A stretch of DNA of 64,000 nt, from contig OZ024740.1 of the NCBI GenBank assembly GCA_964016885.1, positions 122,512,001 through 122,576,000 on the forward strand, written 5' to 3'. Shown piece after piece: positions 1-64,000 of this stretch. Below the pieces are notes generated by a model, which worked only from the letters and a program-made list of their open reading frames with translations, ran no database searches and was not told where the DNA came from. A program made the position numbers and the translations under genes. Numbering within the stretch: the stretch's first letter is position 1; each line of letters begins with the position of its first letter. Origin of the DNA: Eledone cirrhosa (lineage: Eukaryota).

Positions 1-55
1 AAATGTAAACACTGCAACGCAGAGAAAAACATTAGCGTAACCAAATTATCAGTTA

Positions 56-310
56 TGTCTGTCTGCACGCCTATATCACCTCTCTGCACGACTGTCTGTC
101 TGCACGCCTATATCACCTCTCTGCACGACTGTCTGTCTGCACGCCTATATCAACTCTCTGCACGACTATCTGTCTGCACGCCTATATCACCTCTCTGCAC
201 GACTGTCTGTCTGCACGCCTATATCACCTCTCTGCACGACTGTCTGTCTGCACGCCTATATCACCTCTCTGCACGACTGTCTGTCTGCACGACTGTCTGT
301 CTGCACGCCT
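56..310. repeat. Minisatellite, 37-bp unit, about 6-7 copies
   Basis: Unit ctgcacgcctatatcacctct+ctgcacgactgtctgt repeated in tandem; explains the repetitive 85-aa ORF. Confidence 0.92.
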
Positions 311-606
311 AACGAAATTTACAGATACATATATTTTAAATAAACTTATATAATTTTGGCTTTTTTTTACGAAATATTTGCTTGTTTTACGTAGTCTTTA
401 AATAGACTTGTTTTCAAGTAAAAATATTGTTTTAAAAGGCTTTTAAATGGAAATGAAGCAAAACGGAAGCTTAGTGTTCGAACTGATGAATTTTGCAGGT
501 CAAAATTTTGCTGGCTCAACAACTGTTCGTGTATTGTGTTAATGTCATTTTAAACGCTGAGAAAGCCAGCGTAATTTTTTTAATTTTTGCCAGCGTAATT
601 TTATTA

Positions 607-756
607 ATTTTTGCACGCAGAAAATGTAAACAGAACGTAAGACGCTACGCTGAATGTAAACAGAACAAAGGGAAATCATTTTTTTTATTTTTGCACGCAG
701 AAAATGTAAAGAGAACGTAAGACGCTACGCTGAATGTAAACAGAACAAAGGGAAAT
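607..756. repeat. Direct duplication of ~70 bp (80-bp period) inside the Helitron-like element
   Basis: atttttgcacgcagaaaatgtaaa.agaacgtaagacgctacgctgaatgtaaacagaacaaagggaaat at 607-676 and 687-756. Confidence 0.9.
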
Positions 757-3700
757 AACTGATCACTTACGCTCAAAAATCGATACATTATATTCGATTT
801 CGTCAGATAGGGCGGGTCAATTTGAAATATTTTTTGTCCGATGTCTTCGCTAGGGCTCAATGTACAAGTATAGCAATTTCGGTGCAATTCCGTGAGAGAT
901 TCTAAGAGGAGATGTGTGCCAAAAATCGATAGACAGACAGACAACCTCAGTTTTATATATATAGATTAATTTAGATAACTTTCTGTATAGAAGAAATATA
1001 ATTGTTAATTATAGTATGGACTGATCTGAAATAAGACTGTGTTGATAGACATTATAAAAGAATGATTTTTATTTATCTCTACATTTCTTCTTGAACTGTT
1101 TACTGCTGGCTACATAACCATTAGAGTGAGCAACTTCTCTTTCCTGCAGTTTACAACACCCACTGTAGAAGAGCCATATATAAAGTCCTTATTAATATAG
1201 ATATACATCTCACTTATACACAGCAACAATAATTACTGTTTACTTGTACACAACAACACAATGCATTGATATTACAGTTTATTTTAAATTACCAAATACA
1301 CACATTTGTTTTCCTTATAGACATGTAACGAGTATTTAAAAGTTTAATAAACACTGAAATATGAACACATGCACAAACTACTGTCACAAGCCCATTGGCA
1401 GCTTAAACTTACTGCCACAAGCCTTTTTGCAAGTTTCAACCTCTCCTACAAATTCACAAACCATGCAGTTTTCAGTTAACATTCTATTTGCTCACGGCAG
1501 CAACATAGATTCAGTTATTTTCATAATATTTTGCAATTTAATTTACAATTATTGTAGTTTACAATTTTATATAACCTTAACTGTTTGCTGTTTACACATT
1601 ATTTGTGTACCACAACATTAATTTTACTGTGATTGGAACTGCCTTATCTAGTATTAACATGAGTCATATGCACCACTAGACAAATCTACCAGTTCCCCAA
1701 AATATGCTATTTTTCTACTTCATCAGCTTTAACTCAGTGACATCCAAAATGTCTTTGCATTTAAATCTTCATGTAATAATTTTTACTACTATCACTGTTG
1801 CCATTTTATTCATTAACTGATGAATGGCTTAATAATTTAAACAACCATTAAATATATGTTATACTGATTATATGAACCAGTGTGTTTATATTTACTTTGT
1901 CTGCCTTTTTTTGTATAAAACATGAATAATCTTTTATATTGCTTTTCAGTCGAACTGTTTTATTGACCAATATCTGTGAAATACATCTCCCCAGAAGTTT
2001 TTCACAGATGTTGGCTTAGGACTATACTAAGAACTTGGCTGAATAATATACAGAATAACATTACCATAAGGTGATGGAAGATGCTCAGCCCCAGGCTCCC
2101 CGCTGGCCTAAAAGCTAAAGAGAGGCAGTGGGGTGCAGGAATCATGGCATTCTTGTCAAAACTTGGATGATATCTATGAAGGAAGGTTTGGCAGGCATGA
2201 GTCTGGCATGAAAAGAGTTTTGTGACAGGTTGGAAATTTTGCATAGCTCAAAGTTCTGTTAGTATCATCATCATCATTGATTTTTATACATGATACAATT
2301 AAATACATAAGAATATAGATTTAAACTTGCTCTAAAATAGTAAGGGTATGTATGACTTTGTATGATTTAAAAAATGTTATATTGTTCATAGCTTGCTCAG
2401 TTTAAATGTAATACATTTGTAGCTGGCTATTTCAAAGTTTAACAGCACATTGCAAACAATAACATTCTATATTTGGTTGTTTTGTTGTTGCTTAATACCA
2501 GATCAACTTTGTTTGAATAATACTATGATGAAAATACATATGTTTGTGTAGCAGACTCTAAACTATTCAATGAATGCACTTTGTAAGACAGTAAGCTTAG
2601 TATTACAGCTGCTATTTTTAAGATGTTACCATGTAAAAGCTTCTTTGGTTTTTATAACAAAAATTAGCTCAACTTAATTTCTTGTTATACACTTAATTGC
2701 TCTAAGATAAGTGGTACATCAGTACAGGTCAGATTTGGTTTAATAAACATTCTTGCCTTATGAAGTTTTGCACCATTTGGGATTCAATCTCTGCTATTCT
2801 TCTGAAAAGTGTCTCAGCTATATGATAAGAAATTTCAAACAAATATGTCAATATTATTTGATTATTTTAATTGGCATAACATTAACAATCAATTTATGGC
2901 AATGAACTAAGTGCACTTCTTTGATGTTTTATCTAATGTTATCTAAGAGAATAACTTTCTGCCACTAGTTTTGGAGACTCTGCAAATGTTCATAGTTGCT
3001 AACCAGCCTCATTTGACTAAACTATGAAGAAAAAAGAGTGTTTCATTAAAACCTCCCTCTTTCCCTCTCTCACCAGCATTTATTTTGTCACGAGGCAAAT
3101 ATGAAAAGAGTTCATATCACAATTATCTTGTCAAAGACAAGTTTAACAGATCAGAATATCAGATATCTACTCTGAACTGTAAGATGTACACAATTTATAT
3201 GGTTAACACAACATGAATGTTTCTTAAGACCTGCATATCAGTAACACTTCATTACAACGGAATAACAATATTTAATGAATTTGATGTAAACATTAAATGT
3301 AATTGTAAAGATCTGCACAATGTTATCTTTTTCATTTTTCTAAAGATTGAATTTTAAACAATATTACAAACAAGATTCATATCCATGAAGAATTTGTGAA
3401 AGTTATGACAGTTTATCTAAGTTAAAGAGCATATCATTCTACTGTTCCGTAATATCATTCAAACTTTATCTTGGATTTCACAATTAATCTCTGTTCAGGG
3501 AAATTTCTTTTAGCAAAATCATCATCCAAATTCCAACATTATTTTTTGGACAATGCTTCTTGGCTGTATTTTCCTCTATATAGTTATTCGATTCAATACT
3601 TGTTCTGGAATTCCTCTTTCACTGCATCTTCAAATGTAACATATATATTGCTATCATACATCCCCATGATGGATGATACTGTGAGCTTTCCACATATGTC

Positions 3701-6410
3701 TAATTTATTGATGCAAAAGTCCCATCTTATATGTATAATCTACTGAGTGACATTTTTATGAATGAGTTCAATTTCCCTTAGATTCCCTTGGTAGTTCTTC
3801 ATTTTTTACAATCTGAAAAAAGTGAAAAATGCATCTCCACTTTTTCTTTTCTCCACTTGCCACGTATTTCTTATCTCTTTTATCATTTATCTGTCTCTAC
3901 CTCTTCCCCATTGTCAGTATTATTATGCTTCTCCTTCATTATATACATATATGTATGTTTATAGATATATGTATATATATTACCCATTACCAGCTCCTGG
4001 GCTATCTTAATTTGTTCACCTCATTTTTATCACTTCACTCCTCATTTTGCTTATACAAAATTCAAAATACTTGCTAAAATATAGTTGATGAATTGTCCCC
4101 ATGTGAAAATCTTCAGGAATCATCATCCTTGTCATCATAATCATCATCACCATTTTCTTTATCATTTTATATTTGATTTCCATGTAGTCATGTATCAGAT
4201 GTGCTGTTTTATTGGAGTTAGTTCTTATTTCAGGTTATTGCCCTCTAAGAGATGAGGCAGTCACATCTTACTTTATACATTCCAATTTTATACCTGGTTT
4301 CTCTTGCTGTATACTCTTAATGATAGCAATCATCTAACAGTGTACTGGCTGCATTTTATTGTAGCACATGCACTGGAGAGTTTTAGTCCTCAACAAGACA
4401 AAAGAGCTCATCCTACTTTGTTGTGTCACTATTCTTTCAAGATAAGAGTATCATTTGAAAGAGAATGCTAGCTAAGAGATTAAATGATGAAAACTTATGA
4501 ATATGAGTGTGAAGGTGAAATGGATGATAGGATGACAGGTGAGGACATTAATAGTTACAAGTTGGCTGTTGGTAGGAGAGAGCTGATGCTGGATTGCAAG
4601 CATGATGTGTGATAGTAAGAGTACTGGGTAGCAATGAAGAATATTGGGAGGAAGAAAGAGAGAGTAAGATTATGAAAGTAAGTTGGAAAACCATGATATA
4701 TTGGTAGAAGTGGATGGATAACGGTAGCTACAGATGGGTAGTTGGCAGAAGAAATATGATTTTGTGTGGAGGATAACAGTTAAGTCTTATATGGATGGAA
4801 AAATGATGGCATAGGTATTATATAAACTTGGGCAATGGGAGGAAAAGAGAGAATGGTGTTAACAAAGAGTGAATATGGTCCTTGTAATGATGAGGGAACT
4901 TGTCCCATCATTGTTTAGATGAGTGGTAATTTGGTGTGTTTTCAGTCATAGAACACTATATGTATCAGTGAGACATGATCTCTATCTTGCCTAAAAGAGC
5001 AATAAGTTTTAAGAATATTCTCAGTCTATAACAACTAACCCATGCAAGCATGGAAGTGGAATGCACAATGATGAAAATGAATGTATTAATTTATGAAATT
5101 CCCTGTCTTCTCTGTAGACTTATTAGACATTTACCATGTTCTTCAGTAAAACAGTACAGTAGGAATTATCATTATAACAAACAAACTATATTTGAATCAA
5201 TAGTGTGTTCAATTTAAAATTATTTTATTCATAGTCAACATTGAAAGTAGTTATTGAATTCAGATGAGGTGAAAAGTTGAAGTGTTATGAAGAACATTTC
5301 TGTCACCCTAAAGGCTGGCAATCTTATCACAACATTTTCAAATTTTAGATCTTCCCTGTGAAAATCTCTGTCTTGTCCATTTAGAAATCACCCACTCTCT
5401 TTTATTTACTAATTTATTTATTTATTTTATTCCAGTTATTGTCATTTCTTTGTATGTGAGTGTGTGTACAACAGAATACATACATAATATATTGAATGAA
5501 AATTGTTTTAAATCTTAAACTTCTGTAAAATACTATTCCTCTCAAAATACAATGTCTTGTAGATATTGCCATTGAGAGGTATAGTTATATATAAGGCAGA
5601 TAGCTACTAAGTGGATGTTACATTTAGTGATGAAACAATTGTATTAATTTAAATTTATACTGCAAGAATGTGGGTTTAAAAAGAAGAATATTGTAGGCTT
5701 GTGCCTGAATTCTGAAACTTCATGAAAAAGAGTGGAGCAGTATCTCTATGGGATTATATGGCTTATAAATGTATTTGCAAGTTAGTATTCATTGATGACA
5801 TGATGGATGAAATTTAACATATTGATATTTTTACCAATAATTTATTTCAGGAAGCAGCCATAAGAGACTAAGATAAATAAGCTAATGAAGTACCAGCTGC
5901 TCTTATACCTTTCATACTGAACCGATAACAAGGAAAATATATTGCATTCTGGGCCTCCAGCTCACATGTTTAATTAGTTTGATTGATATACAGTTGGCCA
6001 GATGAAAGAAAGTGCACTGCAACGTAGACTGACTGCATTTGTCATTTTCTATGTAAGGACAATGACATATTTGCATGGTCCACTAATTTCCTCATTTATT
6101 TTTTCATGAAATAAAAATGTGTCATATAATGAATAAAAATGAGTTTGGTGTTTACAAAATTGAATGTCTAAATAAAAAAAAAATGAATTTCAATCTACTA
6201 GAAAGTTTAATTTCTTTTAAATTACAAGATAATGACCCAATCCACTCTTCCTCGTACACTCATGTCTATTTTCATTTCAGACAGATAAATATATCTCTCT
6301 GGCCTTAGCAATCATTTGATTTGAACCCCATTGAAAACTTATTTACAATTTTGAAAATTAAATTAAAGTGAAAGGAGTGTAAAATTGTGCTTGAATTAAA
6401 AACATCATTG

Positions 6411-6980
6411 ACTGTATAACAAAGTGCAGGGCAATAAAGATAGACGGTAGCCACGGAATAGGCAGACCTAGAAAAACCTGGGACGAGCTGATAAACTCCG
6501 ACCTCACGCACTTACACCTCTCCAAGACAATGTCACTGGACCGAGACCTTTGGCGGTACTCAGTAATAGAGAAGACCCGCCTTACCTAAATACATAGTAA
6601 AACCTACTACAGTCAGTAGGCATCTCTAACAAAATACACCCCCGCCCCATCACCCCCACCCCATCCACACCGCCCCCTTCTATGTAAAGTTATGTTGGTG
6701 CCACACCATCCAGGCCGAAACAAATGAGATCGTGTAGGTGTCACGACAAAAAAACACACAGTCCACGCTGTAATGTGGCCGTGTAGGCAACACGGTAAAA
6801 ACCTCCCAGACCCACACTGTAAATGTGGTTGGTGTTAGGAAGGGCATCCAACTGTAGAAAACCTGCCAGACAGTCCTATGCGAGCAAGGCAATCACTCTT
6901 GCCTCAAGTGGGAAAACCCCCGTCCAAACCCATGCAAGCGTGGAACACGGACGTTAAACGTTGATGATGATGATGATGAT
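6411..6980 (+). mobile_element. 5'-truncated RTE LINE (ORF C-terminus, 3' UTR, (GAT)n tail); same family as 56947-58650
   Basis: Near-identical by eye to the reverse complement of 56947-57500; encodes ...GRPRKTWDELINSDL..; ends aaacgttgatgatgatgat. Confidence 0.9.
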
Positions 6981-7424
6981 TGAATAATATATGGCAGAGA
7001 TAAGTGAAGAAATAGGTGAAAGGCTCGTATCATCTGTAAGAAAAGATATAAATGAGTTAAAGAAGATCACATCAAGAATTAATTAAACATATTACTTTAA
7101 TCAGAAAACAAATTATTGTGTATTTCTATACTTATTTATATTTTTATTAGTGTTTTCTAAACAATATTTTACTTATTTATTTGAACTCTTCTTACAAAAA
7201 CAAAAAGATCTAATTTTTCTTTTTCTTTATTTACATGCTGTACATTAATAACTGTAAATGAATTAGAAAGCATAAAGCATTCTCTCAACTTCCCATCTGA
7301 GTTTTGTCTGTTTGATATGCTTAGTTATATTTCATAACATTTTAAGATTTTATATTTAAAATTTATGATTAAAAGTACATTTTTCACATTTAAAAAATAT
7401 AATAATATTATTTTTGTGAAGGGT

Positions 7425-7640
7425 GTTGTATTGGCAGTAATGTTAGAGCATCAGACAACCTGCTCTGTGACATATAGTTATGGTTTTGTATGTCTGATGT
7501 CAAATCCTGCCGATGTTAACTTTGCCTTTCATCCTTACAATGTCAGTAAAATAAAACACTAGTATTGCACTGGGGTTGATTCAATCAACTTCTCCATCCT
7601 CCAAAATTCTTAGCCTTGTGCCTAAACCAGAAACCATTAT
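7425..7640 (+). mobile_element. tRNA-derived SINE (family A), diverged
   Basis: ttggcag..tgttagagc head, box-B-like tgtcaaatcc, central aactttgcctttcatcct, end ccttgtgcctaaaccagaaaccattatt; matches 23563-23740. Confidence 0.75.
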
Positions 7641-8433
7641 TTTTGCAATGACTCTAGCTACATCGATTGCAATTACGTTTTATATCGTTTCAATATTATT
7701 TTTCATAATTTCTAGTGGTAAGGTTTTGGTTTCAGTATTAAGAGTTTAACTTTATGGGAAATATTTAGTTCAAATTTATTGTCATCTTTGCCCATCCAGT
7801 TTCTAATTATATGGTGGAGGTGGTATAAGTATGTATCAAACATCCTGCTGATTACACTGCCAAACAAATCTGCATTATATGTTTCTACCTATTACTCAAT
7901 ACTCTAGAACAGTCATGGGCAAACTGCAGCCTGCAAGACAGGTGCAGTCTGTTTGGCTTTCTGAATGGCATGCCTAATTTCAGAACTGCCTTCAAATATT
8001 TTAGTAGTGCAGCCTGCCTTAAAAAGAGCCACATCATATGCAGCCCACTGCTCGAAAAGTATTGTTCACGAAAAGACATGGAATTTATAATCATTATCTC
8101 TGCATCTTTAATACTACTACTAGGATCACCAATAAACCATAACACATTGCCATTATCATTGTTATTACCTCTGAGTTTGAACCCCACCAAGGTCAACTTT
8201 ACCATTCTTCTTTCCAGTGTCAATAAATACAGTATGGGTCGATGTAAAAGAATTACCCCACCTCCCCCTAAAAAAGAGTTTACTGGTCTAAATCAGAAAC
8301 AAATATTAATCCTTGTTTTCTTCTGATTTTTTAGAGGCATCTAAAGCATTAAAACTCTCTTATTGTTACATAAGACACTTCACATACTTGAAAATATATC
8401 ACCATTTCAATATTTATTTATATTTTCATTAAT

Positions 8434-9330
8434 CTTCTTCTTCTTCTTCTTCTTCTTCTTCTTCTTCTTCTTCTTTTTCTTCTTCTTCAACCACTTATTC
8501 CTGTGAGGGTTGTGGGGGCAGAGTCCTCAAATACTCCCTCCATTGGGCTGTGTCAGATGCAACCATCTCCAACTGATTCGGCTTGATCCCCAAGCATGAC
8601 CAGCCAAGCTCATTGATATTATCCAACTATCTAGCTAAGGATCTACCCCTGGGTCTTTTGCTGGTTGGTTTTGCCCGTAAAATCTGTCCAGCAACTTTTT
8701 CCTGAGACATTCTAACACCATGCTCATAGTATCAGAGCTGTGATCTCTCAATTTGGAAAAGTAGTGGCTCTACACGGAGTGACTCGCTGATCTCTGAGCT
8801 ATGCACTTTATAAAGTAATGTTACTCCAAAGACCCTTCAGAGGAATCCCATTTTTGCTGCTTGTATTTGTGATCATATTCTGTTGGTCATTACCTATGAT
8901 TCATGACTTGAGGCAAGGGTTGGCATGAAAACCAAATTGAAGATAGTGAGTTTGGCTTTTACCCCTAATCCCTTTCTTCTGATTACTGAATGCTGAAGCT
9001 GGCATATTACTGCACCAGCTTTTGCAATTCTTGCACTTATTTCCACCTCCTACCTTCCATCACTCCTGAACACAGCCCCGATATACTTCAACATCTCTAC
9101 CAGCTTCAGTGGAACTCCATTCATATCTAGAGTGCATTGCTCAGGCTTACTTGAGAACACAAGTGTCTCAGTTTTCGCAGCACTGATTTTCATTCCAGCC
9201 ATGCAACACTTGGTATCAAACCTATAAAGTGCAAGTCATAGCTCATCTTCTGTTGAGTTAAGTAACATCATGTCAACTGCAAATTCCAGGTGACTAATAC
9301 CCGCCAGACATGATACAACTTCCAATGGCT
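8434..9330 (-). mobile_element. Decayed RTE (Expander/Rex3-like) LINE 3' portion with (GAA)n tail
   Basis: (CTT)n at 8434-8488 is the tail. Minus strand gives broken RT C-terminal motifs (MKIS.AKTE, KYIGAVF.SDGR.EVEI). Same family at 22352, 31905 and 59745. Confidence 0.8.
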
Positions 9331-9577
9331 GCGTATGTCGATCCTGTTCTTTAATGTTTATTGTTTTGTTTTTTAATATTTACTAAAAGTAACTGGAATA
9401 TTTACCTGGAATATTTACCATATTTACCAGTTATGTAAAGATGGAAAGATTCATTCTTAATTTGAGAGAGAAACTTTCAGAAAATTACAGGTTGTATTTC
9501 AGAAAACATATAGCCATGTTACAAAATAGAGATAAACTTGGTAACTTTAAAACGTTCCCCTTAATTCTACAAAAAGT

Positions 9578-9830
9578 GTGTAGCCTAGTGGTAAGGATGT
9601 TAGACTTATGATCATAATGTTGTCGGTTTTCTTCCTTGACTGGTTTGTGTGTTGTGTTCATGAGAAAAACACTTCCTTTCACAATGAGTTTCAGCAGTAG
9701 CTGGGCATTTAACACTGTGATGGACTGTTGTCCTGTCCAGGGTGATGCCTTCTCCTCTCAGTCACTCCACCCCAACGAAACTGGGATAAACACTTGCCTG
9801 AGGAGCCTCTGGGCTCGAGATAGACTTTTA
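9578..9830 (+). mobile_element. tRNA-derived SINE (family B, CORE-like centre), diverged
   Basis: gtgtagcctagtggtaagg box-A head, then gttgtgttcatgagaaaaacactt...cac CORE-like block. Confidence 0.6.
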
Positions 9831-10399
9831 AAAATATGAACAGTAAAATTGACCACGATAAAATTTAAACTCGAACGTTTACAAATAAAATAAAACAATT
9901 TCTCCACTGCTCTTAAGATTCTTCCAAATCATGTCCTCACAATAACTTATCAAAAAAACTTCATCTAATATTGGTTTGAAAGTTTCTGATGTAGAAGCAA
10001 TTATAAATTATATAAATTATATAAATCAAGTATTCTAAGAATGACATATTTTAAATTCCTGTTAGACAATAACATCCTTCAGGAGACAAAAATGCTTTAT
10101 CTATTTAAATTTGGTTTCAACATCATATTTTTTTCGATTGGGATTTTCCTCACTTGCTTACATTAAATGCAAAAACAAAAATAAGCAGAGCATTTAAAAG
10201 GAAATGAAGACATGTTTCATTTCTGAATTTGTTTAGCAAGATTCTTTATCTGAAAACGTGTGTTGAAACCAATACTGTTATACTTTGGGAGGGTCTGTTG
10301 CCAATAAGAAACACACGCACCAGTTGCTTTCACACCAATTTATTATAAATTAAATTTATAAGTTAAATTTATAAATTTAAGAAATTTGTAAATTTCCGG

Positions 10400-11520
10400 T
10401 TGGTTGGTTGGTTCCACAACCGGACGGTTGTTCATATATTGTCGAAGTTCTTTCGTCACACAGTATGTGACCTCTACAGTGACTGGGTATTTTTTTCTTT
10501 GTTTTGTGCCTCTCCTTTGTTCGGTCCTACGCCATCTTGTTTTTGTGTGATTAGTTTGCTTAGTTTGCGCATGTGTTACATCCGGGTGTCTGTGTGTTTT
10601 TTATTTGTTTATTTATTTGTTTATTTAGGTGTTACCTGTTGGTTGTTTGTTCTATGTGTGTGTGTTTTCATTTTGTCCTTAGTTGTAAGTTGTGATGTTG
10701 CTATTCCATTCATGTTTTCTATTTAATTTTGGATGGAGTTCATTTATGTTTATTGCCTCTGTGATTTGTCTAAACATTGCGTCTTTTTTTTGTGTAGATT
10801 TTATTTTTATTTTTATGTTGTCTAATTTGCCCTTGTGTTCTAATTTAGCATGTTGGTGGAGTACAGATGATTATTTTCTATCTTGAAGCTCTTGCCAGTG
10901 TTCATTTAATCATTCTCCTATACTACGAGCTGTTTCACCTATGTACAATATATTCTTATCTTTACATTGTCCCTCAGTACATCTTATGCTATATACTATG
11001 TTTCTAGTTTTACAGTTAATATGGGGGCTTAGTTTACAGATTATGCATTTCTGATCTATACAGGGAGGTTTTTGAAAAGGGTATAAGTGTTTTTATGGAG
11101 TACCTGGTCTTTCCAATATCTTAATATTTAGTTTAAGTTTATCTAGGGCCCTTCTAAATTAGTAAGCTAGTTCACCTCTAGGGGTTGTATTGATGAACAT
11201 TACACTCTGGTATTTATTGGTATCATACAATGAGTTTATTCTATTAACCTTATTCCTAGTTGTTTCTTTTCTATTCCAAAATGTGCTCCTAAACAAGGGG
11301 CAGGTGCCATTTGTATAATTATTTACCATTTTTTCATTTGGGTCTGGCTCCTCTATATACTCTGATTTTGTCTCTCTGATTGCAGCCAGAGAACTGCATA
11401 CAGTGGATGAAGTGTTCTATGTGTCTCTCTAGTTCCTTGGGGTTGCACATGCGGGACACATTCCTCATCACCCGTACTAAATCTGCAATCAGTATGTTGA
11501 TTTTGGTGTGATCCAAAATA
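10400..11520 (-). mobile_element. Penelope-like element 3' fragment (RT thumb, GIY-YIG relic, terminal repeat)
   Basis: ORF 11334-11516 KINILIADLVRVMRNVSRMC...HFIHCMQFSG resembles a PLE RT thumb. Broken frames downstream give CKTRNIVYSIRC and YIGETARS (GIY-YIG). Confidence 0.7.
10441..10483 (-). ncRNA. Decayed type I hammerhead ribozyme motif
   Basis: Minus: gtca CTGTAGA g gtcaca-tactg-tgtgac GAAA gaacttc gac. Perfect 6-bp stem II and GAAA, but core A6 is changed. Lies at the 3' end of a PLE. Confidence 0.4.
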
Positions 11521-12370
11521 GCTAATGATATGTTTATATCACATATATAATATATATCATATATATAAAAGATATGTTTATATCACATATATCCAATTCT
11601 AGAAAATGACATTAAAATAAAAAAAAGAACACCGAGTTAACAGTAACTATGCTATATTTATTAAATTTAAAAAGTAGCTACTTAACAATTTTCTGTAGTT
11701 TAATTTATTAGTATTTGTAGAGTGAAATGTATGAATTCATTTGTTTTAATTGTCTGTACAAAGGGCAACTAAATCTATTTATTTGTTCTAAAGTGGAATG
11801 TGAATAAAAAAATGTTTGGAAACCACTTGTATAAATGTATGTCAGAAGTGGAGGTTTCCTACTCAATAAACAATATCATCATTTACAGAATATCAACAGA
11901 AAGGAATACAAATACTTGGGTTCAGTCCTCATATTTAAATGCAATGCACTTGCTTTTTATTCAGTTCAGATTGTTGGAACGATATCCTGAATCAACTTAG
12001 TTCCCAGAACAGAGAAGATTAAAATTAATCCTCTAAGCATTTTTAATGACAGTAGGGTATGATCCTTTAGCAAGTTGTGTATAATGAATAAACTATGGAA
12101 AGCAAAATTGATCTTCTGGCTTAGTACACAATTTACCAATATAATAAAGGTAAGCCCTACTGGCTTGCACTATGGTTTATAGTGATTATTTTCTTTGGTG
12201 GAACACCAAATACAATGTTAAAAGAGCAGAGCATTATAGCTAAATGACTCAGCCTTCATATATTTCAGGCATTGTATTGATCTAAGAAGGTTAAATTTAT
12301 TTATAACTAAAATCACTACCTACTATATATAGCAAATCTAATTCTATTCTCAATTTTTTTCTCAAATTCA

Positions 12371-12585
12371 ATAATAATAATAATAATGGTTTCTGATTTA
12401 GGCACAAGGCCAGCAATTTGGGGAGAGAGGAAAGTTGATTGAAATGAAACCTGTGTATTACTGGTACATTATTTTATTGACCCTGTAAGAATGAAAGGCA
12501 AAGCTAACCAGGCAGGATTTGAACTCAGAATGTAAAGGGTCATAACTCTATACTGCAAAGCATGGTGTCTTATATGCTCTACTAT
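12371..12585 (-). mobile_element. SINE family A
   Basis: Reverse complement of the family A consensus (ggcacaaggccagcaat...gaatgaaaggcaaag...ggatttgaactcagaa) with (TAA)n tail. Confidence 0.8.
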
Positions 12586-12599
12586 GATAATAATCATTA

Positions 12600-15180
12600 T
12601 AGTTATAATACAGAAAACTAACCCCTTAACAACATGATGGTACAAACAAGAAGTAAATCATATCACATCGGTCGTCATGTAGATTACCAAGGACTGCATC
12701 CCTCGTCAAAGACCCACACCGAGGAAAAGAAATCAACAGTTGGAACAACCCGCTCTCATACACCCCCCTCCAGTCACCCTTAAACCGTGGACAGACCTCA
12801 CAGTCAGCCACGGTGACAACACCAAGGTACATGCTAAAAGGCCACGACAAATGTGGACCAAAGCAGAATACAAAGCAGTGATGACTGTCATCCTATTTTC
12901 GAGAGAGAACTCGTCAATACAAGAAACCTATAGTATCTGGAAGAATTCCAAACATACCTGGAACAGATACATGGTCATGAATAAGTTAGCTAATGTGAGA
13001 AGAGACATTATGAGGAGCAAAAGACTCACTGAATCAGAAGTGGAAAACATCAAAGCAGAGATAAGTGAGCAACATAACAACCCCAGTCAAGGAGACCTGC
13101 ATACAACAGAAGCTGAAGACTGCAAGTGTATTGCTAAAACTCCCATTGATGAGAACCTCCCTGAACATGAACATGTAGTCGATGGCGCACTGGTTGATGC
13201 TACTATCTGGATAATGAAGGTAGATATTTTGCATGAGTGGGTGATACTAAAAATGCAGAACTTGATAGACTGGACAAAACTCCAGAAATTGCCTAAAGTC
13301 ATGCATCAGCTAAAGAAGGTAAAACTAACTAACAGTGTATTAGAGTTAATCAGAGGAAAACCACTGACACTTGAGGACATTAACCAGTTGCTATATAGCA
13401 CTGCAACCATGATTGCTGACAAGCGGCACCCTCAAATACGAACAAGTAAAATAAACACAAAGGGAATACCGAAATGGCAGAGACAGCTGAAGAACAAAAT
13501 TACAGAGTTGAGATGTCTCTCTTGTATCCAAAATAGATAAGGGAACTGACATCAACCCCAAAAAGCTTTCTAGGCTGAGGAAGAAATATAAGGCTGTCCG
13601 GAAAGAAATTACTGAAACAATGAAGCAAAAGATAGAGGCATAGGGACTAAGAAGATGTAAAAAAGAGTTAACTTCTTTAAACAATACAAAATATTTGATG
13701 GAGATGCCAAAAGATTTTACAGAGAGTTAGGTAAGAAAATATTGAAATAAGACAACCACCTGAGCTTGATGGCACTTCTGGGCAAATATCTGGGAAAAGA
13801 CCACAACTCCATGCCTCATGGCTGGAACAATTGGAAACCCTTGCTTGCACCCAGGAATGGAATGAGATTACATGTCTCCCAACGATTTACAAAGCCCTCA
13901 CTCCATTGATTACCAACAGGGTCTACAATTACCTGGTTTGTGAAGATCTATTGCCACCTGAACAAAAAGGCTGTAAACGAGAGTTAAGGGTGCAAAGATC
14001 AGCTACTGATAAATAGACACTGTGGAAAATTGCAAGCAGAAAACAAAAAGCCTGTCAATGGCCTGAATACACTACAAGATGACATTCGACATCGTACCTC
14101 ATTCATGGATCATAAAGACACTAGAAATGTATCACATAACACCTGAGATCACAACATATTGAGATTAATTGTGGAATATTCCAAGGCAACTCATTGTCCC
14201 CATTGCAGTTCTGTTTGTCACTTGTTCCACTAAGTCAGTTACTGCAGAGGATAGGCCATGGATATAAAATAGACAATAGACACTACAGTCACCTTCATTA
14301 TATGGATGATATCAAGCTATTTGGAAACAATGTTGGGCAGCTGGGAGGTTTACTGCACACAGTGAAACAATTCAGTGATGACATCCATATGGAAAAAGCC
14401 ACATTCAATAGAAGGTTACTCTCTAACCATAAAGATATTGTCATAGACCAACAAACCACCATAAACACACTTAACAATGAAGAGATCTACAAATATCTCA
14501 GAATTAATGAAGGAGATGGAACCCAGCATGCAAGTATGAAGGAAAAAATATGGAAGGAGTACCTGATGTGGGTGAGACTGGTAACAAAAAGTGAACTAAA
14601 CTCCTGCAACAAGTTCAAAGCCATTAACAGTCTAGCAATTCCAGTTATAATATACAGTTCCAGTTGTAACGTACCTCCGCCACACTGGAGATGAACTTCT
14701 TAAGCTTGTACTCAAGCATGAACAAATTAAGAAACTACACTAACATAGGAGGCAAGAAAATTTAGGCAAAAGCTGAACATGGAACCAGAAAATCCTATAG
14801 AAAATTAACAACAAAATATAACAGATTGGACATGTTGCCTACTATATATTTCTGTACCATCTAACAAAAAATATCTAAAAAAAACAAAGGAAAAACTGTC
14901 AAAATACAAAGACTGGGAAATAGAGATCAACTGCATGTGGAGGATGACCACAAACACTATCCCTCTCGTAATAGAAGCATTAGGATTAATATCCAAATCA
15001 TCAAACCTGCACCTTAGTGTCCTTCCCTGTAGCATCAGCAAATATGAGCTACAGAAGATTGAGCTACGAGTAACAGCCCACATTATCAATGAAAACATTG
15101 ATTGCTCTAGGTTCAAGGCCTGAACCTGGCAATAGAGAAACAGAACTGGGGTTAAACGAAATAACACAACAATAATAATA
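12600..15180 (+). mobile_element. R4/Dong-like non-LTR retrotransposon (RT + restriction-like endonuclease), internally deleted and frameshifted
   Basis: N-terminal RQMWTKAEY..NKLANVRRDI; RT pieces ITCLPTIYK, LPPEQKGC, SPLQFCL, HLHYMDDIKLF, YKYL; RLE C-terminus KEKLSKYKD.EIEI..MW...IPLVIEALG; TAA-rich flanks. Confidence 0.8.
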
Positions 15181-15370
15181 AATGTTTCTACTATTGGCAC
15201 AAGGCCAGCAATTACCCAGTACATTACTGGTACTTTATTTTATCGACCCCGTAAGGATGAAAAGCAAAGTAAACCTCGGCGGGATTTGAACTCAGAATGG
15301 CAAGGGCCGGAGCTTCATGCGTCAAAGCATGGTGTCCGACCATCTACCGATACTGCCAATCCACCGCCCT
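15181..15370 (-). mobile_element. SINE family A, young full-length copy inserted at the LINE (TAA)n tail
   Basis: Close match to the reverse complement of 23563-23740; flanked on both sides by acaataataata..atgtt (probable TSD). Confidence 0.88.
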
Positions 15371-17566
15371 ACAATAATAATAATAATGTTAAAAGTAGAT
15401 AACAATACAAATTTATCAGTGAATGGTTTTGTCAGATAGAATAATTTCCTGTTGTAAATTTATTTGAAATTTCCTTCCAAAAATGATATCAATGCATAAT
15501 TAATAGATATACATCTTAAAAGTCAATATCAGTATATGACTAATGCTTCATGATAATAAATATTAGTTAAACATTCGACATAATATGTATTTAGCTTCAA
15601 ACTGTTACCATCTACAAAACAATATATATAATCTTGTCAGCTTATGGAGTTACATCACGAAAAATAGATTTACTGCGTGTATATTATGTAGATTACTGTT
15701 AGTTAAGATGAAAAAAGAGTTCATATATGATGAGAAAGCAATTACCAGAAGCAATAATATTACTTAATATTTTGTGATGACGAAGTCAATTTTTCTAGGC
15801 CAAGTAACTCTAGATGTTTGAGATGGAAATCGATAACATTCTCTTTTTCTTTCATTAAGATTTTGGTTTTTACTTTATTTTATGGGTTTGTATTATGTTG
15901 CTTGAGTTATGTTGTGTATTTATCAGGAATATGTAAAACTAAATTAGGATATTGTGTCAGTAAAAACAAAATTGATATAAAACCTGTGGTATTTTCTCTT
16001 CTATAAAGGATAAATTTGGATGTCATTTTTAAAAAAAATGAAAATATTTTGAGTGAGGTTTTAAAAATATTCCTATTTATTTTAAGTATTTTTTCACTGT
16101 TGAAAGGCAAATCGCAAGACATATGCACCAATCATATAATGTAACATTGAAAACATTCAGAATGAAGGCTGATTAATGTAAGAAACGTTTTCTTTAGTAG
16201 TTAGACAGAATCTCTAAAACTGGTGAAGTCAATGTTACTGATGTACTGTATGTTGACAACCGTAAAACAATTATGGATGCTTAGGGAAATCATAGGGCTG
16301 CAGTTCAGGTGAAGGAGAATTATGAAAAGTGCACATGATCTGGTGTTTGAAATAGCATGGATGATGAATAGAAAAGAGGCAGGTATTGAAGGCGGGTGAG
16401 TTTCAAATAAATATGGTGTTAGATAGATGAAATCAATTATAAAAGTGGTGAAATGGATAAGAAAAGAAACAGCTTATCCCTGATTCAGCTATTGTTATAT
16501 TTCTAGTTATTTTTTCTGTATCAGGTTTTATTGTTTAGGTTTCTTTTAAATACATCTTTACTTGCATGGTGTGAGAATTGTGGTAGAATGCTCCTACTTT
16601 TCAGATATCTTCATTGCATCATTTGTACTGAGTCATCATCTTCAAATGACCTTCACTTTTGGCATTGATATCTGTAGTCATCTGCATGTTTTTCCATGTT
16701 TTTGTAATTTTTCATGATTTGTCCATATTCCGAGGTGTGAACGTTTGCATTCTTATCAGACACGTTGGTATCAGGAAGGGCATCCAGCCATAAAACTGCC
16801 TCTAAAATCCTGTCCAGTTCATGTATGCATGGAAAAGTAGACATAAAGTTGATGATAATTATGATGATGGCAGCGATGGTGATGATTAGGATGATGATAA
16901 AGATGGTTGGGAGAAATCTGATGAAAATTTACTACTACTTCTAGGTGAAATTGCCATGCAAATTTTCCATAATTATCATGTGAAGTTCTTTCATCACCTC
17001 TTATGTGTTTTGTTAAAAGGAATGAGTGGAGAGAGTTAAAGTTGAATCAACATCCAAAGAATTTAAAACAAAAATCACAAGAATTATCCAGCAGATATGG
17101 TTTGATTTCCTAGTTAACTTTCGTGGAATTGACTGTGTCCCTAGTAGAAGAGGAAAAGAAAACCAAACCATGGTTCACCAACTGACTACTCTATCTGTGA
17201 CATTGATGGGAATGAAATGGATCTCCATCAGCTACAATTATGAGTGTGCTAGTTGTTTGATCAACTGAATAGCTTACTTGTGAAATGAATGTGCAAATTG
17301 CCAGGCATTCTCTAGACACATGTATCCTTAATGTCAGAGAGTCCACATGACAGAGTGCAAAAAAAGACTCTTTCTGTGAATTGCAGTCTAACTGACATGC
17401 TTCTAACAAGTTTCTGTTTACCCAATTTAACTAAAATTTAACTATAGCCAAAGGCTATAAGAAATTACACCTGTCCAAGATACCATGCAGTAAGGTTTAA
17501 CCTGTGACCGTTTTATTGTGAAGCAAGCTTCTTACACATTCAGCCATACTACATGTAAGGAAAGAT

Positions 17567-17690
17567 GCACGGCTTAGTGGTTAGAGAGTTGGATTTGCAG
17601 TTGCAAGGTTACATGTTCAGTTCTTGGACTGGGTAATGCATTGTGTCCTTGAGCAAGACACTTTATTTCACATTGCCCTTTCAGCCAGGA
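17567..17690 (+). mobile_element. SINE family B head and CORE-like domain
   Basis: gcacggcttagtggttagag...gttcagttc...ttgtgtccttgagcaagacactttatttcacattg, as at 34434. Confidence 0.75.
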
Positions 17691-18154
17691 GTTAGTGTCA
17701 GCAATGGAAACACCAGTGGAAAAAAACATTGTTTTCCTGGTCTTATTTAAAGACGCCCACCCCACTCGGCGAGTGATCAGAGCAAGAGAGAGTCATCCAC
17801 TTTTAACATACGTAGTTCATTCAGTCACCTTCAGTGAATCTGTTAAAATTCAAAAATGGGATGTGAGATTACGCAATAAGGCAATTTCATAAGATGATAT
17901 GAACAGTTTCTCACATGTGCCCTACCTGGTATTGGCATCCACTGAGAAACCTATCCAAAAGTACATTTTGACAATGAGTAATTCTGATCAGGGAAGTCCA
18001 TATATGAGGGCAGGACAACAAACGTTTTCAAGCTAGATGTTTTGTCTGAGTATGCAACCGAATCAGCATTCTTAAAGGCACTATAGTGCTGGAAAGTGAT
18101 AATAAACCTCTAAAAAATCATAGACCTACCAATACCTTACAGCAAATTTGGGGC

Positions 18155-19810
18155 ATCATTCATCATCATCATCATCACTGTTTTTCATCCGTTCTTCCAT
18201 GCTAGCATGGGTTAGAGGGGTTGTCCTGTTGTGGGCAGTGTCTGGTCGGCTGACCATGCCTTGCTCATACAGGACCTGATTGTGGCTTGATTTCTACAGC
18301 TGGATGCCCTTCCTAATACCAACCTCATTTACAGTGAGTGCTGGGTGCTTTTTCTGTGGTGCATACATGTCCACTTTACAGTGTGTGCTGGATACTTTTT
18401 TGCCGTATCACCTCCACGACCACCTTGCAGTGGGAGGGTGTGGGGGCATATTGTCTATATGCTTCAGCTTGTACCCATGGGAGGTCGGGTACTCTGTATT
18501 ACTGCGTGATGCCAAAGGTCACGGTTGTGTGTCATCGCCTTTGAGAGGTGTAATTGGGTAAGATCGGCTTTTATCACCTCATCCCAGGTCTACTTGGGTC
18601 TCCCCACTCCGCAGTTTCCATTGACCTCTAGTGCTCTGCACCTTTTTATGCAGCTGTCATCCTTCATACGCATGACATGTCCATACCAACGCAACCGCCT
18701 CTCCTGCACACAGCATTTTATTCCTCTTATGCTCAGTCTCTCTCTCAATTCATTTATGCTTTGTCGTTTGCGTATATTACTATTACACATCCATCGGAGC
18801 ATGCAGGCTTCGTTTCTTTCTAATCTACATAAGTCTTCCACCTTCAGTGCCCAGGTCTCACTACCATGTAACATTGCTGTTCGGATACACGCATCATACA
18901 ATCTGCCTTTCATTTTGAGGGAGAAGCCTTTTGCAGCTAGTAGTGGCAGAACTTCTTCCATCCCATTCTTTCCCTAGTTATTGTACTTTCTGAACACCCA
19001 CCTCTGCTGCTAATTCGGTCACCTAGGTAGCAGAAGCTGTCTACTGTTTCTACAGAGCCCTCCCAGAGATTGGTGGTACTTGTTTCCTGTGGCTGATTTG
19101 CTGCTTGCTGTCCCAGCACAGCTGCTGCATGTGAAGCCTACATTCTTAATTAAGCTTCCTGAGATTCCGCTACATCTCTTGTGTACCATTGTTAGCATTT
19201 GGGGCAGAGAATGGAGTTCCTACCTACACCTTTCCTACATACTGAGCAAAGCCATTTCCCTGAGGGGATCTGTGTGCTGTTTTCTCGTCTACTTACAAGG
19301 ACGTTAGTCTTTGTCATGTTGACTTTGAGACCCTTTCTTTCTAGTCCCTGCTTCCAAGTTTGGAATTTCTTCTCTAGTTCTACCATAGATTCAGCTATAA
19401 GTGTGAGGTCATCAGCATACAGATGTTCCCATGGGCATCCGGTCTTAAACTCCTCCGTTATTTTCTGCAGGACTATGATGAACAGGAGAGGGGTAAGAAC
19501 AGAGCCCTGGTGGACACCAACCTGTACGCTAAATTCCTCGCTATACTCATTACTAATCCTAACTTTGCTGACTGCTCCCCTATACATGGCTTGTACAGCT
19601 TTCACAAGCCATTCATCTACTCCTAGTTTTCTAAGAGCCCACCAGATTACAGCACGTGGAACTCTGTCAAAGGCTTTCTCGAGATCGACGAATGCCAGGT
19701 AGAGTGGCTTACTTTTAGCTAGGTACTTTTCCTGTAACTGCCTCACAAGGAAGCGGGCATCAGTGGTGCCTCTTCCTGGTACAAACCCAAATTGCATCTC
19801 ATCTAGTTTC
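18155..19810 (-). mobile_element. 5'-truncated RTE LINE (RT to 3' UTR), frameshifted
   Basis: ORFs 19192-19812 (QFGFVPGRG, FVDLEKAFDRV, GVHQGSVL, LYADD) and 18590-18961 (AMLHGSETW, RLRWYGHV, GRP); (GAT)n tail near 18155-18177. Confidence 0.93.
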
Positions 19811-20819
19811 ATTGTGTCTTTTTATTATAACATCTATACTAAAAGTTTCTTTCTGCTCCAGATTGGTCATTTTCATTTTGGAGTATCCATTATCAACATA
19901 ATTATAGATTCATTTTCCATGTGTATGTGTGTGTGGGAGGGGGATGCATTGAAATGTATGCACATCGTGATCATCTCCATCATTACCTAATATGTATTTG
20001 TTCTGCTACCAAGGGCTGGGTAGGTCATCAGAGACCGATTCAGTATTCAAACAGTGCTACTGACTTCTCTGATGAACTGCATTTGCTTATATACATTTGC
20101 TTACATGCATTTGCTTACATACATTCCTGTAGTGTGCCAAGTGCAAGGACTGGCTGCAGGCACAGATCTTACTTACATATGTTCCTGGACTCTAGCAAGT
20201 GCAATTTATTGTTGCACACGCACTAGAGAATTTGTCATGCCATTGTCACATTTGAAGAATCCTAACAACCATTTATTTGGCAGGTTTTCTATGGCTGAAT
20301 AGTTTTCTAATTACCGACCATTTTACAGAATTTATTGGTTATGTTTATCATGTATATTTCCAACAGTAGAAAGGATTTTGTGACCTTGACACAGCAGAAG
20401 AAGTCTCTCAACCCTTTTTTAGGGGGGCCTGGTTTCTACAATGCCATAGTCTTCCTTTTGCCCACCACCTGATATGGTGTACTAGGTGCATTTTCAGGCT
20501 CTAGCTCTAAAAATGTTATCAGTCAATAATTCAACTGAATAGCCCTACAGCAGTTAAATAGGATGAGTGTTGAGGTGGGGTAAGAAGGATGATAAATATG
20601 ATGTGTGGTGATGTTTGAAAGGGTGATAAGTAGGAGGGGTAGTTGTCACATTTGATTGCATGTGGATAATGACAGCCAGCTACAAATGGAGGAATTCATG
20701 ACAGCGAGTCATAGATTTGGGCATCCTTGTTAATGTGGGAGAGTAATGGAAATTACAGTGTTGATGAGGAGTGCAAGTTGAATGGTGAATCAATGTGTCA
20801 TGTCACATTTTTAACCCTC

Positions 20820-21250
20820 TTTGGTGACTCTTCTCCATTACGACATGTCAGCAACCTTTGCAGTACTTTGTCATTCCTGCTATGAGGTTCAGCTTCCCAA
20901 GGTCAGTTTTTACTACTTCATCAGATGTCTTCATAGGTCTACATCGTCTTCAAGCTCCATCAACTGAGATTTCTTTGCACTTATTCATACAGTTGTCATC
21001 TTCCATACCTATCACATGCCCATACCAATGTAGTTGCCTCTCACTATATGCAATTCTTCTTACATAAAGTTTTTCCCCAAGCTCATTTATATTATGCCAT
21101 TCATGCACACTGAAATTACACATCCATCTCTTCTTCAGTCAATGCCTATGTCTCACTGCCATTAAGAATTGCAGTTTGTTAGCAGATGTACTAGTTCTCT
21201 AAATTGATTCTAGCCTGTTCTTTCTGTAGCTACTACACTTTCAGGTCATC
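20820..21250 (-). mobile_element. Decayed RTE 3' fragment
   Basis: Minus strand gives WYGHVIGMEDD...RRCRPMKTSDEVVK, homologous to the end of the RTE ORF. Confidence 0.65.
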
Positions 21251-22351
21251 CTACATATGTACATGTATGCAGTACACACATATATAGAATCACACACCTG
21301 TGCCCAAGAAAGCCTTAAAACCCCACAAAGAAATCTTTACATTGATGCTCAAAATGCTAGAGAAATCTTGCTTAAACACACCCTTCTGTCTCATAAAATA
21401 GTGCATTCGATAATTTGATCTCACATTCACTCAATATAAGAAAAAACGAAATGGTCAGCATTGAAATACTTTTGATAAAAAACCTGTTCAATCTATACTG
21501 ACCTCGGGCTAAAATGCAACAACTTCCAGACACATATAAATGCTTCTTCATATATGATATCATATAAAGATAATTTATAAAAATTTGAATAAAGCAATGA
21601 CTGAAAAAAAAAAAAAAAACCTCGTCATGAATATATAGCTGTTATTACACACACACACACACATAGACATATATCCATACATATGCATGCATACACAAAC
21701 AAAAACTCACACATACACACAACACAACACAAATACTCACATACATATGCAGACATATAGACACATAACCGGCTTCGTAAATCTTCATCTCATACCATCA
21801 TTTTTCAATCATCATAGATGTGAAGACAGACTATCCACATCAAGTTATTTCAGATTTCCATTCTTTCCGTATTAGTTGGCAGCACATTCATAATATGTAA
21901 GGTAATCTTTGGCCAATCTTTTGGCTTTCAATTTAGTCATTCAGTCTCATTCACTATCAATAGTACATTATTATTTGCCAAAAGCTAAACTGCTTTGGAA
22001 CCATAGAATTCCCAGTTGATGTCATTTTTGGAAGTCATCTTTATCAACTTTCATAAAAACTAGTGGTTAATATTGCTTGATTATGGTGGTGGTGGTGTTG
22101 TTGGGTAAAGGTCGATAATGGTCTAATAAACATTTAGATGTGGTTTCCTGACATAAAGAAAATAAATCCCATGAAGAAGTGTTCATCAAGATCGCTGGTG
22201 CCCTCAGTGCCCTGACTGTTATTTCATTCAGTACAATCGGGAGGGGATCATTTTCCATGAGCAAAGAACCCTATGAGGTGTAATGGCTAATGAAGTTGCT
22301 GATGGTTCTTTGAGTGTATGCTTTCAACATCTTGTCTGAGGAGAGTACCAC

Positions 22352-22510
22352 TCTTCTTCTTCTTCTTCTTCTTCTTCTTCTTCTTGGTAGAGTCATGGGG
22401 TAGAGTCCTCAAATACTCATTCCTGCAAGTCCTGTCAATAGCAACTGTCTTCAACTGATCTGGCTGAGACCAGCTGAGCTCATAAATGTTATTCAACCAT
22501 CTTCATCAGG
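22352..22510 (-). mobile_element. Expander-like RTE 3' end with (GAA)n tail
   Basis: (CTT)n followed by gtcatggggtagagtcctcaaatac...caactgatc, matching 8490-8630. Confidence 0.75.
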
Positions 22511-23562
22511 GTTTTGCCAATTTAATCTTCATTTTTACTCCCTTTTTTTACTTTTTACCTATTTATTTTATTTTATTCATTATTGCATATTGTTTGTTAA
22601 TAAATTTACGTTTACCTAATAATTTGTTTTCCTTTTCTATTGTTGATCATATGAATTGTTGCACCAGAACCTTTGAATTTACTGTATAATTGTTGTTAAT
22701 ATTTACATAGGTATGAGCTGCAACACATCGTCAATGATGTGAGTTGGACTACAGAGTCATTGTGGTATTTTGAATCTTTCAACCTATCAATCTACAAAAA
22801 TAAGGAAGTAAACATTAGATAATGTAGTTATAAATATCAATTGATTAAAACACAAATTGATGGCTAAGGTTAGACTGTCTTTAAGCAACAAAATATCTAA
22901 AATTGGATGATAAGCTTATGAAAAGGGAAGAAATAATTAAGGCATGCACATCATGTCATAAATGGATTGAACTAGTAAAGAAAGTAAATGGAGGTCACAT
23001 TGAACTGAAATAAGTGCATTTGCCATATACTACTATACAATACCTATTGTATAGTCATTCCTTACAATGGGTATATAATATAGAATTCATGCACACATTA
23101 CTTGGATATCAAGCATGGATATTTTGACAATAGCAATAGAGTTATTTCCTTTCCTGTTAACTCAAACTTTAGTCTTAAGTTTATTTCTGTCTTCTTGATT
23201 CTAGAGTTTGCCTCCCAAAGATTTTCAGAGAAAATTTTGGTGTGTTTTGAGCTGAGAACTACTCAAATAAACACAGACGTCACATTACTAGCCAACGTAA
23301 TGATGAGAGAATCCTCAATTAGATGTACAATTACTCAGATGCTATATTCATATTGAAAAGAATGGTTGAGTTATCATTATCATCATCATTTTCCATCTGA
23401 TTTCATGTTAGCATGGACTGGGTGTGTTGACATAGCCGGAGGCTAGATACTTTGAAGACCCATGTCTCGCTCATATGTTCCTAACCCCGTCCATTTTACA
23501 CTGTTAACATATTTGATAAACAATGTCGTACATTCAGTTAGGTAATTATCTAATCATTATTT

Positions 23563-23740
23563 GGCGGTGAATTGGCAGTATCGGTAGAGGGTTGGACGCC
23601 ATGCTTTCTAGCATAGTTACGTCCCTTTACAGTCTGAGTTCAAATCCCACCGAGGTTAACTTTGCCTTTCATCCTTATGGGGTCGATAAAATAATGTACT
23701 GGTGATTGCTGGCCTTGTGCCTAAAGTAGAAACAATTATT
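23563..23740 (+). mobile_element. SINE family A, full length
   Basis: ggcggtgaattggcagtatcggtaga (box A), gagttcaaatccc (box B), gaggttaactttgcctttcatccttatggggtcgataaaat, tail aattatt. Confidence 0.88.
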
Positions 23741-24425
23741 TGGACTATTATAGTTAAGTTTATACTCCAATGAGAATGTTTAATAAGCCTGAAACATGTC
23801 CAGTGTTATCTCCTGTACTTGTCAAAAGGATTAAAATAATAGTATTCATTAAGCTAATGTTGCCACTTCATTACCATATAAGCATATCTATTTAGATATT
23901 TAATGTTCACTATACTAAACAATTTAGTCATAGATATACAAAAAGATGGGCTTAATGTGGTTAGAATGTTTTTAATGATAGGCCTACATGATCAAGCCTA
24001 GAAAACAGTAACACATCAAGAAATTGACATTATGTTCACATAACATCCAATAAATTTCTTACCTTACATCTACTGGTATCCTCTATGTTTTATGTCATTC
24101 TTTATTAAAGCTTCTTTTCTATAATATATCTACTTTATCATCTGAGTATTGTCATGTACTATAATATAGTGATGACCATTGACATGTTTTGAGGTCAATG
24201 TGCTAAGATGAAATAAGTTCTTTATCCTAAGCTCTGTAGTTCTATTAGATTAACATTGCACATCCATCAAAGTATTCTTGCTTTATTTCTCTCCAACCTA
24301 ACCTGTGCATATCCTCTGCAGTCACTGCACATGTTTCAGAGCCATGCAATATAGCACTTTGCATATAGGCAGTAAACAGTCAGTCTTTCAAAGTAACTTC
24401 CTTGAAGGAGTTAGGGAAGTGGCTC

Positions 24426-24456
<31 letters not shown>

Positions 24457-24529
24457 TCATGCGCCTAAAATCTAATTTTAATTATTATTTTGCAGCAATA
24501 ATCCCAGTTATGTGATGTTTTCTACTTAC

Positions 24530-25300
24530 TCTATTGCATAGATGAGACTCTGCCATCTATGGATACAGAAAGCACGCTTAGAGTATTTTCTCCCATCCTT
24601 ATAATTGATATTCATAATAATAAACCTATTTCTATATATTCCCAAATAGTTAGGGTATGCTTCACTGAGAAGGTCTAACAATGCTGAAATATTGCATTTA
24701 CCTGTTGGTTCAGAGATAATATCCACTCCCTTTACTACATTTTTTGATATTTTTCCAAAAATTTCAATCAAGTGATTTTGTTGGCATTATCCCACCTATC
24801 TTGCAGGTTTTAGATTTGAAATATCCATACAGGGACTTTTTGTCTACAAATTTCTCACATATTCTCAGTTAAATGAATATTTTTCAACTCACTATAATAC
24901 ATTTGTGAGACCCTACTGTATTTTCATTCAATATGCTGAATACTCCCTATCAGAAACCACAAATATTTTATACTGGAGATAATCTAGATACATACACGTT
25001 GATTATGAGAAGAAGAATTTAGTTGATAACTTAAAAAAACAGAATATATAAAAGAAAGAATGGATAGTGGTAGAAACTAGAAAAGATGGACAAGAGAGGA
25101 TCTCCTCTGGAAAACAAGGGATTAACCAAATATAATACACTGCTATTAATTAGGATAGCAAATGTTGGGTAAATATAAGGGAGCAGAGAGAAAAATGATA
25201 ATGCTGTATGATAGCTGTAAGGAAATAAGTACTCACGATGAAAAGAAAACCTAAATAATAGGAGAATTATTTCATACTAATAGCAAAAGCTTGAGAGACA
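24530..25300 (+). mobile_element. Very decayed CR1/L2-group LINE RT relic
   Basis: Only weak motifs (FVRP...YA, PYQK, ILEII) in broken frames. Confidence 0.3.
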
Positions 25301-25796
25301 AAGCAAAATACTGTGATAAACAACATGAGAGAAAAAACAGTAGGAGAGAAGAATGAAAAAATGGAATGGAAGGAAACAAACATTAAAACTTTTTGTTTTC
25401 ATATTTCTATTGGAAGACAGCGCTTCTTATTTTCCAATCATTTTGAAAATAATATATTATTAAGCTGGTGTTTAGGATTGGCAGTGCAGGTAAAGCATCA
25501 GACAAAATATTTGCTGTATTCACTTACAATTTTCTACATTCTGTGTTCAAATTCTGCAATGGCCAACTTTGCCTTTCAAAGTCGATAAAATAAAACCATG
25601 AAATTGCTGACCTTCTGCCTAAATTAGACATCCTTATTAAGCTGTGTTCTAATAAACGTTCTTACATAAAGTTATAGTGGAAGTCTTAGAGATAAATATG
25701 GTCAATTTAAAATAAACAGCTTATGGACAGTTTCAGTTGCTTTGGTATCAAATACGTTAATATAATAATGCATTCAGTAAAAGGGATAACAAAAGG

Positions 25797-26014
25797 TAAC
25801 CCTTTTAGGACCAACCAAAACTAGCTCGGTTTCTATGACACAAAACCACCTAATTTAAAGGGTTTCTTTATGAATTAGATTCTTTCAAAAAATGTTGTAT
25901 TATATATCATATTAGAAATAAAATAATTAATAATGTTAGCAAATGCCTCAAAATACCTGATTAATTAATTGAAATTGAGTGTATTTCATTAGAAATATGG
26001 TCTTGAAGTGTTAA
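25797..26014 (-). mobile_element. Decayed copy of the TTAA-flanked MITE family
   Basis: Ends taaccctt... and ...tgtatttcattagaaatatggtcttgaagtgttaa; resembles the reverse complement of 33981-34227. Confidence 0.45.
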
Positions 26015-26864
26015 ATATCATTGAAAATGATAAATTTACATAAATACATTGGGGGTATGTGTTTTCTGTACACTATAGAAATCAATATATTCTTCAACAT
26101 CATCGGCATCATCGTTATCATCATCATCAACATCATTATCACCTTCATCATTTCAGAATAATAAAAAATAGAAATTCAAATCAAAATCAACACATATGTA
26201 TCTTAATCAACAAATATAAATTTCTAACAACACACATGCATTTCTTCTAAAATTGTTGATCTCTTCAATAATAAGTTTATATTCATTTGGTATATAATTG
26301 ATATGTTTTCTGAAGCAAAAATAAAATTTGAATACAGAGTGACCTTTACAAAATAAATTAAAAAATAATGAATGATATTCTAAAGGAATGAACGTTGAAG
26401 AAAACATGATAATTTTTCAAATATAAACATAGTTATTATTACAAATCATTGCCAGAGGATTGTTATATTAGCAATTATTAAAGTCTTTGTCACTTTTGAT
26501 AATATTTCCTCATTAAAAATTACAGATTTCTGGATCAAGTTATAAATTGTTAATGGCCATTAACAGATTATACGTCATCTGAAAATATTCACCATTCAAG
26601 TGAATATGACTGAATCCTTATTCCTGTGGCTGCATATAATATGAAGATTTCATTATAAAATGTATTTGGTTAATTTTGTAATTCAAAATAGCATGCAAAT
26701 TCCTAAATATTTTCATAGACCGGCAGGATTAAGGTAGAGAGATGTTTTCTACAATGTTATCAGTCAAAACTTTACTGTAGAAATTGTAACATTTCCATAG
26801 ACGATATAATGGATTCTATCTTAGGTGCAGATCAGCAAAGGTTTCTTTATTTTTTTCCGGATGG

Positions 26865-27020
26865 TTGATCAAATCGACTTTATTTGACTGGTCTTTATTT
26901 TATCTAACTCAGAAAGATGAGTGGCAAAGTTGACTTCACTGAGATTTGAACTGAGAATGTGTAGAGCCAGTATAAATACCACAAAACATTTTATATGATT
27001 GTCTAAGGATTCTGCCAATC
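26865..27020 (-). mobile_element. SINE family A, diverged
   Basis: ctttattttatc...ggcaaagttgacttcactgagatttgaactgagaat...gattctgccaat. Confidence 0.7.
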
Positions 27021-27079
27021 AGATACACATAAACAAAATATATAATGATGTTTGTGTTTGTTTTATACTGCTTAACCTC

Positions 27080-28090
27080 AGATAAGATTGTGTCCTATAC
27101 TGTTCTTAATGTTCATCAATGATTGTTCTGATGACATATTTATCAGTTTCGTATCTATGCAGATGACACAGTTCTCTATTCTTTTCTGAATGGTAATTCA
27201 GATATGTTTGATAAACTTGAATTGGAAGATGATCTTGAATATGACTTTCAATCTGTGGTTGAGTGGGACAAGAAATGAATTGCTACCTTTAATGTATCTA
27301 TGACTAAACAGCTATTTTCTAATCACCATGGAGAACCACATTTGCTTTTCATTATCATGGATTGAATGTTATGTATTCAGATCCTGCTAAGTTTAGCTTT
27401 GCCTTTCGTTCTGATGGTGTCAATAAATAAAGCACCGATAAATAATGTACTGGGTTGATATAACTGACTATTCCCCTCCACCGAAATTGTTGACCATGTG
27501 CCTAAATCAGAAATCATTATTATGGCTGATCATATCCTTCAAGAGGACAGCTTGATATGCCTTCTTAGTTTAACATTTTCTACTGATTTGAGTTGGAAGG
27601 ATACTCAATTCTGCTGTCCAGATAGATGTTTTGTTCTGTCATGCTAGAAAATGTTTCATGCCTGAAAATATCTCATATTTTACAAATCAACCATTCAACC
27701 TCGTATTGAATACTGATGCCACATCTGGTCTAGTGATTCCACCAGGCTTCTTGAGAGTTTGGATAAGATTCAAACAAGAAACTTCAAGATTATTGGTCCC
27801 AACTTATCATGCCAGATTCAATCATTGGCATACCATTGAAATGTTGCATCTGTAATATTTTGTAAATAATTTCATGTGAATTGTTCTGATGAGCTTTTAT
27901 TTATATTGCCTCATCTTCACAAGTTTAAATGGTGCACAAGATTGGCACCTAGGTCTCATCAACTTACAGTTGGAGTTCGTAAATGCTATTCTGATACACC
28001 ATTGCATATCTCACATATTCTCTTCAGGCTTCTTGATTTCCTGACCACTACAATTTGCAAAATTCAAAATCAACATCAATCATCGTCTTT
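27080..28090 (+). mobile_element. CR1/L2-group LINE RT 3' relic, interrupted by a SINE
   Basis: Translates CPILFLMFIND, IYADDTVLY, VVEWDKK*IATFNVS.TK and later YKSTIQPRIEY*CHIWS. Confidence 0.75.
27361..27520 (+). mobile_element. 5'-truncated SINE family A nested in the LINE relic
   Basis: agctttgcctttcgttct...catgtgcctaaatcagaaatcattatt; flanked by cattatcatgg (27350-27360) and cattattatgg (27515-27525). Confidence 0.7.
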
Positions 28091-29019
28091 TCTCTTCTTA
28101 CATTATGTTCTCTCTCTCTTTGGTCTTTTTTTCCTTCTCACTAATCCCTTTCATTTTAGTAGCTTTATAAGCAAATTAATGATAGTTTAGAAGGAAGATC
28201 ATAAAAATTCATCTCACAGCAATTTAAATGCAAATATTTAATCTGAAATTCCTGTATAAATGTATGTTTTAATTCCTAATGGCTTGGTCAAGAGAGGAAG
28301 TACAATGTCCATAATATTTTTCACACCCTTCCTGACAACTACTGTAAGAAGGTACATGATCTTTGCCCAAATGTTTTCAAGATAGCAGTTTCTACTAAAA
28401 CCACCTACAGATCAGGTGTTGATGTCAAACTGGACAATGAATTAAGTCTACCAACCATTTCAATTAATGTATCATCTTATAGTAAATTACAATAATAGAA
28501 TTCTATTCAATTTGCAAGACAATTCTGAGAAGAATAGATGTATATTCTCACTGGAGACAATAGGAACATTAAAAGGTTTCTTTAAATAGATAACATATAG
28601 AACAGATATAAAAAGTATTCAGGCCTCTATAATCATGAAATCACATGAAATCCTAAGATAAGTTAATAACCACAGGGAGAAATAATCAAAGTGTGAAACC
28701 AAACATACAACATAAATAGAACATGTTATAAATAAAAATATTTTCCAGCAATTTGTCACCTCCATAATTCTTGATTTTATATGTTCCTATAAGATAGACA
28801 AATAAACATTACAATGATTGAGATTAAATGAGTTATCTTTTCACAATATATGAATATTATTGATTAGTTGTGTTAGCTGCATGACACTCTTACCAATACT
28901 ATCTCGATTGAGAACTAACAGTGGTATCAATTTCATCTTGGGAGAATGGGACAAATATTAAAAGGCACAAACTGGATAATTGAAATGTCTTCCAGGTCAT
29001 TTTAAAAAAGTTTGCCTCA

Positions 29020-29265
29020 AGCCCAGAGGCTCATCAGAGCTAGTAGTTATCCCAATTTCTGTGATGTTAAGCAACGTAGAGTACAAGACGCTTCCCTGGT
29101 CAAGATGCCCTTCCATTGCTGGTTCTCCTTTTTAGCTGAGTATACTGGAGAATGGTGAAATAAAGTGTTTTCCTCCAGAACACAACACAACCCAGTACAG
29201 GAATGAAACCCATGACATTATGATAATAAATCCAATACTCTAACCACTAGGCCACGTGTTTCCAT
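29020..29265 (-). mobile_element. SINE family B, diverged
   Basis: gtgaaataaagtgttttcctccagaacacaac...ctctaaccactaggccacgtg is the reverse complement of the family B head and CORE-like block. Confidence 0.65.
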
Positions 29266-31904
29266 ATTTCATTTAAGCTTAGCATTATTGATTGTTTTTT
29301 ATTCATTGTATTTCACATGTTTTATCTTATTTTTCAGTTAAGTGTATGAATAACCTTGAATTGAACTCACAATACTTTATTTTATAAAACAGATCATGGT
29401 TTTATGTTTCTGATTGTGTTTTAATAGAAAATATCCAAAAAAACCACAGTTAAATCCATTTACATTTATCATTTATGTTTGTGTGTCAAAACAGGCGTTT
29501 TTTGGTGTGTTTTGTTTATTTATTTTTGTAAATGGTCACAATGATTTTCCCATGGTATAGTAGCTTTAGTTTCAACATATGGTCTCAGATTAAATCACAT
29601 GCTAAACAAGTAATACTCCAACACATGTATACTACATTTTATTATTCAGTCTCACTGTTTATAACGAAAATATTATCTCATAATTAGATATGATTCAATT
29701 TCTGCCCCCACCCCTACATGCTCAGTATCAACTCTGATTAGTGTCTCAATTGTTCTGTAACTATAATATGTAAGGATCAAGCACTTTACTCTCTATAAAC
29801 CATACTCATGATACGCTTTAATTTTGAATAGATAACTTTCGAGCGTAGTGTCTTTTCTGAACACTGTCCCACATTTACAAATTCATTATACCTTGTTATC
29901 ATGAATCTTATCATAAGGTATAGTCACAGAGAGAACTTCCTTTTCATTTATATTCCATAATTTGAAGCAACAAATGTACTAATCTTTGTTGTAATTGTGT
30001 TGAGTAGTTAAATGTATGGGTATTTGTTTTTAGTTATTATATTCTCGGGTGTAAACAATTTCATTGGAGAAAGCAGTGTATGTCTAAGGTTGCTGATATC
30101 TCACAATAATTTTCTTGGTATTGCAGGCATGGGAGGATTGATAATTTGTATGGATATTTTGACGTTTTAGGGGGTATTGAAAATTAAATCATTCAACGTA
30201 TCTTTTATTTTTTTAAGATGATAGCATGGGATTTGGAGTTGATTGGCTGCTAATTCTAGTATGTCAAGTGTCCATAAATAGGCTTCCCTATCAGAGTTTA
30301 GATAAAGAGAGGTGTTTGGCTCTGAATATAAGATGTTTGCCATTCAAATCTAGGAAGATGCACAGAGATGACTATATGTTTGAACGTTTAAAAATGAAAT
30401 TTCAGAAAAGATGGAGTTAACAGCTTAAATAGTTTTGCCTTTGGTATACAGAAATCAATTAAATTTGTGATTACCCTTTCTTCATTAATGACCTATTGTT
30501 TTTAAATTTAGCTGTTTAAATTACTTTCTTAATAGCATTGCAGTTTTATCTTATGTTTATCACCCTAACAAACTACCTGAATTACTAATTCATTCACTAC
30601 TTAAATACACAAGCAAACATAACTAACTCCCAATAGCAAATTAATGAATTCTCACACTTTCAAACTAATTAACGCCTTCACTCTTAATTCAATCATACTA
30701 AAGTTTATCTCAGCTCAACCCTAAACAGCTGCTCATTCAATATAACATATGCAAAATACATGAACATTCACAACGATGTTCTTAACATATGCATGGCTCT
30801 TCTAGACTGAATACAAAAAATAGCAGTTTGGCTATTTCCTCAAAACTTCATTTAACAACACCCTATAAAAAATTGTCTACCATCAAACTGTGGTTTCTAT
30901 TTCTTCAACTCTTTGTTTCCTTGAAATAGATATTTTGTTGGTATGGCTCATGCCTGCAAATGGTTAGCTTGACATCATTGAGGTTGCACTTCATAGGAGG
31001 TTTTTTGGGTGTTTTAATAATAGGGGACCCAGTCATATATTATCAATATTTTCCCAGTTACAGGAGATGGGATTTGAACTCAGAATGCACAAACACAGAA
31101 TACATATCACAAGCATCCCATACATCATGTTAACAATTCTGCCAATCCACTTCCCCAGGCTGGTAATTTATTTATTGACTGAGGAAGAATGAAAGGCAAA
31201 ATCAAACTCAATTACATTTGAAATCCAAGGGTACAGAGCCTAATGACATCCCACAAGGCCTTTATTCTGTAGCTCTAATGCTTCTACCAATTCAATGCTT
31301 TCTGTATATTACATTCTACATAACTGTATATTACATTTTATTTAAGTCCTTTGTCATATTTGTTGTTTTTCCGATCATTGTAAATCATTCATAAAGAATC
31401 CACAAAACGTTAAATTATGAGAGCCAGTACAACATGAAGTAAAATGCTTCATTGTATTTGGTAAATCTCTCAGTAAGGTAAAATCCCATTGTGGTAATCT
31501 TTTCCAGCCTGAAAAATCAAATATCCCTCAAGTGCAGTGGGATGGACTATTTGTTTCAGTTGTTTGCATTCTGTGTTTAAATAGCACGGAGGCCTACTTA
31601 GGTGATGTATGTAATGCATTGCCTGGTTTAGTGCGCCCCCCCCCCCCCCCCCCGGCTTTGGGGGCATTTAGCAGTGTCCACTTTGAAATCATTTGGATGA
31701 GGTCTCCAGCTTACTTTCTCATTCATACAAGTCTCAGAGTCTCTAAAATTGATGTTCAAAACTCCTTCGATATAAGTTTTAAAAGAAATTAAATATTGGT
31801 CCAAACATTCTTCCTCAGAAACTCATTCGTTTAGAAATACTTCCCTATCCATAACATGTTTTTCTTTTTCATATACTAACCTAGTATTTTTGTTTGGATA
31901 AATA

Positions 31905-32915
31905 GTATGAAGTTGAAACCATTCATTGGGTGAGTTGGAGTCCCACAAGCGAGTGTGCTGTCACCTCTCCTGTTCTTAATCTTTGTGGACGAGATTGACA
32001 AGATCAGCTGGGCTGAATGGCTAGTGTAGGATCAGTCAGCCAGATTTGGCAAACAACATGGAACTACTTATCTCATCAGAAGATGATCTCCAACATACAC
32101 TTGATAGATTTGCTGCCGAGTGCTGCAGGGCAAGAATGAAAATCAGTACTGTGAAGACTGAGACACTCAACCTCTCAAGACAGCTTATGCAGTGCACTTT
32201 ATAAGCAAGGAATTTAACTGAAGTAAGTAAAGAATTTTAAGTATCTTAGGGTCGTGATCACAAGTAACGGAAGGCAGGAGGCTGAATTAAGTGCAAAAAT
32301 GTGTTGCAGCTGGTGCACTAATGTGCCACCTTCAACATTCAGTCAACAGTAGAGGTGGTAGGTGTAAAAACCAATCTCACAATCTCCAATTTGCTATTTT
32401 TGCCAACCTTTACCTATGGTCATAAATCTTGGATAATGATAGAAAGAATATGAACGAGCACACAAGCAGCTTAAATGCAAAGGATCGTTGGTCAATAGAG
32501 TGCTTAGCTCGTAGATCAAAAAGTTTCTGCATGTGGAGCTGCTACTTCTCAATTTTAGATATCACAGCATTGATCTTATAGACATGTGGTTAAAATGTTT
32601 CAGGAAAGATTTGCTGGATAGATTTTACAGGCAAAATTAACTTGCAGAAGATCCAAGTGCCAACTTCAAACAGAATCGTTAGATAACAACCATCAGCTCA
32701 GTTGGTTTCACTTGAGCATCCTGCTGGATCAATTGGAAATGGTTGCTTCTGACATGACTTGCTGGAAGGATTGTTTGAGGACTCTGCCCCATGACCCTCC
32801 CAGGAATAGATGGGTGGAGAAGAAGAAGAAGAAGAAGAAGAAGAAGAAGAAGAAGAAGAAGAAGAAGAAGAAGAAGAAGAAGAAGAAGAAGAAGAAGAAG
32901 AAGAAGAAGAAGAAG
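31905..32915 (+). mobile_element. Expander-like RTE 3' portion ending in a long (GAA)n tail
   Basis: VGVPQASVLSPLLFLIF, LDRFAAEC...MKISTVKTE, FKYL, PTFTYGHKSW; (GAA)n at ~32819-32915. Confidence 0.8.
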
Positions 32916-33278
32916 ACACTAAGCTGCATATTAGCCCTATTAACATTACACAGTTATCACTATCATCATATATGAGGGTCTTCAAATGCTATTCGTCAGA
33001 TTCACTGATGAAAAAGATTAATTTTCTGAATCATTTAAATAATGTAATGTAATTAAATTTTACCACACTGTAACAATAATAACTAATTAAACTTTTCACT
33101 AAACACCTTAACTAATTAACTTCTAAATATATTAAGTAATTAGGTCTCTTTCACATACAATATTAACTAATTAAGTCTATCATGTTCTCAACCAATTGAA
33201 AACATCTTATAAAAAAACTCATACTAAAACATTCACACGAACAAAATGTGATGACTCTCACCTCACTATTTCAGATAA

Positions 33279-33288
<10 letters not shown>

Positions 33289-33327
<39 letters not shown>
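33289..33327. repeat. (TA)n microsatellite; other long TA runs at about 39582-39630, 45439-45471, 55373-55458, 56088-56103, 60358-60428 and 61668-61757, plus (GA)n at 61758-61796
   Basis: Directly visible. Confidence 0.95.
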
Positions 33328-33330
<3 letters not shown>

Positions 33331-33980
33331 TCACACATACATGAGCATATACACTCACACACACATGCATATATATTTACATATATACTTGTCTTACAAT
33401 TCTTTGAAATCAATTTCTTCCAGCTTTGATTCTCCCCTCTTTGAAAGGTGTCTCCTGATGGTCCCCCCAATGAATTTTAGTAGCTGCTTCTAAGAGTTAC
33501 TGTCACCCTAATTGGGACAGGGGACCAGGTCTCACTTATGCATTCCATTTTTAGCATCGGTGGATGCCTTTTCTAACACAAATCATTTAACATAATATAC
33601 AGGATAAATTATTTCACAGCATCAACACTAGATACTTTTGCAACGTATTTAACAGGACTAAAAGAAAAATATTCATAAACTAAATAGCAAACAAATAACC
33701 AAAATCCAATGTTATTTTAAATTCTGTTTATTTAGCTAGCTGACAGAATGTCCTTTAGTTTTTGTACTGTGAAACTATACACATATTCTTGTGAGCTTTG
33801 AGTAATAGTAAATTTGTTCTTTATATGTATAAATCTAAATTTTGAAGTTCCATAAGACATATGTGATCAAGCATATAGGCAAATATGTGCTAATGCATGT
33901 ACACAGACATTAGCTTATATAGGAATATTTGTTTAGAATAGCTGTGTGTATGCAAATAATTAAGTAACCACAAATATTAA

Positions 33981-34227
33981 CCCATTCATTTCCATATTTG
34001 TTTATGAAAGACACAGCCTATAATTTTAAAATAATTTTGAAAATTATCACGAATTTGAAATGATTTGATAATACATCTAATGTTCGCATTATTAAGCTAT
34101 TGAACATAATACAAATTCTTCTTTAAAATAAGGATGGGAGAGTTTTAGATAAATATAAACATTTTGAAAATAAACAGTTTCATATCATAGAACAAGAGGT
34201 GGCTTCAATTAGTTTGGTATCAAAGGG
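33981..34227 (+). mobile_element. TTAA-flanked MITE (piggyBac-like ends CCC...GGG)
   Basis: ttaa|cccattcatttcca ... tggtatcaaaggg|ttaa; imperfect TIR. Confidence 0.6.
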
Positions 34228-34433
34228 TTAAGCAGTGTTCATTCATTTGCATACATACATAAATAGATAGATGATAAAGTTGCTAGGTTTGTGCTTTTGT
34301 ATCTGTGGCTTGCATATATAACTGGCAATTACAAAGCTTACTTCTCAAAGACGATGTCTGACTCCTAACTTATTTCATGAAGAAAGCAAAAATATTTAAG
34401 CTTATTAAAATTTCTTTCACGGTGAAGAGAAAA

Positions 34434-34760
34434 GGCACATGGCTTAGTGGTTAGAGCATTGGGCTTGCAATCGAAGGGTTGTGAGTTCAATTCTCAGACC
34501 GGATGATGTGTTGTTTCCTTCAGCAAGACACTTTATTTCACATTGCTCCAGTTTACTCAACTGTAGAAATGAGATGATAGGGTGTGGAGTCCATATCATT
34601 CCACTGCAACGTGGTCGTGGTGGTGCCATGGCAAAAAAGGACCCACTGTAAATGAGGTTGGTGTTTGGAAAGGCATCCAGCTGTAGAAATCAAGCCAGAA
34701 TCAGTTCCACCTTTGCAAGCAGGGAAAAGCAGACGTAAAATGCTGATGATGATGATGATA
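34434..34760 (+). mobile_element. SINE family B with RTE-derived 3' tail
   Basis: tRNA-like head ggcacatggcttagtggttagagc...gagttcaattc, CORE-like block, then RTE 3' UTR motif aaggcatccagctgtagaaa and (GAT)n; second copy at 63296-63612. Confidence 0.85.
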
Positions 34761-34774
34761 TTGATGAATTTGTT

Positions 34775-35060
34775 CATTGCATGTGGGTGATATTGGCTTT
34801 ACTACCAGCAATGCAGAGGTGAAGAAGATAGTTAAATACCAGGGCCAGACTGGCTGCTTCCTCTTTGTACCAATCTCTATTGAGACCTTCGTCCCCACAC
34901 ATCTTATTTCTTCTTGAAAATTGGAAAGATGGCAGCCTTCCTCAGGAGGGAGCCACATGAGGTAGGGTGGCTGTTGTAGCGGGTATTTCTGGCCATTCTC
35001 TTCAATAACACCTTCACCATTTTTTCCATGGTGTGTGACTGATACACTGCTCAGACTGCA
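34775..35060 (+). mobile_element. CRE-like non-LTR retrotransposon 3' relic (RLE endonuclease end)
   Basis: Translates NAEVKKIVKYQGQTGCFLFVPISIETF and EPHEVGWLL*RVFLAI, matching the AE..K..KY...FVP...ET and QR.S.A pattern. Confidence 0.55.
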
Positions 35061-36923
35061 GTGTAATGTCTGTCTCTCCTCCTCTTCCTTTCTTTCGTTA
35101 CTTGATTCATTTTTCTTTTTCATTTTATTTCCTTTTGTTTCTTTCTCTTTTGATCCCATGTTATTTTCATGGTGAATGTCTATAATAAAAGGCATTTCAG
35201 TCATCACCATCATCATTATTTAATAACCTTTCATTGTTAAGAAAATTCAGCCCCTTAAATGTAGTGTTTGACACACTTAATCAAAATTAGAATTCCATAT
35301 GCAGTGAGGAGATGGAAACATTAGCTCAAGAACCAATATTTGTTTCATAAGGTTTTTAGAAAGCGTGGTAGCAACTTTATGCATGTTTCATTCTTATTAA
35401 AGCATAACCTGTTTTAATTTTGCCAGATCAAATGACAGATAATTTCTATATAGATGGAGAGGAAATATACACAAGTTGGCATGGTAACATAACATGACTT
35501 CACTGAATAGATTATTCAAATATTAATTTATATAATGTTTTTGAGTTGTCACCCCTTTTGCCCGAGTAAATTTTCTCACATTATTTATTGAAAATGTGTT
35601 CACTACTCTCACTGAAAGAGTAATTTGATTTATTGAAATTTGATTTTTTTTTCTGTTCAATACACAAGTTATGCTAACAGTTACTCAACTATTACATTTT
35701 ATGTATATTGTCTCAGAAGTATGTACCACAGTTAGTATTATTAATTCAGTTATTTCTTGTTCTATTTATTTCCATGATTTTATATATTTAAACAAATATC
35801 GAGAACCATTTAAGCACAGACAGACACACACACACACACACACACACAAATGGGCATGCACATATACTCATCATCAGCATACATTTGATTGGATTTTACA
35901 TATCAGGTCAGTACTTAATCCAAGCTACTTTACTCCTAAATAAATCAAAAAACCACATTTTGCTTACCTGCCTTCCAATTTTTGAATGGCTTCTAAACTT
36001 AGAGGAGCTTAGTAATGCCAATCTAAATAGTTGCATACACTAACCTCTCTTTTCCTCATTTCTATCACTGGTTCTGTATCTCACAATGGACATCTTTAAG
36101 TTGTAACTGATGCATTTTTTGTTTGACTGAACTAATGTTGAGACAAATTGAATGATTAACAATTCAAATGTGTCAACATACACGTGTAAGGTGATAGTTA
36201 TCACACACTATTGAAGACTAATGTAAATTTGTAAAATACTATGGATAGTTACAATGGCATATTTTCAATTTGGGAGACATGCTTGTAAAGAGATATTTAT
36301 CACACACGGTAAAGTGCAAATGTAGATTTATATCAAATATTATGGAAGGCCACATTTATCAGATAGTCACAATGCTGAACAGGAAGTGTTAGAGAGTAAA
36401 TGTGGAGAGGAGTTGATTATATCAGACTGATTCTTGACTGGTATTTTATTTTATTATCTTGGAACGATGAGCAGTCAAATTGACTATAAATAATTAAATA
36501 ATAACAAATTTGAAGGATGAAAGGAACCATTGAAACAAAGCTGCATTTTAACCTTTTCATTACTCTATTTCTACTGATATACATTGGTTTTGAGTTTCAC
36601 TTAATTTAAAAAATAATCAAGAATTTGAAGGGATAGAGTATTATAATGTTCACGTTAGGCATTTCAAATTTAAACCTGAAAAATGTTCAACATCATTTTA
36701 ACGTACACTTTCACTGCTAGCAATTGTTGCATGGGTCTACATAGAGAAAGTCAGCACTGAAATGAGGCTGCTGATCTCCCAGACAGGCCAGGGATCTGAG
36801 GTTTGCTTATGTATGTTCTCATATTCTACAAAGTGCACAGGGAAGGTTGTCATGCCTTTGAGACAACTGAAGGTCATCCCATTGTTTGACAAAACATCAT
36901 GAGAGAGGATTTACATTTTAATA

Positions 36924-37301
36924 TCTTTATATATATACAAGCGAGGATGTGTGTGTGTCTGTGTACAACTTTGGATACCTAAGGCTTTTACAATTACCAA
37001 CCGAATGTGACCAAATTTTGTGTGCACGTTGCACAGGTCACTAAGATGGTCACATCACAAAATGTTTCCAATCGACCCACGTTGAGTAATAAAAAAAATC
37101 GATATCAAAATTGATGTAAGGGGGATAACCAACTTTATTGACAATCCTTATGAAAAAAGGGAGATAACCAACTTTATTGACAATCCTTATAAAGAGACTG
37201 CTTATTTTGACAGGTTGGGGACAAATAATATTCTTTTACTTCCTAGCTGTATATTCTTAGCATAATTTCAAGCCCCTAGCAACGCCGAGTAAATCTGCTA
37301 G
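36924..37301 (+). mobile_element. Complete non-autonomous Helitron (378 bp)
   Basis: A|TCTTTATATATATAC...(GT)n ... tagcaacgccgagtaaatctgCTAG|T; no TSD, inserted in an AT dinucleotide; internal duplication of gataaccaactttattgacaatccttat. Confidence 0.8.
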
Positions 37302-39579
37302 TAAACACTAAATAAGAAAAGCTTTTATACCATAGAATTCAAGGCCGTTTCAGGTATATTGGTTGGAGAATAGTTCAAGCAACAACAGCTTATAAAAAGA
37401 AAGGGCATTTTCACACAAAAGTAAACCTGACCAAAACATATAATAAAACTTTATGTATCAAACTGCCTTTTCCAAAAACGTGCTTAAAGAATGGACATTA
37501 AACGGTGATGATGATGATGAAAGAAAAAAACAAGAATTGTAAAAAAATAAAACTCACAGATCTGGTAAGTAAATCATTTTCAACAGATATAGTGGAATTG
37601 TGTCAGTAACCAGGTCACTGAGGTTCTGCAAATGGCAAATCATTTGATACTTCATAGTATATTGTACACAAATTATTTTATAGGTAGATTAATGTAAGAA
37701 TTAAATGAAACTAATGAAAAGAGGGTTTGAATGTTCTTAAATGTCAAAATAAATTTTCCTTAATCTAATTGCATTAGTTTCAACATAGCATTGCAAACAA
37801 AATGCGATTCTGAAATATATATATTTATTATAATATAATTGATCAAAATAGAATATTCTTCAGCATCCAGTTGTAGAAAACATACCAAAAAGGATTGGAG
37901 GTATCCTTAAGTTGTGTTAAGAACATGACAAACTTTCTAGTGCTGATGCAATGGTAAAATGCATGCAGTAAAATCTATAAGTGGTTGGTGATAAAAAGGG
38001 CATTCAGCAATAAAAACGTGCACAACATTGGGCCTGAAGACTCTTCTGCCATGTCAAAAACATTATCACCTCTCTAGTGCTGCTGCCAAAATAAAATGCA
38101 CTCAGTATACTCTGTATAGTGCAAGAACATATATAAGTAAATGTCTGTCTCAATATATGCAACACTTGTTAGTAGAAAAGACATACATTAAATAATAATG
38201 AGGGAAAGTGATTTTAGTGGGGGTTTTCTTTCAAAGTGTGTATGTATGCATGTACACACAAACACACACACACACAGACGCACACATATATTTATATAGT
38301 TTTAAATAAGACAACAAACACAGAGTCTCTGCAACAAAAGTCTTATTAGGTTAACGCTTCCAAAATGGAAAAAGGAAGATCAAAGTATTGGACGTTAGTC
38401 TTTCATCAAGAGTAGGAAAATATAAAGATAAGTTTCAGAACGTTCAAGTAACACAAATGTGGGGTTTATAGATAAAAAGGATAAACAAGAGCGATATATC
38501 CATGTGCGTGTATGTGTCACATATATATAGACATACACTTCCATATAATACCATATGTCTTCTCCAGTATGCTGAAATATACTGATCAAATATGACAAAT
38601 TGTCTATTTATTTGAGATGGATAACTCTTGTCAAAAACGACATAAACCTTTAGATATGTGCATGTGCAGTCATCTCGATTTTGTCTCTCTTTCCCTCCAT
38701 CTATCTATATATGTATCTACCTTGAATTTGCTCTACCAGGTTCAAATACTCACAAAATACCATGTGTTATGTTGGTATATCTACAACTCAATCAGGATGT
38801 GACTGCTCAATTAATTATGTATATATAGGACATGCAATTGTTTGGGACAGAGAGCATGTTTATACTATAATCACTGTAACACTTATAAAAAAGTAAAACA
38901 TATTCAACTAACAAATAAAGCATACAGACTAAAATAATATAGTGAAGAAAAACAGATGAAAAGAACTTGTATCTTCTTTTGCTATAGTGAATGAAAAGAC
39001 ACAAAGAAATGTCTTTAAGAAGCCAGACATATTATATTCTGTGTTTCACTTTACCAGTGTTGATTAACATTAAAGCAACAATGAACATTGTGGCTAAAAG
39101 ATTCAGGATATTATGTGACTTGGAATAAGTGGTTTGTATTTTCTAGTAGTTCTTATAGCTTAAAATACAAAACAGATATTTATATAGATGTCACAAAGCT
39201 AGCAATTATCTGCATTGTTAGAAGTAAAAACACTTTTTGCATGCCAATTAAAGGCAGTAGGAGAGACAAAAATTAAAACCCCTCAACCAATCTTAGCAAT
39301 TTACTTCATTGCATTGTACAATAATGCTTGTGGTAGACAATTCAGACACCATTGTGTATAGAAGAAGACAGTGATTGATGAGAACAGCCTTTTGCAAATG
39401 TTAAGGCCATCAATTTGTAGGAGGATAGAGATAATTTCTTGATATATGTGTAACTAGAGCAATCATTGGTATTATTGCATTTTAAGAAAACTAAGGAATA
39501 TTTCTTACCATCCTCACAGGCATCACAGTTTCAATAAAAATTAGTTCCTTATGTCCTAATATACATTTCAAAGATCATG

Positions 39580-39630
<51 letters not shown>

Positions 39631-39632
<2 letters not shown>

Positions 39633-40045
39633 TCATCATCATTTAACGTACGCTTTTCCCTGCTTGCAAGGGTGGGACGGGGCCTATTCAGCACAGCATC
39701 TCTCCACATGTCATGGTCCTTCGTCATCTCCTCCGTGAGTTTCAGCGATCTGAGGTCTGCTCTCACCATCTCCGCCCATGTCTTCCTTCTACTGGGATTT
39801 CTTGGCACTTCTTTACCCAGCGATTATCCTCCATGCACATCACATGTCCATACCATCTCAGACTTCTCTCCTGCACACCACAACTTATCCCTCTTATACC
39901 CAGTTTCTTTCAAACTCATCTATGCTTGGTTGTTCACGCACATTGACATTGCACATCCAACGAAGCATGCTTGCTTCATTTCTCTCCATCCTTTGCATAT
40001 CCTGTGCAGTTGCCTCCATAAAGCTACGTCCACATTCTTAGCCTC
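39631..40045 (-). mobile_element. RTE LINE 3' fragment (family shared with 51946-52365)
   Basis: RKTWAEMVRADLRSLKLTEEM; ends gcaagcagggaaaagcgtacgttaaatgatgat next to (TA)n. Confidence 0.85.
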
Positions 40046-41435
40046 CCATAAAACGAGAAAAAAGAGGGAGTAGCATTAAACCATTAAAAACATGGTTGTC
40101 AGATATATATAATCAACAGGGAAAATCTTTGTGGCCTTTAATATTGCACTATCTTATAACTATCTATAGAAGAAATTAACGCTCGAATGAAAGACACTTG
40201 TTCAATAACATGCCTGAACATTGATACACATAACATTATTTTGCTAACTTTGATCAATACCATCATTCTTTATTTCTGTATTTCTCTATCTATCTTCCTT
40301 TATAAGTTTTAAATTTTAGTTTAATATCAAACCCATACATTTTTACGGATCTTATTTATAACTGTGAATTTTCAATGGGTTTTTGATCTCTTATTTATAA
40401 TATATTATAATATGTATGTAATTATATTTTCTGCATTTTTTAAATATACCTACTGCATTTTTATATCCATGATTCAAATATAGAGCAAATATCCAAACTA
40501 TAAATTATTATAGACCTTATTTTGAACTTCGAATTATCCATGCATTTTTTATTATTCTTTCTCTTATATACATACACGTAGAACTTTATTATATAAAATT
40601 GTAACTTATCATTTACCTAAAGTATACTGTACCACTAATACCTAATATATATCTATATATACCTCCCTATATCTTCCTATACATAATTTTTAGTTAACTT
40701 CTATATTTTCAGTTAACTTTTAAATTTCTTGATTATGTTTACTCTGAACTAAGAATAATTAATTCATTTATACCCTGTATATTTAACTTTAACATGCCTC
40801 AATCTATTATTTTATTTTCGTTATCATTTACCTAAAATATACTGGCTCATTAATATATATATATACATAATCATTATTTAAATATTTCTAACAATAAGTA
40901 CTTCATAATCTTTACATACCTTATACGCTGATTATCTCCGCTAATGTTTACATTTAGAAAATAATCAACAGTGTAAACTCTCATTCATGTTGGCCAGCTA
41001 AATCTTATAAATCATACCTTCATAAAATTCAGAAGCTTAGAAATGTTAACACACTTATTGAATTTATAAAACTAATATATAAATAACCAGCAATTTAAAA
41101 AAAAAAAAATCTTGATTCTTCATCCTAAAATACCATAAATTAAATATTTTCAAAATTAACCGTTTAACTTTCGGGCAAAAAAATCTCTTTCTGCATATAG
41201 TACCCCCCCCCCCCCTTATATTTCCCTCTCATAAATTGTATCATACATCCTAATATCTTTATAACTGTTACATTAAGCAACATTTTTCTTACTCGCACTT
41301 TCTCTATTGAATTTATTACGTTTTCGCATTTTCTCATTATTAGCGCATAAATGTTAAATTTTCTCTTTGGTTAATCACTACCTTGATTAAATCTTAACCA
41401 TTTAACATCTCAGGGTATGTCATGTATCATTATAT

Positions 41436-41490
41436 GCTATCTGATGAGGACGTACTGTTGTACATCCGAAATATGTATAATAAAATGTAA
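41436..41490 (+). ncRNA. Decayed minimal type I hammerhead ribozyme
   Basis: CTGATGA ggacgtac-tgtt-gtacatcc GAAA tatGTA; stem II 7 of 8 pairs; stem III derived from the palindrome ACATGT; stem I eroded. Confidence 0.55.
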
Positions 41491-41780
41491 TTGATCAAAA
41501 GAACATCTATTTTATTAATATTTATTTATTAATATATATATACACACACACATTATATATATATAAACTGCGATAATATTGCTTATGCTGAACTCCATAT
41601 ATTTGTTGAATTTTTTCAGAATGTCTTCACTGGTATTTCTTGTAAACAGATTTTCGTCTCATCCCGGCATGACTAGCGTGTGTCCACGTGTGTTTTGTTA
41701 TTTCAATTCTACACGCTGTTCGCTTGCCTGCATTTAATTCCCCTCCGTTATTTTAGCAATGTATTTGTTAATGTTTTGAA

Positions 41781-41857
41781 CACTACTGAAGATCGATGCA
41801 ACCGTCACTAACCCCACTGAAAAGTTTCGTGAAACAGTCTTTTAAGACTATATAGTG
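41781..41857 (+). ncRNA. Type I hammerhead ribozyme motif in a TA-flanked PLE terminal-repeat relic (~41565-42010)
   Basis: cacta CTGAAGA t-cga...tcg-t GAAA c-agtct-ttta-agact-a TA tagtg. Stem I 5 bp, stem III 5 bp plus a C-A mismatch, U-U at 10.1/11.1. Confidence 0.7.
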
Positions 41858-42191
41858 CATTTGTAGTTTTCCCCAAATTGACGGTTAAGTATTTTTTTTG
41901 ATTTTATTACTTATCCCAAATCTTACGTTAAACATTTTTCATCTTGATGTTATGGTCACTTATATGTCTGAATTATTGTTGGCTTTTTGCTTACATTAAT
42001 TTCTCTATTTTCATTTATATATATATATATAATTAATAAATCTGTACTCCAAGGTAGTCGCATTGGATGGAGTCAACTGACGTCGGAGATTGCTCAACGT
42101 ATAATAAAATATAATAAAATATGCTTTAAAATCCGGAGAAAATATGAAGAAGAAGTTTATGAAACGGAAATGCGGGTATAAAGAATTTACT

Positions 42192-42308
42192 AGGTAACAA
42201 TTGTTTCTATAGTGTGTGGGTTACCTATACCTCGTTATTTGTATAATATAAACATATTATCATAAATCGCAGGTACACTGTAAGAGAACACACCATGTCG
42301 TCAGACCT
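42192..42308 (-). ncRNA. Type I hammerhead ribozyme with ~90-nt stem II, in the 3' pLTR
   Basis: Minus: aggt CTGACGA c-atggtgtgt...acacactat-a GAAAC aatt GTT acct; palindromic stem III ACAATTGT. Confidence 0.7.
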
Positions 42309-42687
42309 TTATGATAGGAGAATATTTTATACACTAGATATGTGAGAAAGTAGGAGGTAGGGAGGGAAGCGAGTAAGGGGGAGGTAGTCTTAGATTCAAG
42401 ACTGTCAGAGTAGTAGAGATTGTATAGAAGAAAATGTTTTGGCAGCAGTTAGCTAAATGAGGCGTGTTAGGGTTGGCGGGGGAAGTAAATTCTTCTCGTG
42501 GTGATCAACGTAGTACAGAATTATAGACGAGTTATTGGGGCTATTATAGTAGCAGGATATTTCTAAAGGAGTCTAAAAAACAGTGTTTAGTGTTATTATT
42601 ATAAAAAGCGATATCGTGTGTATAAAGATATAAAAATATGAAATAAAAATAATAAAAATTTGCAAATGGTGGTGTAAAAAGATAACA

Positions 42688-44959
42688 TTACATGCATTTA
42701 AAAAAAGAAAAAGTCGTTTTTAAACGATGGTTACAGTAAAGTGAACGTTCAATTTTGCTGTTCAAAAGTTTGTTTTCCGACGTTAAAATGCAGTATATCT
42801 CCATATTGCATAATTTACAAAATCGCTGATTTTGCTTATATGCTGGCGCAAATGCAATAATTTGCCAATCAAGGGAGAATGCTTGATTGTTCTTCCGAAG
42901 CTGCCAGGCTTTATCGGCGAGGGTTGTTACGGAGCGCATTTTCTCATGCTTGATCGAGGATCGATGTTGGTATAGGCGAGCTTTGAAAGATGTTGCGGTA
43001 CATCCGACGTAATACCATTTGTTGGTTCCGGAATTTATTGTACATCGGTAGACAATATTGCGTGTTAGGCATTGGTTATTCAATGGGCACGAACCTGGTT
43101 TAGTGCAGTTACAGTTATTTTTATGTTTTGCAGTAGTATCCTGGATAGTTTGGTGGGGTTGTAGCTGCGTGTTAGTCCGTTGTATGTCGCTATGCTGGTG
43201 CGCTGTGTCATTAGGGATGTACTTATTTAGTATTGTTGAGTTGAGCTTTTTAATTAGTTGCTCTATGTTAGGTGCAGTGGAGTATGAGAGTCTAATGGTG
43301 CGCGAGTTTAAGATTCTATAGTATTTATGTGAAGTTGTAAAGTGTTTATTGATCAGTGTATAGAATTGTGAGATAATCTTAGTGCTAATAGAAATATTGT
43401 ACACGGGGTTATACCATATGTACTCTCTACGTCTAACTCTATTTGTTGGTTTGCACCTATTATTATGCCTATTAATGTGTCTGTGTGGTGCAATACTAGT
43501 TCGACTTAGATGTGATTTATTCATAGTACCTATGTGGTTATCTTCTAGATATTCTATTTTCTCGCAGTAACCAGCTTTTCTAAGTGCGTCGTTATAATAC
43601 TCAGCATGCTCGTTGAAGGTCTGCAAATTAGACGATAGTCGGGAGATCCTTATGGATATATTTTTAGGGATATATTTAATAATGGAATGGGGATGGTTCG
43701 ATCTTACATTAACGTATTTGAGATTTTCATTAAGTTTGTGAAATGGCGTTATTAAGATTGAAGGTGACATCCAAGAAATTGACCACTTTAAGATTGTGTT
43801 CGAAGGTAATACTAAGTCCTAGTTCTAAGAAAAGTTTCCTAATGTTTTTACGTCGCCTTTCTAGGTTTTGTTTGTTCATATTTTTGACTAATAGGAGTGC
43901 ATCATCACGGTAGATTCCGCCGTGGAGGTCAATAAATTCGCTCTGGAGTCTGTGAGCTATATAGATTCCAACCAAATCCGTAACTTCCGCCGAATCATTA
44001 GAACTCATCGTAATGTCAAATCCCGAGGGTCTATATCTGCGGACCCAATAACTATTTTCAAGATGGACTACTGTGCGTCTAGCTTCAAGTATAATATTAA
44101 TATCTTCGTTTGTGAGGTTCGAGTTAACCTTAGCGAATGAGAAGGCCTTATGCAGAGTTTCAGGTGAAATAGAGGAATAGTATTTATCTATATCGAATTG
44201 AATAAAAGAAGATTTGTTTTGTCACTGGTGTTATTGAACCAACTTATTGCCTGTTGAGTATTACCCCATAATTTAATATCTACCTTAGCCTTAACTTGAG
44301 TGATAATACGATCTAATATGTACTTACTGATTCTATCTATATCAGATTTTGAAGGACATATCAATCTAATTGTAGGGTTAGTATCGAAGTTAGCCTTATG
44401 GTCCTTCAAATTAAAAGTCGGTGTAGCTGGAGATAGGGGGTCCGTTCTGTCGTCGATTTTCAGTTTCTTAACAATATCACATGCTGCGTTATTAATGTTG
44501 GTTAGTGTAGTTGCGTTTGTTTTTTTTGTACTTCGTATGTAATTCCTTACGTATAAAATTATTATATGTTTCTACATCTAGGGTATATAGATTCGATGTT
44601 TTGTCTGCCTTTATAATAATTCATTTGGTATTTCTTAAGTTGCCGAGTAGAGTTTTAATCTCCCGTTGCAGTTCGTTTTTCCTTCCGTTTGCAAATTTGA
44701 TTCCGGTTATCATTTTCATTAAGTCTTGCTCGAAAGAATCCAGAAGAGGGTTAGAGGGTGGGTTTTTGTAGGATTTGAAATCAAACTTATCGTTGTTGGT
44801 GTTGGAAGTTTGTGTAATCCTATTCCTATCGAAGTGAAAGGCCTTCCATCTAATCCGCCGAATAAATTCGTTGGTCCTTTGTATCATACCAATAATGTAT
44901 TCTTTTTTACCCTAAACGGGTATGTTTTTTAAGGACATACCACAATGATCTTTTTCCAT
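42688..44959 (-). pseudogene. PLE polyprotein (RT + C-terminal GIY-YIG endonuclease), broken by stops and frameshifts
   Basis: SLKNIP, FIRRIRWKA, KDHKANF...RLICPSKSD, GIYRDD, VNFLDVT, SNHP, WYNP, CNC..CPL...C, IVYRC...YYVGCT..FKAR..QH, CKLCNME, CNH. Confidence 0.9.
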
Positions 44960-45274
44960 TTCGGAGACGTAGGTTGGTAGGTTACTCGACTGTAAAGGAG
45001 TGTGAAGAATTAATAAATCTGTACTCCAATGTTACTAGGTAGTCGCATTGGATGGGGTCAACTGACGTCGGAGATTGCTCAACGTATAATAAAATATAAT
45101 ACAATATGCTTTAAAATCCGGAGAAAATATGAAAAAGAAGTTTATGAAACGGAAATGCGGGTATAAAGAATTTACTAGGTAACAATTGTTTCTATAGTGT
45201 GTGGGTTACCTATACCTTGCTATTTGTATAATATAAAAATATTATCATAATATTCTCCTATCATTCTTCCATAA

Positions 45275-45391
45275 AGGTCTGACGACATGGTGTGTTCTCT
45301 TACAGTGTACCTACGATTTATGATAATATTTTTATATTATACAAATAGCGAGGTATAGGTAACCCACACACTATAGAAACAATTGTTACCT
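45275..45391 (+). ncRNA. Second copy of the long-stem-II hammerhead, in the inverted pLTR
   Basis: aggt CTGACGA(45279-85) ... GAAAC(45376-80) aatt GTT acct. Confidence 0.7.
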
Positions 45392-45434
45392 AGTAAATTC
45401 TTTATACCTGCATTTCCGTTTCATAAACTTCTTC

Positions 45435-45473
<39 letters not shown>

Positions 45474-45489
45474 ATTTCAAGAATTGTCA

Positions 45490-48400
45490 CCATCTGATCC
45501 TCCTCTCACACATGGGTTGCATGAACATCACTCTTTAGCCCTTTCAAGAATTTACATTCCTTTCTGCATATGCTGCATAGATGAATATCACTTCCACTTT
45601 GGTTTGCTGTTTTGTTTTGGTGAGTTTTCAAAGGATGTTGTGGTCCACCAGCTGAGGCACATTGTTCTCCACACTTCTGACAGGAAGAAATACCAAAGAG
45701 ACTATAATCAGCAACATTTTTTACATGGCATTTATAATGATTTCTCAGACCAGCTTTATTGAGGCAAATCTGGCTACACTCATTACACAAGAACATTTTG
45801 AGCATTTAAAAATCCAGATAAATTAATATCGTCTAGAACTCTCTTCAAATTTGCATGACCCATACAAGATTTTTCAAATTGCTGTTTCTCATTAAGCACT
45901 CTTTTTCTCCAGGATGATTGATCTAATATAATGTCCCAAATATCTTCTTCTCTTGTCTTTGACTTTAAAAAAAGCTCTTTTGATCCTCTCTTTATACCTG
46001 AATTTTGGTTTATGCCTTGGCCATTTGTCTTTGACTAACTTCCTGTACAGCAACCGATTAGGAATATGAGGCTCTGGCATTCTTACATCAGAGCTGCTCC
46101 AGTAAAATCTATATTAAATTACTTTCACAAGGACTTTGTTCCAGCAGTTCAACATCACTAATATGTGACTGCCAATTGATACTGAGTATTCAGCAAATAC
46201 ACTGTTGATTAAAATGTTCAAATATTTTTCTATTTTGATGGTATGTGACTCATTTTTCATATGCAAACAACAATGAATACAATACACATATTCTGTACAA
46301 CTTTAACTTTGTATCAATGGAAATTCCACCAGAGATGCTCATCTAATTTAGCAAAAGAATCACTGGTTTTATTTAGTCGTACTGAGATTTTATCATCAAG
46401 TGTGTTTGTAATGATAACTATGCTGCTTAAATACACAAATTTATACACTGCCTTTAAGGATTTTCCATACACATAAATGCTAGGCTCAGTGAAGTCCTTG
46501 TCTGAAGCAGGTTGAAACATGACAACTGCCTTGGTCCAACTGATTGTCAGAACCAATGCACTACACACCTATGTAAAATAATCCATCAGGTGCTGCGTTT
46601 CACTCTCTGAGTGAGCAATAAGTTCACAATCATCTGCATATAAAAATATATGTATTCAAGAAGTGAATACCTTTGTTTTGGTAGGAAACTCTCTGATTTT
46701 GCCTGTCAAATGATACTTGATATAAACAGTGTAGATGCTGGTATGTCACCTTCATTTCCCTTATTTTCTACAAAAATGGGGTCTGAAACCTGTCCAGCTA
46801 TATTGATACAAGCTTCCATTCCATCATAAAGACCTCTCAGAATTGATAGAAACTTGTCTGGACAACTGAGCTTAGTTAGAATCTTCCTTAACCCTTTAGC
46901 ATTTACATTACTCTATATTTACCATTGTATTTTCACAGTAACAGCTTTACCTCACATGATTATCTCACATGATATTGAAGCTACGGGATGTTGATGTTAT
47001 TTATCTTGAGAACAATACCTTAACATCAGTATAAGCGGCCAATTATAGCGAGTTCGAACAGAAAGAGGTCAATTTAAATGCTAAAGGTTTAAGACAGTTT
47101 GATTTGCTGTATCAAAAGCATTTTTCAAATCAACAAAGACATTATATAAATCTATTCCCTGTTCAATGCAATTTTCCTGTAGTTCCCTCACAGATAAGAT
47201 GAAGTCTGTTTTACCTTTGCTACTTCTAAAGTTGCACTGTGACTGAGAAAGAACATTGCCAGTGATATTTTCAAGCAATCTTACACAAAACTTTTCCCAC
47301 AACTGGCAGGATATACCATGATATTTACTACAATCATTCTTTGTATTTTTTTTCTTTGTAAAGCATTAACATCATTGCATCTTTCCAGTCTTGGCTAACA
47401 TATGCTTCCTTCTAAATCATATGTGTAAGAAGTCAAATTACATTTTGATTTCCACATTTCAATACCTCAACACAAATATCAACCTTTTCTGGCAATTCTC
47501 GATTAGTGAGTTGTTTTAGAGCCACATCTACTTTATCTAAGGTAGGACTTTCTGCTAGTACACCATATGTGAGCCAACTAGGAATTGAGTCAATAAACTC
47601 CCCATTGACTTAAGAAGGTTTATTCAAAAGTTCATTGAAGTGTTCTCTCCATCTCAAAAGGATGTCCTGTGAGACTCTAAACAATTCATTGCCATTTCGA
47701 GATTTCAGAGGTGTAATTGGCAAAGAATAAAGACTACAAACTTCTCAAATTAAACTGTTAAGTAGCTTTGAATTATTGGCATCAGCTCCAGCCTGATTCT
47801 CCTTCACTTTACTTCCTTACCATATATCTTGCTGTAAGTTTGCCTTCTCCTCCTACAACAACGTTTCATTGCTTCCAGCTCCTTGCCCTCCTGTATCACA
47901 TTCATCATTTTTTTCTTTTATTAAGAAGCACTTCAATCTCTTCCTCATTTTCATCAAACTAATATTGATGTTTCCTATTAAACCTATTAATAACACCAAG
48001 AAGAGATAATGGATCTTAACTAACTTTCTAACTTTCTAATCAACTCATCCTTTGAACCTGGATGCATCAAGGTAGCCTTGTAATTCTCCTTGTGCAGGTA
48101 GAAAATGTTACCTACACAAAGATTTAGCTCCTGGCACATTTGTAAGGATAAAAATCCATTGATATTACATTTTATAATTCCATGTTTGCAATCACATCCC
48201 AATTTCTTTGATCCTTTCCAACCCTAGCATTAAAATCCCCGAGTATCAGAATTTTAATTAGAATGTATCTTCTGGATAAGTTCTTTTAAGAACAGATAAA
48301 ATGCAAGCTTTCCAGTCTCCGTAGTGCAGAGAGTTAGAACAAATGTAACATACTTATTTTTGGTTAACAGAACCCTCATAAAAATGAACTGATCAGAGAA

Positions 48401-49100
48401 TCCATAAGGAAACTCATATTGCCTGGAAGCAATTGTATGTTTAACAGAAAATGCCAGCCCAGCTTCTTTCTTTGATCTTTCTGACCTTCCACTCCTATAA
48501 AAATATATCCACCAGACATTTCCTGAATATGACCCTCCTCAACAAACCTGGCCTCAGACAAATCTACAATAACCATGTTGAAATGTCGATGGTCTTTTGC
48601 CACAATGATTGATTTTCTTTCAGGATGAGACAATGCAGCTTTATGGTTTAACAATGTCCATACATTCCAGCAGCCAATATTGGTTTGGTTTTGGTTTTCT
48701 TTTAGTAGCCATATCATGACTATGCCCAGGCTACAGTGCTCTGGAAAACCTGCTGAGCAAGACCTTTTACTTCTTGTTCCAGAGTCATTTTTGCCATTGA
48801 CTAATACATCATTCTTTGAGTTCATCATTTTAAAATGTTTTGCCTGTTTTGGAGATGTCTAGCCATGTTCATGCAACACACATAAAATATGTTTAGATCA
48901 CGTGGTGCCAGCGTATTTTTAAGTGTAGAAAGTCTTTGCATTGGATTGATCTCCCTCTCTGAACAATGGTGGCGGATAGCCAAAAAGAAGAACAGGTCAA
49001 CATGATAAGCAGCCATCGAGTCACAGGTTTTACATCAGAGTTTTCCTTCTCATAGAATGATGTCCTAACAATGACCAGGGGTCTTTTTCTCTCGATGGGC
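45490..49100 (-). mobile_element. Old near full-length RTE-BovB-like LINE (5' UTR, APE endonuclease, RT, C-terminal C2H2 fingers)
   Basis: APE N-terminus NIGCWNVWTLL..PERKS..LSEARF; RT SQCNFR..VFVDLKNAFDT, YADDC, FVYLSS; C-terminal CNEC..GLRNH and CSIC..GLKS; many stops. Confidence 0.88.
46892..47088. mobile_element. TTAA-duplicating MITE (piggyBac-like) inserted in the RTE RT
   Basis: ttaa|ccctttagcattta ... taaatgctaaaggt|ttaa; removing it rejoins AFDTANQTVL to RKILTKLSCPDKF. Confidence 0.8.
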
Positions 49101-51945
49101 TAACCATGTGCTCGAGCAACAAATCAAATATTTCCATGTCCTCACACATGTATATATACATAGATAGATATATACATATTCATACATACACACATATATA
49201 TATTATGACACTATGCCTTCTTTGTGACCCCATAGGTGTAGAAAATACAGAAATATCATTGTTCATTGTTGCAAACAAGCATAATACCTGATTACCACAA
49301 GACTGTCTATGTGTGTAACCCAACATACAGTGGAATTTGATTATAATGACAGTGAACTACACTTAATACCCAGCCTCACTGTCATTCCTAACTTCCTAGA
49401 CCAGTGGCAATGTGGGATGAGATGAATACAAGTGTACCATAGATGTAGTTGTATATCAAATTTAATCTTCATGCCTCACAATGACCTGAGATATATATCC
49501 CACAGTGATATTACTTTTCTGCTCATATAAACTTGAACACTTATCATTGTATTTCCTCTGCAGAGTCCATTGTAAATCCAATGTTCACATATCTGACAAC
49601 CCTTAAATAATTTCACAAAATGTTTCAGACACATTAGCTACACTCAACTTGGTTTATAGAGCTTGCTAGTTATCATTGCAACACGTAGAAAGTTGATGGA
49701 GACACAACTAAGTGTTTAATAGAGGTAGAAGTTAATGACAAACAAGCTTTTCTGAAAACAAATATCAGAACCCCTACATAAGGTGTTATCCCTCACTAAC
49801 ACCCCATACCCATAAATTGAAAGAAAAAGTTGATATAATTGAAGGTGTTTCTCAATACATGAAATTATGTATTGAGAAACACATTACGACTTAACCTATA
49901 TCACTCATATTATTCAGATGAGGGAAAAAGTTTTGAATGACACTGTTGACTTAGTATAATTATAACCTCAACTAATCAAATTATATCACAGATACAGAAT
50001 GCCATTATATCCATGACTACTTTTTAAAATATGGTATAAATGTACCTAGATCTATATACTGTAGTGCGATACAGTAGAATTCTTTTATTTGCATTCATTA
50101 TATTTTGCTGGACATGAAGCTACTCTTCATGAAAGAAATAAAACTAATTGAATCAACTCCAACATACTGTTGGTACAAACTTCTTCATCCAAGGAAGTAT
50201 GATTGCAAATTGATCTGAACAACTGAAGAGACTTGAATTATATTACAAATAATTGAAATAAGAAGCCCAAATTAGAGTGCTGCAGCTGAACAGATCTGAG
50301 TAGTTGATTTGTATTTATTGGACCATAGAACATAACTAATAAATACAATTCCTTTAGGAATGCAAGGTTCTGAATTAAATAATGGCATAGCACAAAATGT
50401 ACACATTTTTATTCAAATAATAATGTACACTTAAAGTAAATGGGGTAACAAAATAAGTAGGTTCATGCTTATGTTTTCAGGCTTTATTTCAAAACATTAT
50501 CTTAGCAATTTTTAAATATAGGTCAATAAAATAACAGCATTGTTTGATATTCTTGCTAAAACCCTTGAAAGCAATCCAATGACTGAAATCTGTTAAAGGG
50601 CTAGCTCAGGCTTAGAGATAGAAAAGCATTACTTGAAGCATATAGAAAGTATGTTTAATAGGGGATTTAAAATGGAAAACATTAGGTCTCATTGATATGA
50701 TGGCATAGAAAAAGCATGGAAAATAGGTGTTAACTGACAGCGTATGTAAATCACCCATCACAGAAAAGATATTGAAGCAATAACAAAAATCACCTCTTGT
50801 TATTTTCGAACGGTTTTTTTCCTTGGGTAAACTGCTCTTCATTCATATTCAGGTGTAGACATAAGGCTCTTAGTTTAGGTTATTTATATACTATAATAGA
50901 AATCTTACCTGTTTTGTCTTCAAAATATAGCATGTATATAAATACAACTAATGTTTCTATACACATTGATAAAGTATGGATTGGTTTTTGCTTATTTGTG
51001 ATGAGCTGCTAAAAAAATTAGAATGTTGTTGTATCTCTCAAGTAATACATGATAATTGTTGTAATTTCTTAAATAACTTAAACATTTTAAAAATGACTTA
51101 GAAAATTATATTCATATTTTTCAATCTCTTTCCATAAAGCATTTTACATGCCATCATTTCACCTATTGATATTATAATTCATATAACATGAAAAAAAATT
51201 AATTCATGAAACACAATAAAATGAAAACAAAGCCACAACACTAGCAAAAAGAAAATGAATTGAATCAAGCTATTAGTATTTTTGTGAAAATAGCATAATC
51301 AAACATATAAATCATTCTGTGACAGCCCATATCAAATAAAAAGACAAGACAGGGGAGACAAAACATAACAATGATTCTGAATAAGTAACACTAAACAAAA
51401 ATAAAAAAAAAGAATATAAACACACTAAAGAATATTACAAATAAATACATATAATAGATATAAATATTTACCAAGTGATTCCTGAAGTTTCAGCAGAAAT
51501 AAATAAATAATAATAACAATGCTGAAATATTTATTTTCATCATAATTCTAATAGAGTACACAAATCTACTATAACTATTTTCTTTCCTGGCATGTTTTAT
51601 TGTCAATTTCAATTTCCATTTTTTTTGTGTTGTGGGGGTGTTTTTATTTCACCATCATATGAAATATGAATTTAAAACAAAGCATCCATATGGGATATGA
51701 GAGCATACTTAGAAAACACAAGGGAAATATAAAGTTCTGACGAATAGCACAACTGAAATTGTTTATATTGCAAACAGGATGTGCTATAAAAAATGGTGGA
51801 ATGGAATGAAGATCGTTGGATAGAAAAGAAGCAAATATTTCCTACATCTATTTTATTTATTTCAAAAGCAATCAATTATTTTATTTTCCTTTCCAAATCA
51901 ATTGCTTCTCTTTAGCCATATACAGGTACGTATATCTGTGTAAAG

Positions 51946-52365
51946 ATAACGTTTTTCCCTGCTTGCAAGGATGGGATGGGTCCTATTCAGCACAGCATCT
52001 CTGCACTTGTCACGGTCCTTTGTCTTCTCCACCGTGAGCTTCAGCGATCTGAGGTCCGCTCTTACCACCTCTGCCCATGTTTTTCGGGCTCTTCCTCTAC
52101 TACGTCTTCCTTCAACTGACATTTCTTGGCACTTCTTCACCTATCGGTCCTCCTCCATGTGCATCACATGTCGATACCATCACAGTCTCCTCTCCCGCAC
52201 ACAACAATTTATCTCTCTCAGACACAGTTTATCTCTTAACACATCCATGCTCGGCTGTTCACGCATATTGACATTGCACATCTAACAGAGCATGCTTGCC
52301 TCATTTCTCTCCAGCCGACGCATATCCTCTGCAGTTGCTGCCCATGTCTCACTACCATGCAGCAT
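51946..52365 (-). mobile_element. RTE LINE 3' fragment
   Basis: KKCQEMSVEGRRSRGRARKTWAEVVRADL; strong similarity to 39631-40045. Confidence 0.85.
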
Positions 52366-52379
52366 ATATATATATATAG

Positions 52380-53770
52380 GAGGAGGTTATTTCTGCTTGA
52401 TATATCACTGTTGGGGACTTGCACTGTTTATTTAGTGGGCATGTCTCTGTCATCTGCATGAGCATCCATAAGGTGGAAAACTTTTGCGTTTGCCTATGAT
52501 GTGGGCTTTTAGCTTACTGGTACAAGAGGAGCCTATTTTCACTGTACGGTGAGTGAATATGTCAATTTATTGAGGCTATTAATAAGATTTTACAAAAGTA
52601 TAGTGGGTGGCTAGAGTCCTTATGAATGTACCCATGTTTTTCACTGGGCTTGTAGATTGGTCAGTATGCGATTGTACATAGTTCTAAATTAATGTCTAGG
52701 AAGTTAACATTGGTGAGGTTGGTAGATATTGTAATTTCTAAGCCTAGGCTGCTGAAGATAGTAATCAGGTTTTTTTCTGAACGTGTAAAGGTACTTTTAT
52801 GACTCAATAGTGCAAGACCATAATCATGATATAAGCCCATAAGGAAGTCAGGGAATTCCTTACGTAGTGTGTCTGAGATAAAAAGGCCCTCCAACTTGCA
52901 TATATCAGCACTGTTAAATGAAATGATTGGCACATCAAATGGGTCATTGTTAGTGGATTTCTTTATCCAGGGTCCTCATTATTAAAGAGGAGGGTGTTCA
53001 TGCAGAGGGATATTACTAATCGGTCTAACTTGTTTATATTGGAGAAATTATTAGTGAAATCCAGGGTCTTACCAAGTAAGGTCCTGGATATCGAGAGATA
53101 AAAGTCAACTATATCAAATTGAGTGAACCTAGTCTTTTTAGTGCATGTGAGGTTGTTAAAGCAATCTGTCTACTTGATTATTGTCCCACTCATTAAGGTT
53201 GGACTGTTGTCTAATAGTATATTAATGTTTGTTTCTAATTATATCTTTACTAACAAAACCTAATTCAATTTGGGAGAGTTTATGAGTCTGCATGTTGGTT
53301 TATTTTAGAAGACATCCCTATGATGTTTAAGTGTAATATAAGTCTTTCTCCTAGCCAAGCATTCTAACTTGTTATCTACTCAGAGGGTGGCAGCCCTCAT
53401 TATTGGGGGCAATTTTGCCTCATTTGCCTCATTATTTGGGGCATAATAAATAGCAGGCTCAGCGTTTTTATATTTAGACTGTATGGTCTTGTTCAGAAGT
53501 TGGTTGTAGGGAGAATGATCTAGTTCATAAAAATTGTTAGTTTTATCTGATGGGACAAAACTTTTTATCAGAAGATCTGAAGTATTTTATGTCACTAATT
53601 AGTTTATTCTGAAAGGAGTTGGAATGTTTGCGGAAAGATATATTAGCAACTAGGTTAAAAAGATCAGCTTCAAAAGTAATGAATTCATTTACCTTAAGTG
53701 GGTACTTTCTAGACCTCAGATCAAAAATATTATCTGAACATGGTAATTTCCCATCGAAGGCCATCCTCTT
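52380..53770 (-). mobile_element. Decayed second Naiad-like PLE RT fragment
   Basis: FEADLFNLVANISFRKHSNSFQ, DKTNNFY, TQFDIVDFY, GLYHDYGLA (YRDD relic), VNFLDINL. Confidence 0.8.
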
Positions 53771-54099
53771 AATATATATATATATTAAGAAGTACAAAAC
53801 GAGGTTTGATATTTAGGTTTTTATTGGACAGACTGTTTTAAACTCTTCTCTTATAGCCTGAGTGAAACAGTCACCTAAAGCATGTAGGTTTCTATTGCAA
53901 TAAAGCAAATATATATTACCCAGGAAAGAAATTTGAAACAGACTGTTGGTAATTAATCAATACAGAGTCAATCCCAGGTGAAGAATGTATCAACCAACTT
54001 AAACAAGTAGTTAGCCACCTTAGAGCTAGAACCAAGTGAAATTGGAGATGGAGGAAATAGGGAGTGAAACCAAAAAGCAAGGAGAATAGCTAGGCACCA

Positions 54100-54850
54100 G
54101 ATACAACTAGCCAGAGGTGTAGCATAGAATAAGATGTCTGCACGTTTTCTGCTGTGAGAACCAAAGATGTGAGGTCTCTCAGACTGCTAGGGAATATAAA
54201 GATATTGTTGTTGAGAAGTGCATTCAAAATGATAGTGGCATGCTTGCCCTTACCAATGCTGAAAAGAAAGAAATGTGGAGGTGTCATTATGAGAGACTTC
54301 AATGAAGAGAATGCATGTGAAGAAGAGGTCTGCAACAAGTTGATCCAACTAAGGGATCCCTCTAAATTTGCAGCAGTATGGTTGATGATGCAATCTCCTA
54401 CCAGAGTCCTCCTCCATTCCCATCTCTGATACCTTCTTCTTTGTCTCTTTCCCATCACTTACATCCTTACATTTATCTGTGAACTCCTCTTCCTTGTCCA
54501 AAAAAGCTAGCATATAACACTGAATGTACTCCACAATACAGCCAGACACCCCTCACTTCTTTTTAGGCTCCCTTCCCTCCCTTGGCATGCAACTGGTACC
54601 CTACTACCTCAGTCTCATCCCCCATCCACTATCATTACCTAAGAACAAATGTGCTCTAGTGTTGAAATGTAATAGTGGTGTTACCACAACACAATACCGC
54701 TGGCACATGCTATGAGGTGGCTGGTTTTAGGAAGGACATCAATTCATAGAAACCATGCCATAATGGAACTTATGAGTGAAACGCAGGAATCTGACCCATG
54801 TAGCTTCAGAATTTGGATACACAGCTAAACCATAGAAACATGGAAATACT
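54100..54850 (+). mobile_element. Decayed RTE pieces (APE-RT linker and 3' UTR)
   Basis: EKCIQNDSGMLALTNAEKKEMW..HYERL/NEENA; 3' UTR-like ggttttaggaaggacatc...tagaaacc. Confidence 0.5.
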
Positions 54851-55158
54851 TCTCAAAATCTCCCTTACAAGTGGTATGTTCTCTAAGTAGTTAAAACACA
54901 CCCTATGAGCCATATGTAATGTTCTGTCACAATAAATATTTAATAAACAACTATTTATTATCCTGAAATCAAATCTAATTATTAGCCTCTATCTCAAAGT
55001 TGTTATATATCCTTGTATTAGTTATATTCATGTGTCTACTGCCATGTTGGAGCACTGCATTACAATGTTTGGTAGTTTGGATAAACCCCAGTATTTCACT
55101 TGACATTTATTTGATAAAATCATTGAACATTGCAGGATTTGAACTTTGAACATAAAGT

Positions 55159-55314
55159 CATCATCATCATCATCATCATCAACGTTTAACGTCCGTGTTC
55201 CACGCTTGCATGGGTTTGGACGGGGGTTTTCCCACTTGAGGCAAGAGTGATTGTCTTGCTCGCATAGGACTGTCTGGCAGGTTTTCTACAGTTGGATGCC
55301 CTTCCTAACACCAA
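55159..55314 (-). mobile_element. Short 3' tip of the young RTE family, apparently inserted into a decayed SINE A
   Basis: Almost exact reverse complement of 6827-6980; SINE-like sequence on both sides (55060-55158, 55315-55365). Confidence 0.88.
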
Positions 55315-55369
55315 TTAATAAAAAAGAACATTTCTCTGACATTGCATTGATTCTGCCTCCCTCTCTATT

Positions 55370-55423
<54 letters not shown>

Positions 55424-55458
55424 TGTATGTATGTATATATATATATATATATATATAT

Positions 55459-56064
55459 GTCAGGTCACCAGTTGGTGCTACTGGTAACATGTATCCCAGT
55501 ACAACCTGTCCCATGGTCGGGTCGTTGGCGACTAAACTGGCAACCCCACCAAGGTTTCTTGGTGAGGAGGGTGACTTTGGACATCCTGCAGGACTAAAAA
55601 CAAAACCTGTCAAAGGGTAAAGGAGCTCTTAAGAGTCAATGGCCATCCAAAATCACCGGGAGAGATGACCCCTTAGCCTTTGTCAAGGCAGAATTCTAGG
55701 AGAAGGAAAACTCTGATATAACACCTGCAACCCTGATGGTATCCAATGATGTTGACTTGTTCTTCTTTTTGGTAAATATCATCTTGGTTAAGAGAGTGGG
55801 ACTGGCTTTGTGCAGTGCCTTTGCTCACTATAAAAGCTTCACGGCACAGGCATTGCTTTATATCTGGAGATCTCTCTGCACTTGTCGTCACATGGTACCA
55901 TGGGCCCAGCACTATGTGTCAGTAATTGTCACAAGTGTAGTGTTTGTACCAGAGTTTTCAAGTCGCTGGCTGGACTAAAAAGTCACACTCGTTCAGCGCA
56001 TCGGTAGGGGTTCTCCTACATGGATATAAAGTAGTGGCCGTACTCGAAAACGAGTTGGCAGCCA

Positions 56065-56087
<23 letters not shown>
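55459..56087 (+). mobile_element. Bipartite non-autonomous RTE derivative (5' UTR joined to 3' end)
   Basis: 55665-55865 aligns with the 5' UTR of the RTE at 48880-49085 (minus); 55930-56006 encodes CSVCTRVFKSLAGLKSHTRSAHR*; ends ctcgaaaacgag hairpin then (TA)n. Confidence 0.75.
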
Positions 56088-56104
<17 letters not shown>

Positions 56105-56184
56105 GTTATTCCGGGTTGAATCAGAGGTAACCACAGTAAGTAAGGTACTCAATACATTGCAGAGTATAAAAGTTCTAATATAGA

Positions 56185-56239
56185 TGAGATTCTACAGGAC
56201 TAGAACTGTTTCATTCTTTAGAAATCATCAGGAACCTCA
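56185..56239 (-). ncRNA. Type I hammerhead ribozyme
   Basis: tgaggttc CTGATGA t-ttc-taaa-gaa-t GAAA cag-ttctagtc-ctg TA gaatctca: 8-bp stem I, 4-bp stem III, GUA cleavage triplet. Confidence 0.8.
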
Positions 56240-56241
56240 GT

Positions 56242-56290
56242 GATTCCTGATGATTTCTAAAGAATGAAACAGTTCTAGTCCTGTAGAATC
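56242..56290 (+). ncRNA. Type I hammerhead ribozyme (inverted copy, 5-bp stem I)
   Basis: gattc CTGATGA tttctaaagaat GAAA cag ttctagtc ctg TA gaatc. Confidence 0.75.
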
Positions 56291-56946
56291 TCATCTATAT
56301 TAGAACTATATATATATATATATATATATATACACCCACATGCAAGCAAACAAACAAACAAATAAGGAAGCAGATATTTCCATATTAATTGCTTATTGAT
56401 GCTAAGCTTCTATGAATAGACAAAATCCCAAACCGACAACATTTCAGATCCATGCATATATCCTTTATTAATTTATAATAGTAATAACAAGTTGCAGCAT
56501 CGCTGATTCTTCAGATTTGATGAAGTTACATACATTTATTTTAGATATATGTACAATAAAATATTCTTTAAATAATACATACATACCAACACTCATTCTT
56601 CGAAAGCAATATTTCCATCAACAATCATAGAAAAATTTATTGAATAAACAAAAAATATACAACTATAGAACTCATTATTAATACACCCAAATTACATTTA
56701 ATATTTGTTGAAACTATTGGAATAACAAAAATGGATTGATGTATTGTTGTTTTTTGTTGCCTGGTTGCTTGCTTGGTTGTAGCAGGGCTAAGATCAATAT
56801 AAGGTTGTGGATCAAAGGAGGAGATAATTTGATTAATACACATAATATATACAATGAGATAATATATTTATGTATCCACACACACATATATATGTATATA
56901 TGTGTGTGTATGTGTGTGTGTGTATGTGTGTATTTATGTATATATA

Positions 56947-58650
56947 TCATCATCATCATCATCATCGTTTAACGTCCATGTTCCACGCTTGCATGGGTTT
57001 GGACGTTAGTTTTCCCATTTGAGGCAAGAGTGGTTGTCTTGTTCGCATAGGACTGTCTGGCGGGTTTTCTACAGCTGGATGCCCTTCCTAACACCAACCA
57101 CATTTACAGTGTGGGACTGGGAGGTTTTTACCGTGTTGCCTACACGGCCACATTACAGCGTGGACTGTGTGTTTTTTTGTCATGACACCTACACGATCTC
57201 ATTTGTTTCGGCCTGGATGTTGTGGCACCAACATAACTTTGCATTGAAAGGGGCGGGGTGGATGGGGCGGGGGTGTATTTTGTTAGAGATGCCTACTGAC
57301 TGTAGTAGGTTTTACTTTGTATTTAGGTAAGGCGGGTCTTCTCTATTACTGAGTGCCGCCAAAGATCTCGGTCCAGTGACATTGTCTTGGAGAGGTGTAA
57401 GTGTGTGAGGTCGGAGTTTATCAGGTCGTCCCAGGTTTTTCTGGGTCTGCCTACTCCGTGGCTACCGTCTATCTTTATTGCCCTGCACTTTTTTATACAG
57501 CTGTCGTCTGTCATGCGCATCACGTGACCATACCAATGTAGCCTTCTCTCGAGTAAACAACATCTGATCCCTCTTATTTCTAATTTTTCCCTTAGTTCGT
57601 TTATGCTTTGCCGTTCGCGTATGTTACTATTACACATCCAGCGGAGCATGCAAGCTTCATTCCTCTCTAGTCTGCGTATATCCTCTGCACACAATGCCCA
57701 GGTCTCACTGCCATGCAACATTGCCGTTCGTATGCAGGCATCATACAGCCTGCCTTTCATTTTTAGGGAGAACCCTTTAGCAGCTAATAGTGGTATAAGC
57801 TCTCTGAACTTTTTCCATCCTGTTCTGACTCTAGCTACTGTACTTTCAGAGAACCCTCCCCCACTGCTGATTTTGTCACCCAGGTAACGGAAGCTGTCCA
57901 CTATTTCTATAGAACCCTCTGCGCAATTGAAAGAGCTAGTATTTTGTGGGCACTTGCTGCTACTTTTTGCACCAGAGCACCGGCCACATGTAAAATCTAT
58001 GTTCTTAGTTAGCTTACCTATGATCCCACTACATCTTTTATGCACCCATACTTTGCATTTGGGACATAAAATGGAGTTTCTCCCTATGCCTTTCCTACAC
58101 ACTGAGCATGGCCATTTCCCGGAAGGGACCGGCGCCATATTTTCTTTCCTATAAACTAGAACTTTAGTCTTAGCCAGGTTAATTTTAAGGCCTTTTGATT
58201 CTAGGCCGTGCTTCCATGTTTGGAATTTCTTCTCTAACTCGGTCATTGATTCAGCTGTGAGCGTTAGATCATCTGCGTGTAGGAGTTCCCATGTGCAGCC
58301 GGTCTTGAACTCCACGGTTATAGCCTGAAGGGCAATAATAAATAGTAGGGGACTAAGAACAGAGCCCTGATGAACACCAACTTTTACGCTAAACTCTTCA
58401 CTATATTCGTTGTTAATTCTAACCTTGCTGACTGTTTCTTTATACATGGCTTGTATAGCTCTCACAAGCCATTCATCAACACCTAGTTTTCTAAGAACCC
58501 ACCAGATAATGGAACGGGGGACTCTGTCGAAGGCTTTCTCCAAGTCGACGAAAGCTAAGTATAGGGGTTTACTTTTAGCTAGGTACTTCTCCTGTAGTTG
58601 TCGTACAATGAAAAGAGCGTCTGTGGTACTTTTGCCTGACACAAACCATA
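56947..58650 (-). mobile_element. Young 5'-truncated RTE LINE
   Basis: Uninterrupted RT-to-stop frame, 3' UTR and (GAT)n tail. Confidence 0.95.
57323..58650 (-). pseudogene. RTE reverse transcriptase C-terminal ~440 aa with embedded PHD-type finger; no native start, YADD reads HADD
   Basis: FVDLEKAFDRV, GVHQGSVLSP, LLHADDL, GLKIN..KTK, C4HC3 motif, FRYLG, AMLHGSETW, WYGHV, GRPRKTW. Confidence 0.9.
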
Positions 58651-59524
58651 TCTTCAAGTGTAACATCCATATCTTCAAGTGTATGTTATGGTATATATAC
58701 ACACACACTTTCACACACCGTAGCGATGTCCGACAAAAAACAAATATAATAAATATAAGAATGTACCAACACAGCACTCACCGAAAGTTAGTGCACAAAT
58801 CAACAGAAGCTATCTCGGTCAAATCTCAATTTGACGATATAAATTGGAAATATTGGGTTAAGCAACGCCCCCCACATATATACACACGCGCGCGTGCGCA
58901 AGTAAGTTCAGTTCAGTGTTCTGCTCTACGTGTAAAGATCGAATTGTAACATCCATATCTTCAAATGTATGTTATGGTATATACACATCCGAGTCGTCCA
59001 AAAAAGGATATGTCCGGGAATATACAGATCCATGTGAAGAGCAGGCAATCAGCTCATGTCGAACTCCTTGTGTGCCGCTGTCCCATTGAGAATCAGTGTT
59101 ACCAAATCCATGCGTGCAAGCAACTGCAATGTAGGCCGGCAAAGGGCTCCGTGTAGGGTTGGGTATTGGGTAAATGCGTCCGCAAGTGCGATTTCCCGTC
59201 ATATGGGCCAATGAGCTTTTAAGATAGTTGTTTGAGTGGTGGAGGTGTGTTATCCAACACAGAAGGTGAAGTAAGAAAACACAGGACAGTCAAATCCAAA
59301 GGAAGTGTGTAGGCCCATTAATGGTGTGTCAGTATTATTGTTCAATCCGTAACAGTGAGTCCACCATGGTTAGATGATCACGCATCAGAACCTGGTGTTG
59401 TATTCAGTCGGTAGGAACGTGACAGTCGTAATTGTGGGAGCTCAATGTCTAAAGGAAACGGGTACTGTGTGTAGAGCTATGTATAGAGAGCGTAATCGGT
59501 CCTAACTAAGTGTGTAACTAAGTG

Positions 59525-59526
<2 letters not shown>
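58646..59526. other. Unclassified, more GC-rich insert with partial tandem repeats, abutting the RTE 5' truncation
   Basis: tgtaacatccatatcttcaa.tgtatgttatggtatata at ~58659 and ~58945; ccatatcttcaagtgta also at 58646; ends at a TA run. Confidence 0.45.
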
Positions 59527-59560
<34 letters not shown>

Positions 59561-59744
59561 TTACATACAAACGTACGTACATACATACATGCACACAGAC
59601 ACACACACATACATATAGAATTAATGTGTGACCAAGCATTTTACAGGCACATATAATCTTCACATAGTTTTCAGTGAGATTCTGCAAGACAGAGCATGTA
59701 AAAAAGGCAGGCACTTTGAATTACATGACAGGACAACCCAGACG

Positions 59745-60250
59745 GTTACAAAATTGAGGGGATAGGTGTAAAAGAAAAAACTGGCTGTATTCCTGGTATT
59801 CCTGCCAACTCTTACCGATGGATCATGAATCTTGAGTAATGCCCGAAAGAATACAATTGAAAATAAAAGTGGCAGAAATGGGATTCCTCCGAAGGGCCTT
59901 TGGAGTAACGTTACTCGATAAAGTGCATGGCTTAGAGACCAGAGAGTGACTCCTAGCAGAACAACTCCTTCTCCGAATTAAGAGATCACAACTCCAACAT
60001 TATGAGCAAGTGGTTAGAATGTCTCAGTAAAGAATCGCTGGACACATTTTACAGGCAAAACCAAGCGTCAAGAGACTCAGAAGTAGACCCTGAGCAAGAT
60101 AGTTGGATCACATCCATGAACTTGGTTGGTCACGCTTTGGGATCCAGCTGGATCAGTTAGAGATGTTTGCTACTGACAGACTAGAAGGAGTGTTTGAGAA
60201 GGACTCTCTCCCCACGACCCTCTCAGAAATAAGTGGGTGAAGAAGAAGAT
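59745..60250 (+). mobile_element. Expander-like RTE 3' fragment with short (GAA)n tail
   Basis: PTLTDGS*ILSNA / AEMGFLRR..GVTLLDKV motifs; 3' end ccccacgaccctctcagaaataagtgggtgaagaagaag matches 8490-8520 (minus). Confidence 0.8.
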
Positions 60251-60354
60251 ATTGTCAATTTACATATATCTATATGCATATATATTTGCGTTTAATACTA
60301 ACGTGCACACTACATACGCTAGCAGAAAATCACCCTAGGCGGTTTTTCTGCTAT

Positions 60355-60434
<80 letters not shown>

Positions 60435-60556
60435 GAGATGAAAGAAGAATACTGCGTGGTTTGCATATGGGTTACATATGATAAATATAGTCCTTCGTCA
60501 GTGATTTGCCAACCATCATTGGTATTTCATCGCATATATATATATATATATATATA

Positions 60557-60772
60557 CCTCTTCAAGGCAGCCGACCAAACTAGAAACTGCTAAATATGTG
60601 GCCGTCTTCTTGTCTCTCTGCCTTTTCAGCCCCATGGATTATATTCCTTTGTTAAATTTCGAATACCTGCCTGCTGATGTCACCGGATTCATACTGAACC
60701 CTGTCATTGAAATGTTCATAGTATAATAAACCTTTAAGGAATTACACCAGTCCAGCCTCCTGTTGTTTTATA
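60557..60772 (+). mobile_element. Probable PLE terminal-repeat relic with eroded hammerhead
   Basis: cCTGCTGA tgtcaccggattca-tac-tgaaccctgtca-tt GAAA tgttc followed by aataaa; bounded by TA runs. Confidence 0.4.
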
Positions 60773-60789
60773 ATATATATGTATATATA

Positions 60790-61799
<1,010 letters not shown>

Positions 61800-63295
61800 G
61801 AGTACATTTGTGTATGGTTGAATATGTTTGCTCAGTGTAAATAATTTGCACTCATAAAGAGAACTTTATATGCTCACATTTATCCTTGGTAATTTATGTT
61901 TATCTTTAAATATACAGAACGATTGTCCATAAATTCTGGAAAACACTGTTAGAATTATTATTAATACTACTTTTATGATCGATAATGCTATTATTATAAG
62001 AATTACTATTTTCAGCAGCTGCACTATAAACATCATCTGCATGTAAAAAGCAATATATTCATGTTTTGTATATTGATAAATAACATAAATTATGAATCTA
62101 ATTACAATACAATTCTCGAAATGACTGAATGCTTCATGATATTTTACTTCAAATCACTTTTCCAGTTTTCCCTTCTCCTTTACGTTTGATTGACTCTTGT
62201 TTTATGGATTTGGAAAATAACATTCTGATTTAATGCTTTCTTATTCCACTTCAATATCAGTTATCACAGATTATAACAGACAAAAATGTTGCCTACTACA
62301 CAGAGCAAATTAAATCATAGAAACTAGTAATGAAAAATCCAGACCTAGGATCAAACATTATTGTACTACACAATAGAAATCAGATCACACCATATTTATT
62401 TGTCTTGGTTTCATTTTACAAGCTACTTTAAACTTCTAGTACTATTATATAAAACTACTTGTTTTATGCATTTTTTCTATGCTAGCATGGTTTAGATAGG
62501 TGTTCCCTGTTCAATTTTAGATGGGCAAATGAAGCAAATCTTGCTCATGCATTCCATATTCTAACATGATTTCTGCCCTCCTGAATGACAATTCATTTGT
62601 AGAATATACTAGGACCATTTTAATCATAGCACCAACACTACACTTTTTAGGTGTATCCATATGTAAATTAAGACCTTACAATATAATTTTATGTGTGATC
62701 ATTTCGTTTCGTTTTGCTCTGTACATTGGTTCAATAATGAAACAGTTAGTTATTTTATTAAATTTATAAATATTTTCAAAATTAATTGAAATTTATTGAC
62801 AGTGTATTCCATTAGAAATATGGTCACAAAAATTATATTATCATCAACATCACCATTACACAGGTCTTCCATGTAGCTAATTACCAGTTGTCTTAATACT
62901 CAGAGATATCCTCAGTAGTTGTTTCTCTGTTTTCTCATATAAGTACATTTTACTATCAGTGTAATGCACTTTATCCACACAACAATCATCATTCATTTTC
63001 CCTCAGATGTCTGTAGCAGCATAGGTGGTTCACATGCATAAATTGCTTACAGTATATAATGCCTCATTACTATCTCAGTCCATTTGTCAAATTACATTTC
63101 TTGTATATCCCTATTGTAACTAATCTTGTATATATAGCATTTTAAGCCCCATTTCTTTACTAATCAGCCAGAGAGCTCATTACATCTTCAGTGTACTCCT
63201 TATTTTCATGAATTACACAATATCCTGTTCCTACTTCCACCTATCTTGTATATCAAGAAATCTATATGAAGATATAGTGGTCTCAGTTACTAAAT

Positions 63296-63612
63296 TCATC
63301 ATCATCATCATCATCATCATTTTACGTCAGCTTTTCCCTGCTTGCAAGGTTGGGACGCGAACTGATTCTAGCTTGATTTCTGCAGCTGGATGCCCTTCCT
63401 AACACCAACCTCATTTACAGTGAGTGTTGGGTGCTTTTGTTGCGGGACCTACACGACCACTTTGCAGTGGAATGATAGGGACCCCAGTAAACTGGAGCAA
63501 TGTGAAATAAAGTGTCTTGCTCAAGGAAACAACACATCACCCGGTCTCAGAATTGAACTCACAACCTTTCGATTGCAAGCCCAATGCTCTAACCACTAAG
63601 CCGTGTGCCTCC
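63296..63612 (-). mobile_element. SINE family B with RTE-derived tail
   Basis: Reverse complement closely matches 34434-34760. Confidence 0.85.
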
Positions 63613-64000
63613 AATTGTACATTAATATTTATTATGTTGAAAATTACACCTTTATAATGTAGGACATATCTTTCAGGTTTGAAATATATTCTGCAGTTAT
63701 TAGATAGACAGATCATGTTACAATGCGTGGGCCCCCATTTGCTCAAAATAGTGGGAGATGGGGAAAGCAGGAGAGACAGAGGCAGTGACATTGGGAGTTT
63801 AGTTCTATTGTGTTCAGACCTTACATATATGTATATATTTATTTACCATACTACATTGATTATAGAAAACAATCATCTGTTATATAACAACTCAAGAATA
63901 TTATCATGTGAGCTCAAAGATTACAATCAATATTAGGGGCTTGTAGATAGAACCTTAATGAACATCTATTTCAATAACAATTGCCAAGTGAACAACTATG

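Follow-up and report, generated by a model that had tools for sequence, protein, structure and literature searches.

A 204-base unit in the window, the 64-kb stretch of Eledone cirrhosa DNA analyzed here, is a stub, lacking a promoter, of a Penelope-like element (PLE) of the Hydra clade. Its perfect palindrome probably arose by twin priming at two staggered sites of a single pLTR transcript that was capped and not cleaved, with subsequent end-joining. The second, mirror-image hammerhead that the palindrome contains is likely a by-product of copying rather than an RNA switch. Taken by itself, the locus is ordinary repeat debris. The population of such stubs, however, is a large natural experiment on how the inverted ends and tails of PLEs form, which is an open question in the PLE literature, and it yields concrete predictions for an existing in vitro system. 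The parts of the locus are listed here, with element positions counted from +1, the first base of hammerhead stem I in the parent.

56067..56103, no strand: (TA)n target tract at the tailed end, after the end of an unrelated repeat
56104..56237, minus strand: main piece, element +1 to +134, from the putative transcription start to the putative distal RT start site (blastn against the full-length copy L151)
56104..56170, minus strand: PLE tail, +68 to +134, at one end only (parent alignment)
56185..56239, minus strand: sense type I hammerhead motif, with core 56231-56225, GAAA 56212-56209, and predicted cut 56193/56192
56238..56241, no strand: junction filler of 4 nt, absent from the parent, in the gap between the two aligned pieces
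56242..56307, plus strand: inverted arm, element +2 to +67, ending at the putative proximal RT start site (alignment to L151)
56242..56290, plus strand: second (mirror) hammerhead motif, with a 5-bp stem I and predicted cut 56285/56286
56307..56332, no strand: (TA)n target tract at the tail-less end (read from the sequence)

The two arms of the inverted repeat (56171-56234 and 56244-56307) are 64 nt each and 100% complementary across a 9-nt spacer; when the 4.5-kb region was shuffled 50 times by mononucleotide, perfect inverted repeats reached at most 18 bp. Both the perfect 64-bp palindrome and the unit of about 200 bp between two (TA)n runs, as described in the first-pass annotation, are borne out. 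The nonpalindromic part of the unit is the 67-base tail, whose counterpart in the parent is 5' UTR upstream of the first ATG of the ORF (+182). The main piece aligned to L151, a natural full-length copy, over 134 nt with 94% identity. It shares with the inverted arm a rare variant, G at 56303, which 8 of the 169 matches to the motif among the fetched loci also show. The filler base at 56238 is an extra G immediately 5' of +1 on the minus strand and may be cap-like. The motif that precedes the tract at 56067-56103 also precedes TA tracts in two other loci (L033 and L056). The repeat at 55460-56066 ends in the (TA)n tract that the stub entered, and an abundant LINE-like repeat that encodes RT and has (ATC)n ends is present several times in the window (55163-55314, 56946-57500, 6412-6980, 57326-58777, and 18486-19821).

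A descriptor scan for type I hammerheads on both strands of the whole 64 kb returned exactly two sites, both in the palindrome. Each has CUGAUGA, 12 nt, GAAA, a 4-bp stem III, and the UA end of the cleavage triplet. All core bases are kept in both motifs (C3-A9, G12-A15.1, U16.1, and H17), and stem II starts with a U10.1-U11.1 mismatch followed by 3 bp. The earlier description of a complete type I hammerhead on each strand agrees with the descriptor scan, but the unconstrained minimum-energy fold of the isolated motifs differs from the hammerhead fold, and stem II opens with U-U. The stem I lengths given there, 8 bp on the minus strand and 5 bp on the plus strand, were also recovered. However, the minus-strand stem contains one G-U pair and 2 outer base pairs from the junction filler; since the parent has a 6-bp stem I and lacks the filler, the 8-bp stem is partly filler. 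The proposed search with the Rfam hammerhead models missed the gathering score: none gave a match at an E value of ≤1 in one scan, and the best in another was Hammerhead_3 at 13.1 bits (E = 1.7; gathering score, 48.5 bits). Other Rfam matches were hairpin-driven miRNA matches below threshold and were dismissed as chance.

Core columns are conserved in 204 to 216 of 216 genomic instances, a biased sample in that the pattern allowed up to 4 mismatches. Stem I covaries among these instances (pair 4 is A-U in 148 and C-G in 21; pair 6 is A-U in 99 and G-C in 30), and this covariation lies between subfamilies, amounting to one or two subfamily events and not many. In the same pattern-biased sample, stems II and III are invariant and loop II varies, with 25 loop types. 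Of the covariation in stems I and III that had been proposed as a check, that of stem I was thus found, between subfamilies, whereas stem III did not vary in the 216 instances. From the stem I covariation, the hypervariable loop II, and the constant core and stems II and III, the motif looks maintained in the parent lineage. Positions 10.1-11.1 are U-U in 214 of 216 instances instead of the usual G-C; this is a tolerated natural variant (Perreault 2011), and the U-U form is common in the Hydra hammerheads of File S2 of Craig et al. (2021, PMC8557442). Metazoan PLE hammerheads have been described as cleaving poorly or needing protein (Frangieh et al. 2024, PMC11167929; Cervera & de la Pena 2014, PMC4209133).

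The parent was defined by working from longer copies to a PLE-type ORF, followed by a protein search and by the fetching of 16 ORF-bearing copies. Full-length parents were found elsewhere in the 3.0-Gb genome. The parent consists of a pLTR of about 500 nt with TATAAATA, the hammerhead, a 758-codon RT/GIY-YIG frame, a microsatellite-rich UTR of 2 to 3.5 kb, and a second pLTR. A hammerhead lies immediately upstream of the frame in 14 of the 16 fetched parents and downstream of it in 15, and the TATA box, TATAAATA, is 30 nt upstream of +1. A motif scan of the 758-codon frame placed the RT first (YRDD at 392) and the GIY-YIG C terminally (YIGMT at 647) in a single ORF. It also found DKT, the CxCX5C linker, CxxC, and CxH, with GxKF/Y and CX2-5CxxC absent from the parent protein. 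Pfam, applied to a partial protein, gave GIY-YIG alone, as a weak match below the cutoff (E = 0.012). Matched by these motifs to the definition of Craig et al. (2021, PMC8557442), and with the (TA)n insertion preference and the hammerhead in the pLTR both seen in family copies, the parent of the stub family matches a Hydra-clade PLE at the sequence level. The parent carries RWR at position 83 where the Hydra clade has RWK, a conservative change, and its hammerhead-to-hammerhead length of about 4.7 to 6.3 kb is not below 3 kb, since the microsatellite UTR is long; a length of <3 kb is given for the clade as "generally" true and is not diagnostic (Craig et al. 2021, PMC8557442). A search for homologues gave 45 proteins with 32 to 44% identity, most of them unnamed and one named and from Argonauta, and was left out of the clade assignment. 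The parent is a new family within a known clade. Its open 758-codon frame is kept in many copies (L150 to L165) and 150 scored protein matches have 95 to 100% identity, indicating that the family is a very recent burst. The 3' UTR of these copies is a mixed TA/TG microsatellite of 2 to 3.5 kb whose length differs among copies. The reading of the unit as a very recent miniature PLE-derived insertion holds, given the parent, siblings that are 97 to 99% identical, and the stem I covariation.

The locus is not rare. A DNA search of the genome gave 835 candidates, the best 40 of which had 97 to 100% identity, and 29 further rows were adjoining inverted arms. Exact patterns matched 19,170 hammerhead cores, 4,759 of them with the upstream context of the parent, and 4,018 head-to-head junctions at the 5' edge of the hammerhead, with 0 matches for a backward control; the patterns used for counting fixed 22 to 32 bases, and ratios between these counts are therefore approximate. 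The core-count pattern and the two-tail pattern used below were run in shortened form. Many family copies are single pieces without an inverted arm. Exact counts were skewed between strands (10,645 versus 8,525 for cores; 3,238 versus 1,521 for cores with upstream context), possibly from large tandem arrays. One head-to-tail tandem array (G000:C1:83679807-83691725) has eleven same-strand, hammerhead-bearing pLTR ends spaced about 1.07 to 1.1 kb apart and could be retrozyme-like. The family, with both stem I subfamilies, is also present in contigs of a sequencing run labeled as another organism. For the unit in the window, identity as a retrozyme was rejected, as it is a single head-to-head unit with no head-to-tail tandem hammerheads; identity as a MITE or DNA transposon was rejected on the one-sided tail, the variable joints, and the retroelement parent.

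The 5' ends of the pieces point to a common start. Among pieces that do not run upstream, 105 of 131 start at -1 to +8 (in a sample partly chosen by junction), and these ends cluster 30 nt behind the TATA box. Where +1 stands directly against (TA)n, the next base on the cDNA strand is C in 40 of 81 loci, the parent-templated G in 18, and A or T in 23, as counted by hand in the first 100 of 230 rows. In a second hand count, which took the first 100 non-G rows, C followed +1 in 75; many of these are microhomology joints. At some joints (L010 and L015) both pieces carry an extra G. An extra 5' G is a cap signature at full-length L1 insertions (PMC11702581); terminal-transferase bias or microhomology to stem I could be another source of the extra C on the cDNA strand. 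Hammerhead cleavage was rejected as an origin of this fixed 5' end, since it would cut at +45/46, away from the joints at +1 to +8. Joints within 14 nt around the cleavage site were found in only 36 palindromes, most of them keeping upstream bases, compared to 4,018 at the 5' edge, indicating that the template was uncleaved. This is additional, genomic evidence that cleaved hammerhead products hardly ever serve as template. The +1 region of the parent also reads as a U-rich tract followed by CAG, which resembles a splice acceptor. However, this reading appears less likely, since the AG is included in many pieces, which end at it, and nothing resembling a splice donor was found downstream of the +1 region.

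The 3' ends fall at two sites. Of 170 element pieces, 67 end at +60 to +73, 91 at +133 to +143, and 1 at +123, and the other 11 continue into the ORF. The tail-less site is also the 3' end of long main copies in 10 of 16 parents. The two ends of a palindrome differ: 47 of 50 junction-anchored stubs are tailed on one side, none on both, and 3 were unscored (45, 0, and 5, respectively, in a stricter test). Long head-to-head pairs behave alike, with 13 of 14 one tailed and 0 two tailed in a sample partly selected for one tail. Genome-wide, 27 two-tail palindromes were found, versus about 660 expected if ends were chosen independently. The two arms carry the same variants. All 50 young pairs have the same loop II variant in both arms (40 TAAA and 10 TAAT; P of about 4e-9 under random pairing), overall concordance is 64 of 74 pairs versus a permuted mean of 24, and the stem I type is discordant between arms in 1 of 61 pairs (L121). 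Older copies have decayed to 2 to 8 mismatches between arms. The shared variants indicate that the same template was read for both arms. Arm identity as such is equally expected from snap-back, from arm-to-arm gene conversion, or from a single master locus active at a time.

In L075 the tailed piece begins directly after the end of the tail-less arm, which spans +2 to about +66. The tail-less arms of L078, L091, and L095 extend further 5' than the tailed piece, and in L158 each piece extends beyond the other. Arm-to-tail joints were also recovered from raw Illumina reads of three samples. Arms with sequence absent from the tailed piece indicate two independent cDNAs, although one-sided deletion after insertion could mimic the abutting class.

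We propose the following route, whose observed parts are the family, the parent, the two fixed 3' end sites, the one-tail rule, the joint position, and the sharing of variants, and from which we infer the transcription start, the cap, nicking, priming, strand displacement, and joining. The TATA promoter of the pLTR would give a capped RNA starting at +1, and the element's GIY-YIG would nick both strands of a (TA)n tract. One 3'-OH would prime at about +134 and the other at about +60 to +70, and both RTs would pass the uncleaved hammerhead to the RNA 5' end. The distal RT would displace the proximal cDNA and would sometimes halt where that cDNA begins. The cDNA ends would then be joined by 1 to 2 nt of microhomology or by short filler, and the mirror hammerhead would be a passenger, trapped within the 64-bp hairpin of any read-through RNA. 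We lean, with little more than an even chance of being right, to the broader view that PLEs generally integrate by programmed staggered twin priming, in which one RNP uses both nicked strands and two fixed sites 60 to 70 nt apart on a single capped, uncleaved RNA. One rule would then account for the inverted pLTR, the one-sided tail, and, where the RNA starts at the pLTR's own promoter, the roughly 19,000 miniature palindromes of two families in this genome; joints would in that case map PLE transcription starts from DNA alone.

The second family invoked here is a pLTR family, seen in L048, L049, L055, L057, L060, and L064, with 14,931 exact head-to-head junctions genome-wide. All 9 of its palindromes in the fetched loci are one tailed, and it has a short tail motif in common with the first family. 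It has only the 3' half of a hammerhead (GAAAC, a stem III with a palindromic GAGCUC loop, and GUC), and in the two long copies checked there was no CUGANGA within 600 nt upstream. A complete hammerhead thus appears to be unneeded for palindrome formation. Its joints fall at an Inr-like TTAGT that follows an AT-rich box by about 30 nt, and in L055 it lies downstream of another Hydra-like endonuclease (41% identity). The window itself holds two other PLE remnants on the minus strand. One, at 42061-45472, is a decayed, frameshifted, near-full-length PLE of another Hydra-like family (38 to 50% protein identity), with an inverted 5' arm (45127-45441) that adjoins (TA)n and a CUGACGA half-core in the 3' pLTR. 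The other, at 52604-53734, is a more distant PLE RT fragment (29 to 44% identity).

Two other ways of making the palindrome were weighed against twin priming on one RNA. A single cDNA that reaches the RNA 5' end could fold back, copy its own last 55 to 75 nt, and then join (TA)n. Such snap-back fits the identical arms, the shared private variants, and the tight joints in most stubs, and a related idea, self-priming on an antisense template, is in print for PLE palindromes (Arkhipova 2013, PMC3846280). We nevertheless consider it unlikely. It cannot yield tail-less arms with sequence missing from the tailed piece (L075, L078, L091, L095, L158, and the raw-read joints) unless a one-sided deletion followed. 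It also leaves unexplained why the tail-less end site serves as the 3' end of long main copies and why an extra G is present on both pieces. The second alternative is twin priming on two RNAs held by a protein dimer, with asymmetric start sites and perhaps with the RNAs paired through loop III. That 8-nt loop bears a palindromic CUAG, with a predicted self-pairing of -12.8 kcal/mol as a duplex versus -1.4 kcal/mol as a hairpin, which favors a dimer form such as has been described for PLE hammerheads (Cervera & de la Pena 2014, PMC4209133). Dimerization of the PLE protein has also been predicted (Frangieh et al. 2024, PMC11167929). Two RNAs would also give fully overlapping arms without strand displacement. 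However, all 50 young pairs are concordant despite two coexisting loop variants, and the exact abutting in L075 fits one molecule, which makes a two-RNA route rather improbable.

The first-pass annotation had raised the possibility of a fold switch, in which a self-cleaving motif competes with the hairpin in transcripts of either direction. Conservation of the core bases in both motifs and the 64-bp double-stranded RNA that would form upon transcription speak for an evolved bidirectional switch, but we regard one as very improbable. The predicted hairpin of the full unit (-116/-119 kcal/mol) is favored over the hammerhead-constrained fold (-38/-39 kcal/mol) by about 78 kcal/mol. Since the pieces lie head to head, the antisense arm would be transcribed first on either strand, and cotranscriptional folding would therefore not be expected to rescue the ribozyme. 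The stub also lacks the TATA promoter of the parent, the joints differ among copies, older copies decay, and the family without an upstream CUGANGA makes the same palindromes. The fold-switch idea was thus not sustained. A role of the predicted hairpin as an ADAR or siRNA substrate, which had also been suggested, is physically plausible, and about 19,000 near-perfect 55- to 75-bp hairpins could, if transcribed, contribute double-stranded RNA or substrate for editing.

Long-read sequencing is known to produce perfect palindromes as an artifact, and the exact locus is spanned by no independent record (TA runs and the repeat break the records), but an assembly or library fold-back origin is hardly credible given the fixed biological ends, the one-tail asymmetry, the age-graded divergence of the arms, and the presence of the family's head-to-head joints in Illumina reads and contigs.

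The parent resembles the Hydra-clade, C-terminal-EN PLEs of Craig et al. (2021, PMC8557442) in having RT and then GIY-YIG in one ORF, in DKT, the CxCX5C linker, CxxC, and CxH without GxKF/Y, in (TA)n targets, and in a hammerhead within the pLTR. File S2 of that study has entries of the CUGAUGAU...UGAA form and others with the ACAG/CUGU-A stem III, and it also lists Penelope-13_HM with an inverted 5' copy and an antisense hammerhead. In contrast to that clade as described there, the parent is longer (about 4.7 to 6.3 kb between hammerheads versus <3 kb), has RWR instead of RWK, has a loop III of 8 nt versus 0 to 3 nt in the Hydra rows, differs in hammerhead sequence from Hydra-1_oBim, and has left thousands of 200-bp stubs.

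The head-to-head architecture with a one-sided tail is already known for PLEs. The typical insertion unit (Arkhipova 2013, PMC3846280; Craig 2021, PMC8557442, Fig. 2) likewise has a head-to-head inverted copy of the pLTR that is truncated 5', an optional tail at one end, and TATA/Inr in the pLTR, and opposite-strand hammerhead pairs 100 to 700 bp apart have been reported (Cervera & de la Pena 2014, PMC4209133). The tail is 60 to 70 nt here versus 30 to 40 nt in the typical unit, and both pieces here stop at one point, so that the whole insert is only 200 bp. Arkhipova (2013, PMC3846280) ascribed head-to-head PLE palindromes to self-priming on an antisense template and called the question open; our data favor two primers on sense RNA. 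In the openly accessible literature searched, we found no proposal of a twin-priming model for PLEs.

The closest biochemical parallel is the purified PAc Poseidon PLE protein, which nicks and extends both strands in vitro, starts RT at two internal sites with the tail between them, and takes unprocessed RNA, hammerhead cleavage being dispensable (Frangieh et al. 2024, PMC11167929). The use of both strands, the two sites bounding the tail, the AT-rich targets, and the uncleaved RNA are common to that system and the route proposed for the stubs. However, no start-site difference between strands was seen there, whereas the two ends here almost always differ, and inverted ends do not appear to be modeled in that work. 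Non-LTR retrozymes (bioRxiv 10.64898/2026.07.22.740005) are likewise noncoding, PLE related, and equipped with type I hammerheads, but they are head-to-tail tandems processed by cleavage, while the unit here is head to head and from uncleaved RNA. L1 twin priming (Ostertag & Kazazian 2001, as cited in PMC11702581) is similar in its second RT from the opposite DNA end and internal on the RNA, its inverted 5' segment, its microhomology end-joining, and its cap-derived extra 5' G. The second site varies in L1, and its two pieces meet with an overlap or a loss of 1 to 10 bp (PMC11702581); in contrast, both sites are fixed here and the pieces usually overlap fully, which gives palindromes.
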